NCBI GenBank assembly: GCA_965216875.1
Contig: OZ244207.1
Span: forward strand, 256,001 to 320,000
Length of the DNA stretch: 64,000 nt
DNA from: Rubripirellula sp.
GTDB taxonomy: Bacteria; Planctomycetota; Planctomycetia; Pirellulales; Pirellulaceae
Reading direction: 5' to 3'
In this document: positions 1-64,000 of the stretch, piece by piece
How the letters are laid out: every line of letters starts with the position of its first letter
Numbering within the stretch: position 1 is the first letter of the stretch
Notes under the pieces: model-generated
The model's database searches: none
The model's input: only the letters and a program-made list of their open reading frames with translations
What the model was told of the DNA's origin: nothing
Program-made: the position numbers and the translations under genes

Positions 1-483
1 GCGCCCCAAAAGAATGCGCCGCGTGAGAATTGGGTCGAGTTCTTTGCTGAGCAGCGACTTGAGTTTCAAGTTCGCTGGGCCAACGACCAAGGGCTGATCA
101 GCACGCGTTGCCGAAATCGTTGTGACGCCATCATCAACCGCCTGGGATCGCTCCTCGCTGGCAGGACGGACGAGACCTGCTTGCTGCACGGCGACCTTTG
201 GAGCGGCAACTACCTTTGCAATGCTGAGGGCCGCCCCGTGGTCATCGACCCGGCCGTCTACTACGGGTGTCGCGAAGCGGAATTTGGGATGCTGAAGCTA
301 TTCGGTAGCTGTCCGCCGGGCTTTTACGACGCCTATCAGGCGACATTTCCGATGCCTGGCGGTTGGCAACAGCGGGTCAATGTCTATGTTCTTTATCATC
401 TGCTCAACCATTTGAACCTGTTTGGCAGTGGCTACCTTGGCTCGTGTGAGTCGACGGCGGCGAGCATCTTGCAAGACTCGTAG
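1..483 (+). CDS. Fructosamine kinase family protein (5'-truncated by window edge)
   Basis: Frame +1 is open from base 1 ([20 protein letters not shown]...). Family motifs [24 protein letters not shown] and [11 protein letters not shown] are present. Confidence 0.9.
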
Positions 484-527
484 CTGCCACCTGGACCGTC
501 ATCCGTACAACATTCGAAAAGTCATCC

Positions 528-1295
528 ATGCTTGCCGCTCGCGTGATCCCCTGCCTGGACGTACATGAAGGACGAGTCGTCAAAGGCACCAATTTTGTCA
601 ACCTTCGCGACGCGGGTGACCCTGTTGAAGTCGCGCGGCGCTACGAAGCCGAAGGCGCCGACGAACTTGTGTTTTTGGACATCACGGCCAGTCACGAAGA
701 GCGAGACATCATCCTAGACGTGGTCAGCCGAACGGCCGAGCAAGTCTTCATGCCGCTTACCGTGGGTGGCGGAGTTCGAACGATTGAAGACGTCCGTGCT
801 CTTTTGTCGGCGGGTTGTGACAAAGTGTCGATCAACTCGGCCGCCTGCAAAGATCCCGAGTTCGTGCGGCGTGCCGCCGACCGGTTCGGTAGCCAATGCA
901 TCGTCGTGAACATCGACCCCAAACGTGTCCAAAAAGATGGCGAAGAAACCTGGGAAGTTCACATCAACGGCGGCCGCACACCGACTGGCCTGATGGCCGT
1001 CGAGTGGGCTCTGGAGGTGGAGCGTCTGGGGGCGGGCGAAATCGTACTGACCAGCATGGACTGTGACGGAACCAAAGACGGGTACGACTTGCCGATCACG
1101 GCGGCGGTCAGCGATGCTGTCTCGATTCCCGTCGTTGCCAGCGGTGGCGCAGGTCACCCCCAACACCTCGCCGATGCGATCACCAAAGGAAAAGCAGACG
1201 CCGCGCTGGCGGCAAGCATCTTTCACTTTGGTGAATTCACGATCGGTGAAACCAAGAAGATCATGCAAGATGCCGGCGTCGCAGTCAGAATGTAA
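528..1295 (+). CDS. hisF: Imidazole glycerol phosphate synthase cyclase subunit
   Basis: [66 protein letters not shown]. Confidence 0.98.
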
Positions 1296-1348
1296 CTCAC
1301 GGGCGTCCAAGCGAAGGCGACTTGAAGGTGGGGCGATAGAGACATTCC

Positions 1349-2092
1349 ATGCAATCGATTGCTTTTCGCACGCTGTGTGATCCTGACGCTCCCAAGGCCG
1401 ACGTGTTTTGGATTCACCATGCTGGCGGTGTCACCAACACTCTTGCGCACCGCGCCAAGTCGATTGAGTTGCCGCTGCGAATTCGCACGCCACTGATGCC
1501 CGCACGCGAGCAGCTCGTTGACCAAGCGTTCGATGGCGACCTTTGCCAGCTCGCCGAAATGATTGCCCAGGAGATCGTTGCGACGACCGGCAGCGGTTTG
1601 CCGCTCGTCTTGGCCGGCCACAGCTTCGGAAGCGTGATTGCCTACCGAGTCGCCTGTGAACTCGCCAAGCAAGACGTACCCGTGCATCGTCTGCTGGTCA
1701 TGTCGTTTCTATCGCCCGACCAGCTCAAGGGAAGCGAGCGATTCGATTCGCTTGATGACCAGGAGCTGATCCAACGCGTTGACGAAGTCTTTGGTGGTGT
1801 TCCTGCGGCAATCCGCGACGATCCCGAAACGCTGCGACATTTCATCCCCGCGCTACGTTTCGATGTCGAACTGCTGGCCAAGTATCGACACGATGATCGA
1901 ACGCCCAAGCTCGGGACCGAGATCATGGCCATCTCGGGAACGGACGACGAGAGCTTGGAACTGTCGCAGGTTGCGGGGTGGAAGAACTTGACCCGTGGTC
2001 AAACCCGTCTTGTCAGCATGCCAGGGGATCACTTTTTCGCTCTCGAGCGTTTTGCCGAAGTCTTGCAGGCAGCGACGTGGGACGTTGTTTAA
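1349..2092 (+). CDS. Type II thioesterase (alpha/beta hydrolase, GrsT/RifR-like)
   Basis: HHAGG, nucleophile elbow GHSFG, PALRFD, C-terminal GDHFF. Confidence 0.88.
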   Translation: MQSIAFRTLCDPDAPKADVFWIHHAGGVTNTLAHRAKSIELPLRIRTPLMPAREQLVDQAFDGDLCQLAEMIAQEIVATTGSGLPLVLAGHSFGSVIAYRVACELAKQDVPVHRLLVMSFLSPDQLKGSERFDSLDDQELIQRVDEVFGGVPAAIRDDPETLRHFIPALRFDVELLAKYRHDDRTPKLGTEIMAISGTDDESLELSQVAGWKNLTRGQTRLVSMPGDHFFALERFAEVLQAATWDVV

Positions 2093-2148
2093 GGCGGATA
2101 TTGTTTAAAGCGGATCTTGCCTGAGGCGGGTATCGTCTGACGTGAACA
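2085..2148. repeat. Degenerate 16-bp tandem repeat (3 good copies and 1 decayed copy)
   Basis: ttgtttaaggcggata / ttgtttaaagcggatc / ttgcctgaggcgggta / tcgtctgacgtgaaca, starting inside the thioesterase stop region. Confidence 0.7.
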
Positions 2149-2200
2149 ACGGTCGAAAGCATGTGGGTGGTGGAAGCCGTCCCGCCCGTTGTTGACGTCA
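2138..2200. other. Inverted repeat / stem-loop upstream of purH
   Basis: tgacgtgaacaacgg (2138-2152) pairs with ccgttgttgacgtca (2186-2200) at 14/15 positions. An inner gggtggt-GGAA-gccgtccc hairpin is also possible. Confidence 0.6.
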
Positions 2201-2239
2201 CAAACATCGCGATTCCGGGTCGCAATACGTCCGACCGGG

Positions 2240-2269
2240 TTGACCAGTCCGCGTGCCTGAGATTACACC
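2240..2269 (+). promoter_or_regulatory. Possible sigma70-type promoter for purH
   Basis: TTGACC-N18-TACACC about 70 nt upstream of the purH start. Confidence 0.3.
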
Positions 2270-2338
2270 AATGCGGTGCGTTCGCGCTCGATTCCCCACG
2301 CTGTGTTCCGTCCCTCTTATTGAAAAGTCCTGATCGCC

Positions 2339-3910
2339 GTGTCTGAAGCCGTCCCGATTCGCAATGCCTTGATCAGCGTCAGTGACAAGCTTGGTTTGGC
2401 CGATTTCGCAGCAGGACTGCGGCGCGCCGGCGTCACCATCTACAGCACCGGCGGAACGCGCCGCCACCTCGAGCAGTCTGGCGTCGAGGTTCTCGACGTT
2501 GCTGAGTACACCGGTTTTCCCGAAATGCTTGACGGCCGAGTCAAGACGCTCCACCCGCGCGTCTTTGGTGGCATCCTTGCCATTCGCGATCGCGCCGACC
2601 ACATGGAAGCGATCGGCGAACACGACATCGAGCCGTTCGATCTTGTTGTGGTGAACCTATATCCCTTTGCGGCGACCGCCTCACGTGCCGGCGCGACTCG
2701 CGAAGAATGTGTCGAACAAATCGACATCGGCGGTCCGAGCCTCGTGCGCGCCGCGGCCAAGAACCACAATGATGTTGCCATCGCCACCAGCCCTGAGCAG
2801 TACGGCGAAATCCTCGCGCAGCTCGACACGCTTGGCGGCACTACCTTTGATCTGCGTCAGCAGCTCGCAAGCGACGCCTTTGATCACACCGCTGCTTACG
2901 ACCGAGCGATCGCCGACTACATGCGTGGCGATTCGATCTCGGGCGAGTTCCCTGCAAGCTTGCACCTCTCGCTGCGTCGCAAGGCTCAACTACGCTACGG
3001 CGAAAACCCGCACCAGCGCGCCGCGCTCTACGCCGATCCCAGTGCAAAGTCCGCCAACCTCGTTTCGGCGCGACAACTTAGCGGCAAAGAACTTTCCTAC
3101 AACAACTTGCTTGACCTCGATTCGGCCCTCGACATCGTTCGCAACATGGGCGGGCCAGCGGTGTCGGTTATCAAGCACAACAATCCCTGCGGTGCCGCGA
3201 CCGACAACAAGCTCGCTCGAGCTTGTCAGAAAGCACTCGATGGTGACCCGTTGAGTGCGTTTGGCTCGGTGCTCGGCTTCAACCGAACCGTCGACACCGA
3301 AACTGCGGAACTGCTTTGCCAACCCGGTTTGTTCATCGAAGCGATCGTCGCACCCGATTTCGAAGCCGAAGCCGTCGGCTTGCTGACCACAAAACCTCGC
3401 TGGCGCGAAAACGTTCGGCTAATGCAGGTTGGGATTCTTGATGAACCACCACCGCCGATCCAACGGCGGTTCATCAGCGGCGGGATGCTGGTCCAGGACG
3501 CCGATCGTCTTACGAGCGCACCACTGCAATGGAAAACGGTGACCGACACGAAAGTCGCCGATGAACTTTGGGATGACGTTGCGTTTGGCTGGGAAATGGT
3601 GCGTCACGTCAAGAGCAACGCCATCGTGCTTGCCAAAGACACCTCACTTATCGGCGTCGGCGCTGGACAGATGAGTCGCGTCGACAGTGTCGAGATTGCG
3701 ATCGACAAGGCGGGCGACCGTGTCGTCGGCTCGATCTTGGCTTCGGATGCATTCTTTCCGTTTCCCGATTCGATCGAGGCAGCAGCCGAGGCTGGCATTG
3801 TCGCGATTGTGCAACCGGGCGGCTCGCGCCGCGACCAGGAAGTCATCGAAGCCTGCGACAAACACAATCTGCCGATGGTGTTCACGGGCCGACGTCACTT
3901 CAAGCACTGA
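2339..3910 (+). CDS. purH: Bifunctional AICAR transformylase / IMP cyclohydrolase
   Basis: ALISVSDK, STGGT, GRVKTLHP, IDIGGPS, LRYGENPHQ, KHNNPCG, GAGQMSRVDS, ASDAFFPF, TGRRHFKH. Confidence 0.99.
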   Translation: MSEAVPIRNALISVSDKLGLADFAAGLRRAGVTIYSTGGTRRHLEQSGVEVLDVAEYTGFPEMLDGRVKTLHPRVFGGILAIRDRADHMEAIGEHDIEPFDLVVVNLYPFAATASRAGATREECVEQIDIGGPSLVRAAAKNHNDVAIATSPEQYGEILAQLDTLGGTTFDLRQQLASDAFDHTAAYDRAIADYMRGDSISGEFPASLHLSLRRKAQLRYGENPHQRAALYADPSAKSANLVSARQLSGKELSYNNLLDLDSALDIVRNMGGPAVSVIKHNNPCGAATDNKLARACQKALDGDPLSAFGSVLGFNRTVDTETAELLCQPGLFIEAIVAPDFEAEAVGLLTTKPRWRENVRLMQVGILDEPPPPIQRRFISGGMLVQDADRLTSAPLQWKTVTDTKVADELWDDVAFGWEMVRHVKSNAIVLAKDTSLIGVGAGQMSRVDSVEIAIDKAGDRVVGSILASDAFFPFPDSIEAAAEAGIVAIVQPGGSRRDQEVIEACDKHNLPMVFTGRRHFKH

Positions 3911-4012
3911 TCGTCACGTCAATGCTTTGAAACACCCGACCTGCCAACACACCCGATTCTGCAAATCGCCGCCAACACGCCCGACCCTGCGCCTCGATCG
4001 GCCCAGTGAATC

Positions 4013-4792
4013 ATGACCATCCTTGACGATATCCTGGTAAAGACGCGGCAAACGATTGCAGCCGATCAACAGCTTGTCGCCGCGTCGGAGCTCGAGGCCG
4101 CGGTCGCCGACCAACCGCCCTGTCGCGATTTTCATGGCGCACTTGCGTCCGGCGATCGCGTGCAATTGATCGCCGAGGTCAAAAAGGCGAGTCCTTCTGC
4201 GGGGCTGATTCGCGAGGACTTTGACCCGCCAACGATCGCGTCTTGTTACGAAAAAGGCGGCGCGGCATGCATCAGTGTTTTGACCGATGAACCTTTCTTT
4301 CAAGGTTCGCTCGACTACTTGAAACAAGTGCGCGCGGCAGCCGACCTGCCGATTCTTCGCAAAGACTTTATCGTCGACCGCTACCAGTTGCTACAGGCTC
4401 GTGCGGCCGGCGCCGACTGCGTGCTGCTCATTGCCGAATGCTTGACGGCCGATCAGCTCAAGACGCTTCACGATCAAGCAACCGAACTCGGTTTGCAAAC
4501 GTTGATCGAGCTCTACGAACCGGAAAACCTCGATGCTGTATTGGCAACAGGAACGAAGCTCGTCGGAATCAACAACCGCGACCTGCGGACGTTTCATACA
4601 ACGCTGCAGCACACTTTGTCGATTTGTCCGAATATTCCGAATGATCGGCTTGTTGTAGGCGAAAGTGGCATTCGCACGTTTGCCGATCTACAGCTCTTGG
4701 CAACCGGCGGTGTGAAAGCAGTGCTGGTCGGTGAATCACTCATGCGACAAGACGATATCACCGACGCGACGCGACGACTATTGAACGGTTGA
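4013..4792 (+). CDS. trpC: Indole-3-glycerol phosphate synthase
   Basis: IAEVKKASPSAG, ISVLTDEPFFQG, LRKDFI, GINNRDL, ESGI, LVGESLM. Confidence 0.98.
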   Translation: MTILDDILVKTRQTIAADQQLVAASELEAAVADQPPCRDFHGALASGDRVQLIAEVKKASPSAGLIREDFDPPTIASCYEKGGAACISVLTDEPFFQGSLDYLKQVRAAADLPILRKDFIVDRYQLLQARAAGADCVLLIAECLTADQLKTLHDQATELGLQTLIELYEPENLDAVLATGTKLVGINNRDLRTFHTTLQHTLSICPNIPNDRLVVGESGIRTFADLQLLATGGVKAVLVGESLMRQDDITDATRRLLNG

Positions 4793-4840
4793 TTGCGTTT
4801 TTGAGTTGTCACCTCTCGATCGAAGATTACGCTCGGACTT

Positions 4841-6238
4841 GTGTCTAACCGTCTCGAGCGTCTCACTACTCGATCGCAATCTATGCCCGCCGCAGGTTCC
4901 GCCATTGACTCTGTCGAAGCGCCCCGTTTCGAACTCGGCAACCGGGGACTTGCGATCGTCGCTGCGCTGATGTTGATGCTTGGTGTCGGCGCCACCGCGG
5001 CCCGAACGATCGTCAAATACCAACCTCCGGGGCCGTTCGATCCAAGTCGACAGGGCATGTGCGACTTTCACAACGGTATCTACTTTCCCACGCGAGCGAT
5101 GTTGCGTGGCGAAAGCCCTTACGGTGCCGACTATGCAGCCACCTACCCGGTTGCCCGGCAGATCCCGTTTTTTTCGCCAGCGATCCTTGCGCTGCACGCC
5201 CCACTCGCGTTGATGCCGTTGCATGTTGGCGAAGTCTTGCACTTCAGCCTTTCACTCGGGGTGATCGTTGCCATCGCTTACCTCGTTGTCCTCGCATCGG
5301 GGTTGCCCAAACGATGGGATTACGTGATCGGCATATCGGCGGCGTTGGTCTTCACACGCGGCGGACACATCACGCTCTTTGATGGCTACTTCACGCTCGA
5401 GCTTGTGCTCGCGTCTTTGTTAGCGATTCACTGGGGAAACAAACGTCCTTGGTTGGCGGCATTAGCATTGGTGGTTGTGTCTGCCAAACCAACCTACATT
5501 TTGCCGCTGGGGTTTTTGCTGTTGGCACGAGGCAACTTCAAGCCGCTCGTCATTGGGGCGATCCTCAGTGTGGTCGCGGCTGCCATTCCAATGGGATGGA
5601 TGGCCTACCATCAAGGTGACGGCGACCTCGGCGCCGGGCTGGCAAGCATTCGAGCCGACATCTCCGGGGCTCAAGAGATCCACCGCGCCCAAGAAGATGA
5701 GTCGCCCGTTCACTCTTGGACCCGTGTTGACCTGTTGGCGATCGTCGCGAAATGGACCGAGGATGATCCCGCCGAGGCGACCCATTTGATCGTCATGGCG
5801 GTGCTGCTTTTTCCAGCCATGGTGGTGCTCTTTCGACGCTGCCGAAGGGGTGTTGACGATGGTGTCTGCGGACTCACAGGCGCGATCATTCTGAGTGCAC
5901 TTCTGACGAGTCTTTACCACCAATCGTATGACGTCCTGTTGCTTGTCGCGCCAGCGGTTGGAGTGCTCGCTGCCAGACTCGATGGATGGCGATCGCTAGG
6001 GGCGTGGCATCGAATCGCATTGGCCGGTGTGATGTTGTTGCCCGCTTACAACTACCTCTCGACTCGGATGTTCCTGTTGCGGATCGACCCCGATCCCACA
6101 ACCGTGAAGTTGCTGACCAGCCTGAACGGAATCTCACTGGCCATTTTGATGGTTTGGTGCCTTTTTCTGGCGGCCCGTGGGGCGGCGAAATTGCCCACAG
6201 AATCGTCGCAATCGTACCCTGAACAACAAAGCACCTAA
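4841..6238 (+). CDS. GT-C fold integral membrane glycosyltransferase (GT87/DUF2029-like)
   Basis: About 10 hydrophobic segments, N-terminal loop DFHNGIY...GESPY, KP motif (SAKPTY), HQSYD near the C-terminus. Confidence 0.7.
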   Translation: MSNRLERLTTRSQSMPAAGSAIDSVEAPRFELGNRGLAIVAALMLMLGVGATAARTIVKYQPPGPFDPSRQGMCDFHNGIYFPTRAMLRGESPYGADYAATYPVARQIPFFSPAILALHAPLALMPLHVGEVLHFSLSLGVIVAIAYLVVLASGLPKRWDYVIGISAALVFTRGGHITLFDGYFTLELVLASLLAIHWGNKRPWLAALALVVVSAKPTYILPLGFLLLARGNFKPLVIGAILSVVAAAIPMGWMAYHQGDGDLGAGLASIRADISGAQEIHRAQEDESPVHSWTRVDLLAIVAKWTEDDPAEATHLIVMAVLLFPAMVVLFRRCRRGVDDGVCGLTGAIILSALLTSLYHQSYDVLLLVAPAVGVLAARLDGWRSLGAWHRIALAGVMLLPAYNYLSTRMFLLRIDPDPTTVKLLTSLNGISLAILMVWCLFLAARGAAKLPTESSQSYPEQQST

Positions 6239-6428
6239 AAGGCCTGTGTTGCCCACGCTGCGCATGTTGCCCGGCCGGTTGACGCAGTTACACTGTCCTT
6301 GGAGGGCCGGTCAATTGGCCCATTTTCGCACGGGCACCGGCCCCAAATGCGTGTCGGATTGCAGGCATGTGGGGACGTTCTGCTGCAGTTCTTCAGCACT
6401 CGAAAAAACAACTTGACGAGCTACTCTC

Positions 6429-7244
6429 ATGTCGCCTCCTGAACCAGGCAAAGTCCAAACGGCAAGTTCACCCGAAGCACGCGACTCGGTGCGTTTTCGT
6501 CCAGCCAAAGTGCTGATGGCGCTGCCCGCCTACAACGAGGAAGCGGCGTTGCCCGAATTGCTCGAGCGAATCGGCGAAGCGTTTGCCGATAGCGGCTTGC
6601 CCTACGAAGTGGTGATCGTCGACGACGGCAGCAGCGATGACACGGCGAACATCGCAAGCCAAATGTCATTTCAGATGCCCATCCACTTGGTCAAGCACGA
6701 AGTCAACCAGGGTCTCGGAACAACGCTTCGCGATGGTCTTCGCGAGGCCGTCGATCGTGCGGGCGAGCGCGACATCATCGTGACGATGGATGCCGACAAC
6801 ACGCATCCACCTGGATTGATCGATCGCATGGTCCGCATGATTCACGAAGGGTGCGACGTCGTGATTGCGTCGCGATTCCAACCGGGTGCGCGCGTTGTGG
6901 GTGTTCCGATCGAACGTCACTTCCTTAGCGTTGGTGCCCGCGTGCTGTTCACGTTGTTGTTTCCGACTCGCGGCGTGCGCGATTACACGTCTGGGTTTCG
7001 TGCCTACCGCGCCAGCGCCATTCGTGCGGCGTTCGCCGAATACGGTGATGACTTTGTCGGTGAAACAGGTTTCTCATGCATGGCTGATGTGCTGTTGAAA
7101 CTCCGTCGACAGGGAGCGCTTTTTGGCGAAGCCCCTTTGCGTTTGCGCTATGACCAAAAGGGTGGCGACAGCAAGATGCGAGTATTCAAGACAATCTGGC
7201 TGACGCTCAAATTGCTCGGCCGTCACCGAGTGGGTGGAAAATAA
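6429..7244 (+). CDS. GT2 glycosyltransferase, polyprenol-phosphate sugar synthase (DPM1-like)
   Basis: LPAYNEE, VDDGSSDDT, NQGLG, MDADNTHPP, DVVIASRF, DYTSGFRAYR. Confidence 0.9.
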   Translation: MSPPEPGKVQTASSPEARDSVRFRPAKVLMALPAYNEEAALPELLERIGEAFADSGLPYEVVIVDDGSSDDTANIASQMSFQMPIHLVKHEVNQGLGTTLRDGLREAVDRAGERDIIVTMDADNTHPPGLIDRMVRMIHEGCDVVIASRFQPGARVVGVPIERHFLSVGARVLFTLLFPTRGVRDYTSGFRAYRASAIRAAFAEYGDDFVGETGFSCMADVLLKLRRQGALFGEAPLRLRYDQKGGDSKMRVFKTIWLTLKLLGRHRVGGK

Positions 7245-7246
7245 GC

Positions 7247-8653
7247 GTGGCAAACGATTCTCAGGGCAAGCAACCCAAATCAAAGTGGCTGGTGGTTGGC
7301 GGTGGTGTGATGGGCTTGAAGGTCGCCCGTGACCTACAAGCTCGCGGTCAAGACGTGACGGTGGCCGAAGCCGCGCCAACGTTTGGTGGCCTCACCAGCG
7401 CATGGAACCTTGGCGGTGTTGTCTGGGATCGCTTTTATCATGTCACCCTTCTAAGTGACACAAAGCTGCGCGACCAGCTTGAAGAACTTGGCCTGGAAAA
7501 CGAAATCGAGTGGGTCGAGACCAAGACCGGTTTTTACAGTGACGGCAAGTTGCTTTCGATGAGCAACACGGCGGAGTTCCTGCGTTTTCCCCCACTGTCA
7601 TTGATTCAGCGCATCCGCTTGGGCGGCACCATTTTCTACGCGTCGAAGATCAAGAGTTGGCGTCGTCTCGAAAAACTGTCGGTCGAAAAATGGCTGCGTC
7701 GTTGGTCAGGCAAAGGGGCCTTCGAAAAGGTCTGGTTGCCGCTGCTGAAAGCGAAATTGGGCGAAGCCTACAAACAGACCTCCGCAGCATTCATTTGGGC
7801 CCACACCGCGCGAATGTACAAGGCGCGGCGCAGTGGTGCCAAAAAAGAGATGTTTGGCTACGTGCCCGGCGGTTATGCCCGTATTCTCGAGACCTGGGTC
7901 AACTTCCTTTCCGGCCGCGGGGTGAGGATGTTGGCTGACCATCCGGTCCAGAGCATACGTCCGATTGCGGCCGACGCCGGCGGCGGTCTTGAGGTCGACT
8001 TTGGCGACGGACGCGTCGAGCATTTTGACAATGTTGTCACCACGATCGCTTCGCCACTGATCGCGAAATCGTGCGACGCACTCAGGGATGACGAAAAGCA
8101 GAAGCTCGAGAACATCCGCTATCTAGGTGTCGTCTGTGCATCGATGCTGATGAAGAAACCGATCAGTCCCTATTACGTGACCAACATTATCGACACGTGG
8201 GTGCCGCTCACTGCTGTCATCGAGATGTCGACGATCGTTGATTCCGAAAGTCAGTTGGACGGCCAGCATTTGGTGTACCTGCCCAAATACTTGCCGGATG
8301 ACCACGACGGTTTGAAAGAGTCCGACGAAGACTACAAAGAGAAGTGTTTGTCGACGCTTGAAAAGATGTATGACCACTTTTCACGCGACAACGTCGCCGA
8401 CTTTAAAGTCGCTCGTGCCAAGTACGTCGCTGCGCTCGCGACGATTGACTACAGCACACGTCTGCCACCGATCGTGACCAGCGTGCCGGGTTTCTACGCT
8501 CTCAATTCTGCCCACATCCTCGAGGGCAACTTGAACGTGAACGAAACGATCACGTTGGGCGAGGACAAGTTGGCCGAAGAAGTCTGGCCCGATTACGTCG
8601 CCCGCTGTGAGGCCGGAGAGGTGCGCGCCGTCGACCAGCACGCCGTCGTTTAG
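7247..8653 (+). CDS. FAD-dependent oxidoreductase (amine oxidase / protoporphyrinogen oxidase-like family)
   Basis: Rossmann motif VVGGGVMGL, EAAPTFGGL, WDRFYH. It starts 2 nt after the GT2 stop. Confidence 0.85.
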   Translation: MANDSQGKQPKSKWLVVGGGVMGLKVARDLQARGQDVTVAEAAPTFGGLTSAWNLGGVVWDRFYHVTLLSDTKLRDQLEELGLENEIEWVETKTGFYSDGKLLSMSNTAEFLRFPPLSLIQRIRLGGTIFYASKIKSWRRLEKLSVEKWLRRWSGKGAFEKVWLPLLKAKLGEAYKQTSAAFIWAHTARMYKARRSGAKKEMFGYVPGGYARILETWVNFLSGRGVRMLADHPVQSIRPIAADAGGGLEVDFGDGRVEHFDNVVTTIASPLIAKSCDALRDDEKQKLENIRYLGVVCASMLMKKPISPYYVTNIIDTWVPLTAVIEMSTIVDSESQLDGQHLVYLPKYLPDDHDGLKESDEDYKEKCLSTLEKMYDHFSRDNVADFKVARAKYVAALATIDYSTRLPPIVTSVPGFYALNSAHILEGNLNVNETITLGEDKLAEEVWPDYVARCEAGEVRAVDQHAVV

Positions 8654-8723
8654 CCTCCTCCCCTCGTTAACACGCTTCGCGTGGTAACGCACTCTCGGAC
8701 GCTCCGCGTCTTCTTCCATCCCC

Positions 8724-8787
8724 GTTCGTCGGTCCCGCCTTTAGGCGGAAGAGCCTGAAGATTCCGGCTAAAGCCGGTACTACGAAC
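8724..8787. repeat. REP-like inverted doublet, family B (GTAGTACCGGCTTTAGCCGG type)
   Basis: gttcgtcggtcccgcctttaggcgg...ccggctaaagccggtactacgaac. Its reverse complement closely matches 34511-34574. Confidence 0.8.
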
Positions 8788-8814
8788 TGGCAGAGCGCCG
8801 CGCGCGATCAGGGC

Positions 8815-8834
8815 TCATGCGGCGCATGACCTAC
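8815..8834 (-). repeat. Single GTAG-type REP-like palindrome
   Basis: Minus strand reads GTAG-GTCATGC-GCC-GCATGA. Confidence 0.5.
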
Positions 8835-8913
8835 GGGCTTTCGAAATCGGGTAGGATCAGGAGCCAAATTGGATTTCTTATCCGTTTTTCGTTCCTCTCC
8901 GATCTGCTCATCG

Positions 8914-10026
8914 ATGTTTCCAAGCATTCGTTCCGTTGTCGCAACGTCCCTGGTTTGTGGTTCCCTCCTTTGTGGCAATGAGGCTCGCGGGCAGGTCGAC
9001 GAACCGCTTCCGCGATTCAAGCCGAAGCCAGTCATTTGGGTCGAAGACTACAAGCCGAAGGACGAATCAAAAACCAAGAACGAACAGAACAGCCAGCTGC
9101 TGGTTCGGTACGCGGATCGATTGAAGTCGGCGGGCGAATACGGCCAAGCCGAAGAGGCCTACATTGCAGCAACCAAATACGATCCATCCAACGGGTACGC
9201 CCATTATCAGCTCGCGTGCAACTACGAGCTTTGGGGGAAGCACGAGCAGGCAGTCGAGCAATACGAGACGGCGCTCAAGGTTGGCTACAGTGACTTCCCC
9301 ACCGTCCTGGCTGACGGCGAACTCGGCGGTATACGTGAGCGACCGGAGTTTGCCGACGAGCTGAAGGCGATGCGGAAGACTTACATTGAGTCGGCCAACG
9401 AGATGACGGGGCATCCGATCGCGATTCGGCCCGATGGCGAAAAACCAAAATCGGGTTGGCCGCTGATCTTCCTTCTGCACGGCTATGGCGATTCAAACAC
9501 CAGCTACATCGACAACGCCCAGAAATGGGCCGAAGCTGGATTCCTTGCCGTGGCGTTGCCAGGTTCCGTGCCAGCGGGTGAAGGACGCTACATGTGGTCG
9601 AGCGAATCGACCGACGCCACGCTCAAAGACCTCGAGGACGCGCTCGCGTCGCCGTTGCTAAAGGAGGCCGATCGCAGCAACGTTCACCTGCTTGGTTTTT
9701 CACAAGGGGCACTTCATTCGATGTTGCTCGCCACCAAGCATTCCGACCGGTTTGCCTCCGTGGTCGCGGTTTCTCCCGGCGGTTCATTGGCAAGAGACCT
9801 CTACAATCTCAAGCTCTCGCCGGATGCACGAACTGGAAAATGCTACTTCATTCATGGTGACCAAGAACCGCATGCACCGCTGGTTGAGATTTGGAAGCAG
9901 GCCTATGAGCGGGCAGGTTGGAAGTTCATGAGTGCCACGCATCCGGGCAGTCATCACTTTCCTGCCGACTGGGACCAACGGCGCAAGGAAGTGATCGAGT
10001 TCATGCGCTCAAAATCGCTTCGTTGA
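8914..10026 (+). CDS. Secreted TPR + alpha/beta hydrolase (phospholipase/carboxylesterase-like)
   Basis: Signal-like N-terminus from ATG 8914, TPR-like YQLACNY region, LHGYG, GFSQG elbow, HGDQE, HHFP. Confidence 0.8.
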   Translation: MFPSIRSVVATSLVCGSLLCGNEARGQVDEPLPRFKPKPVIWVEDYKPKDESKTKNEQNSQLLVRYADRLKSAGEYGQAEEAYIAATKYDPSNGYAHYQLACNYELWGKHEQAVEQYETALKVGYSDFPTVLADGELGGIRERPEFADELKAMRKTYIESANEMTGHPIAIRPDGEKPKSGWPLIFLLHGYGDSNTSYIDNAQKWAEAGFLAVALPGSVPAGEGRYMWSSESTDATLKDLEDALASPLLKEADRSNVHLLGFSQGALHSMLLATKHSDRFASVVAVSPGGSLARDLYNLKLSPDARTGKCYFIHGDQEPHAPLVEIWKQAYERAGWKFMSATHPGSHHFPADWDQRRKEVIEFMRSKSLR

Positions 10027-10033
10027 TTAACCG

Positions 10034-10990
10034 CTAAGAGTCGCTTGCGTCAGCGAACCCGCCGTCGGATAGGGGAGCACCCCATTTTCGGTTCGTGGTG
10101 AACAGGACGTCTGCGATCGTGACAGCGTGCGCGTCGCGTAAGCCGGCGTAGATCTTTTCACGCAGTGCGTCCAACGAGCCGAGGTCATTGAGTTCGTAGT
10201 CGTCCGGCAAAACGATGTGCGCAAGGACCATGCGTTGACGACCGGGTTGCGTCACGCGAATAAATCGTTCTTTCACCGGAACATCTGCTAGATTCGCGTC
10301 GATAATCGACGTGACTTGGTCGACCACCTCTTGGGTCGGTGCGCGGTTTAACAACGCCATCAACGCGTTGTGCGCCATCCTGACCGGAACCAAGATTGAG
10401 ATGGCGACAACGGCCAGGACAACGATGGGGTCGACGTAGGGTGTGAGCCAATCGAGCCCGATGGCACGAAGCAGGAACATGAGGGTAAAGGCGATCAGCA
10501 CACACGATGAGATGGCCGCGTTGACAATCCAATTTTCGGCATCGGCGCGAACCAGCGGACTCTGTGTTTCTTTTGCGCCTCGCCAAGTGATGTAGGAAAC
10601 GCCCCAACACAACGAAGACGCAAAGAGCCCGTAGCCAATCGCCATGGCTGCAGCGATCTCGCGGCCACCTCCGAGCAATGCCTGAATCGCGCCGACCATC
10701 GCAGCCACGGAAACGCCGAGGACCAACATCCCTTTGATCCCGTTGACCAGTGGTTCAAAGAAGGCATACCCGTGCGGGAATCGTTGGTCGTCACCGCCCG
10801 CTACCAGTGAGACAACTTTGATCGTGAAGAGGCCCGACGCAAAGTAGGTGAGGTTGAACAATCCGTCCAATAGAATCGCTTGCGACGAGGTAATCGGCGC
10901 CATGACCATTCCGACGCCTCCCATCACGACGTTTCCGAGAACGGAGATTCCAAGGTACTTCTTTTCGACACCGACGTGAGGCGATTTCAT
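10034..10990 (-). CDS. Cation diffusion facilitator (CDF) family transporter
   Basis: SQAILLDGLF, RFPHGYAFFEP, six TM segments and a C-terminal soluble domain. Start placed at ATG 10990. Confidence 0.85.
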   Translation of the reverse strand: MKSPHVGVEKKYLGISVLGNVVMGGVGMVMAPITSSQAILLDGLFNLTYFASGLFTIKVVSLVAGGDDQRFPHGYAFFEPLVNGIKGMLVLGVSVAAMVGAIQALLGGGREIAAAMAIGYGLFASSLCWGVSYITWRGAKETQSPLVRADAENWIVNAAISSCVLIAFTLMFLLRAIGLDWLTPYVDPIVVLAVVAISILVPVRMAHNALMALLNRAPTQEVVDQVTSIIDANLADVPVKERFIRVTQPGRQRMVLAHIVLPDDYELNDLGSLDALREKIYAGLRDAHAVTIADVLFTTNRKWGAPLSDGGFADASDS

Positions 10991-11205
10991 CGGGACACCA
11001 AGATCAGGAAAGCAATGATTCGACGAGGTGACAGTGTAGCGCGTGGCGAGTCCTGTTGAAACCAAGCCATTACATCCGGAACGTCCAGCAGAAACCGCAA
11101 TCGACCATCGGGACGTACTGTGAAAACGTCAATCGGTTCAACCGGATTCCATCGGCCGATCGATCATCAATGGATGACATGGACGTTTCACAAGGCACAT
11201 TGGCG

Positions 11206-12660
11206 ATGATCACTGGGTGGAAGCATTGGTTTCTACTTGTGCTTCTATTGGCGAGTCCAATCGCGAGCGTGGCGCGATCGGAAACGCTTGAGTGCGATGC
11301 CGGTCATTGCGACGGGCAAGACTTGATGTGCGATGCTGCGTCCTGTGCCCCGTGGGAAAAGGCCCCGGTTTCCCGCTTCCCATGCAGCAAGAACAGCTTC
11401 TGGGTTCGTCCCACTCTGACCGGCGACTGGTGCGGCTTGCGCACACGGATGCGCGAGTCAGGAGTCACCTTTCGCGGAACGGTCACGCAATTTGGTTTTG
11501 GGGTCGAAGGTGGCATCAACAGCGCCGCCGTGCCGCCAGCACTCGGTCAGGGGGACACGTTCAAATACACCGGTCGAGGTGAATACGACTTCGGTATCGA
11601 TCTCGAAAGAGTGCTGCATCTTCGAGGTGCCAAGTTGCTGATCGGGGCACAGCATTGGTGGGGCCAGTTCGGAAGTGTCTCTTTCAACACTGGTGCTCTC
11701 GTACCTGCAGTGTTGCCGGCCGTCGCACCTCCTGTGCAAAACCGACCTGGCGAAGTCTTTCTGACCGACTTTCTGGTCACGATGCCGATCACGAAGCGAC
11801 TGGTTGTGTTTGCGGGCAAGAAGAACGTCTTGGGCTCAGCCGACCAAGACATCTTTGCTGGCGGCGATGGCACGGACCAATTCATGAACCAAGCCCTGGT
11901 GGCAAACCCAGCCTACCTGCTTGCCTTGCCGTATAGTTCGTTCACCGCTGGCCTGGTCATGCCGCGTGACTGGGGGATGGCAACGCTTTACGTTTGGGAT
12001 CCGCAAGAGAGAACCAAGCAAGGATTAAAGCTTGACCGTCTTTTTTCCCAAGGGGTCATCCTTGGAACGCAAGTAAAGGTCAACACGAACTTTTTCAGCA
12101 AGCCGGGTGAACATCACGTCGGCGGCATCTGGAAACACCTCGACCAGATCGATCTTTCATTGAACCCGCCGCCTGGAATCGGGTTTCCCGGACAAGTCGG
12201 TGCCGGTGGACTTCCAACCAAACGTGACGCATACACCATCTACTATGGATTCGACCAATACGTTCAGGTCTTTCCGGGCGAGCGGCGAAGTCCATTGCCA
12301 ATCAAACCACCACGCGGATGGGGACTGTTTGGTCGGGCTTCGATCAGTGACGGCAATCCCACGCCCTATGATTACTTCCTCAGCCTCGGTGTCGGTGGAG
12401 ACACTCGCTTTGGAAACGATCGTGGCGACGCGTTTGGGATTGGATGGTATTACAACGGCGTCAGCGACAGTTTTTCGCCTGCGGTCAGCACGCTGCTTGG
12501 TCGACGCGAGGGAACCGGTCTTGAGGTCTACTACAAGTTTCAGCTCACTCCTTGGATGGCCGTGACGCCCGACCTCCAATACATCCGCCCTGGATTCGGC
12601 AGTTTCACTTCGGGCGATGATGCCTTTGTCTACGGTTTGCGTCTGAACATGATCCTCTAG
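11206..12660 (+). CDS. Carbohydrate-selective porin, OprB family
   Basis: Signal peptide, LTGDWCGLRT, QFMNQAL, EVYYKFQLTPWMAVTPDLQYI, terminal GLRLNMIL. Start uncertain (11170-11206). Confidence 0.88.
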   Translation: MITGWKHWFLLVLLLASPIASVARSETLECDAGHCDGQDLMCDAASCAPWEKAPVSRFPCSKNSFWVRPTLTGDWCGLRTRMRESGVTFRGTVTQFGFGVEGGINSAAVPPALGQGDTFKYTGRGEYDFGIDLERVLHLRGAKLLIGAQHWWGQFGSVSFNTGALVPAVLPAVAPPVQNRPGEVFLTDFLVTMPITKRLVVFAGKKNVLGSADQDIFAGGDGTDQFMNQALVANPAYLLALPYSSFTAGLVMPRDWGMATLYVWDPQERTKQGLKLDRLFSQGVILGTQVKVNTNFFSKPGEHHVGGIWKHLDQIDLSLNPPPGIGFPGQVGAGGLPTKRDAYTIYYGFDQYVQVFPGERRSPLPIKPPRGWGLFGRASISDGNPTPYDYFLSLGVGGDTRFGNDRGDAFGIGWYYNGVSDSFSPAVSTLLGRREGTGLEVYYKFQLTPWMAVTPDLQYIRPGFGSFTSGDDAFVYGLRLNMIL

Positions 12661-12675
12661 TCGCATCGCAGACAA

Positions 12676-13566
12676 CTAGCGAAGCAGCTTTCTTATTGCG
12701 CCGGCGACGCCGAGCGTCACCTCGGTCATTCGCGGGTAGTCAAGCGTCTCGGGTGTATCGGACGGCTGGTGATAGTGCGGATTGCGCAGGAAGCTCGTGT
12801 CGGTCAACATCAGCGCAGGGTAGTCTTGGTCCCAAAACGAACTGTTGTCGCTTAGCCGAATCTCGCCGATCTTTTCAGGCAAGCAAATGGAAAACAACGG
12901 CATCCTTCGCGTGCCCTGTTTGAACCCGCGGCGAAACTGCCAACACAGTTTCCAAGAGGGCATGTTGCCAACCGCAGCCAAGAAATTCCCGCGGCTTGGA
13001 AAGAAACGCCGCATCCAATTTGGGATCGTCGGTGGAATGGTTTGGCTTCCCTTGGCCAGCGCGTAATAGCCCACCATCTCGAGGCACAACATGCCAAGGA
13101 TCTTGTCATTGCGTTGCCGCGACTGCAACGCATGGTGTTGGCTGCCCATGGCGCCAAAATTGAAGTAGGGCGGTTCCTCGCACGCGAACGCAACATACCG
13201 AACGGTGCGTTTGCCGGTGTGCTGTGCGAGGCAGCGACTCACTTCCAGCATCACGGCAACGGCCGAGGCATTGTCGTCGGCGCCAGGCGTTGTGTAGACG
13301 GTGTCGTAGTGAGCACCAAGCAAGACGATTTCGTCGGAACGCCGTGAGCCTTTCTTTTCGACGATCAGGTTCGTTGCTTCATTGCCCAACGCATCGTAGG
13401 TCTCACGCTGAATCTCATATCCAATGTCGTTCCAAACACTTTCGATGTACCCAATCGATGCCGTGATCGTTTTGGGCTTGTCGAGTGTGCGCGGGCCGAT
13501 CAATCCAGCAAGTCGGTCGACGTGCAGACGGAGGTTGTTTTCGATCGTGTCGCGAGAGAGGTTCAT
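12676..13566 (-). CDS. M28 family metallopeptidase
   Basis: GAHYDT, PGADDNASA, FACEEPP, LEMVGY, SDNSSF, YHQPSDT. Confidence 0.92.
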   Translation of the reverse strand: MNLSRDTIENNLRLHVDRLAGLIGPRTLDKPKTITASIGYIESVWNDIGYEIQRETYDALGNEATNLIVEKKGSRRSDEIVLLGAHYDTVYTTPGADDNASAVAVMLEVSRCLAQHTGKRTVRYVAFACEEPPYFNFGAMGSQHHALQSRQRNDKILGMLCLEMVGYYALAKGSQTIPPTIPNWMRRFFPSRGNFLAAVGNMPSWKLCWQFRRGFKQGTRRMPLFSICLPEKIGEIRLSDNSSFWDQDYPALMLTDTSFLRNPHYHQPSDTPETLDYPRMTEVTLGVAGAIRKLLR

Positions 13567-14621
13567 CAGTAGGGAGGCGCAAGGCGACGAAAACCATGAA
13601 ACAGAACGACTGACAAAAAGAGCAGGTTGCGGGCGATGACGGCGAACGGGTTGACAGAGGGAGACGTTACCGGTGAATCATGCCCGATGGTATTGGCAAG
13701 GCGTCTGGCCAAGTCTTCGATCCACGCGATGCTGCGAGGCCATTCACGGATCTCGTCGAGCCAGTTTGGGGGAATGCCGTCGCGTCCAACTGACGCACCA
13801 ACAATTCCTCCGACAATCGCCGCCGTTGTATCGGCGTCGCCCCCGCACTCGATCGTCTCGGTCACCGCGGCGCGGAAATCGTGAGGGTGAGACAACCACG
13901 CATGGATGGCCGCGGGAACGGTGTGATAGGTGTAGCCACTGACGCCACTTTGCATGCCTGATGCGGCGACGTACTGGTTGGTCGTTTCGCCGCGGGCCAC
14001 GCTTTCCACGACGGCATACAGCAGTTCGATTAATTCGCTTCCTTCGTTTCCAACGGAGGAGACAACGTCATCGAGCCAGCGGTTCGCATCAATCGTTTGA
14101 TTTCGCGAGGCTTCTCGTGCCGCAAGTGCGACGGCGATCGCGCCGTATTCAGCCTTGGGGTCGCTGTGCGTCAATCGAGCTGAGACGCGAACGTGGTCAA
14201 GCAGCAATCGGTGATCGTCGATCGCCACGCCGAGGATTGCCGACCGCATCGCCGGACCATTTCCGGCCGAGTTGATGCCTGTCTTGGCCTTGTTGGACCA
14301 TCGGAGCCACAACTTGATTCCGCTCAGCGCGGTTGCGCGACCGATTCCAGCCGGGAACGACAACACCCACCACCGCAAATGCCAACTCAACGAATGTCGG
14401 AACTTTGCGACGTCACCGCGGGATTGAATCAGCGATTGGGCGACCAAACAGGAATGCTCGGTGTCGTCAGAGATCATGCCGCGACGAAAGAGGAACCGAT
14501 AGCGGTCTGGCGGCCCGAGCAGTTTTGCAGCTCGCTTGGGGCTCAGTTTTTCATAGGGCAAGCCAAGAGCATCCCCGACCGCTGTGCCCAGTAGACAACC
14601 GATCATTGCGTTTTCGTTCAA
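13566..14621 (-). CDS. ADP-ribosylglycohydrolase (DraG/ARH family)
   Basis: GTAVGDALG, SDDTEH, SAGNGPAMR, THSDP, GGDADTTAAIVG. TTG start at 14621 has GGAGG 8 nt upstream. The stop overlaps the M28 start (TGATG). Confidence 0.92.
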   Translation of the reverse strand: MNENAMIGCLLGTAVGDALGLPYEKLSPKRAAKLLGPPDRYRFLFRRGMISDDTEHSCLVAQSLIQSRGDVAKFRHSLSWHLRWWVLSFPAGIGRATALSGIKLWLRWSNKAKTGINSAGNGPAMRSAILGVAIDDHRLLLDHVRVSARLTHSDPKAEYGAIAVALAAREASRNQTIDANRWLDDVVSSVGNEGSELIELLYAVVESVARGETTNQYVAASGMQSGVSGYTYHTVPAAIHAWLSHPHDFRAAVTETIECGGDADTTAAIVGGIVGASVGRDGIPPNWLDEIREWPRSIAWIEDLARRLANTIGHDSPVTSPSVNPFAVIARNLLFLSVVLFHGFRRLAPPY

Positions 14622-14771
14622 TGGGGATACCTCCAGCAGCTGTTTTCGCCCAATCGTGCTACGCCTTGGGAAGCGGTTTGGTTTTTCGCAGCCAACCAAA
14701 CGAACGTGCTATCATCTTCACACATGCTCGCTCTGGAAATGCTCGTGCCAACCGCGTCGAAGGTGATTGCT

Positions 14772-15665
14772 ATGTGGATACGAACCTTGTCAACGATCAT
14801 CGTTTGCCTCGTGATCGGATCGGAGGTGGCGAATGCCGAGGGCCCTGCGAAGATTGTCTTTATCTCCGGTTCGCCAAGTCATGGGCCGATGAGCCATGAG
14901 CATCGGGCGGGAAACATGATCCTTGCCGACGCACTGAATCGATCAGGGCTGGACGTTGAAGCTGTGCTCGTTCCGCACTACGGCTATCCCAAAGACGCGT
15001 CGATTCTTGAGGATGCGGCAACGATCGTCATCTTCTGTACCGGACACCGCGGCCATGTCGTCAATCCGCACCTTGATGCTTTCGACGCTTTGATGAAAAA
15101 GGGAACGGGCGTTGTCATGATCCATTGGGCGACCGAAGCCGAAAAAGGAAAACCGGGAGCCAAGTTTCTTCAGTGGATGGGAGGTTTCTGTGATCTCGAT
15201 TGGTCCGTGAACCCGCACTGGAAACCAAACTTCGATGAGTTCCCGCATCACCCGATCGCCAACGGGGTCGAACCCTTTAGCGTGCATGACGAATGGTACT
15301 ACCACATGCGTTTTGTCGACGACATGAAGGGTGTTACACCCATCCTTTCGGACTTGCCGCCACCGGAAACGCTACGCCGACAGGATGGGCCACGCAGTGG
15401 TAACCCAACGGTGCGCAAAGCGGTTGGCAACGGAGAAAAACAACATGTTGCCTGGGCCTACGAGCGTCCCGGGGGAGGACGCGGTTTTGGTTTTACCGGC
15501 GCCCACAATCATGTCAGCTGGCAGGACGACAACTTTCGCAAAGTCGTCCTCAACGCGATCCTTTGGACGGCCAACGTTGATGTGCCAAAGGAAGGTTGTC
15601 CATCGCCCGCCGTGGGCGAGGCAACCATCAAAGAAAACATCGACGACAAGTCCAAACGCAAGTAA
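14772..15665 (+). CDS. Secreted ThuA-like domain protein
   Basis: Signal peptide, HGPMSHEH, GVVMIHWA, HPIANGV, DEWYY, GRGFGFTGAH, NAILW. Confidence 0.85.
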   Translation: MWIRTLSTIIVCLVIGSEVANAEGPAKIVFISGSPSHGPMSHEHRAGNMILADALNRSGLDVEAVLVPHYGYPKDASILEDAATIVIFCTGHRGHVVNPHLDAFDALMKKGTGVVMIHWATEAEKGKPGAKFLQWMGGFCDLDWSVNPHWKPNFDEFPHHPIANGVEPFSVHDEWYYHMRFVDDMKGVTPILSDLPPPETLRRQDGPRSGNPTVRKAVGNGEKQHVAWAYERPGGGRGFGFTGAHNHVSWQDDNFRKVVLNAILWTANVDVPKEGCPSPAVGEATIKENIDDKSKRK

Positions 15666-15678
15666 GAATGGATACGAG

Positions 15679-18600
15679 CTAGGCACCGACCGGAACAGGC
15701 ATGATCGCCGAATCGTCTTCCGGTTCTGTGTCGTCGGATGACGTTTCCTCGACGTTGTCTTCGGGCCATTCGCGTTGTTGCGGATCTGTCTGTTCGTCAT
15801 CGGTCACCGCGTGCGACTGATGCTCACTCGCCAGAATCAGGTAAAGTGCTGGCACGACAAACAGCGTGAACAACGTTCCCGTTGCCATGCCGATCACCAA
15901 CACGATGCCGATGCTGTTTCGTGCTGCTGCTCCAGCGCCTACGACATAGACCAGTGGCAAGTGACCGAGTACCGTGGCGACTGAAGTCATCAACACTGGA
16001 CGCAAACGCGTCAGCGACGCTTCGACAATGGCCTTGCGTTTCGACAGGCCCTGTTCTCGCAGCGAGTTTGCAAACTCGACAATGAGGATCCCGTTCTTGG
16101 CCACCAAGCCAACCAGCGTGATCAGTCCAACTTGCGAATAGATGTTAATCGTGGTGAAGCTGAGGCAAGTCAACGTCAACACTGCGGTCATCGCCAGCGG
16201 CACCGATCCCAACAGCACGATCAGCGGATCGCGGAACGAGCGGAATTGAGCAGCGAGTACCAAGTAGATCAGGATCAAGGCAAAGCCAAGCGTTGTCGCC
16301 AGTTTCGATCCTTCCTTGCGAATCTGACGAGATTCTCCCGCATGATCGAGGGCAACCGAGGTACCAGCCACTTCGTTGGCGATCTGTTCGAGCGTTTCGA
16401 GTCCGGCAGTCTTGGTGAGTCCTGGGTAGACCGCTGCGAAAATGCGAACCGCGCCTTGCTGTTGGAACCGTGTCAACGCGCGTGGTGCCGTTTCGGGCTC
16501 AATCGATGCAAACGAGGAGACGGGGATCAGCTGCCCGCTTGGCCCACGGACTCGCAAGTCCATCAAGGCTTGTGATGATTGGCGGTCGCGTGCCTCGAGT
16601 TGTGGGATCACTCGGTACGATCGGTTGAAGTAATTGAATCGGTTGACGTAACCACCGCCGAGCAACACGCCAAGTTCGCGTCCCACAAGTGCTTGGTCGA
16701 GTCCCAAGTCAGCCAGGCGTTCACGATCGACAACAACTCGCGCTTGAGGTAAGTCGACCTTTAGATCGGTGTCAACAAACATGAACATGTTTGCGGCGCG
16801 AGCACGGCGAACAATTTCGTCGGCAAGCTCGCGCTGTCGCGCAACGGGCAGGTCGCTTTTTAGCAACAACTCAACGTCGTAATTTCCCGCTCCTGGAAGT
16901 GGCGGCACGAGGACGGGGAAGGCTTCGAGGCCTGGGTTCATCGACGCACCGGCAAAGACTTCAGGCAAGATCTCTTGCGTGTTTCGTGAGCGTTCATCCC
17001 AGTCGGTGGTGATCACACCACCGAAGCCACCGCTGGAGCTGACCAACGCCCACATATAGTCGGTCTCGGGGATCTCTTCGAAGGAGTCCGCAAGATTGCT
17101 CGCCCACTTGGTCGATGCCTTCAACGTCGAATCGGGAGACGCGGTCAACATCACGGCGATCGCGCCTTCATCCTCGACGGGGGCAAGTTCGCGGGCCGAG
17201 AATTGGTAGAGCGGAATCGCGGCCAAGCCAGCGACCAATGTCGCAAACGCAATCGAAAACCGAAGATTCAGCGCGACGGACAGCAGTTTTGCGTAGCCTC
17301 GTTTGAGCCAATCGAAAACTCGGTTGACCAGCCGAGTCATCAGCCCTTCGCGTCCACCGGGAGGAATGACAAACGCACTCATCACGGGCGACAACGTGAC
17401 CGCGACAATTCCCGAAACCACGACTGCAGCAGCAAGCGTGAAGGCAAATTCGCGGAACAACATTCCGGTCAGACCACCCTGGAACCCGATCGGCGCATAG
17501 ACTGTTGCCAAGGTGATCGTCATTGCGATGATCGGGCCAACCAGTTCGCGTGCACCCGAGAGCGCAGCTTGGATCCGTCCCTGGCCCTGTTGGATATGAC
17601 GCTGGACGTTTTCGACAACCACAATCGCGTCGTCAACAACAAGTCCCACCGCAAGCACGATTGCCAACAAGGTTAACAGGTTCAATGAGAAGCCCATCAT
17701 CAGCATGACGATGGTCGCACCAATCAGCGAAACGGGCATCGCAACCAAAGGAACCAACGCCGTTCGCAGCGACCCCATGAACATGAACACAACGATGCCG
17801 ACAATCAAAATCGTTTCGGCAAGTGTTTTTGAGATCTCCGTCAGCGATTTACGCATGAATTTGGTGCCGTCATAGGCCAGTCCCATGTCGACATGAGCCG
17901 GCAATTCAGGCTCGAGTTCTTCCATCGCCGCTCGCAGCGCCGTCGAAACCTCGATTTCGTTGCTGCCAGGAAGTGGCCAGACGCTGACGTAGATCGCTTC
18001 CTTACCGCGATACATCGCAGTCATGAGCGGTTCCTCGCTGGCCAATTCGACGCGAGCGACGTCGGCCAGACGAATGATCGTGCCAGGGGAATCCTCACTC
18101 GGCGGCACTTGCTGGACGATCAAGTCTTCGAATTCTTCGACGGTCTTCAAGTCCGTGTTGGTAAGCAAGTCGACTTGAACCGAATCGCTTTTGACTTGTC
18201 CGATCGCAGCAAGGAAATTGTTCCGCTGCAGCGCCGAATAGACATCGCCGGGTGTGAGATTGAGTTTGCTGAGTTCGGTGGGTGAGATCCAAACTCGCAT
18301 CGCAGGCGTTTGTCCGGCCTCGATCCCTACCTTTTGCACGCCTTGCAGAACCGAAAGTCTCGGTTGGACATTTCGCGTCAGGTAATCGGTCAGCTGCGAA
18401 AGGTCGAATTCGTCGGAAGTGAACGACAGATAGAACGAGGCATACGGCTTATCTGCACGCACCAACTCGATTGTGGGTGGCTCGGCCTCACTCGGTAATT
18501 CACTTCGGACTTGCTGGAGTCGCGCGTTGACCTCGGCCAGTGCTTTGGTCGAATCGTGATTCAAGTTCAATCGAATGGTGACCGAACTGAGTCCGGCGGT

Positions 18601-18855
18601 GCTTTTTGATTCGATGTAGTCGATGCCGGCAACGGATGACACGGCGCGTTCGATCGGCGTTGTCAGGAAGCCGCGGACGGTTTCGGCACTGGCGCCAAAG
18701 TAAACCGTGTTGACGTTGATCGAGGTGCTCTCGAGTTTTGGATACTGTTGGATCGGCAGCGACATGGCGCAGCGGACCCCAACCAGTATCAGAACCAGGT
18801 TCACCACAATCGCCAGGACGGGATGGCGAATGAAGATGTCAGTGATCGATTTCAT
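15679..18855 (-). CDS. RND efflux permease (AcrB superfamily, MexI/MexW-like)
   Basis: DIFIRHPVLA, GLVVDDAIVVVEN, KNGILIVEFAN, RLRPVLMT. 1058 aa. Confidence 0.96.
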   Translation of the reverse strand: MKSITDIFIRHPVLAIVVNLVLILVGVRCAMSLPIQQYPKLESTSINVNTVYFGASAETVRGFLTTPIERAVSSVAGIDYIESKSTAGLSSVTIRLNLNHDSTKALAEVNARLQQVRSELPSEAEPPTIELVRADKPYASFYLSFTSDEFDLSQLTDYLTRNVQPRLSVLQGVQKVGIEAGQTPAMRVWISPTELSKLNLTPGDVYSALQRNNFLAAIGQVKSDSVQVDLLTNTDLKTVEEFEDLIVQQVPPSEDSPGTIIRLADVARVELASEEPLMTAMYRGKEAIYVSVWPLPGSNEIEVSTALRAAMEELEPELPAHVDMGLAYDGTKFMRKSLTEISKTLAETILIVGIVVFMFMGSLRTALVPLVAMPVSLIGATIVMLMMGFSLNLLTLLAIVLAVGLVVDDAIVVVENVQRHIQQGQGRIQAALSGARELVGPIIAMTITLATVYAPIGFQGGLTGMLFREFAFTLAAAVVVSGIVAVTLSPVMSAFVIPPGGREGLMTRLVNRVFDWLKRGYAKLLSVALNLRFSIAFATLVAGLAAIPLYQFSARELAPVEDEGAIAVMLTASPDSTLKASTKWASNLADSFEEIPETDYMWALVSSSGGFGGVITTDWDERSRNTQEILPEVFAGASMNPGLEAFPVLVPPLPGAGNYDVELLLKSDLPVARQRELADEIVRRARAANMFMFVDTDLKVDLPQARVVVDRERLADLGLDQALVGRELGVLLGGGYVNRFNYFNRSYRVIPQLEARDRQSSQALMDLRVRGPSGQLIPVSSFASIEPETAPRALTRFQQQGAVRIFAAVYPGLTKTAGLETLEQIANEVAGTSVALDHAGESRQIRKEGSKLATTLGFALILIYLVLAAQFRSFRDPLIVLLGSVPLAMTAVLTLTCLSFTTINIYSQVGLITLVGLVAKNGILIVEFANSLREQGLSKRKAIVEASLTRLRPVLMTSVATVLGHLPLVYVVGAGAAARNSIGIVLVIGMATGTLFTLFVVPALYLILASEHQSHAVTDDEQTDPQQREWPEDNVEETSSDDTEPEDDSAIMPVPVGA

Positions 18856-19997
18856 TCAAGAGGCTCCTGACCTTCTTGTACTGCGTCGATCGGTCCGAGC
18901 AGCGACCCTTCGAAGACTTTGAATGAGCCATCGGTGACAACCAAGTCGTCCAGCGACAATCCACCCACAACGCGAGCCATCGTTCCATCGCTGCCGCCAA
19001 GTGCCACGCCCACCGCGGTTGCACGTAGTGATGTCGTGCCATCTTCATTCGGGCTCTCTTTGGCCAAAAAGACGGTGGTGCCCGAAGGGCCACGGCGAAT
19101 TGCCGTTTGTGGGACGAGAATCGCTTCGATCTGGGGACCAAATTCAACGGTGACGAGTACCGAGTCTCCTGGCACAAGCGTTTCGGGCGGCGAATCCAAA
19201 CGGGCTCGCACCGTCAACGAACGCGAGACCGCATCGGCACGCGAGTCCATCGCGACGACGCTTGCTGACAGGGGCGCCGAATACGAGTTTGGACGCATCA
19301 CCACGGAATCGCCCACGGCAATTTGATCCGCGATATGACCAGGGACTGCGAAATCAACGTTGAGGTAGTCGGCAACGCCTTCAAGTGAAACGATGTCAGT
19401 GCCAGCAGCCAGGTATTGACCGGGGTGCAAATCGAACAATCCAACCCGGGCGTCAAACTGAGCCCGAATCCGTTTGCGATCGATCATCACTTGAAGTCGT
19501 TCGACTTCCGCCGCCGCTCGTTCGGCGTCGGCGAGCGCGATGTCCAGCTCTTGGACACTTGTTGCTTTGGCCAGTTGCAAACGTTCGGCTCGGGCTAGAA
19601 GTGTCTTGGCTTGTCGCTGCGTCGCCTGAGCTGATTTGAGTGCGGCACGCTCGAGACGATCGTCGATTTGGACCAGAAGGTCGCCCGCTTTGACTACGCC
19701 CCCGGGCGTCATCGCGACTTCGGTCACCACACCGGTTTCTTCATTCCTTAAGTCGACCGAGCGGTGTGCCATCGCGCTGCCAACCACCACGGTTGCTTTG
19801 CGAAACGAGGTCGTCCGCGGCTGAAAGAGATCGACGGTGACCGGCATTTCGGGCGGAGGTGGCGCGGCCATTGCCGCTTGAACCTGTTGGACCTTTGCCC
19901 AACCGATCGCAACGATCACGCCGCCAACGGCTGCCAGCAGACCGATCGACCCGCCGAGCGTGACCAATCGACTTCGCCACTTGCTTGGTAAAGACAT
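18852..19997 (-). CDS. RND efflux periplasmic adaptor (membrane fusion protein)
   Basis: N-terminal TM, VKAGDLLVQID, coiled hairpin, IRAQFDARVG, VPQTAI. 4-nt overlap with the RND gene. Confidence 0.93.
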   Translation of the reverse strand: MSLPSKWRSRLVTLGGSIGLLAAVGGVIVAIGWAKVQQVQAAMAAPPPPEMPVTVDLFQPRTTSFRKATVVVGSAMAHRSVDLRNEETGVVTEVAMTPGGVVKAGDLLVQIDDRLERAALKSAQATQRQAKTLLARAERLQLAKATSVQELDIALADAERAAAEVERLQVMIDRKRIRAQFDARVGLFDLHPGQYLAAGTDIVSLEGVADYLNVDFAVPGHIADQIAVGDSVVMRPNSYSAPLSASVVAMDSRADAVSRSLTVRARLDSPPETLVPGDSVLVTVEFGPQIEAILVPQTAIRRGPSGTTVFLAKESPNEDGTTSLRATAVGVALGGSDGTMARVVGGLSLDDLVVTDGSFKVFEGSLLGPIDAVQEGQEPLE

Positions 19998-19999
19998 GG

Positions 20000-20629
20000 C
20001 TAACGCGGGGCCCCCACTTTGTTGTTCTTCTTTGTTGCTCGTTTCACAGGTGCTTTCACAGATTTGTGCTTTTCAAGATCGGCGTCGATAAGGCGTCGCA
20101 GTTGCAGACGAATTTGCGTCGCACGCTTGGCAACGCGGTCGACCGGTAAGAGCGCCGCTTGCAGCCAAAGCCCGTCAACCGAGGTCATCACGAGATCGGT
20201 AACGTTCTGGGACAGTCCATCCCCCTTGAGTTCAAGCGAGAGCCTGCGGTAGTGGTCTTCGGCGTGAGCGGTCATTTGCCCCTGCATCAGAGCGATCATG
20301 ATCGCCGCAATCTCCTGGCTGCTTTCCGGTTTGCACATTGCCGGATCTTTCAGCATGAAGTCGACAAACGCCTTGGTCCGTTTGCCGCCCCCGCGTGAAA
20401 TCGGTTCGAGGTGCTCGGCAAGCTCGCCAAGGCATTCGTCGCTCGAACGCGTCACAAACGCATCAACGAGCGCCTCTTTGGATGGGTAGTGATGCATCAG
20501 CCCTCCCTTGCTGATTCCCGCGCGGCGACAGACCGAGGACAACGTCACTGCCGAAAGTCCCCCCTCAAGGATCAACTCCATGACGGCGAAGAAGATTTGG
20601 TCAACGGTAGGACTGGTGTCTTTAGTCAT
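20000..20629 (-). CDS. TetR/AcrR family transcriptional regulator
   Basis: HTH VTLSSVCRRAGISKGGLMHHYPSKEAL, C-terminal DGLWL. Confidence 0.95.
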   Translation of the reverse strand: MTKDTSPTVDQIFFAVMELILEGGLSAVTLSSVCRRAGISKGGLMHHYPSKEALVDAFVTRSSDECLGELAEHLEPISRGGGKRTKAFVDFMLKDPAMCKPESSQEIAAIMIALMQGQMTAHAEDHYRRLSLELKGDGLSQNVTDLVMTSVDGLWLQAALLPVDRVAKRATQIRLQLRRLIDADLEKHKSVKAPVKRATKKNNKVGAPR

Positions 20630-20635
20630 ACTGCC

Positions 20636-20664
20636 ACTCTACCGACCGACCGGTCGGTCGGCAA
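20636..20664 (-). promoter_or_regulatory. sigma70 promoter of tetR-MFP-RND overlapped by a perfect 20-bp palindromic operator
   Basis: Minus strand: TTGCCG-N17-TAGAGT-ggcagt-ATG. Palindrome CCGACCGACCGGTCGGTCGG at 20642-20661. Confidence 0.8.
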
Positions 20665-20924
20665 GCTGAATCGTCTCCCCTTTTCGGGATTCACGGTGCC
20701 CAGCACCGGCAAAGAAGCGGCTGGCCGCAGGAAGGTTCGCGGTTCATACGACGTCACGTGAAGCATCCCACATTGAACGGTTCGCATTCTCCTTTCACCT
20801 TTCGCGGCAACGAAGCAAACCGAAACGATTGGAGCTGGCGTGAAACTGAGTAACACTTTGGCGTGAGCGACGTTACAAAAGAGTGTCGCGTCTCCTTCAC
20901 GAAAACTTCAAATACAAACAAGCC

Positions 20925-21866
20925 ATGTCTGTGACGTTTTGCCGCTGTCTTGTGATCGGGGTGTTGGCAGCCACCACGACTTCCCTGACGCACGCCGATG
21001 AGGAATGGATTACCGATCCCGCTAAGCTGCTTGCTCATCTTCAGGCACGTGATGCCGCGTTCGACAACCGTTCATTGACCACCGACCGGATCTGGAGCGA
21101 GAAGGTCTCGCCGGCGGCGCACATCGCCGAAGCTCAATGGCAAGCCCGGCGGTTTGGCGGCGAGCCCATGCCCAAGCCGAAAGAGATTCCCGCAGATTTC
21201 GTGCAGCACCACCGCTTGCGGCAAATGTTAACGCTCCGCGGAGACGAAGTGACGCTTGAGAGACAGGGCGATTTGGAACCCAAGCCGCATCCTCAATACG
21301 TCGCGATCGACAACGTGGGGCATCGCTGGAGCAACGTTGGGGGCATCGTTCGATCGTACAGTCCCGAGACCAAGACCTTGCACCTCTCAGGACCAACGAA
21401 GCCGGAGAGCATGCTTTTGAGTTATCAAAAGATGATGGTGTGGTGTAGCGGTTTCGGTTTTACTCGAGGAATGAAGTCAATCGAATCAGCAAGAGTGGAT
21501 GGCGAAATGCTTGTCGTCAAAGCGAAGTCGCAGTTACTCGGTTACGACACGAGCGACGTTGAACTGCGCCTCGATCAAGACTACATCGTCCGCCAGGCCA
21601 ACATCTTCACCCCGGTCAAGATTGGTACTGGCGGCAACAAGTACGTCATCAAGACTCGGGGGACATTCGATCAACACGATGCACCGCCGGTTGCCAAACA
21701 TGGTTCTTACCAGCGGATTCTGGCGCCCGAAGGCAAGCCGGAACGCGTTTACACCGAATACGATTTCGAGTTTGCAATGCTCTCGAAAAAACTCACCGAC
21801 ACAGAGTACAAAGAACGCGCAGAGATCACCCCCGATGAAGATGCCCGCGTGCTGAACTTCCCCTAG
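20925..21866 (+). CDS. Hypothetical secreted protein
   Basis: Long ORF with a signal-peptide-like start (MSVTFCRCLVIGVLAATTTSLTHA). No recognisable motif. Confidence 0.7.
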   Translation: MSVTFCRCLVIGVLAATTTSLTHADEEWITDPAKLLAHLQARDAAFDNRSLTTDRIWSEKVSPAAHIAEAQWQARRFGGEPMPKPKEIPADFVQHHRLRQMLTLRGDEVTLERQGDLEPKPHPQYVAIDNVGHRWSNVGGIVRSYSPETKTLHLSGPTKPESMLLSYQKMMVWCSGFGFTRGMKSIESARVDGEMLVVKAKSQLLGYDTSDVELRLDQDYIVRQANIFTPVKIGTGGNKYVIKTRGTFDQHDAPPVAKHGSYQRILAPEGKPERVYTEYDFEFAMLSKKLTDTEYKERAEITPDEDARVLNFP

Positions 21867-21888
21867 GTCGGGTCGGGGCGGAAGCGGA

Positions 21889-21920
21889 TGAAGATTCCGG
21901 CTAAAGCCGGTACTACGAAC
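21889..21920. repeat. REP-like family B copy (right arm)
   Basis: tgaagattccggctaaagccggtactacgaac is identical to 8756-8787. It lies between convergent genes. Confidence 0.8.
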
Positions 21921-21932
21921 TCGCAATGACGA

Positions 21933-24900
21933 TCAGTCTTGAAGGCGTTCGAACAGATCGATCTCGGGAGCCTCGGCGGCGGGCCAAAGGATGAGTGTGC
22001 CATCCCTTCCGGCTGTCATGATCAGGCGATCATCGTGCGAGACATCGACTGCGGTCAGGCCGCGGGTATGTCGGCGCAACGAGATCAACTCGCGGCCTGA
22101 TTGGGGAATCTCCGTCGCATCGACGACCAGCAGATGTTGTTTGCCAACGACCAAATCCCAGAGCCGAGCGGACTTGTCTTCCGAGGCGGTGACCAAACGC
22201 AGTGGTTGATCACCACCACCCAGGAATGACACATCGGAAATCGGTGCGGCGTGCCCCCGGAATGTGATCGGCGACTCGGGATGTTCCAGATCCCAGACCT
22301 TGGCAAAATGATCCTCACCGCCAATAGCGATCATGTTGCCCGAGGGTGAAAATTGGCCGCATGTTGCAGCTATGTTTTTGCCAAAGGACGACTCAAAGGT
22401 GACCTTGGTGTTGTGCCGATTCCAGACAACGACTTGGCCTTCAGATCCGGTGGCCAACAGAGATTGGCCTGATGGTGAAAAGCAGACGCTTCGCACCGCT
22501 TGTTCGTTTTGCGTTTTGTATGGATGGATCGGTTGGAAAGCTTGTGACTTGGCGCTCCACAACCAGGTTCGCACGACGCCATCGTCGCCGCCACTGACAA
22601 ACAAGTAGTCACCGGATGCATCGGCAACGGGCGAAAACTGAACCGATCGCACGACGCCTCCATGCGGCGATTCCAGTTTTCCGACAGCTTTCCCTGTCGC
22701 CGCATCCCATATTTTGATCGCGCGACTTGCCGTCACGACATAGCGTCCGTCAAACGAGAATCCCGTTTGCGTGATCGCTGCGTGAGATCGATAGCTCTTG
22801 TTGAGCGCCGTTGTGGCGAGGTCCCAGCGAAAGGCTGATTCTCCGTTGAGCGTTACGATTTCCTGTCGTGATAGCGGCATCGCAATTTGAGCCGCATCGA
22901 GTTGGTCTGGGATCTTTGACGATTGAATCACGCGGCTCTGATCAACGCGATCGTCGAGTTGCCAAAGGGTGACGCTTGGTCCTTTTGCTGAATGGGAGCC
23001 GCTCGCCCCACTGCCTGAACGACTGATGGTCGCCAAACGATTGGAGTTTCCAAAACTCGCCGAGGTGATTCGTCCCTTCTGTTGCAATGGCGAATCGATG
23101 GATTCCAAGATACGCTGGCTGCCGTTTCGCAGGTTCCAAAGCGTCGCCTCACTTTCAATGCGATCGCGCGTGAGCGACTCACTTACGGTCAATGCCATCA
23201 CGCCATCGGCGGAAAGCGAGACGTGCGTGACGTATCCAGCGTGCGCTTGGTTTTGGAGTGGCTTGCCGGACTCAACGTCGATCTCAAAGAGTTGGCGTTT
23301 GTCGGAAGCGACCAACAGACGCGTGCCATCGGGCGTAAACGCAGCATCATTGATTCGGTCGCCACGCAGCACTTCGATCGGACCAACAAGCCGCTGCCCC
23401 GTTGCGGTGGACCAGATGTAGGCAACACCGTCACGGTCTCCCGTGAACATTAACGATTCGTCCGACGAGAGCGCGAGGGAGGTTACCGCCTGTTGGTGCG
23501 TTCCCAGGCGATGCTTGATCGTAGCCCGGCCTGACGAATCGATGGACCACAAGAATGCCTTGTGCTCGGTCGAGCTCGAACCGGTTAGCAGCAGTTCGCC
23601 CGACTTGGAAACCGCGATCGAATGGTTCAGCCCCGTACCGGGAACGCTGGCCAGCTGCACTCCGCGTCTGAGGTCCCAGACGCGAACGACGGCGTCGGAA
23701 CTGCCGATGAAGAGTCGTCCGTGGTGTTTGTCGATGGCCAAGGACATTCCAACAAAGGGGCTGCCTTCGCTCAATTCGTCGCTTTGCACCTGCGTTTCGC
23801 CGTCATCCAGAACTGCGATTTCGCGGAATGCCAACGTGTCGGGGTCGATCGCCATCAGTCGAGCCTTTTGGTCACGACTCGCGGAAACCACGCGACGTCC
23901 ATCGGGGCTAAATCGCGCCGACCAAACGGCATCGTCATGAGGGGAGGCAAGTCGAACGATGGGCTTCGAGATGATGGCGGCTTCGTTGTAGCTCGTCGAA
24001 ACCCAGGTTCGCAATGTTTCATCGGAGGCAGCGGAAAGGACGGTGACCTGTTCGCTGGGGTCATTGCCGAGAGCGACGATCGAAGCCGCCGAAATGGGGC
24101 CACCATGGCCTTGGAACGTCATTTTCAGGGACGCTGATCGGCTATCCCATAGCTTGAGTGTGTAGTCTTGAGAGCTCGAAAGGAGTGTGCCGTCAGCGGC
24201 GAGTTGCAATGACGTGATCACATCTTCGTGCGCGGTGGCCATCGTTGTGAAGTTGGAGTTGGCCGAAACGAATCGTCGATTGCTCGCTTCATCGCGAAGG
24301 ACAGCTACCTCGGCATCGTTTTCATCATCGGATCGAGGGCGTGTGGTTTCGCCGCTGACGCCGGCGACTGAATCTTCGATGGCCCGTTGGTAGTCGATGG
24401 GCAGCACTCGCCTTGGATTCCAAACAAGAATGTTCCCCGACGTGTCGCCAGATGCAGCGACTGACAGATCGGGGGCGAGCGCGACGGCCGTCACCGGAGC
24501 ATGATGACCAACGAAGTCGCCAACGCGTTCTGCCTCGAACTGTGCACCTTTGGGGTTCAAGTTCCACACAACGACCTTTCCGGTCGACTCATCAGCGGCG
24601 ACAGCGGCAACGACGATCGAACGCGAATTCGAATCGCTTGAGGTCGCCGCATTGACGCGTTGAACGGGAGCGATGTGCCATCCAACAGCAAGCGCATCGC
24701 CATCCTGGGTCCACAGTCGCATCGCGTGATCGTTCGACGCCGAAACGATGTAGCCAGCGACGAACTGCAAATCGTTAACACCGCTCGCTTTGTCCTCGTC
24801 AACAAACCAGCGTTTGGGTTGCTGTAACGATTCATCAAGAAGGATGATCTCGCCAGCTGATGTGCCGATCGCAACATGCCCGCGATCAGAGATCGTGGCA

Positions 24901-27461
24901 CAGGTTGCCGGCGATGGTAGTTCGATCGGCGTGACTTTCTGAAGTTCGCCAGAGGGCGAAACTTGAGTGATAAAGACTTGCCCATCATCAAGCGTGACGA
25001 CCGCGCGCCGAAGCACTTGGGACATCGAAAGATCGACAGGTTGGTTGGGAAGGTTCTGGACCGATTCCGCTTGGCTGGCCTGCGTCCACAGCCATTTCCA
25101 CTCCCAGCCGACGCGTTGGCCATCGGCTTCGACTTGAGCTCGAATGTCAGTAAGGATCTTGCGTGCGTCGCTAAACTCACGCTGCTCGATGCGCGCCTTG
25201 GCCAAGCCGATCATCGAGACGACACGTTCATATTGAGCGGCGTTACGTGCGCGGATCGCGACCTCTTGGCTCGCTTCGGCTTGCTGACGTCGTTTCTCTG
25301 CGACGTCGTACAAGTTGTCGGCTCGCATGCGCGCCTTCTCTTCCTGCTTACGTGCTTCAACAGCAACCTGCTGAGCCGTCTGAGCCTTTTCTTTAGCAAG
25401 CCGTTCCTCCGTTTCGGCCCGCCTCGCTTCACGCTCTGCAACCTTGGCGTCGTTGAGCGCTTTGACGGTCTCTTGGCGAGCCCGCTCCTCGGCTTGCAAG
25501 GCAAGCTGTTTTTCATCAAGGGCTCGTGTTCGTTCATCAAGTGCCTGTTTCGTTTGTGCGGTTGCGTTTTCCGCTTCGCCCCTTAACCGCGCTTCTTCCT
25601 GACGCGATTTCTCGATTCGATAGGTCGCGTAGGATCCACCGACCAAGATCACGGCTAGCATCGCGGCACTTGCGGCCACCAAGCCTCGAACAAGTTTCTT
25701 GCGGCGGTCACGCTGTCGAATCGAACTTCGTAGATCGCCGATCAATTCCAAGTGATTCGTGTTCGATTCATCGAGAAGTGATAGGCCAAGTTCATAGTCT
25801 CCCTTGTCCAGGGCGGTTTGCGCATAAGCCGTGCGCGTTTGCTCGAGCCCGGTGCGTGCTTCGTCGTTTCCATCCCACAGCCGAATCGCTTGCTCGAAGC
25901 CATGTGAGGCGCGTGCGAACTCTTCGTAGTCTTGGCCGCTGCGTCCTTGAGCGAGTTGGTCTTGCGCCGCGTTACACAAGTCGATACTTTGCGCATGGGC
26001 GCGGTACTGTCGGATGGCCGATTGGAAACTCGCGACATCGTCGTACCGATCTTCGGGTCGTGTCGCCATCGCCTTGAGTGCGATGTCCAGAAGCTCGCCT
26101 TCGTTTTCCGGGGCGACCGGTCGAATCTCGTTGGCCGCGACGGCTTTCAAACATTGACTGACATTGGGGGCCGAGTGTGGCGCGTGTCCAGTGATGATCG
26201 AATACAGCGTTGCACCCAACAGGTAGATGTCGCTTGCAGGACCAATTCTCGAAACAGGTCCGACGACCATTTCGGGCGCCATGAAAGCTGGCGAACCACC
26301 TAACCCTGTTGCTGGATAGATCGATTCGATCTTCTCGAACTCTTTCGTCGCGACGGCGAGGCCCCAGTCCATGACCATCACGACGCCAAAGTCGCCAAGC
26401 ATGATGTTTTCGGGTTTGATGTCGCGATGCACCACGCCGCGTGTGTGGGCAAACCCGACCGCATCCGATGCCTTGAGTAGGATCTCGAGGTTCTCGTCGA
26501 CCGATTTGTCATTGATGACTTTCGACCACGGAGTCCCGACGACCCGCTTCATGGAATAGAAGAGTGTGTTGTCGGCCGTGACTGCAATGTCATGGATGGG
26601 AACAATGTTGGGATGATCCAAGTCCCCCGTCACGACCGCTTCGGACAAGAATTGCTGTCGACGTTCTTGTTCGACCGCATCGAGTTTGCCACCTTGACGG
26701 AGCTTTTCTCGTTTCTTGTCACTTAGAGGTTTGATGACCTTTACGGCCAACAAGCGATCGAGCGAACCTTGCCGCGCGACGTAGACGTTGCCCATGCCAC
26801 CCTTGCCAAGCAATCGCACGAGCCGATAGTCGGACGGTTCAGCTGGATCGCTCTTGGGCGTGGCCACGCGTCGGCCACGGATCTGCAACTTCGTTTCTGT
26901 GAGTGAACGGTCAATCGCCGGCGGCAGAACGCTCGGGTCTTGTTTGCTGTCGCGAGACATCGACAGCGATCCCCAAAACGCAGCATCCTTTTCGGACATT
27001 TCTCGCGGGTTGATCGTTTCACCGATGTTGGCACTCTCGAGCATCGACGGTGTCTCGTGAGACGTGCGATGCCCGTCGGCGGTGGTGTCAATTTCAGTTG
27101 TTTCGCCGATCGGTTTTGGCAGCGGATTGCGATTCTGACTCACACGGACGCCTTGTTTCTCGTCGACCGTCTTGGCCGTTGGGTCGACTTCAAGGGTCGT
27201 CTGCAGTTCATCCGCTTCATCGGATTCGGAGTGAAGTGAAACGGTTTCGTCGATCGCAGGATCGGTGTCTTCATTCTGAGAGTTCTCGAAGCTTTCCGCA
27301 GTATGCGTTTCTTCGAGTTCGGGCAAGATGGTCGAGTGATCCGAATCGGCCGGGTCATCTCCTTTTACCGGTTCCGGTTTGTTGGGATCCTCGTCTCCAC
27401 GCGGCTCGTTGAGCGGTCGCTTGGAATCGTCGGATTCAGGTTGTGAGTTTTCGTTGGTCAT
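21933..27461 (-). CDS. Membrane Ser/Thr protein kinase with coiled coil and many WD40 repeats
   Basis: LLGKGGMGNVY, LAVK, HRDIKPEN, DWG, GSPAFMAPE, TM GLVAASAAMLAVILVGG, then GH...WD repeats. Start placed at ATG 27461. Confidence 0.93.
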   Translation of the reverse strand: MTNENSQPESDDSKRPLNEPRGDEDPNKPEPVKGDDPADSDHSTILPELEETHTAESFENSQNEDTDPAIDETVSLHSESDEADELQTTLEVDPTAKTVDEKQGVRVSQNRNPLPKPIGETTEIDTTADGHRTSHETPSMLESANIGETINPREMSEKDAAFWGSLSMSRDSKQDPSVLPPAIDRSLTETKLQIRGRRVATPKSDPAEPSDYRLVRLLGKGGMGNVYVARQGSLDRLLAVKVIKPLSDKKREKLRQGGKLDAVEQERRQQFLSEAVVTGDLDHPNIVPIHDIAVTADNTLFYSMKRVVGTPWSKVINDKSVDENLEILLKASDAVGFAHTRGVVHRDIKPENIMLGDFGVVMVMDWGLAVATKEFEKIESIYPATGLGGSPAFMAPEMVVGPVSRIGPASDIYLLGATLYSIITGHAPHSAPNVSQCLKAVAANEIRPVAPENEGELLDIALKAMATRPEDRYDDVASFQSAIRQYRAHAQSIDLCNAAQDQLAQGRSGQDYEEFARASHGFEQAIRLWDGNDEARTGLEQTRTAYAQTALDKGDYELGLSLLDESNTNHLELIGDLRSSIRQRDRRKKLVRGLVAASAAMLAVILVGGSYATYRIEKSRQEEARLRGEAENATAQTKQALDERTRALDEKQLALQAEERARQETVKALNDAKVAEREARRAETEERLAKEKAQTAQQVAVEARKQEEKARMRADNLYDVAEKRRQQAEASQEVAIRARNAAQYERVVSMIGLAKARIEQREFSDARKILTDIRAQVEADGQRVGWEWKWLWTQASQAESVQNLPNQPVDLSMSQVLRRAVVTLDDGQVFITQVSPSGELQKVTPIELPSPATCATISDRGHVAIGTSAGEIILLDESLQQPKRWFVDEDKASGVNDLQFVAGYIVSASNDHAMRLWTQDGDALAVGWHIAPVQRVNAATSSDSNSRSIVVAAVAADESTGKVVVWNLNPKGAQFEAERVGDFVGHHAPVTAVALAPDLSVAASGDTSGNILVWNPRRVLPIDYQRAIEDSVAGVSGETTRPRSDDENDAEVAVLRDEASNRRFVSANSNFTTMATAHEDVITSLQLAADGTLLSSSQDYTLKLWDSRSASLKMTFQGHGGPISAASIVALGNDPSEQVTVLSAASDETLRTWVSTSYNEAAIISKPIVRLASPHDDAVWSARFSPDGRRVVSASRDQKARLMAIDPDTLAFREIAVLDDGETQVQSDELSEGSPFVGMSLAIDKHHGRLFIGSSDAVVRVWDLRRGVQLASVPGTGLNHSIAVSKSGELLLTGSSSTEHKAFLWSIDSSGRATIKHRLGTHQQAVTSLALSSDESLMFTGDRDGVAYIWSTATGQRLVGPIEVLRGDRINDAAFTPDGTRLLVASDKRQLFEIDVESGKPLQNQAHAGYVTHVSLSADGVMALTVSESLTRDRIESEATLWNLRNGSQRILESIDSPLQQKGRITSASFGNSNRLATISRSGSGASGSHSAKGPSVTLWQLDDRVDQSRVIQSSKIPDQLDAAQIAMPLSRQEIVTLNGESAFRWDLATTALNKSYRSHAAITQTGFSFDGRYVVTASRAIKIWDAATGKAVGKLESPHGGVVRSVQFSPVADASGDYLFVSGGDDGVVRTWLWSAKSQAFQPIHPYKTQNEQAVRSVCFSPSGQSLLATGSEGQVVVWNRHNTKVTFESSFGKNIAATCGQFSPSGNMIAIGGEDHFAKVWDLEHPESPITFRGHAAPISDVSFLGGGDQPLRLVTASEDKSARLWDLVVGKQHLLVVDATEIPQSGRELISLRRHTRGLTAVDVSHDDRLIMTAGRDGTLILWPAAEAPEIDLFERLQD

Positions 27462-27483
27462 CGGATTTGGACTGCGTCGCAGC

Positions 27484-30400
27484 TTATTGGCGGTCTCGGC
27501 CGCGAGCAAAGCGGGCGGCCGCCGAAAAGGGGCGTTTGCGTTTGAGTTTCGTCACGGCAAACGGCAACAGGGCGGTCGTGGCGACCATCGCTGTTTGTCC
27601 ATCGCGCGTGGCATTGTCGTTGATCGGTCGAGGATGTTCGGGCAAGACTGGCGGTTGCCAATCTGCTGAGTCTTCGGAAGCGGCTTTGCCTGGCTCCGGG
27701 AGCGACGGGGCGGTCAGGTCCGTGGGAAGGTGCTCGAGTTTGAGTTCGCCTTCGTCCAGTCCATCACTCGGCGACGTTGGGACACCATCCCTCAGATCAA
27801 AACGAAAGATCGAACGTTCATTTCCGTCGCCCAAGACATACTCGATCTCATAGCGTCCATCGGGAAGCCCTGGTGTCCCCTCCTCAGGCGATCCCTTGAG
27901 CAGTCGTTGCAACTTATCGCCGGACAAGATGTCGTTGGGCAAACGTGTCGGCTCGGCAAGATCCTGTTCGGCATTGGGATCAGGTGAAAGGACACGAATA
28001 CGAAAGTACTCTTCGCGAGCTACCGTGGCTGACGATGCCGACTCGATCGATTCGCTTTGTGTGTCGGTCAGGGCCACGGAAGCCTCGGTCGTCACAAAGA
28101 ACTCTGGTTGTTCGACATCCGGGATCACATCACGAACCGGGAAGAATGCAACCGGAATCGAAAGGTTCGGAATGATGAACGAAGCTTCGCCGTTGAGATG
28201 AGTGAGGTTTCGGTTGGGATCGTGAAGGGTGGGGGCATCGTTGTCCGTAGACGAAACGACACGATTCTGTGGTTGGCCGATGGTCGCGGGGAAATCGCGT
28301 GGCGGCAAACTTTCCTCGGGAAGCGGTGGGAGCGTTTCGGTGGCACCAGCCTGCTGGACCGTCGACCCGAGAACGACAATCGATTCGTGATGCCGAACAG
28401 AAAACCGTACCTCGATGGGTTTCGTTTCGGATTCACGATCGTTGAACCGCGTAAACAGGATGTTGCTCTCGGTGTATTTGTGTTCGACGTTCAACAGCGG
28501 CGGTGCGTTACGCGTCCGCACTGGGGCCTGAACCACGCGCGTTTCCCCATCATCTGGATCGCTGCCAGGGCCTTCTACCAAAAGCGGAACGTCATAGGCT
28601 GCGTCGGCCGATAGACCATCAATCTGTTGGAAACGAAACGTTGGCGCTCCCCAGTCAATATTGACGGTCAAACCACGTTCACCTTCAGCACCGATGTCGA
28701 GCGTCAAGATGCCTGTCGCGTTGTTGACGTCGGCTTGCTCGAGAATGTTGGTGCGGACGGAACCAACATCAAAGAAGGCGGTCTCGGGATTGTCGTCGGC
28801 GTCTTTGTCAAAGTCGATCGTGTCGACCGGACGAGGTGCGAACTTTCTCGCGACCCCTTGATCGTCACCCGTGTTGATCTCAATGTTCTCGCCAAGCGTG
28901 ATCACCCCGGTATCGGGGGTTGTACCCGCCAGCAAGAAAACGGCTGCATTCTCGCGAGAGACAACATCGCGAATCTCTGTCGTGGTCTGTGGATTTTCGC
29001 CGGCCGACTCAACTTGGAAGGTCATGGGAGTGCGAACCGTTTGCTTTTCGGCAACAAGTTGCACCGCGTCGTCCAATCGGATCTCGGTGTCCGATTGGAA
29101 ATCGATCCGACCGTTGGTTCCCTGGGCAAGCACTTCGGGGTCAAGCTTGAGGTCGGGGCCTTCGTCACGGACGTCAAAATCGACGACGTGAATCAACCCC
29201 GTCGCGCGCACCACAACCTCGCCATTTTCGGTGTGAACAATGTCGTCGGTCATCGCGTCGGACGATGCGAGCCGCAGATCATCGACCTCGGTCAATCGCA
29301 AGTCGCCACGATGGGGACCTTCAACAATCGCGGTGACGTCATTGACGTTGATGGAAAGGTCGACCGCTTGCTGTTGGTCGGGCGTCAGGTTGGCCGAGAT
29401 GATTTCCAGGTCATCCGCCACGATCCGGTTTTGGTCGCCGAGATCCGTGTCGAACAGATCATCGGCTGAATGAAGATGCACGTCGGCGGAATTGGCTGCC
29501 ACGACTTGCCCGACAAACAAATCACTTTGGTCGCCGCGGGTCGTCAGGCGAACATCACGACTTGTCGTCCCAGCGATCGAATCATCAATGGCTGACAAGT
29601 TCTCGCTGACGACGTCGACGGCGGTGAGTGGCCCGCCGGCGTCGACCGTGATCGCACCATCCTGCGCGACGACAGATGCCAACGTCAGGGGCGCGGTGTC
29701 ACGAAGGCCCTCCTGTGTCAAACGCAGGTCGCCGGTCACGGCCATCAATGATTCGACGACCGTTGCACGCGTCGCTTCCAGAGCCAAGTCAATGCCACCA
29801 TCGGTTGTTACTGCTTCCAGTTCGGCCAACCCTCGCAGTTCCAGTCGGTTTGTATTGCCAATGCCAGCGTCTGCCAGCAACGAAAGCCGGCGACTTTGAA
29901 GATCAACCGTGTCATCGGCCGACGCATCGTTGATCGAATCGGCGATCAAACTGACATTTCCGTCGCCCGCATTGAACAATCCAATCGGCATCGCAATCCC
30001 GATCGAAGCGATGAAGACGTCGCCATTCGCATTCTCGGTGTTGGCACTTACCGATGATGTTGCCAAGATGTCAACGAAGTTAGTGTCCATTCCGATGGCG
30101 GATGCGACAAGCGAGACATCGCCAGCAAGAAGGTTTGGTAGATCTGTGCCGCTTGCATCAGCGATCGTCCGGCCAGCGGTGACCGATGCGTTTGCGTCGC
30201 CTGCGACAATGGCGCTATCAAAAAGGAAGACGTCGCCAGACGAACGGATGTCGACGTCGTTGCCTGAACTGTTGATGGATTGCACAATCAAGTCGCCCAC
30301 CGAATCGGTGATCGCGACCTCGCGTGCTTGCACCGACTCAATCAAACGAAATTCGTTTCCGACGTTTGAAAGATTGATGTCAGATTCGGTGATTGCGACG

Positions 30401-32478
30401 AAGCGATCGGCAGTGATGGTCGTGCCGCCCGCTTGAGTGACTAAGCCGATGGCCCCGCCTTGTTCACTCAATCGAAGTGTTCCCGAAGCCGCTGATGTGT
30501 CTCCCAATTGAATCGACGACGCGTTGGTGACCACAATGGCTTCGGTTGCCCGGTTGCCAACCAAGTTGCCATCGGATGTGTCGACGCGTCCGGCACCAGC
30601 GTCGATTCGGATCTGTCCAGCACGGCTATCGACGACCGCATCGTTTTCGACGATTACCAAGTCGTTTCCGCGGATGATGACATCGCTCGCGACCCCCGAT
30701 CCCGATGTGGTGATGTCTGCAGCGATGCGCACGGTGCTCGCAGTTAGATCGAGGCTCTCGCCAAGATTCACGGTGCCATCAATGCGTGCCGTTCCCCCAG
30801 CGGAAAGGTCAAGGCTCTGAGGCAATGAGACTTCATACGCGATGGTCGCATCGTCGCCAGCGGAAACGTTCAGGTCGCCGGTACCGACTTGGCCTTGGAC
30901 ACGACCGGCAAGCGTCACGCTGCCAGCCGAACGGATGTCGGTTTGGTTGACCGGTAACCGTAGCGCCGTATCGAATTGAATGTCGCCGTCACCCACCGTT
31001 TCGACCAGATTGCCTGACAGAGTTGTTTCGGTTGCTTGAAGATCGATCACGCCACCGACAACCCGCACCGAGTTGATCTCGATGCGATCGGCAAGCACTT
31101 CGAGTCCATTCAAATCTTCCGCTGTCGGTTCACTCAAGCTGCCGAACGGGGTGCTGAAGGTCACGGTCCCGTCGACGTCGGCTCCACGAGCATCCACGCG
31201 CAACGTGTCGTTGCCAGATCCGGTTGAGGAGATTGTGTCAAAGAACTGAATCTGCCCTGCGATTGACGCTTGTGTCGCGCGGCCGGAATCGAAAAGAACC
31301 GTCCCCTCGATTTCGACATCTCCGTCGATCCCAATGTTTCCACCAGAACTGCGAACGTCGACATCGCGCAAAGCGATGTCGGATGATGACAATTCAATGC
31401 CACCCGTCGATGCCTCTAAGTCGTCGCCGATGACAAGCTGATCACCAGCTGCTAATCGAATCCGATCCGATGTGATCGGCGCCTGGATATCGATTGCTTG
31501 ATCGGACTGGATCACCGTTGATTGCGAAACCAAGTCGGCGTTCACCTCAACGGAATCGGCAACTCCATCGATCGCGATTTGGCCAGCGACTTCGAAGGCT
31601 TGTCCGTCAAACGCAACCGTACCAGCGCGCAGGATCGAGACGTCTTGAATCAAGTCACCTGCCGACGCATCGGCATCGCCGAGCAAAGCGAGAGAACCGG
31701 TGCCAGCGAGATCGATTTGCAACAGCGTTCCCGGTTGGAACGCCGAAAGTGTGCTTGACGAAAAGTCGATCGCAGCGTTTGCGCCAACGAACGATACATC
31801 GCCGGCGAAGAGGAGGTCGCCGTCGACGGTGAAGCTACCCGTCGCTAAATCGACTTGGGTCGCGGTGTTCGAATTACCAAGCACCACCGAGCCGGTCAGG
31901 TCTAAGGTGTCGCCGCCTAGAGCAACGCGGGGCTGTGGGCCGAATTCAATGGTGTCCGAATCGACGGTGACTAGGTTCCCATTGGATGACCCAGCACTTC
32001 CAAACTCGAGTGTGGTCGAATCGTCACCCAGCGACGGCAACACCGAGACGTCGAGTCCGGTTGGCAATTCGAGGTCAAGTTGATCGTCGCCGCCGAGCAT
32101 GTCGAAGACGATTTGGCCGCCCGTGACATCGGCTGGATTCAGTGGCGACGTTTCGGCGCCCGGTCCATCGGGATGATTGGTGATCGGGATGACGGTTCCA
32201 CCACCGTCGCGCAACAAAAGCTCGCCGGCGCTGTCGACATCAAGATCGACACTTTCCGCACCATCAGTGCCGGTAACAAACAAACCCAAAGCGGTCAGTT
32301 CGGCGGTCGCATTGAGAACCAACCGCGGCTCGAGCGGTCGCACTTGCGGGCGAAACGCCTCCGGCTCGGCGGCGATGGCCGCTCTGTTGCGAACGATCAG
32401 TCTGCGCAGAAGACGACGCAAGGAAAACGCGTTGACACGGTCGAGCGATGGTCGCTGGGATTGTGCTCGAGCGCACAT
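27484..32478 (-). CDS. Large LEPRxLL-motif extracellular protein with beta-solenoid-like repeats (1664 aa)
   Basis: Basic N-terminus followed by PLEPRLVLN. G/D/S/T/V-rich repeats resemble filamentous adhesins. Hydrophobic plus basic C-terminal tail. Confidence 0.8.
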   Translation of the reverse strand: MCARAQSQRPSLDRVNAFSLRRLLRRLIVRNRAAIAAEPEAFRPQVRPLEPRLVLNATAELTALGLFVTGTDGAESVDLDVDSAGELLLRDGGGTVIPITNHPDGPGAETSPLNPADVTGGQIVFDMLGGDDQLDLELPTGLDVSVLPSLGDDSTTLEFGSAGSSNGNLVTVDSDTIEFGPQPRVALGGDTLDLTGSVVLGNSNTATQVDLATGSFTVDGDLLFAGDVSFVGANAAIDFSSSTLSAFQPGTLLQIDLAGTGSLALLGDADASAGDLIQDVSILRAGTVAFDGQAFEVAGQIAIDGVADSVEVNADLVSQSTVIQSDQAIDIQAPITSDRIRLAAGDQLVIGDDLEASTGGIELSSSDIALRDVDVRSSGGNIGIDGDVEIEGTVLFDSGRATQASIAGQIQFFDTISSTGSGNDTLRVDARGADVDGTVTFSTPFGSLSEPTAEDLNGLEVLADRIEINSVRVVGGVIDLQATETTLSGNLVETVGDGDIQFDTALRLPVNQTDIRSAGSVTLAGRVQGQVGTGDLNVSAGDDATIAYEVSLPQSLDLSAGGTARIDGTVNLGESLDLTASTVRIAADITTSGSGVASDVIIRGNDLVIVENDAVVDSRAGQIRIDAGAGRVDTSDGNLVGNRATEAIVVTNASSIQLGDTSAASGTLRLSEQGGAIGLVTQAGGTTITADRFVAITESDINLSNVGNEFRLIESVQAREVAITDSVGDLIVQSINSSGNDVDIRSSGDVFLFDSAIVAGDANASVTAGRTIADASGTDLPNLLAGDVSLVASAIGMDTNFVDILATSSVSANTENANGDVFIASIGIAMPIGLFNAGDGNVSLIADSINDASADDTVDLQSRRLSLLADAGIGNTNRLELRGLAELEAVTTDGGIDLALEATRATVVESLMAVTGDLRLTQEGLRDTAPLTLASVVAQDGAITVDAGGPLTAVDVVSENLSAIDDSIAGTTSRDVRLTTRGDQSDLFVGQVVAANSADVHLHSADDLFDTDLGDQNRIVADDLEIISANLTPDQQQAVDLSINVNDVTAIVEGPHRGDLRLTEVDDLRLASSDAMTDDIVHTENGEVVVRATGLIHVVDFDVRDEGPDLKLDPEVLAQGTNGRIDFQSDTEIRLDDAVQLVAEKQTVRTPMTFQVESAGENPQTTTEIRDVVSRENAAVFLLAGTTPDTGVITLGENIEINTGDDQGVARKFAPRPVDTIDFDKDADDNPETAFFDVGSVRTNILEQADVNNATGILTLDIGAEGERGLTVNIDWGAPTFRFQQIDGLSADAAYDVPLLVEGPGSDPDDGETRVVQAPVRTRNAPPLLNVEHKYTESNILFTRFNDRESETKPIEVRFSVRHHESIVVLGSTVQQAGATETLPPLPEESLPPRDFPATIGQPQNRVVSSTDNDAPTLHDPNRNLTHLNGEASFIIPNLSIPVAFFPVRDVIPDVEQPEFFVTTEASVALTDTQSESIESASSATVAREEYFRIRVLSPDPNAEQDLAEPTRLPNDILSGDKLQRLLKGSPEEGTPGLPDGRYEIEYVLGDGNERSIFRFDLRDGVPTSPSDGLDEGELKLEHLPTDLTAPSLPEPGKAASEDSADWQPPVLPEHPRPINDNATRDGQTAMVATTALLPFAVTKLKRKRPFSAAARFARGRDRQ

Positions 32479-32630
32479 TGGTTTTCTCGTAGCTGCTGTC
32501 CCAAAAACGGGCGAGCAAGGCTACGGCTCGCAGGGACTGGATCCAACCACCATATTAGTCGGAACTCGCTTTGGCGTCAGAACGAAGCGACGGCGTTTGG
32601 CTGGTGGAACCAGGTGTCGGTGAGCGCGAG

Positions 32631-32841
32631 GTAGCTACCTTCGCCAGAAGGTGGTCTGTGTTGGCAGACGGCCACCCACCATCCCACGCTCTGGCGAGCG
32701 TAGCTACGTACTGAGGAGAGCAAAGCCCGGCCGCTTACGCGATCGCGGCTCAAGAGGGCGCGAGGTAGCTACCTTTGCCAGAAGGTGGTCTGTGCTGGCA
32801 GACGTCCACCCACCACCCCACGCTCTGGCGAGCGTAGCTAC
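32631..32841. repeat. Composite REP/BIME-like cluster: family A doublet + family C palindrome + family A doublet
   Basis: GTAGCTACCTTCGCCAGAAGGTGG...CCACGCTCTGGCGAGCGTAGCTAC at 32631-32707, with a near-identical copy at 32765-32841. ccgcttacgcgatcgcggctca at 32731-32752. Confidence 0.88.
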
Positions 32842-32889
32842 GGCGTTTGAATCCGTTTGATGTCAGGCCGTTTCGGACCGCAATGCGGC

Positions 32890-33447
32890 TCAGGCAGCCA
32901 GCGAGTTTTGGCCAAGCGACGATTCACCTGCCAGGGATCGACGCCGGCTTTGAGCCATTTGGCGCGACAGTTCGAAGCAGCCGAACATCAGCACGGTGAA
33001 GAACAAGTCACCGGCAATCGTGTAGCCGAAGAAGGGGATCGCGTTGAAGTAGCAGGTGCCCAGTCCGGCAGCGGTCATCGGGTACCAACCTGCCATCCAG
33101 ACGCCAAAGTTGCTCAACAGGAAGAAGCTGGCCGAAGCAGCGAGCGAGCCGGCCGGGATGCGAACCCAACGATTGCCCTCACGCAAGTGGCGACCGATTG
33201 GAACGGTCACCATGGCGGCGATGTAGACCATCGCCATCGCGACGGGGCTGTAGAAACCCATTCCAGGCACAGCAAAGATCTGACCAACCACATCGCTGAT
33301 GAGCAGCACGGCCAAGGGGACCAAATAGGCTCGGCGCCCCGTCATGTAGCACCCTGCAAACAGCCCGAGAGCTCCCAGGCACGCAACGTTTGGCGGGTGG
33401 GGCAGGAAACGGCTGACAGCGACGACGAGGGTGAGGACGTAAAACAT
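32890..33447 (-). CDS. DUF6580-like putative membrane transport protein (ECF S-component-like)
   Basis: SRFLPHPPNV, ALGLFAG, SFFLLSNFGVW, YPMTAAGLGTCY...AIPFF. About six TM segments. Confidence 0.7.
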   Translation of the reverse strand: MFYVLTLVVAVSRFLPHPPNVACLGALGLFAGCYMTGRRAYLVPLAVLLISDVVGQIFAVPGMGFYSPVAMAMVYIAAMVTVPIGRHLREGNRWVRIPAGSLAASASFFLLSNFGVWMAGWYPMTAAGLGTCYFNAIPFFGYTIAGDLFFTVLMFGCFELSRQMAQSRRRSLAGESSLGQNSLAA

Positions 33448-33605
33448 GAATGAACCAGACGGGCCAGAATTCGAGGAATTGCTTCACACTGTTCTAGCGT
33501 TTTTCAGAGGCGGGCAAAAGACGGCTCCTGTCTGTTTGCCCGATCGCATTGCCCGGTGCCTCGCACAGCCCTGAATCGGCATCGTCGCTGTGGGGAAGTG
33601 GTCGC

Positions 33606-34301
33606 TTACGGGAAGGCGACGATGACCCCGGCAACCACCCCCGCCTGAACCACGGCCGCATTTCGCTCGAGCGGTGGGCGTTGAAGCATCACGGGGCCAC
33701 AGGATCCCGAGCGATAATAGCCCATGGTCGATTCGCACTCACAGGGCGGCCGAACCGTCATCAAGTAGGGCATCATCGGAACGGTCGCGAAGAACCGAGC
33801 TCCACTGGTAATCGGCGTCAAACAGGGGAAGCGTTCTTGCCCGTGCCGTTCGAGCATTCGATCTTCGAAGTACCGTGGATGCGAAAACGTATTTGCCGCA
33901 GCCCAATTCGAAACGGCCCAATTCCAGTCTTCCCCACGTTCACGCGCGTCTTCGGGCAGCGGCTGGGTTGGTGATGGCTTGCCACCGCGGAAACCCTCCG
34001 GAATGCGTCCGTTGCCAATGCTGCCGGTTTCCGTCGAAACGGCGGCGATCGGTGGGAGTGCGAGGCCGCCATCTTGTACCTGCGGCAACCATTGCTCACG
34101 TTCGCGAACCATTTCGCTGATTTCCTGTTCGACGCGATCAGGCGTGTCAGCGGGAATGAGCGGGATGTCACTCGGACTTACCGGTTGACGCTGTTCGGGA
34201 ATACGATTGATCGGTTCTTCTTGGCCGATCGCACTTCCGATGGTCATGGTGCAGACGAGTGATGCCAGCGCAGCGCGCAGGGAGGTTGAAGACATCTTCA
34301 T
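33606..34301 (-). CDS. Conserved planctomycete-type exported hypothetical protein
   Basis: Signal peptide, WAAANTFSHPRYFEDRMLERHG, MGYYRSGSCGP, hydrophobic C-terminus. Confidence 0.75.
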   Translation of the reverse strand: MKMSSTSLRAALASLVCTMTIGSAIGQEEPINRIPEQRQPVSPSDIPLIPADTPDRVEQEISEMVREREQWLPQVQDGGLALPPIAAVSTETGSIGNGRIPEGFRGGKPSPTQPLPEDARERGEDWNWAVSNWAAANTFSHPRYFEDRMLERHGQERFPCLTPITSGARFFATVPMMPYLMTVRPPCECESTMGYYRSGSCGPVMLQRPPLERNAAVVQAGVVAGVIVAFP

Positions 34302-34510
34302 CGTTAGGGTCCATCAATTCTTTGGGGAGGTCATTCAATGCAATCGACTGACCGGCCCCGGCAAATCAAATGCTTCACCTCCCCGACCAACAACCATCAC
34401 AAAGATCAGAACCGCAACCGCAGAGAGTCCAAACTCGTCGTCGTTCATCCGCTAGGATCCGAACCACCGTTGCGTTCCGCACCCGTGAACAACCGACGCC
34501 CGCTTGGGAA

Positions 34511-34574
34511 GTTCGTAGTACCGAGCATTAGCCGAGATCTTCAGACGCTTCCGCCTAAAGGCGGGACTACGAAC
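34511..34574. repeat. REP-like family B inverted doublet
   Basis: gttcgtagtaccgagcattagccg...ccgcctaaaggcgggactacgaac, approximately the reverse complement of 8724-8787. Confidence 0.8.
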
Positions 34575-34720
34575 CGCGACGCAGTGCGGCTGAGAGAGCG
34601 TTGCCACCGGGAGAGTGCGGCGGCGATTGGGACGAAACGGTTGTGTCGATCGTTTCGTTTGCCGGTTCCGTCGAACAAGGTATGGTTAAGGGAACGTCGT
34701 CCAACGAAACGAGCGGTGAC

Positions 34721-35692
34721 ATGGCTGAGAATGAAGAGAGACGCGAAAAGATTCGCCCGCAGCGAGCACGCATGGGCTTGCCAGCGCGGCTGGCGTTTTC
34801 TGCGTTGTTTTTTGGCGGAGCAGCCTACTTTGTTTCGCAGACCGATTACGTCTTGGCTGCCTTTCTTGCCGCAACCGGGATCGCCGCCTTTGGTGGCTAC
34901 CGCGCCGGAGCTGTCCGCATCTTTGGAACGCTCATCGCCTTCACCGCGGCAATCCTTGTTGCACCCAGTATCGGGATGGGCAACGAAGAACGTTTCGCCG
35001 GCTGGTTCGGCACAACGGGACTGACCAATCGAGTCCTTGCCATCGGCGCGGTGGGGATCCTGATCTCGATGATTGTGTCGATGATCACCTTCCTCGTGGC
35101 GGGCATGTTCCTTGCAAAACGTCCGAAACTCGATTCCGCGAATCGATGGCTTGGTTTCGGGATCGGTGCTGCGGAGGGAATGATCGGAATCTTGTTGCTG
35201 CTTGGTGGTTTGTTGATCATCGAGCCAACGCTGCGCGATCGCATGGCAAAGCTCAACGCAGCCGACGCCCAGCGCGCACGTGTCGCCAATTGGGTGCTCG
35301 CCGTCAACGACAATGTGCATTCGAGTCGGGTTGGCCATTTGGTCGAACAATACAACCCGTTCAAACTCGTTCCTCAACTCAACAAGCTCGAAGAAATCCA
35401 GCAGAGCGTTACCGTACTGAGCGACCCACAAAAGATTGACGAGCTGATTCAACACCCGTCCATCAAAGACCTTCAAAAGCGACCCGAAGTGAAACAGGCC
35501 GTTCGCTCGTTGATGCAGGATCCTGAGATCAAAGAGATTCTCAGTTCGGGAAAGAGAATTGATCGCGATTCAGCGATGAAGTTTCTCAATCATCCCGCGG
35601 TGCTGGAATTGATTGACCAGCCCGGCTTCACCGAAGAAGCTTATCGAATCATTCAAGAATCGGGCGCGATGCCATTTGCGCCGACACGATGA
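34721..35692 (+). CDS. CvpA (colicin V production) family membrane protein
   Basis: GYRAGAVR, ANRWLGFGIGAAEG, several TM segments, soluble C-terminal extension. Start placed at ATG 34721. Confidence 0.75.
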   Translation: MAENEERREKIRPQRARMGLPARLAFSALFFGGAAYFVSQTDYVLAAFLAATGIAAFGGYRAGAVRIFGTLIAFTAAILVAPSIGMGNEERFAGWFGTTGLTNRVLAIGAVGILISMIVSMITFLVAGMFLAKRPKLDSANRWLGFGIGAAEGMIGILLLLGGLLIIEPTLRDRMAKLNAADAQRARVANWVLAVNDNVHSSRVGHLVEQYNPFKLVPQLNKLEEIQQSVTVLSDPQKIDELIQHPSIKDLQKRPEVKQAVRSLMQDPEIKEILSSGKRIDRDSAMKFLNHPAVLELIDQPGFTEEAYRIIQESGAMPFAPTR

Positions 35693-35703
35693 GCATGCGG
35701 ACC

Positions 35704-35949
35704 GTAGATACCTTCGCCAGAAGGTGGTTTGTGTCGGCAAACACTCGGCCATCACCCCACGCTCTGGCGAGCGTAGCTACGGTGAGTTATGGGCCCGGCC
35801 GCTTACGCGATCGCGGCTTACGGTGACGAGATGTAGCCACCTTCGCCAGAAGGTGGTTTGTGTTGGCGAGCGGACAACCGCCACCCCACGCTCTGGCGAG
35901 CGTAGCTACGGTGAGTTATGGGCACGGCCGCTTACGCGATCGCGGCTCA
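35704..35949. repeat. Tandem BIME-like units (family A doublet + family C palindrome) x2
   Basis: Doublets at 35704-35780 and 35833-35909, each followed by ggtgagttatgggc..ggccgcttacgcgatcgcggct. Period about 129 bp. Between convergent genes. Confidence 0.88.
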
Positions 35950-35975
35950 GTGGAGTGCTGCTTGCTTAATTTTGC

Positions 35976-36527
35976 CTACTTCTTTTCGCTCTCGTCTTTC
36001 TTGTCGGATTCTTTGACAAACCGAAGCGAAGCACTGTTCATGCAGTAGCGTTTTCCGGTTGGTTTCGGTCCGTCATCAAACACGTGCCCCAAGTGGGCTC
36101 CGCAGCGTTTGCAGTGGACTTCAACGCGGGTGTAAAAGAGTTTGTTGTCGGTTCGAAAACCGACGCTCTCGCGTTTCATCGGTGCCCAGAAACTTGGCCA
36201 CCCGGTACCCGACTTGTACTTGGTGTTGCTGGTAAAGAGATCGCGATCACAAACGATGCACTTGTAGACCCCGTCGACCTTGTTGTTCCAATACTTGTTG
36301 CGAAACGCTTTTTCGGTCGCTTCGTTCTGAGTCACGTCGTATTGCATCCTGGAGAGCTTGCGACGCAGTTCGGCTTGCGAGGGTTTGACGTACGGCTTTT
36401 CTTCCTCGGCTTCGGCGCCCTTTTCCTGGGCGACCTCCTGCGGCGATGAGGCTTCATCATCAGCGACGACCTGCCAGGAAAGTCCTGTCAGTGAAATCGC
36501 GATCGCAATAAACAACGTTTTCTTCAT
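35976..36527 (-). CDS. msrB: Peptide-methionine (R)-S-oxide reductase with signal peptide
   Basis: VTQNEATE, YKCIVC, KYKSGTGWPSF, EVHCKRCGAHLGHVFDDGP, RYCMNSASL. Signal MKKTLFIAIAISL... from ATG 36527. Confidence 0.95.
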   Translation of the reverse strand: MKKTLFIAIAISLTGLSWQVVADDEASSPQEVAQEKGAEAEEEKPYVKPSQAELRRKLSRMQYDVTQNEATEKAFRNKYWNNKVDGVYKCIVCDRDLFTSNTKYKSGTGWPSFWAPMKRESVGFRTDNKLFYTRVEVHCKRCGAHLGHVFDDGPKPTGKRYCMNSASLRFVKESDKKDESEKK

Positions 36528-36663
36528 CGTCTCACTCCAGGGCTGGTGAGTGGGCAGAGTTTCAGTTGTTTGTCGGTTAATATGGAGCCATCGATTGTTC
36601 GAGAGCTTCCAAATACCGTGACGGAAGACGCCCGCGAGCACCTTCCGCTTGACCAAACATTAT

Positions 36664-37752
36664 ATGTCGACCGTCCAGCTGCGCGAAATCAAACATTCCT
36701 ACGGCCCGCGCAGGGTCCTCGACGGCTTGAATTTGACCGCGGAGTCGGGGCGATACGTGGTTTTGCTGGGCGAGAGCGGTTGTGGCAAAACCACAACCCT
36801 TCAATTGATCGCCGGCCTTCAGAAACCGTCATCGGGCAGCGTTCTGTTAGATGGCCAACCGATCGACGGTGTTCCGCCCAGGCGTCGCGATGTGTCGATG
36901 GTCTTCCAGCATGACGCCCTCTACCCCCACCTGACCGTCCGCGGATCGATCGAATTCGGCTTGCGAAAAATCGTCGCCGGCAAGGAGCTGCCAAGGCGGA
37001 TCGAAGAGGCGGCGGAATTGGCCGGCGCGACGGGCCTGCTCGATCGTTACCCCGACAAGCTGAGCGGCGGCGAACTACGCCGGGCGTCGATTGCCAAAGC
37101 CATCGCGCGGCGAGCATCGGTGAGGCTGATGGATGAGCCAATGTCGGCGCTCGATGCATCCGTTCGGCACGAGTTGCAACAGGATCTGTTGAATTGGCAT
37201 CGGAGCACTTCGGGGACGACCCTGCACGTGACCCATGATGGTGCCGAAGCGATGCGGATGGCCGACGACATCGCGGTCATGAAGGGAGGACGGATTGTTC
37301 AGCTCGGTGAGCCCGAAGAAATCTACCGTCGCCCGGAGCACCTTGCCGTTGCCAAAGCAATCGGTTGGCCGCCGATGAATGTGATCCCGGCGAATGTGAT
37401 TCAGGGAGGAGCTGCTTCAATCGTAGGGCCCACTCCTGAGTTGGCCGCGCCATGGGTTGTCGGCTTCCGAGCAAATGCGATTGAGATCGTCGCCGCTGGG
37501 AACGATCAAGCGACGTCGGGGGCTTCGGTGAACAGCGGTCTTTTCCTCGACGTTCATGTCGAATCTGCACAGTTTGTCGACGGTCGAATTCAGATTTCGG
37601 GTCTCTGTGGAACCGAGTCGATCTTGGCGTCCGCCCAAACGGGTGCCGCATTGACGGTCGGGTCGGCGATGCGTTGGCACGTCGACGCGCGCGAGCTGCA
37701 TTTCTTCTCGGTCGAAAGCGGGCATCGAATCGACGTCGAATCAGTCGGCTGA
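36664..37752 (+). CDS. ABC transporter ATP-binding protein (MalK/PotA-like)
   Basis: GESGCGKTT, MVFQ, LSGGE, LMDEP, HVTHD, TOBE-like C-terminus. Confidence 0.93.
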   Translation: MSTVQLREIKHSYGPRRVLDGLNLTAESGRYVVLLGESGCGKTTTLQLIAGLQKPSSGSVLLDGQPIDGVPPRRRDVSMVFQHDALYPHLTVRGSIEFGLRKIVAGKELPRRIEEAAELAGATGLLDRYPDKLSGGELRRASIAKAIARRASVRLMDEPMSALDASVRHELQQDLLNWHRSTSGTTLHVTHDGAEAMRMADDIAVMKGGRIVQLGEPEEIYRRPEHLAVAKAIGWPPMNVIPANVIQGGAASIVGPTPELAAPWVVGFRANAIEIVAAGNDQATSGASVNSGLFLDVHVESAQFVDGRIQISGLCGTESILASAQTGAALTVGSAMRWHVDARELHFFSVESGHRIDVESVG

Positions 37753-37784
37753 CGTAGCGCCGGTTCGTTCGCTACGATGCCTGG

Positions 37785-38546
37785 ATGGAATACCTTGTTT
37801 CCCTCCTGCCGTTTGTCCTTGTCGTTTGCATTGGCATCTTCGTTCAATCGGCGACCGGATTCGCAGCAGGTTTGTTGATCGTGCCGACGCTGATGTGGTT
37901 CGGCTACTCCATTCCCGAAGCCCAATGCGCGCTGCTCGTCGCGACCGTGCCACAGAATGTTTGGGGCGTTTGGAGCCTGAGGGATTCGGTCGAGTTCAAG
38001 CAGACGCTGTGGCCTGGAATTGGTCGCATCAGTTTCTTGCCTCTCGGCGTGATCGCTCTTCGATCGATCGAAGCATTGGACGTGACGACGCTGCGCCAGA
38101 TCGTCGGTGCCATCGTCTTGTTGGTGACTCTCGCGGTCATGTCGTTTCGTCCCGCCCCGCGCGAGAAACTGCATCCCATTTGGACGCTCGTCGCCTTTCC
38201 AATCAGCGGATTCTTTCAAGGGCTGGTTGGGATGGGAGGTCCGGCGATGGTCTTTTGGGTACAAGCCCATGATTGGAGCAGCCGGAAGATGCGTGCGTTT
38301 ATGTTCTCGATGTACTTGGTCAGCATCGCCCCGGCGCTTCTGTTCCTTTACCTCGCTTTTGGCGATCGCATTATCCAGCCTGCGGTGGTCACGACCCTGC
38401 TGGTGCCGCTATTGTTGCTGGTGACGTATTACGGGTTGCGATTCGGAACGTGGTTGGGGCGCGCTCGGTTGAGACGCGTGTCGATGGTCCTGCTGCTGTT
38501 GATCGGTCTTGCTGGACTTGCCGCGCCCCTGATCACGCCGAATTGA
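37785..38546 (+). CDS. Sulfite exporter TauE/SafE family membrane protein
   Basis: VQSATGFAAGL, SGFFQGLVGMGGP. About eight TM segments. Confidence 0.85.
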   Translation: MEYLVSLLPFVLVVCIGIFVQSATGFAAGLLIVPTLMWFGYSIPEAQCALLVATVPQNVWGVWSLRDSVEFKQTLWPGIGRISFLPLGVIALRSIEALDVTTLRQIVGAIVLLVTLAVMSFRPAPREKLHPIWTLVAFPISGFFQGLVGMGGPAMVFWVQAHDWSSRKMRAFMFSMYLVSIAPALLFLYLAFGDRIIQPAVVTTLLVPLLLLVTYYGLRFGTWLGRARLRRVSMVLLLLIGLAGLAAPLITPN

Positions 38547-38659
38547 ACCTTGAGTCCTTATCGATGCTCGATGCGATCGCTTGCCCCAACGGCTGATCGC
38601 TTTACCCCGCCGGCCGGTCACCTTCGCTCGCCGGCTGCATGCCTGGAGTTTGAAATCCG

Positions 38660-39553
38660 ATGTTGCTCGCTTCGACCATCAGCCTGGGTGCCGAGACGCC
38701 TCTGTTCTCCTTCGAATCAGGCGTCGCCTTGTTGGCCCTGACGGCGATGGAGATTGTGCTCGGGATCGACAACATCGTGTTCATCGCGATCATCACCGGA
38801 CGATTGCCCGAGGAGAAACGGTCCTTCGCACGACGGTTTGGGTTGGTGCTCGCGATGGTCATGCGGATCTTGTTGTTGTTCGCGATTGGCGCTCTGGCAA
38901 CCTTGACCGAACCGCTCTTTCACGTCGCTGACCTGATCCCGATTGAATCGATCGCCAACGAGCTTCGCGCCGATGAAGAGATCAGCGGTGTTTCGGGCCG
39001 CGACCTCATCTTATTGCTAGGCGGCCTTTTCCTACTTTGGACCGCCGTCCGTGAGATTCATCACAAGATCGAAGGCGACGCCGAAGAGGCTGAGATTGGA
39101 AACCTGCCAGGCGACGAAGGCGGCGCGGCCGATGGCATCACCCCCGCATCACAAGCCAAGGAAAAGATCACGGTCAGCGGCGTTCTGTTTCGAATCGCGT
39201 TCATGGACGTGATTTTCTCGCTCGACTCGGTGATCACCGCGGTCGGCATGGCAAGCCATATCGAGATCATGATCGCCGCAGTCGTCATTTCGATTGGCGT
39301 GATGATCACGTTTGCCAATCAGATCAGTGACTTTGTCCAGGATCATCCGACCGTCAAAATGTTGGCTCTCTCGTTCTTGATCCTGATCGCCGTCGTCCTG
39401 GTCAGTGAAGGTGCTGGGACGCCGATCAACAAAGGCTATGTGTACTTTGCGATGGCCTTTTCGCTGATGGTCGAGTTCTTGAACCTGCGCGTGAGCATGA
39501 AGCGCGTTCGACCCAGTCGTGGTGAAGGCGAAACGGGAACGATTCGGACGTAA
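38660..39553 (+). CDS. TerC family membrane protein
   Basis: MEIVLGIDNIVFI, GRDLILLLGGLFL, MDVIFSLDSVITAVG, KGYVYFAMAFS. Confidence 0.95.
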   Translation: MLLASTISLGAETPLFSFESGVALLALTAMEIVLGIDNIVFIAIITGRLPEEKRSFARRFGLVLAMVMRILLLFAIGALATLTEPLFHVADLIPIESIANELRADEEISGVSGRDLILLLGGLFLLWTAVREIHHKIEGDAEEAEIGNLPGDEGGAADGITPASQAKEKITVSGVLFRIAFMDVIFSLDSVITAVGMASHIEIMIAAVVISIGVMITFANQISDFVQDHPTVKMLALSFLILIAVVLVSEGAGTPINKGYVYFAMAFSLMVEFLNLRVSMKRVRPSRGEGETGTIRT

Positions 39554-39747
39554 TCGGGGGCCTGCTCGCGATTTGGCGTCAGAAGAGTGGCAACAAAAAA
39601 CACAAGATGACACGAAGAGGCTGCTGTCAGGGGAAGATAGAATAGGGGCTTGTGCCGCTCGTCGAAGGTTGGGCTTCCCACCCTTTGGCGAAGCGAGCTG
39701 CGAAGATGTTTAGCGACCCGAAACATTCCTAGTGACCTGCAGGTGAG

Positions 39748-40713
39748 ATGGCTTCTACGACCGCCGAGACCGTTTCGTCACACGGGGTGACGATTGATGC
39801 CCAGTCACATCAGAAGCTGCATGCGATGAGCCATGCGTCGCTGGTTCGCGGCGTGGTCTTTGTCGTGCTCTATTTCGCGAGCGTCGGCGGTGTTCTCACG
39901 ATCCTATCCACGCAGGAAGGCGTCTGGCGTTGGGGCCCAATGCGTTGGGGCTGCTGCGTTCCGCTCTACTTGATTGCTGCAGCCTCACTTCACGGGGTGA
40001 GTTTATTCACGCACGAAGCTGTTCACGGCGTGCTCAGCCGCATCCGGATCGTCAATCGATGGATGGGTATGATCTGCGCGATGCCAGTACTGCAGAACTT
40101 TTCAGCCTACAAAGTCTTGCATCTGAGGCATCACAAACACCTCGGCCAGGATGGCGATCCCGATCACTACGACAACTACAGTCGTTGGACATGGTTGGTC
40201 TTTTCGATGCACTGGGTGCGGTTGTTGGTCGGCTATCCGATCTATATCGTCATGATTCCGATCCTCGGGTATCGGCAGGCCAACCCAGCCGATCGGCGTT
40301 GGATACTGTTCGAAGTCGCGTTGCTGGCTTGTGCGGTCACGCTCATTCTCTCTTCGCCCGTTTCTTGGTGGACGCTTTGGCATGCGTGGGCCGTGCCGAT
40401 GTTGATCATCAACACGTTTGTGAACATTCGAGGGATGAGCCAGCACACATTTCTTGAGCTTCCAGAGGATCCCGTTCAGGGGACACGGTCAATACTGACC
40501 AACCCGGTCACCGAGTTTTTCATGTGCAATGAAAACTACCACCTCGAGCATCATCTCTTTCCGCGTGTGCCGTGGTACCACTTGAAGGGGCTGCATGCCG
40601 AAATCAAAGATCAACTCACCGAACGCCGCGCCCCCTTCGTCGCGTCTTACTTCGAGTTTGTACGTGAATTCGTTCGGAAAAGCTGGGCTCGAAGTCCGCT
40701 AGGCCGAGGCTAA
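39748..40713 (+). CDS. Membrane fatty acid desaturase family protein
   Basis: Three His boxes HEAVH, HLRHHKH and YHLEHH, then FPRVPWYHL. TM segments present. Confidence 0.92.
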   Translation: MASTTAETVSSHGVTIDAQSHQKLHAMSHASLVRGVVFVVLYFASVGGVLTILSTQEGVWRWGPMRWGCCVPLYLIAAASLHGVSLFTHEAVHGVLSRIRIVNRWMGMICAMPVLQNFSAYKVLHLRHHKHLGQDGDPDHYDNYSRWTWLVFSMHWVRLLVGYPIYIVMIPILGYRQANPADRRWILFEVALLACAVTLILSSPVSWWTLWHAWAVPMLIINTFVNIRGMSQHTFLELPEDPVQGTRSILTNPVTEFFMCNENYHLEHHLFPRVPWYHLKGLHAEIKDQLTERRAPFVASYFEFVREFVRKSWARSPLGRG

Positions 40714-40716
40714 CGC

Positions 40717-41595
40717 GTGCTGGCGGAAAGACCATCGACAACCCACAGCAGTACGCTGATGCGGCACGAGGTTCTGCTCATGCTGATGGGCCTTGGCACT
40801 CTTGTCGCCTTGCTTGTGGGGACAGAAAACTCCCATCGGGTCTGCGCCGAGGTGTTTCTTGCAACGGCCATCTACGCAGGCCTTGGTCTCCTACTGGGAC
40901 GCCTCCGTTCCGGCCACACCGTCAAGCTACGCTTGTCGCTCGGATATTTCTATGTCCTTTGGTACTTCTTGTCAGTCGCTCGGTTTGTCGAGGCGTTGGA
41001 GCTGACAACCTTTGACACGACCTTGCTCGCCATCGACCAAAAGTTCCTTGGCGATACGCCCGCAGTCACGCTCGATCGTTGGGTCTCGCCCGCAGCGACC
41101 GAAGTCATGAGTGGCTTGTATCTGTCGTATCTCGTTTATTTGCACGTTGCGATCGTGCACGCGTTGGTTATGCCGGTCGAGACGAGCCGCAAGTTTGCGA
41201 CCTGGTTGTTTAGCGCGTATGCGATCAGTATGCCCTGCTATTTGCTCGTCCCCGCGGTTGGTCCCAAGCTTGCCTTTGCTGATCTGTTTGCCAGCGACTT
41301 GGTCGGAGGCTTTCTCTCTCGCTGGAATCGTCGGATCGTCGAGCCGGCCGGTGCAAAGTACGATGTCTTTCCCAGTCTACACGTGTTGATCACTTTGACG
41401 CTGTTGACCTTCGACTACCGTTTCTGTCGCATTCGGTTTTACGTGATGTCGGTTGTCGCCATCGGGATTTTTGCATCAACGCTTTATTTGCGTTACCACT
41501 ATCTTGTCGATCTTGTCGCTGGGATTGGTTTCTACTTCGTGGCGCTGGTTCTCTTTTGGGAAAGGAAAGAATTGGATGTGGCTACCGACACCTGA
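40717..41595 (+). CDS. PAP2-superfamily membrane protein, AUR1/inositol-phosphorylceramide-synthase-like
   Basis: YLLVPAVGP, DVFPSLH, STLYLRYHYLVD, matching the AUR1-type FPSLH and HYxxD motifs. Confidence 0.82.
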   Translation: MLAERPSTTHSSTLMRHEVLLMLMGLGTLVALLVGTENSHRVCAEVFLATAIYAGLGLLLGRLRSGHTVKLRLSLGYFYVLWYFLSVARFVEALELTTFDTTLLAIDQKFLGDTPAVTLDRWVSPAATEVMSGLYLSYLVYLHVAIVHALVMPVETSRKFATWLFSAYAISMPCYLLVPAVGPKLAFADLFASDLVGGFLSRWNRRIVEPAGAKYDVFPSLHVLITLTLLTFDYRFCRIRFYVMSVVAIGIFASTLYLRYHYLVDLVAGIGFYFVALVLFWERKELDVATDT

Positions 41596-42688
41596 ATCGG
41601 AAGAGGGTGAGCAAGCGGATTGGGGTGAGTCGGCGGCCAAGCTTCCGTTGGCGTTTGCACAGGTGCGCGAAGATCCTGAGGTCGACTTGCAGATCCTCGA
41701 TCGCCTTGAGTCTCCCAAGCGAGCGTTGATGATTGCATCCGGCGGTGAAACGGCGGCCGTACTCGCCACCCGGTCGCTTGAACAGATTCATTTGGTCGAC
41801 GTGAATCCAGCTCAAGTCGCGCTGACCTTCTACAAGCTGTTCTTGCTTGAAACACATAGCGCGGCCGAAAGATTGGCGCTGCTGGGGCATGCCGACTGCG
41901 ACCCCGAGCAACGTCAAAACACGCTCGATGGGTATTTGCATTCGATCGAATTGCCGTCCGATTTCTTCGGCCCCGCAGAGACGATTGCGCGGTTTGGTGT
42001 CGACTATTGCGGCCGATACGAATGGCTGTTCGCGCGGATGCGACAACGACTTCGTCCTCACCAGGACGCGTTGCATGAGCTGCTCTGCCTTTCGGATCCA
42101 GAGAAACAGTCAGCGATCGCTGCACCGCGCACAACGCTTGGGCAAGCCATCGATGCGGCGTTCGAAGAAACGATGGAGCTTTCAAAGTTGGTCGAATTGT
42201 TTGGTCCCGACGCAACAGCTAATCGAGTCAAGCCGTTTAGCCAACACTTTGCGGATCAAACCCGTGCGGTACTTCGATCGCAGTCTGCTGCAAACAACCC
42301 GTTCTTGCATGATCTGTTTCTCGGGCGATTTGACTCTTCGCCCTGGGATTGGTTGAAGCTTGACCCACAGGAGATACAACCCGCGTTTTCATGGTCGGTA
42401 TCAACGATGAAGGAGTACCTAGAGTCGGAGGACGATCTCCGATTTGATTTCATCCATTTGTCGAACACGCTCGATTGGATCAGTCCCGAGGAGGCAAAGA
42501 CGGTCCTGAAATTAGCTCACCAGAAACTCACAAGTGGCGGAGCCGTCTTGATTCGTCAACTCAATTCGCAACTCGATATTCGTGCGATCGAAAGCGAGCT
42601 CCGTTGGGATGTTGAACTCTCGACGCAGCTTCATCGTAGAGATAAGAGTTTCTTTTATCGAGAACTCCATGTCGGGTGGAAACATTGA
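41576..42688 (+). CDS. DUF3419 / BtaA-like SAM-dependent 3-amino-3-carboxypropyl transferase
   Basis: AFAQVREDPEVD, MIASGG, VDVNPAQ, GRYE, FDFIHLSNTLDW, DKSFFY. ATG 41576 with AAGGAAAG upstream, overlapping the PAP2 3' end. Confidence 0.82.
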   Translation: MWLPTPESEEGEQADWGESAAKLPLAFAQVREDPEVDLQILDRLESPKRALMIASGGETAAVLATRSLEQIHLVDVNPAQVALTFYKLFLLETHSAAERLALLGHADCDPEQRQNTLDGYLHSIELPSDFFGPAETIARFGVDYCGRYEWLFARMRQRLRPHQDALHELLCLSDPEKQSAIAAPRTTLGQAIDAAFEETMELSKLVELFGPDATANRVKPFSQHFADQTRAVLRSQSAANNPFLHDLFLGRFDSSPWDWLKLDPQEIQPAFSWSVSTMKEYLESEDDLRFDFIHLSNTLDWISPEEAKTVLKLAHQKLTSGGAVLIRQLNSQLDIRAIESELRWDVELSTQLHRRDKSFFYRELHVGWKH

Positions 42689-43632
42689 CCGAGATCATGA
42701 CGCTCGACGAGCAACCGGGGGCGGAGCTTGCCGAGGCGCTCGGCGAATTTGAAAAGCGTTTTCGCTACCCGCTCGGTCAGGGACGCAGTTTTTGGATCAG
42801 TCACGGTAGCGACTACACGCGATTCTTTCGCGCGATCGGCCAGGCACGTTGTTTTGTGGCTCGACGGGGCGACGAGATTGCGGGCGTTGTTTCGGTCGCA
42901 CGCTGTCCCTTGCGTTTGACCTCCGGCGAAGTGATCGAAGCATCCTTCATCGCGGACCTCAAGCTTGCAAAGCCAAGTGATGGTTGGACGTTGGTCCGTC
43001 TGCTGCGCGAAGCCGTTCCCTGGGCACGCGTGACCAATCAGACCCCCGGTTTTTCGGTGGTGATGGGCGGAACCGCCCGAAACCCCACCCAATACACGGG
43101 GCGATTGGGAATCCCCGCGTACGAAAAGTTGGCGGAAATCACGATTCTGCGAATCCCAAGCGACTTGTTGCCGAGTACTCAACCCTGGCAGGCCATCACT
43201 CCGAATGAAGCGGCCGCTCGGCACGTCGAGTTGACGCCAGGACACTTTGCCACACAGGGCGGCAATCACGTTTTGCGCAGTCAAGTGCAACCACACGGGC
43301 TCCTGTTAACAAGCGGAAAGGCCTGCGGGATTCTCGAAGACACAAGGCAATGCAAGAGGTTGTTCCTGGATGACGGGGAAGAACTCGTGTCCGCCCACCT
43401 GTCGAGCTTCGGATTCGAGGACTCCGAGGATGCGATCCAGTTGCTGGCTGTGGCGTCCGCAGTCTGCCGCGAACACGGCATACCCGCCTTCTTCGTTTCC
43501 GTGCCTAGCGTGAGTTGCAACGAGATCCTCGGAAAGCTCCGACAAGCTGACATCATGATCGCGCCGGCAACGGTTTACGGTTTTGGACTCGCACCCGATC
43601 AAAGATGGTCCGTCAATACAGCAGAGGTTTAG
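42676..43632 (+). CDS. GNAT-like acyltransferase (tandem-fold, hypothetical)
   Basis: DYTRFF, CFVARRGDEIAGVVS, FIADLK, FSVVMGG. Overlaps the DUF3419 stop. Confidence 0.6.
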   Translation: METLTEIMTLDEQPGAELAEALGEFEKRFRYPLGQGRSFWISHGSDYTRFFRAIGQARCFVARRGDEIAGVVSVARCPLRLTSGEVIEASFIADLKLAKPSDGWTLVRLLREAVPWARVTNQTPGFSVVMGGTARNPTQYTGRLGIPAYEKLAEITILRIPSDLLPSTQPWQAITPNEAAARHVELTPGHFATQGGNHVLRSQVQPHGLLLTSGKACGILEDTRQCKRLFLDDGEELVSAHLSSFGFEDSEDAIQLLAVASAVCREHGIPAFFVSVPSVSCNEILGKLRQADIMIAPATVYGFGLAPDQRWSVNTAEV

Positions 43633-43637
43633 CAAGA

Positions 43638-44324
43638 ATGATTGACCAAGACATGGAACGGAAAACAAGTCGCGTGGCTGCCGCGGCGACGGACATCGTG
43701 CAGCAAAGCGATATTTTGAAAAATCAGTATTTCGCCAAGCTTGCCAATGGCGAGATGACGCGAGATGAGTTTATTCGCAGTCAACGTCAGTTCTATTTTG
43801 CCGTGGAGTTTTTCTCACGCCCGATGTCGGCGCTTCTGATGCGGGTTCCTTCGGGCCCTCAGCGACTCGGCATCCTCGAGAACGTGGTCGAAGAGCATGG
43901 CAACTTTGATCGCAAGGCGTTTCATGAGGCGACGTTCCGTCAATTCCTCGGTGCATTGGGCGATAGCGAACCGATTGATCGAGATGAAGTCGAGCCAGCC
44001 GCACACGCATTCAACTCCGCGATCATGGCAGCATGCCTGTCCGATAGTTTGCGCGTTGGCATCGGTTGTCTCGGGATCATCGAATTAGCCTTCGCCGACA
44101 TCTCCGCATTGATCGGTAACGCTGTCGTTGGGCGAGGGTGGTTAACCGAAGACGCGCTCGTGCACTACACGCTGCATGCGGAGTTGGACAAAAAGCACGC
44201 GGCCGATTTCTTTGAACTAGTGGAAGCTGACTGGAACGAACCAGAGCATGTCGCCGAAATCGAACGAGGACTGCGGCTCGGCGTGTACGTCTTCGACCGC
44301 CTCTACAAAGACCTTCTTAGCTGA
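43638..44324 (+). CDS. Haem-oxygenase-like diiron enzyme (CADD/PqqC/TenA superfamily)
   Basis: QFYFAVEFF, ENVVEEHG...FHE, IIE and HAELDKKH give an E-H-E-H-D-H ligand set. It starts 5 nt after the upstream stop. Confidence 0.85.
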   Translation: MIDQDMERKTSRVAAAATDIVQQSDILKNQYFAKLANGEMTRDEFIRSQRQFYFAVEFFSRPMSALLMRVPSGPQRLGILENVVEEHGNFDRKAFHEATFRQFLGALGDSEPIDRDEVEPAAHAFNSAIMAACLSDSLRVGIGCLGIIELAFADISALIGNAVVGRGWLTEDALVHYTLHAELDKKHAADFFELVEADWNEPEHVAEIERGLRLGVYVFDRLYKDLLS

Positions 44325-44351
44325 ATCGGTTTCGGGGAGTTGCGATCGAAA

Positions 44352-44757
44352 AGGGACAGAAAGATGAAGGACAGAAAAATGGGGTGAGGGAACGGGAGGT
44401 TTGAGAGAGGCAAAAAGATGGTGGGCAGAAAAATGAAGAGTGGGTTGATGGATTGGTGAAGTTGGGGTTGAAGAGGGACAGAGAGATGAAGGGCAGAATA
44501 ATGGGGTGAGGGATCGGGAGGTTTGAGAGAGGCAAAAAGATGGTGGGCAGAAAAACGAAGAGTGGGTTGATGGATTGGTGAAGTTGGGGTTGAAGAGGGA
44601 CAGAGAGATGAAGGGCAGAATAATGGGGTGAGGGGACGGGAGGTTTGAGGGGAGGCAAAAAGATTGTGGGCAGAAAAATGAAGAGTGAGCTGATTGATTG
44701 GTGAGGTTGGGGTTGAAGAGGGACAGAAAGATGGAGGACAGAAAATGGGGTGAGGGA
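44352..44757 (+). repeat. Purine-rich tandem array, ~122-bp unit, ~3.3 copies
   Basis: Unit starts (agggacaga) at 44352, 44474, 44596 and 44719. Confidence 0.92.
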
Positions 44758-44909
44758 TGGTGCTCGATGGACGGAAAACAGATGACGGATTAGTGAGCGG
44801 ACGAGCAAAGCGATTGATCGGTTGGAGAAGCCGGCAGGGGCATTGATCTCAGCACCGCTCCTTGATGCTCCCAATCGTCAAGGAATTTGCCACTCTCAAT
44901 CTCGCACGT

Positions 44910-45186
44910 CCCCTCACTCCATTTTTCTGTCTCATCTCCCCGCCCCTCACTCCTCGATTCCCGTCCCACATTTTTTTTTGCCCCCCATCTTTTTGCCTCT
45001 CTCCAATCTCTCCCACCAGCCACCCCATTTTTCTGTCCTCCATCTTTCTGTCCCATCTCCCCGCCCCTCACTCCTCGATTCTCGTCCCGCAATATTTTTG
45101 CCCCCATCTTTTTGCCTCTCTCCAATCTCCCCCACCAGCCACTCCATTTTTCTGTCCTTCAATCTTTCTGTCTCATCTCTCCCCGC
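44910..45186 (-). repeat. Pyrimidine-rich tandem array, ~121-bp unit, ~2.2 copies, carrying the left array's motifs in inverted orientation
   Basis: catctc..ccgc recurs at 44933, 45054 and 45174. 45021-45054 is the reverse complement of 44720-44752 apart from one A. Confidence 0.9.
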
Positions 45187-45300
45187 AATTCCCCACCTCA
45201 GCTCGTTGGCAAACTGGGCGATGGATGACTAAATTGTGTCTTCCTGCCTGCCGGAATATGAACTTCGGCGCCCCGCCCCACCACCACAGCGAGTCCATTG

Positions 45301-46767
45301 ATGACGAAGAATGAACCGAGCCGTCGTAGCTTTATCAAGACGACGGCGACGGCCGTCGGTGCTGCAACCCTGACGAAAACGGCGGCTTCTGCCGCTCCCT
45401 CTCCAGCAAGCAAGCTGCGAATTGGCTTCATCGGTCCTGGCGGCCGAGGATTCGGTGCTCACGTCAAACGGCTGACCAAGCTGCAGGTTGAAGGCGAACC
45501 GATCGAACTGGTTGCCGTTTGTGATGTCTACAACGAACACCGCGACCGCGCCGCGAAACACATCGAAAAAGAAACTGGCGTTGCGCCGAGCAAGTACGAA
45601 GACTACTTGGACATGATTGCCAAGGAAGATCTCGACGCCGTTTGCATTGGGACGCCCGATCATTGGCATGCCAAACAAACGATCGATGCACTCAATGCCG
45701 GTTTGCACGTCTATTGCGAAAAGCCGATGACCAAGACGGTCGAAGAAGCGATCCGCGTCATGAAGACGTGGCGTGATAGCGGCAAAGTGATGCAGGTCGG
45801 TGTGCAATCGACAAGTTTGCCCGTTTGGAACCAGGTCAACGAGATTTTGTGTTCAGGAAAACTTGGCAAGGTATTGATGTACCAAACCGAGTTCTTCCGC
45901 AATTCGGCGCAGGGCCAGTGGCGCTATTACAAGCTAGAACCACAGATGACGCCCAAGAACATCAACTGGCGCAAGTGGCTTGGTGTTGATGAGGGACTGG
46001 CAGAGTACGAAGATTTTGACCGTGCAAAGTACAAACAATGGCGCCGCTTCTGGCCTTATGGATCGGGGATGTTCACCGACCTGTTTGTGCACCGAACGAC
46101 CACGATGTTGAAAGGGACGGGATTGCGATTCCCGGGGCGTGTCGTGGGCGCCGGCGGCATCTTCTTAGAGTATGACGGGCGCGATGTGCCTGATGTTGCG
46201 ACCGTCGTTGCTGACTTTCCGGAGGGTGTGCAAGGTTTGGTGACGGCGACGATGGCCTGCCAAAACACGCCGATTCGTCAGATGATTCGCGGGCACCACG
46301 GTTCGTTGGTCTTTGGAACTGGCGAGCAGTTTGAAGGGTTTGATTTCGTTGCCGAACGGCCGCAAGTCACTCGTGACAGTAAGCTCAAAGACGAACGTAT
46401 CGAGGTTGGTCAAGTGCCTGACACAACCTACGCGCACTTCAAGAACTGGGTCGACGCGATGGTGGCGAACGATCCATCATTGTGTAACAACGACCCGGCA
46501 CTTGGCGCCGCGGCAATCACGACCGTGATTCTGGGCGCGCGAAGTTATCGAGAAGGGAAAGCATTCTTCTTTGACGACAAGAGCCTTGAAGTCAAAGAAG
46601 CCGACGCGTCGTGGGCCAAGGGATGGGAGCAACGCTCGCACGAACGCGGAAAGCCCAACCACATCGCGGGCTGGAACGCTGGCGACCACGGTAGCGTCTT
46701 GGAAGAACCTGACTACATGAGTCTGGCCGGGCCTTGGAAGGGTGGTCGCCCACCAGAACGCAACTAA
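45301..46767 (+). CDS. Tat-exported Gfo/Idh/MocA family oxidoreductase
   Basis: SRRSFIK twin-arginine signal, GFIGPGGRG, TPDHWH, YCEKP. Confidence 0.93.
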   Translation: MTKNEPSRRSFIKTTATAVGAATLTKTAASAAPSPASKLRIGFIGPGGRGFGAHVKRLTKLQVEGEPIELVAVCDVYNEHRDRAAKHIEKETGVAPSKYEDYLDMIAKEDLDAVCIGTPDHWHAKQTIDALNAGLHVYCEKPMTKTVEEAIRVMKTWRDSGKVMQVGVQSTSLPVWNQVNEILCSGKLGKVLMYQTEFFRNSAQGQWRYYKLEPQMTPKNINWRKWLGVDEGLAEYEDFDRAKYKQWRRFWPYGSGMFTDLFVHRTTTMLKGTGLRFPGRVVGAGGIFLEYDGRDVPDVATVVADFPEGVQGLVTATMACQNTPIRQMIRGHHGSLVFGTGEQFEGFDFVAERPQVTRDSKLKDERIEVGQVPDTTYAHFKNWVDAMVANDPSLCNNDPALGAAAITTVILGARSYREGKAFFFDDKSLEVKEADASWAKGWEQRSHERGKPNHIAGWNAGDHGSVLEEPDYMSLAGPWKGGRPPERN

Positions 46768-46869
46768 TTCCGTTGCGTTCGATAGATGTCTGTTGACGGG
46801 GCACGCCGCCGGTTGCGCGGCGTGTCCTCGATCGAGTTCGTTTGGTCCCTCCGTTTTGGATCGTTTGTC

Positions 46870-48294
46870 ATGCAGCTTTCGCGTTGCCTTTTGGTCTTGG
46901 TCGTCTCGGCGTTTGCTGCCGTTCCATTCGAAAATTCGTCGGCCGAACAGACTCGCCCCAACGTTCTTCTGCTTTGCATCGACGACTTGCGTCCCGAGCT
47001 TCATTGCTTTGGCAAAGACTACATTCACTCTCCAAACATCGACGCTTTGGCTGAGGGTGGGCGGGCGTTTCACCGACACTATGTCCAAGCACCGACCTGT
47101 GGCGCATCACGTTACACGCTTTTGACAGGGCGATACGGTGGCACGAACAACGGCGCGCTTTTCGCACGCGCCACGCAAATCAAGAAATCGTCCGACGCCG
47201 TTGCGCCGAGTATGCCGGCATGGTTTCGCCAGCGGGGATACACAACGGTTTCAGTTGGAAAGGTTTCGCATCATCCCGGCGGATCGGGTGGCAAGGATTG
47301 GAATGATACGTCTCAACTCGAAATGCCAAACTCATGGGATCGGCACTTGTTGCCCGAAGGGCCGTGGCAGCACCCACGTGGTGCGATGCACGGATTGGCC
47401 AATGGCGAGATCCGCGTGAAGGCGGGCGAGATGGATGTTTATCAGTCGACTCAAGGCGACGATTCGATCTATCCGGACGGCTTGATTGTCGACCAATCAC
47501 TCCAGCAGCTTGACGAACTCGCATCCGATGGCAAACCTTTCTTTTTGGCCGTGGGCATCATCCGGCCGCACCTTCCCTTTGGCGCGCCGGCGAAATACAT
47601 GTCGCACTACAAAGACGTGACGTTGCCTGCGATTCCGCATCCCACGAAGCCTGATGGGAAGACGACTTGGCACGGCTCGGGCGAGTTCATGAAATACAAC
47701 CGCTGGGGTCGCAACCCAAACAATGACCCCGAGTTTGCCGATCTTGTGCGCCGGCACTACGCAGCGTGCGTCACTTACGCCGATGCATCGGTTGGTCGCG
47801 TTCTCGAGCGTTTGACGAAACATGGACTGCGCGACAACACGATCGTGGTTCTCTGGGGTGATCATGGTTGGCATCTCGGCGAGCACGCGATTTGGGGCAA
47901 GCATGCTCTGTTCGAAGAATCACTTCGCTCGCCAATGATCATTCATTACAAGGGGATGGCACACGCTGGTGAAAAGACCGATTCCATGGTCGAAACACTC
48001 GACATCTTTCCGACACTGTGTGAACTGACGGGCATCGAGAAGCCTGACTTCGTTCATGGCGTTTCGTTGGTTCCGATCTTGAACGATCCCAACGCCGGTG
48101 GCCACGCAGCGCTCTCGTATGGCGGGAACCGCAAGACGATTCGAACCGATTCCCATCGGCTCGTTTTGCACAAGGACGGCTATGCCGAACTCTACGATCA
48201 TCGGACGCCTGCAAGCGAGACGGCGAACGTTGCGAAAGAGAACCCATCGCTTGTGGCCGAACTCTCAAAGCAGATTCGCGATCGGTTACCGTGA
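46870..48294 (+). CDS. Sulfatase (iduronate/choline-sulfatase-like)
   Basis: [44 protein letters not shown]. Signal peptide from ATG 46870. Confidence 0.93.
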
Positions 48295-48753
48295 GGGAGT
48301 CGCAACGGCCGTGATGCGCATCACACCGTATTTCCACTTGCCGTCGTCTTTGACAACCACGGTGGACCACGCACCACTTGATGGGTAATCGGATGGGCCG
48401 TTTTCTACTTTCCAACGACCGGTGGCGACGACGACATCGTCGCGGAGGTGTCGTCGCGTCAACTGTTTTCCGTCGATCTTTGCACCCGGATTGTTTTTGA
48501 AAAATGCGGCATGCCCAGCCGCAATCTGTGGCCGACCCATAAGAAGATCGCCAGTCAAGATGCTGTAGTCACCATCGGCAGTGAAAAGGGATGCAATGGC
48601 TTTGGCATCTTGCTGGTTGAACGCTGTTGCGTACGCTTCGTTGAGCTGGCCGATGGCGGCAAAGTCGGGGCCAGAATCTTCGGCAGCGATTGGATTGCAA
48701 ATCAGGCACGATCCAACAAGTAGGCCGCAGGAAACGAGATTGCGAAGCAACAT
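48286..48753 (-). CDS. Exported NTF2-like protein (SgcJ/EcaC, DUF4440-like)
   Basis: [33 protein letters not shown]. Signal peptide present. Confidence 0.82.
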
Positions 48754-48798
48754 GGAAGTGCACCTTTGGGTTTGTGGGCAGTGATCTGCCAACGACAT

Positions 48799-48823
48799 CC
48801 ACCCTTCTGGCGAAGGTCGCTAC
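48799..48823 (-). repeat. Solitary degenerate REP family A copy
   Basis: ccacccttctggcgaaggtcgctac resembles the reverse complement of GTAGCTACCTTCGCCAGAAGGTGG. Confidence 0.7.
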
Positions 48824-48994
48824 GAAGCGTCGGCGGGCTGGGGAGAGACTGAATGCGAAGCTAGAGGCCAGTTTAACCGCTGCGACGCAGGTCGGGTCGC
48901 GATGAGAGAACAAAGAATGCGGTCTGGCTTGCGGTCAAAACGACTTGCCCATGCCACGGTCGAGGGGTGAAGGCCATCGCATCAGGGGCCTCCC

Positions 48995-49000
48995 TATAAT
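48995..49000 (+). promoter_or_regulatory. Candidate -10 box
   Basis: Perfect TATAAT in a GC-rich context, 40 nt upstream of the 49040 start. No clear -35. Confidence 0.35.
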
Positions 49001-49039
49001 GAACGCCGGGCTGACCACCCATAACCAGGCGGGATTCAG

Positions 49040-50392
49040 GTGGAGTCGAAAAACCCAAACCAATCGTTCCATTGGCAAGTGCATGCCGATGCCGCAGCAC
49101 TCGTTGCCCATTTGATCGACGAAGTGTCTCAGCATTTGCCGGCACTGACGCGACTCAAGCAATTGATGCTCGATCATACGGGCACGCGTCTGATGGACTG
49201 GATTGACCATTTCTTCTTCGGTGTTGATCCTACGCTTCAGGGTCAATTGGAAGCGTGTGGCTTTGAGTCGGTGCCAGAAGAGGAAGGCGTTTGGCGGCAC
49301 GCCGGCGGGTTGTTTCCCGATGTATTGATGAAACAAACATCGGTCGCTGGACTCGCTTTAAAAGTTGAAAGCGTCGACGATTTTCTATTCAGTCACGCCA
49401 TCACCGCGTTGGTGGAAGGCGAACCCGATTCGCAGCTGCGTCGATGTGTGGTTTGGGAGAAGGGGCGTTGGCAATGTGTGGTCGTTGAACGACATGGCTA
49501 CGGCGGCTACGAGCCACAGCGCATCGATATGCGCATGCTCGGCCAGTCGGTCGTCCATGGTGTTCAACTAAAGCGGGTCCGGCGTATTTACGATGACGTC
49601 AATGCAGCGTTCGACGAACTCGATGCGTTGGTCGATGCCTCCACGGCAGACATCGGTTGCGATTGGACATGCGACCTTTTCTTTGCTGCGGAGCGAGCCT
49701 ATTGGCAAAGTCGCAATCACGCGGCGAGGATTCAAAAGGCACGGCAAGACGCTCTGGGACTTGGTTGGGCCAATCACGACCATCATACCTATCGATCGAG
49801 TCGAGAGCATTTTGCCAGACTCATCGGCTTGCTTGAAAAGATGGGCTTCGTTTGTCGAGAACGGTTTTACGGAGGTGCTGAAGCGGGCTGGGGGGCGCAA
49901 GTGCTTGAGCAAACCGGTACAGGGATTGTGGTGTTTGCCGACGTCGACATGTCGCCCGAGGAAGTGATGGGCGACTTTGCTCACGAAGGGTTACCGCAAA
50001 ACGACGATTTGGGCACGGTGGGGTTGTGGTGCAAACTTCATGGAGAAGCGATTTTCGAAGCGGGCATGCATCATCTTGAATGTCAATTTGATTATCGTGC
50101 CGCCGTGAAGCAACTCGCGGTTTTCGGCATCGAAACGATGTCGCCGTTTACCGATTTGCCCCACCTCAAACAGGCCTTTACCAAAGGGCAACGCTGGCCC
50201 ATTCGGACGTCGAAGATCAAAGCGGCCTTGGATGCGGGTGCCATTGATCAACAACAAGCCGATCGCTTTCGGCAGGAGGGCGCGATCGGATCCCACCTCG
50301 AGATTCTAGAACGCAACGGCGGCTACAAAGGCTTCAATCAATCTGGGATCAGCGAGATCATTCGGCAAACCGATCCACGCGGCGATGCGTAA
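49040..50392 (+). CDS. Divergent VOC-fold protein, HPPD-like non-haem iron dioxygenase candidate
   Basis: NHDHHTY, GMHHLE, LKQAFT, HLEILER and GFNQSGISEII parallel the HPPD motifs DH, GIQHIA, LLQIFT, FFEIIQR and GFGxGNF. Confidence 0.6.
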   Translation: MESKNPNQSFHWQVHADAAALVAHLIDEVSQHLPALTRLKQLMLDHTGTRLMDWIDHFFFGVDPTLQGQLEACGFESVPEEEGVWRHAGGLFPDVLMKQTSVAGLALKVESVDDFLFSHAITALVEGEPDSQLRRCVVWEKGRWQCVVVERHGYGGYEPQRIDMRMLGQSVVHGVQLKRVRRIYDDVNAAFDELDALVDASTADIGCDWTCDLFFAAERAYWQSRNHAARIQKARQDALGLGWANHDHHTYRSSREHFARLIGLLEKMGFVCRERFYGGAEAGWGAQVLEQTGTGIVVFADVDMSPEEVMGDFAHEGLPQNDDLGTVGLWCKLHGEAIFEAGMHHLECQFDYRAAVKQLAVFGIETMSPFTDLPHLKQAFTKGQRWPIRTSKIKAALDAGAIDQQQADRFRQEGAIGSHLEILERNGGYKGFNQSGISEIIRQTDPRGDA

Positions 50393-50442
50393 GATAAACA
50401 GCCGAAGAACGATACGACGATTCTGTAGGGTTGAATCTGCCG

Positions 50443-51771
50443 ATGCCACATGTTGCTTTCGCCGCCATGTCCGGTTTGAGAGTTCGCGAGAGTGAACTGC
50501 TCGAATTTGGAATGACCTTGCCAGGCCTGGCGAAGCGAGCGACCGCGTTGTCTGGCCTTCCATCGCTCGGACTGTTGACGCTCGCCGGAATGACTTCTGA
50601 CAGCGGTTGGACTTACAGCTACCACGATTCAAGCAGCGATACCCTTTTTGATGAAATCCTTGAACAGCAGCCGGATCTCGTTGCCGTCAGCGCGTTGACG
50701 GCATCAATCAATCAGGCCTATGCGCTGTGCGACTCACTTCGTGGATCCAATGTTCCGACGGTGATTGGCGGGCTTCATGCTACGGCGTTGCCGGACGAAG
50801 CGGCCGTGCACGCAACCAGTGTTTGCGTTGGTGATGGCGAATCGAGCTGGCCAACCATTCTCGCGGATGCCACGTTGGGACAGCTCAAGCCCATCTATCG
50901 CGCGACCAAACCATTCGACCTCGCTCATTGTCCGATGCCCGCGTTTTCGGCGTTGCCCGATCGTCGCCCTCAACGTTGGACGTTGCAGACCCAGCGTGGT
51001 TGCCCTTGGGCCTGTGAGTTTTGCGCGGCTAGTCGATTACTTGGGCCACCGAGATTCAAGCCAGTCGACCGTATTGCTGAAGAACTCGGCGTGATCAAAA
51101 AGCTTTCCCGCAACACACCCTGGGTCGAGCTTGCTGACGACAATACTTTTGCGGGACGACGTGACGCTCAGGAACTTCTTGATGTGCTCGCAGACGCGAA
51201 CATACGTTTTTTCACCGAAAGCGATTGGCGAATTGGCTGTCAACCCAAAGTTGTCCAGCGACTCGCCGAAGCGGGTTGCGTGCAATTACTCGTCGGCCTC
51301 GAATCACTTGCGTTTCGATATCCAGGTATGGGACGCAAACGCGCCGAACTTGACCAAATGACCGACGCGGTCGCAACGATCCAGGACCATGGAATTGTTG
51401 TCAACGGTTGTTTTATCATTGGTGCCGATGGTGAAACCAACGCATCGCTTGATGCGCTCGCCCAGTTTATTGACGAAAGCCCCATCGCGGAAATCCAACT
51501 GACTCTGCAGACCCCCTTTCCCGGGACCGCGCTTCATCGGCGTTTGGCAAAGCAAGGGCGACTACTTGTCGATCGTGATTGGTCCCACTGCACGTTATTC
51601 GACGTCGTGCACCAACCAGACCTCATGTCGGTCACCGAATTGGAGCAGGGGTTTCGGCGCGTTATGCGTGCCGTCTTTGGGGGGACGAGTGGCAAACGCC
51701 GATCCGAATTGCGACGCGAAGTGTCGCGGCGTCATCCCAACCATCACAGGATCAAGCGGGGGCATTCATGA
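50443..51771 (+). CDS. Cobalamin-binding-domain radical SAM protein
   Basis: PSLGLLTLAG, IGGLHAT, GDGE, QRGCPWACEFC (CxxxCxxC), DDN, VGLES, TPFPGT. Confidence 0.93.
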   Translation: MPHVAFAAMSGLRVRESELLEFGMTLPGLAKRATALSGLPSLGLLTLAGMTSDSGWTYSYHDSSSDTLFDEILEQQPDLVAVSALTASINQAYALCDSLRGSNVPTVIGGLHATALPDEAAVHATSVCVGDGESSWPTILADATLGQLKPIYRATKPFDLAHCPMPAFSALPDRRPQRWTLQTQRGCPWACEFCAASRLLGPPRFKPVDRIAEELGVIKKLSRNTPWVELADDNTFAGRRDAQELLDVLADANIRFFTESDWRIGCQPKVVQRLAEAGCVQLLVGLESLAFRYPGMGRKRAELDQMTDAVATIQDHGIVVNGCFIIGADGETNASLDALAQFIDESPIAEIQLTLQTPFPGTALHRRLAKQGRLLVDRDWSHCTLFDVVHQPDLMSVTELEQGFRRVMRAVFGGTSGKRRSELRREVSRRHPNHHRIKRGHS

Positions 51772-53042
51772 TCAGTCCGTGGACCATTGTTCAGTTTTTG
51801 TTTTTTCGCGAATCGGCGATTGTCAAGATTGCGGCATCACCTGCGGCGATAGGGGTTGGCGCAGGCTTTGTTCTGTCGGCTGGATTCGCAAGGGAGTATG
51901 ACGGCGAATATCTATTGGCCGAACCGTGGCACTTGCTCATCCCGTTGGTGGCTTCGTTGCTCGGCTGCATCGTGCTGTTCATCACGCTAGCGATCATCGA
52001 CGCGAACTGTACCAGAAAGTCGTTTGTGCCTTTGTTGAGAGTCTATTGGATGATGGCGCCGATGGCCTGGCTTTACGCGATCCCATTTGAACGCTTCCTT
52101 TCCGCGGGCGATGCGACACGAGCCAACCTGTGCTTGTTGGGAGTGGTTGCAATATGGCGCGTCGCGCTCATGATCCGCTGTATTCAGGTTCTATTTCATG
52201 CTCACTTGGTCTCGGCCACTGTTCCCGTGCTTCTTTTTGGGGATGCACTTGCACTGCTTGCACTCAAATTCGTTCCGGGGCCGATTTTCATGATCATGGG
52301 TGGCGTCCGCCTGACCGAGAGTGAGGGGACGATTCTCGGCATGCGAATGCTGCTTGGATTCGTTGGGGTGATTGCTCTGCCATTTCTTGTGATCTCTTTC
52401 GCCGTGCTATGCAACCGTGGAAAGCCCTGGCGGTGGATCGGGAAAGACCCTCGGTGGCAACCTGTGAAAGTCGCGAGAGCAACTTGGGCGGTGGTCATCC
52501 TTTCCCTGCTGATCTGGATTCCCATTTTGCCGACCACGCAAAAGGAGCAGGCGTTGCGTTACGATGCCGATCGGTTCATTCGAGGTGGCGATTTTGGTTC
52601 TCTCGTGACACGGTTGCAGGGCGTCGCGCAAGCAGAGATGCCACCCCATTGGGATCCGCCGCCGCGAACGGGCTACGGCGAGTTCAGTCCACACGTGCAC
52701 GACGTCGCAGCCAATCTGATGGATTCGGACGCACCCGATTGGTTGATCGAACGCTACGTAGAAAAGCTACGTTGGCAAGCCTCCTCTGGCGTTCCATGGT
52801 TCTTCAACTCGCACCAGTTCACTGAGCACGATGTTGTCGCCTACGTTGATTTGTTGGAACGTATTGACCCAGAGGTGGGACGTGAAATCGCCCGGCACGT
52901 TCGACCCTCGAGCGAGATGCCAGGTGATTCAAGCCCTCGAGCCGATGCATTGCGACGATTGCGAAAAATCGCTGGCGTCGAAGAAGAGCCCAAGCCCTCA
53001 GTGGAAGCGTTTCTCGATGACGAGCAAGACACGCCGCTGTGA
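51768..53042 (+). CDS. Hypothetical multi-pass membrane protein
   Basis: ATGA overlap with the radical SAM stop. About eight TM segments (AREYD, WLYAIPFERF) and a soluble C-terminal domain. Confidence 0.75.
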   Translation: MISPWTIVQFLFFRESAIVKIAASPAAIGVGAGFVLSAGFAREYDGEYLLAEPWHLLIPLVASLLGCIVLFITLAIIDANCTRKSFVPLLRVYWMMAPMAWLYAIPFERFLSAGDATRANLCLLGVVAIWRVALMIRCIQVLFHAHLVSATVPVLLFGDALALLALKFVPGPIFMIMGGVRLTESEGTILGMRMLLGFVGVIALPFLVISFAVLCNRGKPWRWIGKDPRWQPVKVARATWAVVILSLLIWIPILPTTQKEQALRYDADRFIRGGDFGSLVTRLQGVAQAEMPPHWDPPPRTGYGEFSPHVHDVAANLMDSDAPDWLIERYVEKLRWQASSGVPWFFNSHQFTEHDVVAYVDLLERIDPEVGREIARHVRPSSEMPGDSSPRADALRRLRKIAGVEEEPKPSVEAFLDDEQDTPL

Positions 53043-53174
53043 CGACGGAGCGGTGTTCCAAGATTGCGCCGAGTACACCTTTGGCGCAACTTGCGTTGGG
53101 TGACGCGGTCTCTTACGCTGTCCTGCTAGTCAACGCTCTCCGGGAATCACGAGCCGCTAAGGAGTCATGGATCG

Positions 53175-55013
53175 ATGTCGGGTGCTTCCTCCAACCAGCC
53201 AGAGGGTGAAGAGTACGACGGCGACATTCGAATTCGTCGTGGACTCTATCCCGAATTCACATGGACGGCCGTCATTGTCGGTTGGGTCATCGGTGTGCTG
53301 ATCGCGATTTCGATCGGCTATGCCGCGCTCATTCTCGGCTTTGCCATCGAAGGCTCGGAACTTGCCGCGATCCTCGGATGGGGTGTCCTACGCGGTGTGA
53401 TGCAACGAACAAGTATCGTTGAAAACAATATCAACCAAACGATCGCTTCGGCCGTCAATGGTGCTTCCTCGGGCATCATGTTTTCGGTCCCGGCGTTGTT
53501 CATCTTGAGCCGCAAAGAGGGACTCGAGTCGGTCGCCGACTTTAGCATCCCGCTGATGATTCTGTCGTGCATCACCGGCAGCATCCTTGGGCTTGCTTTT
53601 GTGATCCCGCTGCGAAAACAGATGATCGACTTCGATCGGCTCGCCTATCCAGGTGGGATTGCGGTGGCAACCATCTTGAAGTCGCCCGGCGCTGGAGTGC
53701 GCAAAGCGGTGTTGTTGCTCGGCGGAGCACTCTTCTCGGCGATCGCCTCTTTGATCGTCTTGAAGTTCTATGGTGGGCATGGCGATTGGCATCTTGGCGA
53801 TCAGATCGGGATGCCGCCAATGATGAACCTGATGTTCTTCTTGTCCGTGATGACAATCGGAGTCGGCTTCTTGTCGGGCAAGGGAGGGTTTTGGTTTGGT
53901 GCTGGCGGTTTCGTTTGCTATTTCATCCTGTCACCGCTACTGGCTAATTTCGCGGGTTCCGAAGAGCTGCGAACCCTTGTCGACACGCCTGGCGAGATGC
54001 GTGGGGAAATCTACAAACCTCTTGGAATTGGAATGCTCGTGGGCGCCGCGGTGGGCGGGATCATCGCGGCGTTTCCGTTGATCATCAGTGCGATGCGGTC
54101 GATGCACTCGGCGAGCAAGCACGAAGGTGGGGCCGGCAATGATGAGATGCCGATCAAGTTCTTGTACAGCGCCATCGGTGCTGGCCTGTTGGTGATGATC
54201 TGGGTTGCCTTCAGTTCGACTGCCGACATGACCTTCGGTCGGGCTGCTGCGATGGCGGTCCTGGGGACGCTTTGGGTGTGGGTTGCGGGGGTCGTTGTTG
54301 CCGAGTGTATCGGCCGCACGAATTGGTCGCCGCTATCGGGCATGACGTTGATTGCAGTGACAATTTTGATCTTGGTTGCCAAAGGCGGACTGGATCACGT
54401 CGGCACGATCACCAGTTGCATGGTGGTGGGGGCCGCAATCTGCTTGGCCATTTCGCAAGCGAGCGACATGATGCTTGACTTGAAGTCAGGCTATTTGGTT
54501 GGCGCGATTCCACGACGACAACAGCTTGCACAATTTGTCGGCGCTTGGCTCGGACCCGTGGTGGTTGTGTTTTTGATGATCGTACTCAACGGTGACGACA
54601 ACGCGATTGGCTCGGAACGCTTTCCAGCTCCCCAGGCCAACGCGCTCGCGTCGGTGACGGACGCGATCTTGAACGATGATGTCCCGGCCTATCGGTACGT
54701 TGCCGGCGGCGGTCTCGGCTTGATGCTGGCGATGAGCGGATTGGGTGGGATCGGCGTGCTGATTGCGCTCGGGTTTTATATGCCGTTCAACATTGCACTT
54801 ACTTACACCCTGGGGAACATCCTTCGCATCGTGTCGGACAAGACGATGGGAACGAAGTGGAGCCATGAGGTCGGAATTCCGATCGCCGCAGGTTTGATCG
54901 TTGGTGAAGCACTCGTCGGGGTTGGGCACGCGTTCTACGTCGTGTTTGCCAAGGCCATTGAATCAGCCGAGACGGCGATGGTGGTGAGCGAGCAAGTCGG
55001 AAACTGGATGTGA
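53175..55013 (+). CDS. OPT/YSL family oligopeptide transporter
   Basis: ENNINQTIASA, IPLRKQMI, YPGGIAVA, DLKSGYLVGA, APQA. Confidence 0.92.
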   Translation: MSGASSNQPEGEEYDGDIRIRRGLYPEFTWTAVIVGWVIGVLIAISIGYAALILGFAIEGSELAAILGWGVLRGVMQRTSIVENNINQTIASAVNGASSGIMFSVPALFILSRKEGLESVADFSIPLMILSCITGSILGLAFVIPLRKQMIDFDRLAYPGGIAVATILKSPGAGVRKAVLLLGGALFSAIASLIVLKFYGGHGDWHLGDQIGMPPMMNLMFFLSVMTIGVGFLSGKGGFWFGAGGFVCYFILSPLLANFAGSEELRTLVDTPGEMRGEIYKPLGIGMLVGAAVGGIIAAFPLIISAMRSMHSASKHEGGAGNDEMPIKFLYSAIGAGLLVMIWVAFSSTADMTFGRAAAMAVLGTLWVWVAGVVVAECIGRTNWSPLSGMTLIAVTILILVAKGGLDHVGTITSCMVVGAAICLAISQASDMMLDLKSGYLVGAIPRRQQLAQFVGAWLGPVVVVFLMIVLNGDDNAIGSERFPAPQANALASVTDAILNDDVPAYRYVAGGGLGLMLAMSGLGGIGVLIALGFYMPFNIALTYTLGNILRIVSDKTMGTKWSHEVGIPIAAGLIVGEALVGVGHAFYVVFAKAIESAETAMVVSEQVGNWM

Positions 55014-55020
55014 GATAGAG

Positions 55021-55596
55021 ATGTTGCGAGCAATTGGACAAATCTTGTTGTGGCTTGGCTTCGTGGTAGGTGCGTATGCGTCCGTCTGCCAACTCGAAGT
55101 TGCGGTACCCGTCGAAGGCGAAAGCGAAGTCGATAAGTGGGCTACCATTCCGTGGACCAACTACTTTGTTGGCATCTTCATTGGCATCGGCGGTATCGTT
55201 TGCCTGAGGCTTGCCGCAAAACAGGAACACGAGGACGTCGAGCAGACGGAAGCCGAATACTCGGTCATACGAGCGAGTTTGGATAGAATCACCGCGGTGG
55301 TTGGCGAGTTGTGCCAACAGAGTGAGCACAAGCCAACGCAGGTCTTGCAGACGATCGACGATCAATGCGTCGAAGGGTTCTCGGAATTTGCTGATTCACG
55401 ACAAGCATTGGTGAAGCGTTTCGGCATGAAGGTCTACGCTGATGTGATGACCGAGTTTGCAGCGGCCGAACGGTATGTGAACCGGTCGTGGTCGGCCGCG
55501 GCGGACGGTTATGTGGAAGAAGTCGCCTCAAGCCTCAAACGGGCCAAGTCTCATTTGGACAACGCACAAGAGCTTCTTGCTGCTGCTGAAGGTTAG
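55021..55596 (+). CDS. Hypothetical membrane protein
   Basis: Two N-terminal TM segments, helical C-terminus (ERYVNRSWSAAADGY). It starts 7 nt after the OPT stop. Confidence 0.75.
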   Translation: MLRAIGQILLWLGFVVGAYASVCQLEVAVPVEGESEVDKWATIPWTNYFVGIFIGIGGIVCLRLAAKQEHEDVEQTEAEYSVIRASLDRITAVVGELCQQSEHKPTQVLQTIDDQCVEGFSEFADSRQALVKRFGMKVYADVMTEFAAAERYVNRSWSAAADGYVEEVASSLKRAKSHLDNAQELLAAAEG

Positions 55597-55834
55597 GTAG
55601 TGGACGAGGCGACGAGTCCCTCAACAGCCCGCCGGCCTTGAGCGGCAAGGCGTTAGTTAACACTCTCCCTTGGAAGAGTCGGGCTCTAAGGCCCGGAGAG
55701 GGTTTGTATATCGAGGGATGATTCCCTCCCCGGACTTTGCGTCCGACCCTCCCGCAAGCGGGAGGGTGATTGTTGGAGCACTTTACCTCATGGCACTGTA
55801 ACTCCAAGGCCCGACGCTAACGCGTTCGGCTCAC
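55597..55834. repeat. Nest of several REP-like palindromic elements between convergent genes
   Basis: GTAGTGGACGAGGCGACGAGTCC (55597-55619), accctcccg-caag-cgggagggt (55746-55767), cggac-tttgc-gtccg, ccgacgctaacgcgttcggctcac (55811-55834, family C-like). Confidence 0.65.
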
Positions 55835-55848
55835 GAGTTGGGGCAAGA

Positions 55849-58800
55849 CTATCGGAGTCCCAGGTGCGTGAAGACAGCGTCGCCGCCAAAGAAGATCGCA
55901 CTGTTTTTTGTGTGCAGGAAGGGGGCGTAGTCGCCGATGTCAGGGATCGTCGATTCAAAATCGTCAGGTGACTCTCCGTCGTTGTCGACATCGACGGCAA
56001 AGGTAATCGCACTGCCGCTTTTGATGATCGAGATACGATGAGTTCCGGCTTCACGCAACTTGCCGATCTCTTGGACACTGTTGCGATCGAGTCTTCCGTC
56101 GGCGCCTGTCTTGCCGATATTGACTGAGCCGTCACCCTGGAAATGATCGGGCGGATTGATGCGCAGACGCACGCAACGTTCGACTTCATGAAGCCGGTCG
56201 TAGCTTCCGTCACCGATGCCGATAAAGATCGGTCGATCGAGCGGCTGACGCGCCGATCCAGGTGGTACCGTAAGGACGAGGTCAAAGTGGAAATCGCCGC
56301 GCAGGAAGTCGGCGCGTCGCGACCGGACCACCGCTTGTGGTTTGACGACAAGTCCGTCCTTGCCCAGCATTGCGTTGGCAAAGTTGAAACCGGTTGTGCG
56401 GCGACCAATCGGTTTCACCCCGAGTGGCAGGGCCGCGATCGGTGCTCGGGCGGCGGGCGGTTTGGCTGCTGGTGCGACAACCGCTGCGCCTTGATTGAGT
56501 CGAAGACGATTGAAGGTGCCGCCACCACCAAAGAAGAGGTGGCTGTTTTTGGAATGCAGGAAAGGAGCAAAGTCCTCAATGTCTGGAATCGTTCTTTCCA
56601 GGTCGTCGGGGCCGTCGCCGTCGTTGTCGATATCAATCTTGAAGGTCACCGACTTGCCTTCCTTGGTGATGATGGCTCGGTGAGTTCCAGCGTTGGGGAT
56701 CCTGCCCATGCCTTCGCCGCCAACACCGGTTTTGGAAAGAGCGACTTCACCTTTGTGTGTGACAGGTGGATGGATTCGCAAGTTCACACTGGATGCAGGT
56801 TCCTTGTAGGAGCCGCGGCCGCGACCTTCACCAAGCCCAACGAACATGATCGAGTCGTCTTTGGTGATTGTAAAAACGATTTCGAAGGTGAAATCTTTGG
56901 CAAGGAAGTCGCCCTTTTTCGTTCGCACATATTGATCGCGACCGATGTTGTAGAGTCCGTCTTTGTTGGCCAGCACACGAGTCGCTTCCAAAAACGAGGG
57001 GTAGCGCGAACGCCCGCCAAAATTGAACCAGCGGCCTCCGCCTTCTGCGATGCCGCCACCAATCGCCGGTGCGCCGCCGATGGCCGGGACGCCGCCGGCA
57101 CCAATCCGCGGAGCGACTCGGTGAGTCGGGCGCATGTACGACCCCAGCGACAGCGGACCAACGAGAGATCCAAACGCACTTTCAAACGCGTCTCGCTTGA
57201 TCGTGCCGCCCGGCAATCGCAAGGTGCCGATCAATCGCTGAAGATCGAGACGCCCTTGGATGCGGCCCAGGAGTTTGGTACGCGTCATGCCGAGTTCGGC
57301 GGCAGCGAGTGATGCGTCGAGTTCATCTTCGAATCTTGCCGCCATGTTGAACACGGGTTCGCCCGTCACCGAAGTACGCCGAATGCCAAGCTCGGCCATC
57401 GCCTCGGTGAAACGGCGAGTGTCCTTTTCGAATGCGTCGTCGAGCACGGATTGGTCAGGATAGATCGCCTTGATGGTTTCCAAGTTGTCTCGGAACGCGG
57501 GTGAGTTGACCAAGACGTTGCGGCGAACTTCGTCGTCTTTCGCGATCAGCCCCGCCGAGTGACATCGCATGCAGGAGAGACCATTGACGACCGAACCGTC
57601 GGCCTGGCTTGGATCTTTGACAATCGATGTGGGCGCTTTGTCGAGCCGCGTCCCTGCTGCGTCAGCCAAGTAGTATGCCTGCAATCCATTGGGCAAGTTA
57701 AAAATGATCTCGCCACCATCGGCTGCGAATTGCAGCGGGTTGGAAAAGAAATTCTTGTCACCGGCTGCTCCTGCGAAGTCGTACGAAACCCAACATGCGC
57801 CGTCGGACGTTTCATGACGCTCGATGATTCGTGGGTGGACGGAGATGCCCGATTCATTGAATCCCGCACGCGCCACACGTTCCTGACGAACATCTTGCGC
57901 GAAATCAATCTTGAGTAGACGCTGAAGCTGGGACGACGTTTCGGGCAAGCCGAGCACGGCGTGGTAGAGCGGCGGGCGCGATGCAACCGCGACGAACCAA
58001 TCACCACGTACAAATGGCAGCGAACTTCGTGTTTCTGAAGTCACGCGTTGGAAATCGGGTCCAGAGGCACGAATTGCATAGGGATAGAGCGACCGAATGG
58101 CGATCCAAGTCTCGGTACTCCAACGAAGGTCGCGAATGTCGATGCGGAAGATCGTTGCCGCGGGATCGATCGGCCGCGGATGAACAAGGCGGCGCTCCCA
58201 TGAAAGGCTATTGAGGAGTTTCGCAATCGCTAATCGATACGTTTGCAGTTCATCATTAGAACGTTGCGCGTTGTAAAGATGGGTGATCGTAAAGTACCGC
58301 GTGAAGCGACGATCACGCTCGTTGACCGAATCGAGGTCGATTCGAATCGCCTTCAAGATGTCCGCGTTGCTAATGAACTCGCGTTTCGGTTTGGCGACGG
58401 GGCGGGCCCCGGCGCGGATCCAAGCACGCACGGCAGCGATTTCTTCGGCGGTCGGTCGCGGCTCCGTTCCCTCTGGCGGCATGTCTCCATCGACCATCCG
58501 CTCGAGCATCGGCGAATCCTCGGGGGTTCCCGAAACAACCTTTTCGGTTTCGACGAGCCGTTCCAAGTCGATTGCGTAGTTCATGCCCCCTTCGTTCGAC
58601 CCGCCTTCGCCATGGCACGAGTAGCAGTGCTTGCGAAACACGGTCAAAGCGGCTGCGGTTTCGGGGGCCGCCGATCGCTGTGCGATGAACTGTTGATCCG
58701 CTTCACTCAGCTTTCCGAGCGGCACAGACACGATCGAGCCGTCAGGTCGGCGAAGCCGCGCGACACCCTTTTGGACATCCACCAATTCGGCTTCGATTCG

Positions 58801-58977
58801 ATAGGCTCCGCTTTGGTCGGTCCATTCACGGGCATCGACCCTTGCTGGCGTTACTAGGCAGATCGCGAGCGAAACGAGCAGCAACGTTTGGCCAGTGGAG
58901 GCTGGCAAACTGCGGACCAGGGGAATACAGGCGGGCAGGAAACGGGCAGGCAGGAAACGGGGGGGCACACTCTTCAT
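55849..58977 (-). CDS. Exported SHD1 + c-type cytochrome protein with two CxxCH motifs and a duplicated C-terminal domain
   Basis: REWTDQSG...VPLGKLSEADQ (SHD1-like), CYSCH...DMPP, CMRCH, and two ~165-aa C-terminal repeats. Start uncertain. Confidence 0.8.
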   Translation of the reverse strand: MKSVPPRFLPARFLPACIPLVRSLPASTGQTLLLVSLAICLVTPARVDAREWTDQSGAYRIEAELVDVQKGVARLRRPDGSIVSVPLGKLSEADQQFIAQRSAAPETAAALTVFRKHCYSCHGEGGSNEGGMNYAIDLERLVETEKVVSGTPEDSPMLERMVDGDMPPEGTEPRPTAEEIAAVRAWIRAGARPVAKPKREFISNADILKAIRIDLDSVNERDRRFTRYFTITHLYNAQRSNDELQTYRLAIAKLLNSLSWERRLVHPRPIDPAATIFRIDIRDLRWSTETWIAIRSLYPYAIRASGPDFQRVTSETRSSLPFVRGDWFVAVASRPPLYHAVLGLPETSSQLQRLLKIDFAQDVRQERVARAGFNESGISVHPRIIERHETSDGACWVSYDFAGAAGDKNFFSNPLQFAADGGEIIFNLPNGLQAYYLADAAGTRLDKAPTSIVKDPSQADGSVVNGLSCMRCHSAGLIAKDDEVRRNVLVNSPAFRDNLETIKAIYPDQSVLDDAFEKDTRRFTEAMAELGIRRTSVTGEPVFNMAARFEDELDASLAAAELGMTRTKLLGRIQGRLDLQRLIGTLRLPGGTIKRDAFESAFGSLVGPLSLGSYMRPTHRVAPRIGAGGVPAIGGAPAIGGGIAEGGGRWFNFGGRSRYPSFLEATRVLANKDGLYNIGRDQYVRTKKGDFLAKDFTFEIVFTITKDDSIMFVGLGEGRGRGSYKEPASSVNLRIHPPVTHKGEVALSKTGVGGEGMGRIPNAGTHRAIITKEGKSVTFKIDIDNDGDGPDDLERTIPDIEDFAPFLHSKNSHLFFGGGGTFNRLRLNQGAAVVAPAAKPPAARAPIAALPLGVKPIGRRTTGFNFANAMLGKDGLVVKPQAVVRSRRADFLRGDFHFDLVLTVPPGSARQPLDRPIFIGIGDGSYDRLHEVERCVRLRINPPDHFQGDGSVNIGKTGADGRLDRNSVQEIGKLREAGTHRISIIKSGSAITFAVDVDNDGESPDDFESTIPDIGDYAPFLHTKNSAIFFGGDAVFTHLGLR

Positions 58978-59176
58978 AGTCCAAATTGTATCAAGCGACA
59001 CCAGCAATTGCCGGTTCCAGGATTCGTGGTCGGATCCGCTGCCGATAGGACGCGGGGCGATCGGGTGAGTTAGAATGTCTGCGACTTCGAGATGGCGGTG
59101 TTTTGCTTTGACGCGCGCCATGCCGTGGTCGGTTCCCACCTATTGCTGCCACAGTCCTCCCTCGGCATTTGTCCTG

Positions 59177-62100
59177 ATGACGCAACGCCTCTTGGTCTTC
59201 GCCACCGTTGTCTTGTTCTGTTTCGTGAAGCCGTCGCTGTCCGAGACGCTGCGGCACCCCGAATCGCTCGAGCAACAGCTCAAAGCGACCTCGTTGGCAC
59301 GGTTGGTCAAAGAGACTCGGCGGCGCGGCGATCCTCGTCGTGGTGCGTTGGTCTTTTACAAATCAGCCGCTGCCTGCGCATCGTGCCATGCGTCCGGAGA
59401 GGGGGCGACGCCTCTCGGCCCGAATCTGGCTGAACTCGGAAAGGTCACTGACGAGCACGTCATTGATGCTCTGTTGCGTCCGTCCAAGTCGATTCGCGAG
59501 GGCTACGAATCCGTTTCTGTCTTAACGATCGATGGAGATGTCTTGGTTGGCATGAAGGTGGGCCAAAGTGAGGATGCCATCACGCTGCGTCCGGCCGACG
59601 ACCTGACGAAAGACAAAGTGATCGACATGGACGACGTCGAAGCGATTCGCAAAGGTGACAAGTCGTTGATGCCTGAAGGGCTTGTCGCATCGATCGCAGA
59701 CCAACGTGACTTCTACGACTTGGTGGCCTACATCATCGAAGTTGCCGCTGGTGGAAAAAGACGCGCCGCAGAACTCAAGCCCTCCGCCGAAGCATTGGCG
59801 ATCAAAGACGACTCGATTGGTCTTGATCACGCGGGCATCATCAAGAAGCTTAAACAGCGTGATTTTGATGCGGGCAAAGGAATCTACCACGGCTACTGTT
59901 TCAATTGCCACGGCAACGATGGCAACACACCTTCGCTGCCAACGGCGCGTGCATTCGGCACTCAAAAACTCAAGTTTGGAAGTGACCCGTACGCAATGTT
60001 CATGACGCTCACGCGCGGCAATGGCTTGATGTCGCCCATGTCCCATTTGACACCCAAGGAGCGTTACCAAGTCGTTCACTACATTCGTGAGCGGTTCATG
60101 AAACCGTCCAATCCGGACTACGTCAAAGTCACCAAGGGCTACTTGGCCAAGCTTCCAGAGGGTACCAAAGATGGCACCGAGCAAGATCTGACGCCGCGTG
60201 ACTATGGACCTGTCCTTGCATCACAGCTGAGGCGTGAATTCAGTAGCGTTCTGACAGCGCGACTTGACGGAATCTCCCTCGCCTATGACCTGCACACGAT
60301 GGGTCAGGCTGATGTTTGGGAGGGCGACCTGGACCTGAGTGACACACAACACTACCGGCCGCGCGGTGAAGGGACCGCCGACCCACAAGGAAAAACGATC
60401 AACGGACTTGCGGGGTGGAATTGGGGACACGAGGGAACACTTGACTATCCGAAAGACGATCTCTTGCCTCGAGGTCCGATGCCGACAAAGTGGATGGACT
60501 ACCGAGGCCATTACTTGCATGGCGAACGGTTGGTGCTGAGCTACGCGATCGATGGTCGCGATGTTTTGGAAACGCCCCATCGAGTCGCGGGAGCCGTTGG
60601 CCTTCGCCACTCGCTCCGCATCGGACCAGGTAAGTCCCTTGTCTTAGCCGTCGCTTCACCGGCGTCAAAGGAACAACTGAATCCGTTCGTGATCAAGGTA
60701 GGACATTCGTCAGCAACGTCGCTCGGTCTCGTCACACTTCGAAGGCATTCGGCGAACCGGGCGCCTGGCCCATTCACTGCCGCGGGAGCGGTGGGTGATG
60801 TGTCGGGCGCAACATTGAAGCTCGACGCCAAACAACGGCTTGTGTTGACAATCCCCGCCGACACGAAACCACGTCAGATCGAATTGATTCGAGGCGTCGG
60901 CGCAAGCGACGCCGACATGGCAGCATTGGTTGACGAGCTCAACTCATACGAGGAGGCTCCGAAGACCAACTTTGCAAAACTCACCTCGGGCGGTCCGCAG
61001 CTTTGGCCCGACGTGTTGAAAACCGTTGGCTACCCAGGGCTCGAACGTGATGGCTATGCACTCGACACGATCACGATTCCTGACGCCACACCCTGGAACA
61101 CCTGGTTTCGCACATCGGCGATCGATTTCTTTCGCGATGGTCGAATGGTGGTGGCGACCCATGGTGGTGACGTTTGGATCGTCTCGGGCGTCGACGACGA
61201 ACTGCTTGACTTGCGTTGGAAACGTTTTGCTGGCGGCTTGTATGAACCGTTCGGAGTGAAAGTCGTTGATGAGACGATCTATGTCACATGTAAAGACCGC
61301 CTGACACGGCTCCACGATTTGAACAACGACGGCGAAGCCGACTTCTACGAAAGTTTTTCTGCGGACGAAGACGTTTCTGTCAATTTCCACGCCTTCAACT
61401 TTGATTTACAGACCGACAACGAAGGCAACTTCTACTATTCCAAGAGTGGCCACGGCACCGATTCCGAGATCCCGGGCGCGGTGATCAAGGTCACGAAAGA
61501 TGGCAAACAACGCGAGATTTTTTGCACCGGATTTCGAACCCCCAATGGAATGGGCAGCTTTCCTGATGGCACCGTCACAGCCAGTGACAATCAAGGTCAG
61601 TGGACGCCAGCGTCCAAAGTGAGCTTGTTGAAAAAAGGTGGCTTTTATGGCTGGGTCAACAACTATTCGATTCCGGGAAAATGGGAACCTGGTGGCGGTT
61701 CGATTGACCTCGATGCAATCGTTCCTCCCGAGACGTTCGATCAGCCACTCGTATGGATGCCACAAGAATTTGACAACTCATCCGGTGGACAAGTCTTTGT
61801 GGATGACAAACGTTTTGGACCGTTGTCGGGACGCATGTTCCACACCAGTTTCGGAAAAGGTTGGCTCTATTACATGATGACCCAACACATTGGTGATGTC
61901 GCACAATCGGCAATCATCAAATTGCCTTTGAACTTCAGCACCGGCATCATGCGCGCTCGGGTCAATCCGGCGGACGGTCAAGTTTATGCAACCGGGCTGC
62001 AAGGTTGGAACGGTGGAGGTCGCGTCGGGCTTGCTGAAAAAGGCGTCCAACGTGTTCGCTATACCGGTCGCCAGCACCATCTCGTTCGTGATTGCCTGGT

Positions 62101-62437
62101 CGAAAGTGATGGTCTGAGACTTGCGTTCAACTTTGAGCTCGACCCCGATGTGGCGACCAACCTGAAGTCCTACGACGTCCGGCACTGGAATTACCACTGG
62201 GAAAAGTCATACGGAAGCGACCAGTATTCGCCAACGACCGACAAGCCGGGGCCCGAGGCAATGAATGTGACTTCGGTCACGCTTGGTGCCGATGGCAAGA
62301 GTGTGAAATTGAACATCCCCGACCTCAAACCCGTCAATCAAGTTCACCTTTTGTTGAAGGTGTGGGCCAAAGATGGCACCGGATTTGAGGAAGAAATCTA
62401 TTGGACAATCAATCGGGTTCCGTCCCGATCGCCGTGA
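59177..62437 (+). CDS. Exported haem-binding DUF6797-type protein with two CxxCH motifs and a beta-propeller region
   Basis: GDPRRG...CASCH...GPNL...SLMPEGL (PVC haem domain), CFNCHG, GLYEPFG, GFRTPNG, DNQGQW. Confidence 0.8.
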   Translation: MTQRLLVFATVVLFCFVKPSLSETLRHPESLEQQLKATSLARLVKETRRRGDPRRGALVFYKSAAACASCHASGEGATPLGPNLAELGKVTDEHVIDALLRPSKSIREGYESVSVLTIDGDVLVGMKVGQSEDAITLRPADDLTKDKVIDMDDVEAIRKGDKSLMPEGLVASIADQRDFYDLVAYIIEVAAGGKRRAAELKPSAEALAIKDDSIGLDHAGIIKKLKQRDFDAGKGIYHGYCFNCHGNDGNTPSLPTARAFGTQKLKFGSDPYAMFMTLTRGNGLMSPMSHLTPKERYQVVHYIRERFMKPSNPDYVKVTKGYLAKLPEGTKDGTEQDLTPRDYGPVLASQLRREFSSVLTARLDGISLAYDLHTMGQADVWEGDLDLSDTQHYRPRGEGTADPQGKTINGLAGWNWGHEGTLDYPKDDLLPRGPMPTKWMDYRGHYLHGERLVLSYAIDGRDVLETPHRVAGAVGLRHSLRIGPGKSLVLAVASPASKEQLNPFVIKVGHSSATSLGLVTLRRHSANRAPGPFTAAGAVGDVSGATLKLDAKQRLVLTIPADTKPRQIELIRGVGASDADMAALVDELNSYEEAPKTNFAKLTSGGPQLWPDVLKTVGYPGLERDGYALDTITIPDATPWNTWFRTSAIDFFRDGRMVVATHGGDVWIVSGVDDELLDLRWKRFAGGLYEPFGVKVVDETIYVTCKDRLTRLHDLNNDGEADFYESFSADEDVSVNFHAFNFDLQTDNEGNFYYSKSGHGTDSEIPGAVIKVTKDGKQREIFCTGFRTPNGMGSFPDGTVTASDNQGQWTPASKVSLLKKGGFYGWVNNYSIPGKWEPGGGSIDLDAIVPPETFDQPLVWMPQEFDNSSGGQVFVDDKRFGPLSGRMFHTSFGKGWLYYMMTQHIGDVAQSAIIKLPLNFSTGIMRARVNPADGQVYATGLQGWNGGGRVGLAEKGVQRVRYTGRQHHLVRDCLVESDGLRLAFNFELDPDVATNLKSYDVRHWNYHWEKSYGSDQYSPTTDKPGPEAMNVTSVTLGADGKSVKLNIPDLKPVNQVHLLLKVWAKDGTGFEEEIYWTINRVPSRSP

Positions 62438-62498
62438 CCAAACGTGTCAACGCGGCCGGCTACCTTCGTTCTTCGTCTCCCATCAACAGAGGTGAAGC

Positions 62499-62738
62499 AT
62501 GTCGAAGGATTCACGCCAGCACCACAGCGAACGAGATTTTGAGCCGATTATCGAGGGGTGGCTGATCCATCGGATCGATACGGATTGCCGCGAGCGATAT
62601 CTGCAGATCGCAACCGGCCAGTGGTGCCCCGATGTCTACGCAACGCTTTTTCCAGTCCAATCCGCGGCCAAAATCTACGCAGATGAATTTGGTTACGAAG
62701 TCGGGGTCGATGTAGAAATCGTTCGATTTCAGTTTTGA
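62499..62738 (+). CDS. Small hypothetical protein (79 aa)
   Basis: GAGGTG ribosome-binding site upstream of the ATG. It fills the gap between two co-oriented genes. Confidence 0.6.
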   Translation: MSKDSRQHHSERDFEPIIEGWLIHRIDTDCRERYLQIATGQWCPDVYATLFPVQSAAKIYADEFGYEVGVDVEIVRFQF

Positions 62739-62887
62739 CATTGGCTCCTGCGCCCTTTTAGGTGCGTGACGACAATCGAGCAGCCGACTACAATCTGGAG
62801 TCCCACCTTTCGCTTCGAGTGAAAGCGGCGTCGACGCTCGATGCCGCCCAAGAAATCATCTTCCGGTTGATCGAAAGAAACCTCTCC

Positions 62888-64000
62888 ATGCCGATTCGCA
62901 TCGCGCTGTTCCTTTTTGCATTCGTTCCCAGCCTGCTTGCGCCCTGCCTTGTAGCCAACCTGATTGCGGCCGAGCCGAGTTCGGTTTCCGACACGCAAGG
63001 TTCGTCCGATGCACCTGCCGGCCACAGCTATCATGGCGAAGCGTTCAACGAAGGACCGCGGCAAGCTGCTGAATTGATCGAGGGGATGGCAGACATTGAC
63101 TTTCCGACGTCAGCCAAGAACGAGCGGACGCAACAGTTTATCGAGCAAGGGATCTCACAGCTTCACGGCTTTTGGTATCTCGAAGCCGAACGATCGTTTC
63201 GCCAAGCGGCCAAAGAAGAACCGGAACTTGCGATCGCTTATTGGGGTATGGCGATGGCCAATGCCAACAACGACGAGCGTGCGCGCGGTCTGATCGACAA
63301 GGCGATGGAACTTCGTGAAAAGAACGCCTCCAAGCGAGAGAAACTCTACATCGAGGCGCTCGATCGGTTCGTTCCCAAGCCCAAGAAAAAAGATGATCAA
63401 GATTCGGAAAAGAAGGAACTGACCGATGATGAAAAACGCGAGCAAAAGAAGAAGCAAGCCGAACGCTTTCTTTCAGACCTCGAAAAAATCCTGCACGAGT
63501 TCCCCGAAGACACCGAAGCACGCGCTTTCATTGCCGTGCATCTTTGGATGTTCGAACGGCGCGGTGTCAAAATTGCCAGCCGATATGCGGCGAACGCATT
63601 GATTGGCGAGGTCTTTGCCGAAAATGAATTGCACCCCGCTCATCACTATCGCATTCACCTATGGGACGGTTCACGCCCCGAGAATGCACTCAAGTCGGCC
63701 GCACTGTGTGGTCCGTCGAGTCCCGGGATTGCCCATATGTGGCACATGCCCGGCCACATCTATTCACGTTTGAAGCGTTATTCCGACGCAGCTTGGCAAC
63801 AAGAAGCATCGGCGCGTGTCGATCACGCTCACATGATTCGTGCGCGGCTGATTCCCGATCAAATCCACAACTACGCGCACAACAACGAGTGGCTGACTCG
63901 GAACCTGATTCACGTTGGACGCGTCCACGATGCTCTTGAGCAATCCCGTAACCTCGTTTCGTTGCCGCGACATCCGAAGTACAACACGCTCGACAAACGG
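62888..64000 (+). CDS. Exported TPR-like protein (3'-truncated by window edge; absent from the ORF track)
   Basis: Frame from ATG 62888 reads MPIRIALFLFAF...GHSYHGEAFNEGPRQ...QLHGFWYLEAERSF...HPAHHYRIH...HMWHMPGHIY...YAHNNEW and runs off the window. Confidence 0.85.
   Translation, partial: MPIRIALFLFAFVPSLLAPCLVANLIAAEPSSVSDTQGSSDAPAGHSYHGEAFNEGPRQAAELIEGMADIDFPTSAKNERTQQFIEQGISQLHGFWYLEAERSFRQAAKEEPELAIAYWGMAMANANNDERARGLIDKAMELREKNASKREKLYIEALDRFVPKPKKKDDQDSEKKELTDDEKREQKKKQAERFLSDLEKILHEFPEDTEARAFIAVHLWMFERRGVKIASRYAANALIGEVFAENELHPAHHYRIHLWDGSRPENALKSAALCGPSSPGIAHMWHMPGHIYSRLKRYSDAAWQQEASARVDHAHMIRARLIPDQIHNYAHNNEWLTRNLIHVGRVHDALEQSRNLVSLPRHPKYNTLDKR

Follow-up and report, generated by a model that had tools for sequence, protein, structure and literature searches.

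A conserved three-gene core with two optional membrane enzymes in Rubripirellula points to an apparently undescribed, SAM-derived aminolipid

The cassette described here consists of a three-gene core, encoding a DUF3419 protein, a tandem GNAT and a heme-oxygenase-like dimetal oxidase (HDO), plus two optional membrane enzymes. The collected evidence supports a conserved pathway that seems not to have been described before, and its enzymes suggest an aminolipid derived from SAM. A published description of the pathway was not found in the open-access literature, nor was a characterised pathway with this combination of genes, in agreement with an earlier note on this DNA. The five genes are located on a stretch of 64,000 nucleotides from a Rubripirellula sp. 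(hereafter the window), as follows:

39748..40713, + strand: ORF1, accessory membrane di-iron desaturase/hydroxylase (PF00487) of a cassette-tied subfamily (Pfam, His boxes)
40717..41595, + strand: ORF2, accessory AUR1/IPC-synthase-like PAP2_3 membrane enzyme (PF14378, motifs)
41576..42688, + strand: ORF3, core DUF3419 (BtaA-family) SAM-dependent transferase, predicted aminocarboxypropyl donor and BtaA paralogue (PF11899)
42676..43632, + strand: ORF4, core tandem-GNAT, predicted N-acyltransferase with an NMT/Eis-like fold (predicted fold)
43638..44324, + strand: ORF5, core HDO of the 3-His/3-carboxylate type, CADD-related (PF14518)

The gaps between these same-strand genes are 3, -20, -13 and 5 nt, as was claimed before, and agree with the coordinates and with the starts of ORF3 (41576) and ORF5 (43638), which are internal ATGs within longer listed ORFs and on which the gap values are based. 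Judged by this spacing, the five genes would be co-transcribed; promoter and terminator scans yielded counts at chance level. The earlier family assignments were confirmed: Pfam supports four of them (ORF1, FA_desaturase, E 2e-46; ORF2, PAP2_3, E 2e-15; ORF3, DUF3419, E 2.6e-24; ORF5, Haem_oxygenas_2, E 1e-19), and ORF4, which matched no Pfam family, is a tandem GNAT according to its predicted fold. The cassette is self-contained within 4.6 kb and lacks a carrier protein. The GC values of an earlier spot check (0.50 and 0.63) are numerically right, but the low-GC meaning attached to them is noise; around 15% of the 60-nt tiles of the window are as low as 0.50 and around 15% as high as 0.63. 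The recent foreign origin that had been hinted at finds no support: the GC content is 55.6% for the cassette versus 56.3% for the genome (26th percentile among 1805 tiles), and GC3 and tetranucleotide distance are equally ordinary, giving no signal of a foreign island.

The presence of the cassette genes was inventoried in 80 GNAT-anchored loci from several phyla, and we found DUF3419 in 79, the HDO in 74, the desaturase in 53 and PAP2 in 31 (29 HMM-detected and 2 divergent copies). Organisms with homologues include Roseiconus nitratireducens, Stieleria tagensis, Gemmata obscuriglobus and a Haloferula sp. Because the grouping recurs in these 80 loci it is not a matter of chance. All three core genes were present in 12 of the 14 HDO-anchored metagenome loci with room, and a distant branch keeps the core as well (all 10 loci have DUF3419 plus GNAT, and 8 have the HDO). 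The gene trees are concordant (patristic rho 0.79-0.92, 0 of 200 permutations), and four proteins are fusions of DUF3419 and HDO. An obligatory chain of all five genes that opens with desaturation and dephosphorylation is not supported, considering that among the 61 loci with sufficient flanking sequence on either side, the window included, 20 contain the core alone, PAP2 is missing from 35 and the desaturase from 21. Of 26 loci with PAP2, 25 also have the desaturase, a pattern that is not significant once relatedness is taken into account (median p 0.5-0.6 over 6-8 independent pairs). The desaturase and PAP2 both lie upstream of DUF3419 in the two five-gene orders seen most often. Among 300 genomes, the 5 others whose desaturase is at least 52% identical all have core genes, in three cases unlinked.

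In one record a MmpL gene lies downstream of the core. Other recurring neighbours were limited to widespread families (kinases, sulfatases, DUF1501), flanks specific to a lineage and a single membrane protein. The latter has no Pfam domain, no usable Atlas match and 30 unnamed or hypothetical homologues. The scans of viral_contigs did not confirm any relative, and neither the phage collection nor PHROGs yielded a match; the sole viral evidence is that giant-virus proteins, with Yasminevirus and Satyrvirus among the hits, match the DUF3419 model by fold.

The first core enzyme, ORF3, scores 85.7 bits against PF11899, which is above the cut-off, versus 337-426 bits for BtaA-type genes. In a quick IQ-TREE analysis 25 BtaA-type rows, recognised from their Pfam score and from a methyltransferase gene downstream (in all 7 tested) instead of from a characterised reference, fall on one side of a branch valued at 99, and ORF3 falls within a 45-row clade valued at 100. 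Judged by the separate clade and the difference in score, ORF3 is not a BtaA orthologue. The identity to BtaA-type proteins is around 21-22% over the full length, with differences at positions invariant in BtaA (W to R31, N to T59, LD to SN296-297) and with the motifs ED, SxG, D75, DW, R327 and DR-x-x-x-Y in common, the last of which carries K instead of R in the ORF3 of the window. The protein has a class I SAM fold (Z around 15 across some 160 of 370 residues) with a large helical insert that was unmatched in the comparison, and the fold by itself would fit a methyltransferase equally well. Foldseek with the ORF3 model gave no PDB match at E<=0.001 and a PDB sequence search nothing significant. 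A btaB gene does not recur beside the cassette in the loci and was not found in the genome, where the best match is 27% identical versus 44-63% among BtaB-like proteins. At least 8 of the sampled genomes possess both a cassette-type DUF3419 and a higher-scoring one, and other DUF3419 clades adjoin either a fatty-acyl reductase together with MMPL, or UbiA, or else an acyl-AMP ligase. Few aminocarboxypropyl transferases have been characterised, and for BtaA the acceptor is described as diacylglycerol (DAG) (PMC11869996). Given that ORF3 lies outside the BtaA clade, DAG as its acceptor, which had been assumed before, is an analogy only. ORF3 and BtaA likely share their first chemistry.

The closest solved relative of ORF5 is CADD (E 8e-13), HrmI is a weak PDB match (E 0.0024), and TIGR04305 is matched with 44 bits where its cut-off is 200. 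The ligand set E86, H96, E149, H180, D184 and H187 aligns to the metal ligands of CADD and is invariant in 74-75 rows. It follows the E-H-E-H-D-H motif of the HDOs (PMC13725569), only about a dozen of which, out of >10,000, are described as functionally validated, with amino acids and fatty acids as the substrates of the characterised ones (PMC13108848). The relationship to CADD could be taken to mean that ORF5 is a self-sacrificing p-aminobenzoate synthase and its neighbours unrelated, yet we consider this hardly credible, since the position of Tyr27, whose Y27F change is described to abolish pABA formation by CADD (PMC9522330), is occupied by Phe in 57 and by Leu in 16 of 75 rows, that of Lys152 by Ile or Leu in all 75, and the HDO is joined to DUF3419 in the four fusions. 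A caveat is the conserved Tyr one position before the Tyr27 site (Y31, in 69 of 75 rows). At the positions checked (57, 60, 61) the family has no extra conserved carboxylate, and the cassette contains no redox partner gene beside ORF5.

For ORF4 a PDB sequence search gave nothing significant, and the NCBIfam matches among 54 GNAT homologues were limited to weak ones to aminoglycoside acetyltransferases, each in at most 10 of the 54. The predicted model (pLDDT 95) suggests more: in Foldseek its best matches are N-myristoyltransferases (NMTs; E 7e-10), and via an alignment of model residues 2..318 with yeast NMT 76..455 (Z 17.5) the last residue of the chain would coincide with NMT L455, as read from the end points of the alignment range only. 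The best fold matches differ by less than 1 Z (NMT 17.5 and 17.0, Pyrococcus GNAT 16.9, with 9% identity), therefore the fold does not fix the acyl chain length. The bacterial ceramide synthase bCerS, also a GNAT, was not among the 15 matches listed. The C-terminus of ORF4 is well conserved (W311 in 77 of 77, E317 in 75 of 77 rows), and L455 is the base proposed for NMT (PMC4964394). As the closest folds are those of protein N-myristoyltransferase and Eis, the core might modify a macromolecule, protein N-termini or RNA, instead of a lipid or metabolite; Rossmann-fold aminocarboxypropyl transfer to RNA is described for Tyw2 (PMC10491745), two of the DUF3419-HDO fusions have signal-peptide-like N-termini, and the giant-virus matches could be read likewise. 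We nevertheless judge this very unlikely, considering that no conserved precursor or target gene of at least 70-90 aa recurs beside the cassette and that the accessory genes encode membrane lipid enzymes.

Of the two accessory enzymes, ORF1 has four predicted TM segments and conserved His boxes (H89-H93, H125-H129, H233 and H265-H269). Its scores on curated models (GntB 76, CrtR 56, DesB 24 and DesA 18 bits) are far below the cut-offs of 350-500 bits (380 for GntB), and within this sub-cut-off range they are higher for hydroxylases than for acyl-lipid desaturases. The nearest plasmid matches are around 23-28% identical, one being annotated as MocD-like, and a PDB sequence search returned nothing significant. 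ORF2 carries the motifs FPSLH and RYHYLVD, with H222, H261 and D265 in 30 of 30 rows; its best PDB match is AUR1 (E 0.003) and it reaches 23.4 bits on NF052609 (cut-off 480). Enzymes of the IPC-synthase type release DAG. Together with the use of DAG by BtaA (PMC11869996) and the position of both genes ahead of DUF3419 in the commonest five-gene orders, this would suit the order put forward in the earlier note, in which desaturation and dephosphorylation first supply an unsaturated DAG that the core then decorates. That order is unlikely in view of the optional nature of both genes, the IPC-synthase signature, the poor score of ORF1 against acyl-lipid desaturases, and the near absence of PAP2 without a desaturase, a dependence that a plain DAG supplier would not need. 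Since PAP2 is IPC-synthase-like and occurs almost only with the desaturase, both enzymes likely act late, in tailoring instead of substrate supply.

On this basis we favour, tentatively and at somewhat less than an even chance, an N-acylated, oxidised homoserine-ether lipid as the product, to which five-gene strains add a hydroxyl and a phospho-decoration. Pointers to a lipid are the two accessory genes, both of membrane lipid-enzyme families, with which the MmpL gene and the neighbours of other DUF3419 clades agree. In the first step, suggested by family and shared motifs, DUF3419 would transfer the aminocarboxypropyl arm from SAM to the hydroxyl of a lipid, either DAG or another lipid alcohol. 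The resulting O-homoserine ether (+101 Da) would have a free amine, like the ether that BtaA forms on DAG. The HDO would subsequently oxidise the arm, as the fusions suggest, and would most likely release C1 as CO2; of all the steps this one is the least secure. The NMT-like GNAT would, considering its fold, N-acylate the nitrogen of the arm from acyl-CoA, with its C-terminal carboxylate as base and acylation replacing the methylation by BtaB; the latter two steps may be reversed. In five-gene strains a hydroxyl (or double bond) would be introduced by the enzyme of the desaturase family, and the IPC-synthase-like PAP2 would attach a phospho-headgroup to it with release of DAG.

The three core enzymes are predicted to be soluble and 20 of the 61 loci have neither desaturase nor PAP2, therefore a water-soluble product is possible. 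The cassette could accordingly make a small non-proteinogenic amino acid or nitrile, the HDO catalysing N-hydroxylation or decarboxylation, DUF3419 forming the O-homoserine ether, the GNAT capping the nitrogen and the desaturase creating an enol ether. Such chemistry would resemble that of oxyvinylglycine or canaline, and RtxC makes the enol ether in rhizobitoxine. This desaturase for an enol-ether amino acid (PMC6304460), the substrates of characterised HDOs (PMC13108848), the weak HrmI match and the best curated match of ORF1, GntB, named an L-arginine hydroxylase, give this alternative a small but real chance, against which stand the PAP2_3 and MmpL partners, which point to lipids, and the lack of a small-molecule exporter, resistance gene, ligase or regulator recurring beside the cassette in 160 loci.

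For the favoured homoserine-ether lipid, an aminocarboxypropyl arm that loses C1 is described in nocuolin A (PMC9486936) and bursatellin, where the nitrile step is itself a proposal and an aminocarboxypropyl transferase of bur-ox forms an O-homoserine ether (PMC11869996). Were the HDO to convert the amine to an oxime or nitrile, nothing would be left to N-acylate, so both precedents require either that acylation precedes this reaction or that the nitrogen is still nucleophilic. A table on the cly cluster places a DUF3419 protein directly before the nocL homologue (PMC7923214) and NocK is labelled a 'putative transferase' (PMC5333925), from which we infer that the two correspond; the main texts of the nocuolin papers do not state that NocK is BtaA-like, and their supplements may bear on the point.

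If true, the proposed pathway would yield a lipid or metabolite class without a described member, a new branch of bacterial membrane-lipid chemistry, and substrates for three uncharacterised clades, the BtaA paralogue, the CADD-related HDO and the bacterial NMT-like acyltransferase. The natural three-, four- and five-gene forms predict its intermediates. A more far-reaching reading, which we regard as quite unlikely, is that the five-gene form makes a sphingolipid mimic without serine palmitoyltransferase (no gene of that kind recurs in the loci), with a SAM-derived backbone, an NMT-like amide, decarboxylation, a hydroxyl and a phospho-headgroup; it would imply a new lipid class across PVC bacteria, mycobacteria and probably giant viruses.

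Compared with known systems, noc/cly and bur-ox resemble the proposed product in their methionine-derived arm with C1 loss, but are built on FAAL/ACP/PKS/NRPS scaffolds, whereas the cassette encodes neither a carrier protein nor an assembly line; an HDO or tandem GNAT is not named in the available portions of those papers. The guanitoxin gnt cluster pairs GntB, a desaturase-like hydroxylase, with an HDO, and GntB is the best curated model for ORF1, yet at only 76 bits versus 380, and no other gnt model matched the five genes. AUR1 and the bacterial phosphoinositol dihydroceramide synthase have the FPSLH and H-x-x-x-D motifs in common with ORF2, which also matches NF052609 weakly, but only the C-terminal 60 residues correspond. 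ORF5 has the same E-H-E-H-D-H ligands as the CADD/HDO superfamily (UndA, BesC, HrmI, AetD, SznF) and lacks equivalents of Tyr27 and Lys152 of CADD. With NMT and Eis, ORF4 shares the tandem GNAT fold, and its last residue would align to the catalytic C-terminus, but it is a bacterial protein of 318 aa within a metabolic operon, at around 9% identity. Finally, the BtaA/BtaB pair (DGTS) and the cassette have the DUF3419 family, the class I SAM fold and the ED/SxG/DW/DR motifs in common, and differ in that the cassette enzyme belongs to a separate clade (around 21-22% identity), without a btaB being found, and is partnered by an HDO and an NMT-like GNAT.

The five one-strand genes of the earlier note, with their gaps, were recovered:

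39748-44324, + strand: cassette of five ORFs (ORF1 desaturase, ORF2 PAP2, ORF3 DUF3419, ORF4 GNAT, ORF5 HDO; gaps of 3, -20, -13 and 5 nt)

The family calls hold as well, as Pfam assigned FA_desaturase, PAP2_3, DUF3419 and Haem_oxygenas_2 (the heme-oxygenase-like dimetal oxidase, HDO), and ORF4, for which Pfam gave no family match, has the fold of a tandem GNAT. All five genes are single-copy, ORF3 is the genome's only DUF3419, and the nearest named homologues come from Pirellulaceae. The suspected low GC content was not confirmed (55.6% for the cassette vs 56.3% for the genome). The cassette is flanked by a TerC gene on one side and by a repeat-filled spacer, followed by an oxidoreductase gene, on the other. 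Directly after the operon, at window positions 44328-45200, lies a non-coding array of about three 122-nt purine-rich tandem units followed by pyrimidine-rich inverted copies, which could fold into a long hairpin; blastn gives 22 matches to the unit across the genome, in 8 clusters. Further on (49040-53042), a 450-aa ORF that lacks a Pfam or NCBIfam match precedes a gene for a B12-binding radical SAM protein and an overlapping ORF of 487 aa on the same strand.

Conservation of the cluster beyond this genome was borne out in a GTDB scan anchored on the GNAT alignment. Within the best 80 of 107 confirmed loci, same-strand partners identified by HMM were DUF3419 (79/80), HDO (74/80), desaturase (53/80) and PAP2 (29/80), with a divergent PAP2 after the HDO gene in two further loci. 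The core of DUF3419, GNAT and HDO was complete in 58 of the 60 loci flanked on each side by 1.2 kb or more. All five genes were found by HMM in 28 of these best 80, ordered HDO-DES-PAP-DUF-GNAT in 16, as in the window in 11 (one with an insertion) and otherwise in one. By record title the hosts are Planctomycetota, Verrucomicrobiota, Pseudomonadota, Vulcanimicrobiota, Myxococcota and Latescibacterota, and occurrence is patchy (GNAT in 22 of 301 phylum genomes, HDO in 7 of 151 family genomes, DUF3419 in 3 of 3 genus genomes). HDO-anchored metagenome loci (80 of 299, mostly on short contigs) contained GNAT in 65 cases, DUF3419 in 42, desaturase in 6 and PAP2 in 5; among the 14 with room, 12 had the core, one missed the GNAT and one had HDO alone. 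Weak GNAT matches led to a distant branch with DUF3419 and GNAT in 10/10 loci and HDO in 8/10, and four more loci of this same-core branch were found. A 240-aa membrane protein (motifs WWGPGF and D-R-x-R-R), for which Pfam and Atlas searches gave no match, adjoins the core in 17 loci, 4 from GTDB (L033:1127-1858, L037, L057, L096) and 13 from metagenomes; desaturase or PAP2 occurred in 0/17, many of these contigs being short.

The gene trees are concordant (patristic rho 0.79-0.92), with 29-32 of 71-75 splits common to the core-gene trees, and phylum labels require 13 changes vs a minimum of 5. This fits block transfer of the cassette, although bin labels and paralogy could contribute. Four DUF3419-HDO fusions occurred among the 8 longest of 150 listed representatives; two of these (P0269, P0272) have N-termini resembling signal peptides, which is unexpected in an enzyme that depends on SAM. 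A fifth fused protein, possibly artefactual, combines part of DUF3419 with the beginning of the GNAT. In a Mycobacterium riyadhense record (L234:5010-10671) the gene order is DUF3419-HDO-GNAT-MmpL, adjoining PE/PPE genes, and Mycobacterium lacus also has a homologue. At the level of fold, the DUF3419 model has matches in a 632-aa Yasminevirus protein (TM 0.70, E 3e-15) and in a Satyrvirus fragment.

We tentatively propose, at somewhat below an even chance, that the cassette makes an aminolipid, by chemical steps that we infer throughout. An aminocarboxypropyl arm would be moved onto a lipid hydroxyl and then oxidised, most likely losing C1; N-acylation would follow, and lastly, as an option, hydroxylation and transfer of a phospho-headgroup.

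For the first step, the predicted structure of ORF3 (pLDDT 93.7) shows a class I SAM fold that carries a large helical insert; many methyltransferases align with it over about 160 of its 370 residues (Z 13-15), none prominently. Across 301 genomes PF11899 scores are tiered, from 337-426 bits at the top through middle tiers to the cassette type below 130 bits. Since a methyltransferase gene follows in 7/7 tested cases, the top tier was taken as btaAB. In the window's class (L204-L228) many planctomycetes, among them 12 of the 15 genomes from a single family, have such a pair, which is likely btaAB; the window's genome yielded no btaB orthologue. A quick IQ-TREE of 83 DUF3419 rows, from which two partial rows and half the cassette loci were omitted, separates the top tier from the window's clade by long starred branches. 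Of the residues invariant in BtaA, ORF3 retains E32-D33, S55-x-G57, D75, Q80, K87, N241, D300-W301, R327, D356 and Y361, whereas some others are altered; its SAM chemistry may thus be that of BtaA, possibly with another acceptor. Modification of a macromolecule is improbable. Middle-tier contexts comprise fatty-acyl reductase with MMPL, UbiA with dikinase, and acyl-AMP ligase. In the first of these contexts (L235:6565-11575, L236:4802-9840), the DUF3419 clade lies between genes for a PF07993 fatty-acyl reductase and an MMPL transporter, which suggests an alkyl-homoserine ether lipid system. Loci L239, L240, L237 and L242 present UbiA with a PEP-dikinase-like protein (L239 also HMG-CoA reductase), an adenylation-carrier-condensation protein with dikinase and a LolA-like protein, or an AMP-binding enzyme.

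The six ligands of the HDO motif E-H-E-H-D-H are all invariant. Its closest solved relative is the p-aminobenzoate synthase CADD, but the substrate residues of CADD are absent, so that the cassette HDO is not taken as such a synthase and p-aminobenzoate synthesis is scarcely credible. On amino or fatty acids, HDOs are known to catalyse C-C cleavage, desaturation, N-oxygenation and rearrangement (excerpt of PMC13108848), and the sequence does not choose among them. A soluble amino-acid derivative as product is unlikely. For an arm losing C1, excerpts describe two precedents: nocuolin A, which retains C2-C4 and N of methionine (PMC9486936) and whose cluster is bordered by a DUF3419 gene (PMC7923214), and bursatellin (PMC11869996).

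Both Foldseek and VIA-align place the ORF4 model (pLDDT 95.3) nearest to N-myristoyltransferases (VIA-align Z 17.5, rmsd 4.0, 288 aligned), the top VIA-align match being tied with a second N-myristoyltransferase and a Pyrococcus GNAT (Eis 15.5). The alignment continues through the final residue of each chain; for N-myristoyltransferase, the proposed base is the C-terminal carboxylate, that of L455 (excerpt of PMC4964394). Nearly all complete cassette copies end in W-x-x-x-(T/S)-x-E-(I/V); 3 have other endings and 2 have the Glu changed, and 2 further copies are cut by contig ends. The modelled fold and kept C-terminus point to acylation of a primary amine.

Of the cassette genes, the desaturase is conserved best (mean identity 59%); it has complete His boxes and scores nearer to hydroxylase models than to acyl-lipid desaturases, every score being below cut-off. 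Plasmid relatives share 22-28% identity. Matches at E<=1e-30 occur in 8 genomes; the 5 other genomes with identity of at least 52% all have core genes, 0.5-0.7 Mb off in two and on a separate contig in one, where PAP2 adjoins the desaturase. Both genomes with 33-38% relatives lack a GNAT match. The desaturase is thus tied to the core even where unlinked. PAP2 bears AUR1 motifs, and no conserved phosphatase C1 motif was seen. In 61 loci with room, both accessory genes occurred in 25, desaturase only in 15, PAP2 only in 1 and neither in 20; an independent-pairs test of the PAP2-desaturase association was not significant. The order first suggested, in which these two genes act first and supply unsaturated diacylglycerol to the core, is rather unlikely. 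The little probability left goes to other ideas, such as methyl transfer.

Among the matches listed in the open-access literature (main texts, mostly outside subscription journals, including excerpts of PMC10491745 and PMC12971839), no description of the cassette was found, in line with the earlier note, which knew of no characterised pathway with this combination. The parts belong to known families; their combination and the product appear undescribed. As far as found, the cassette appears to be a new variation on BtaA-type chemistry.
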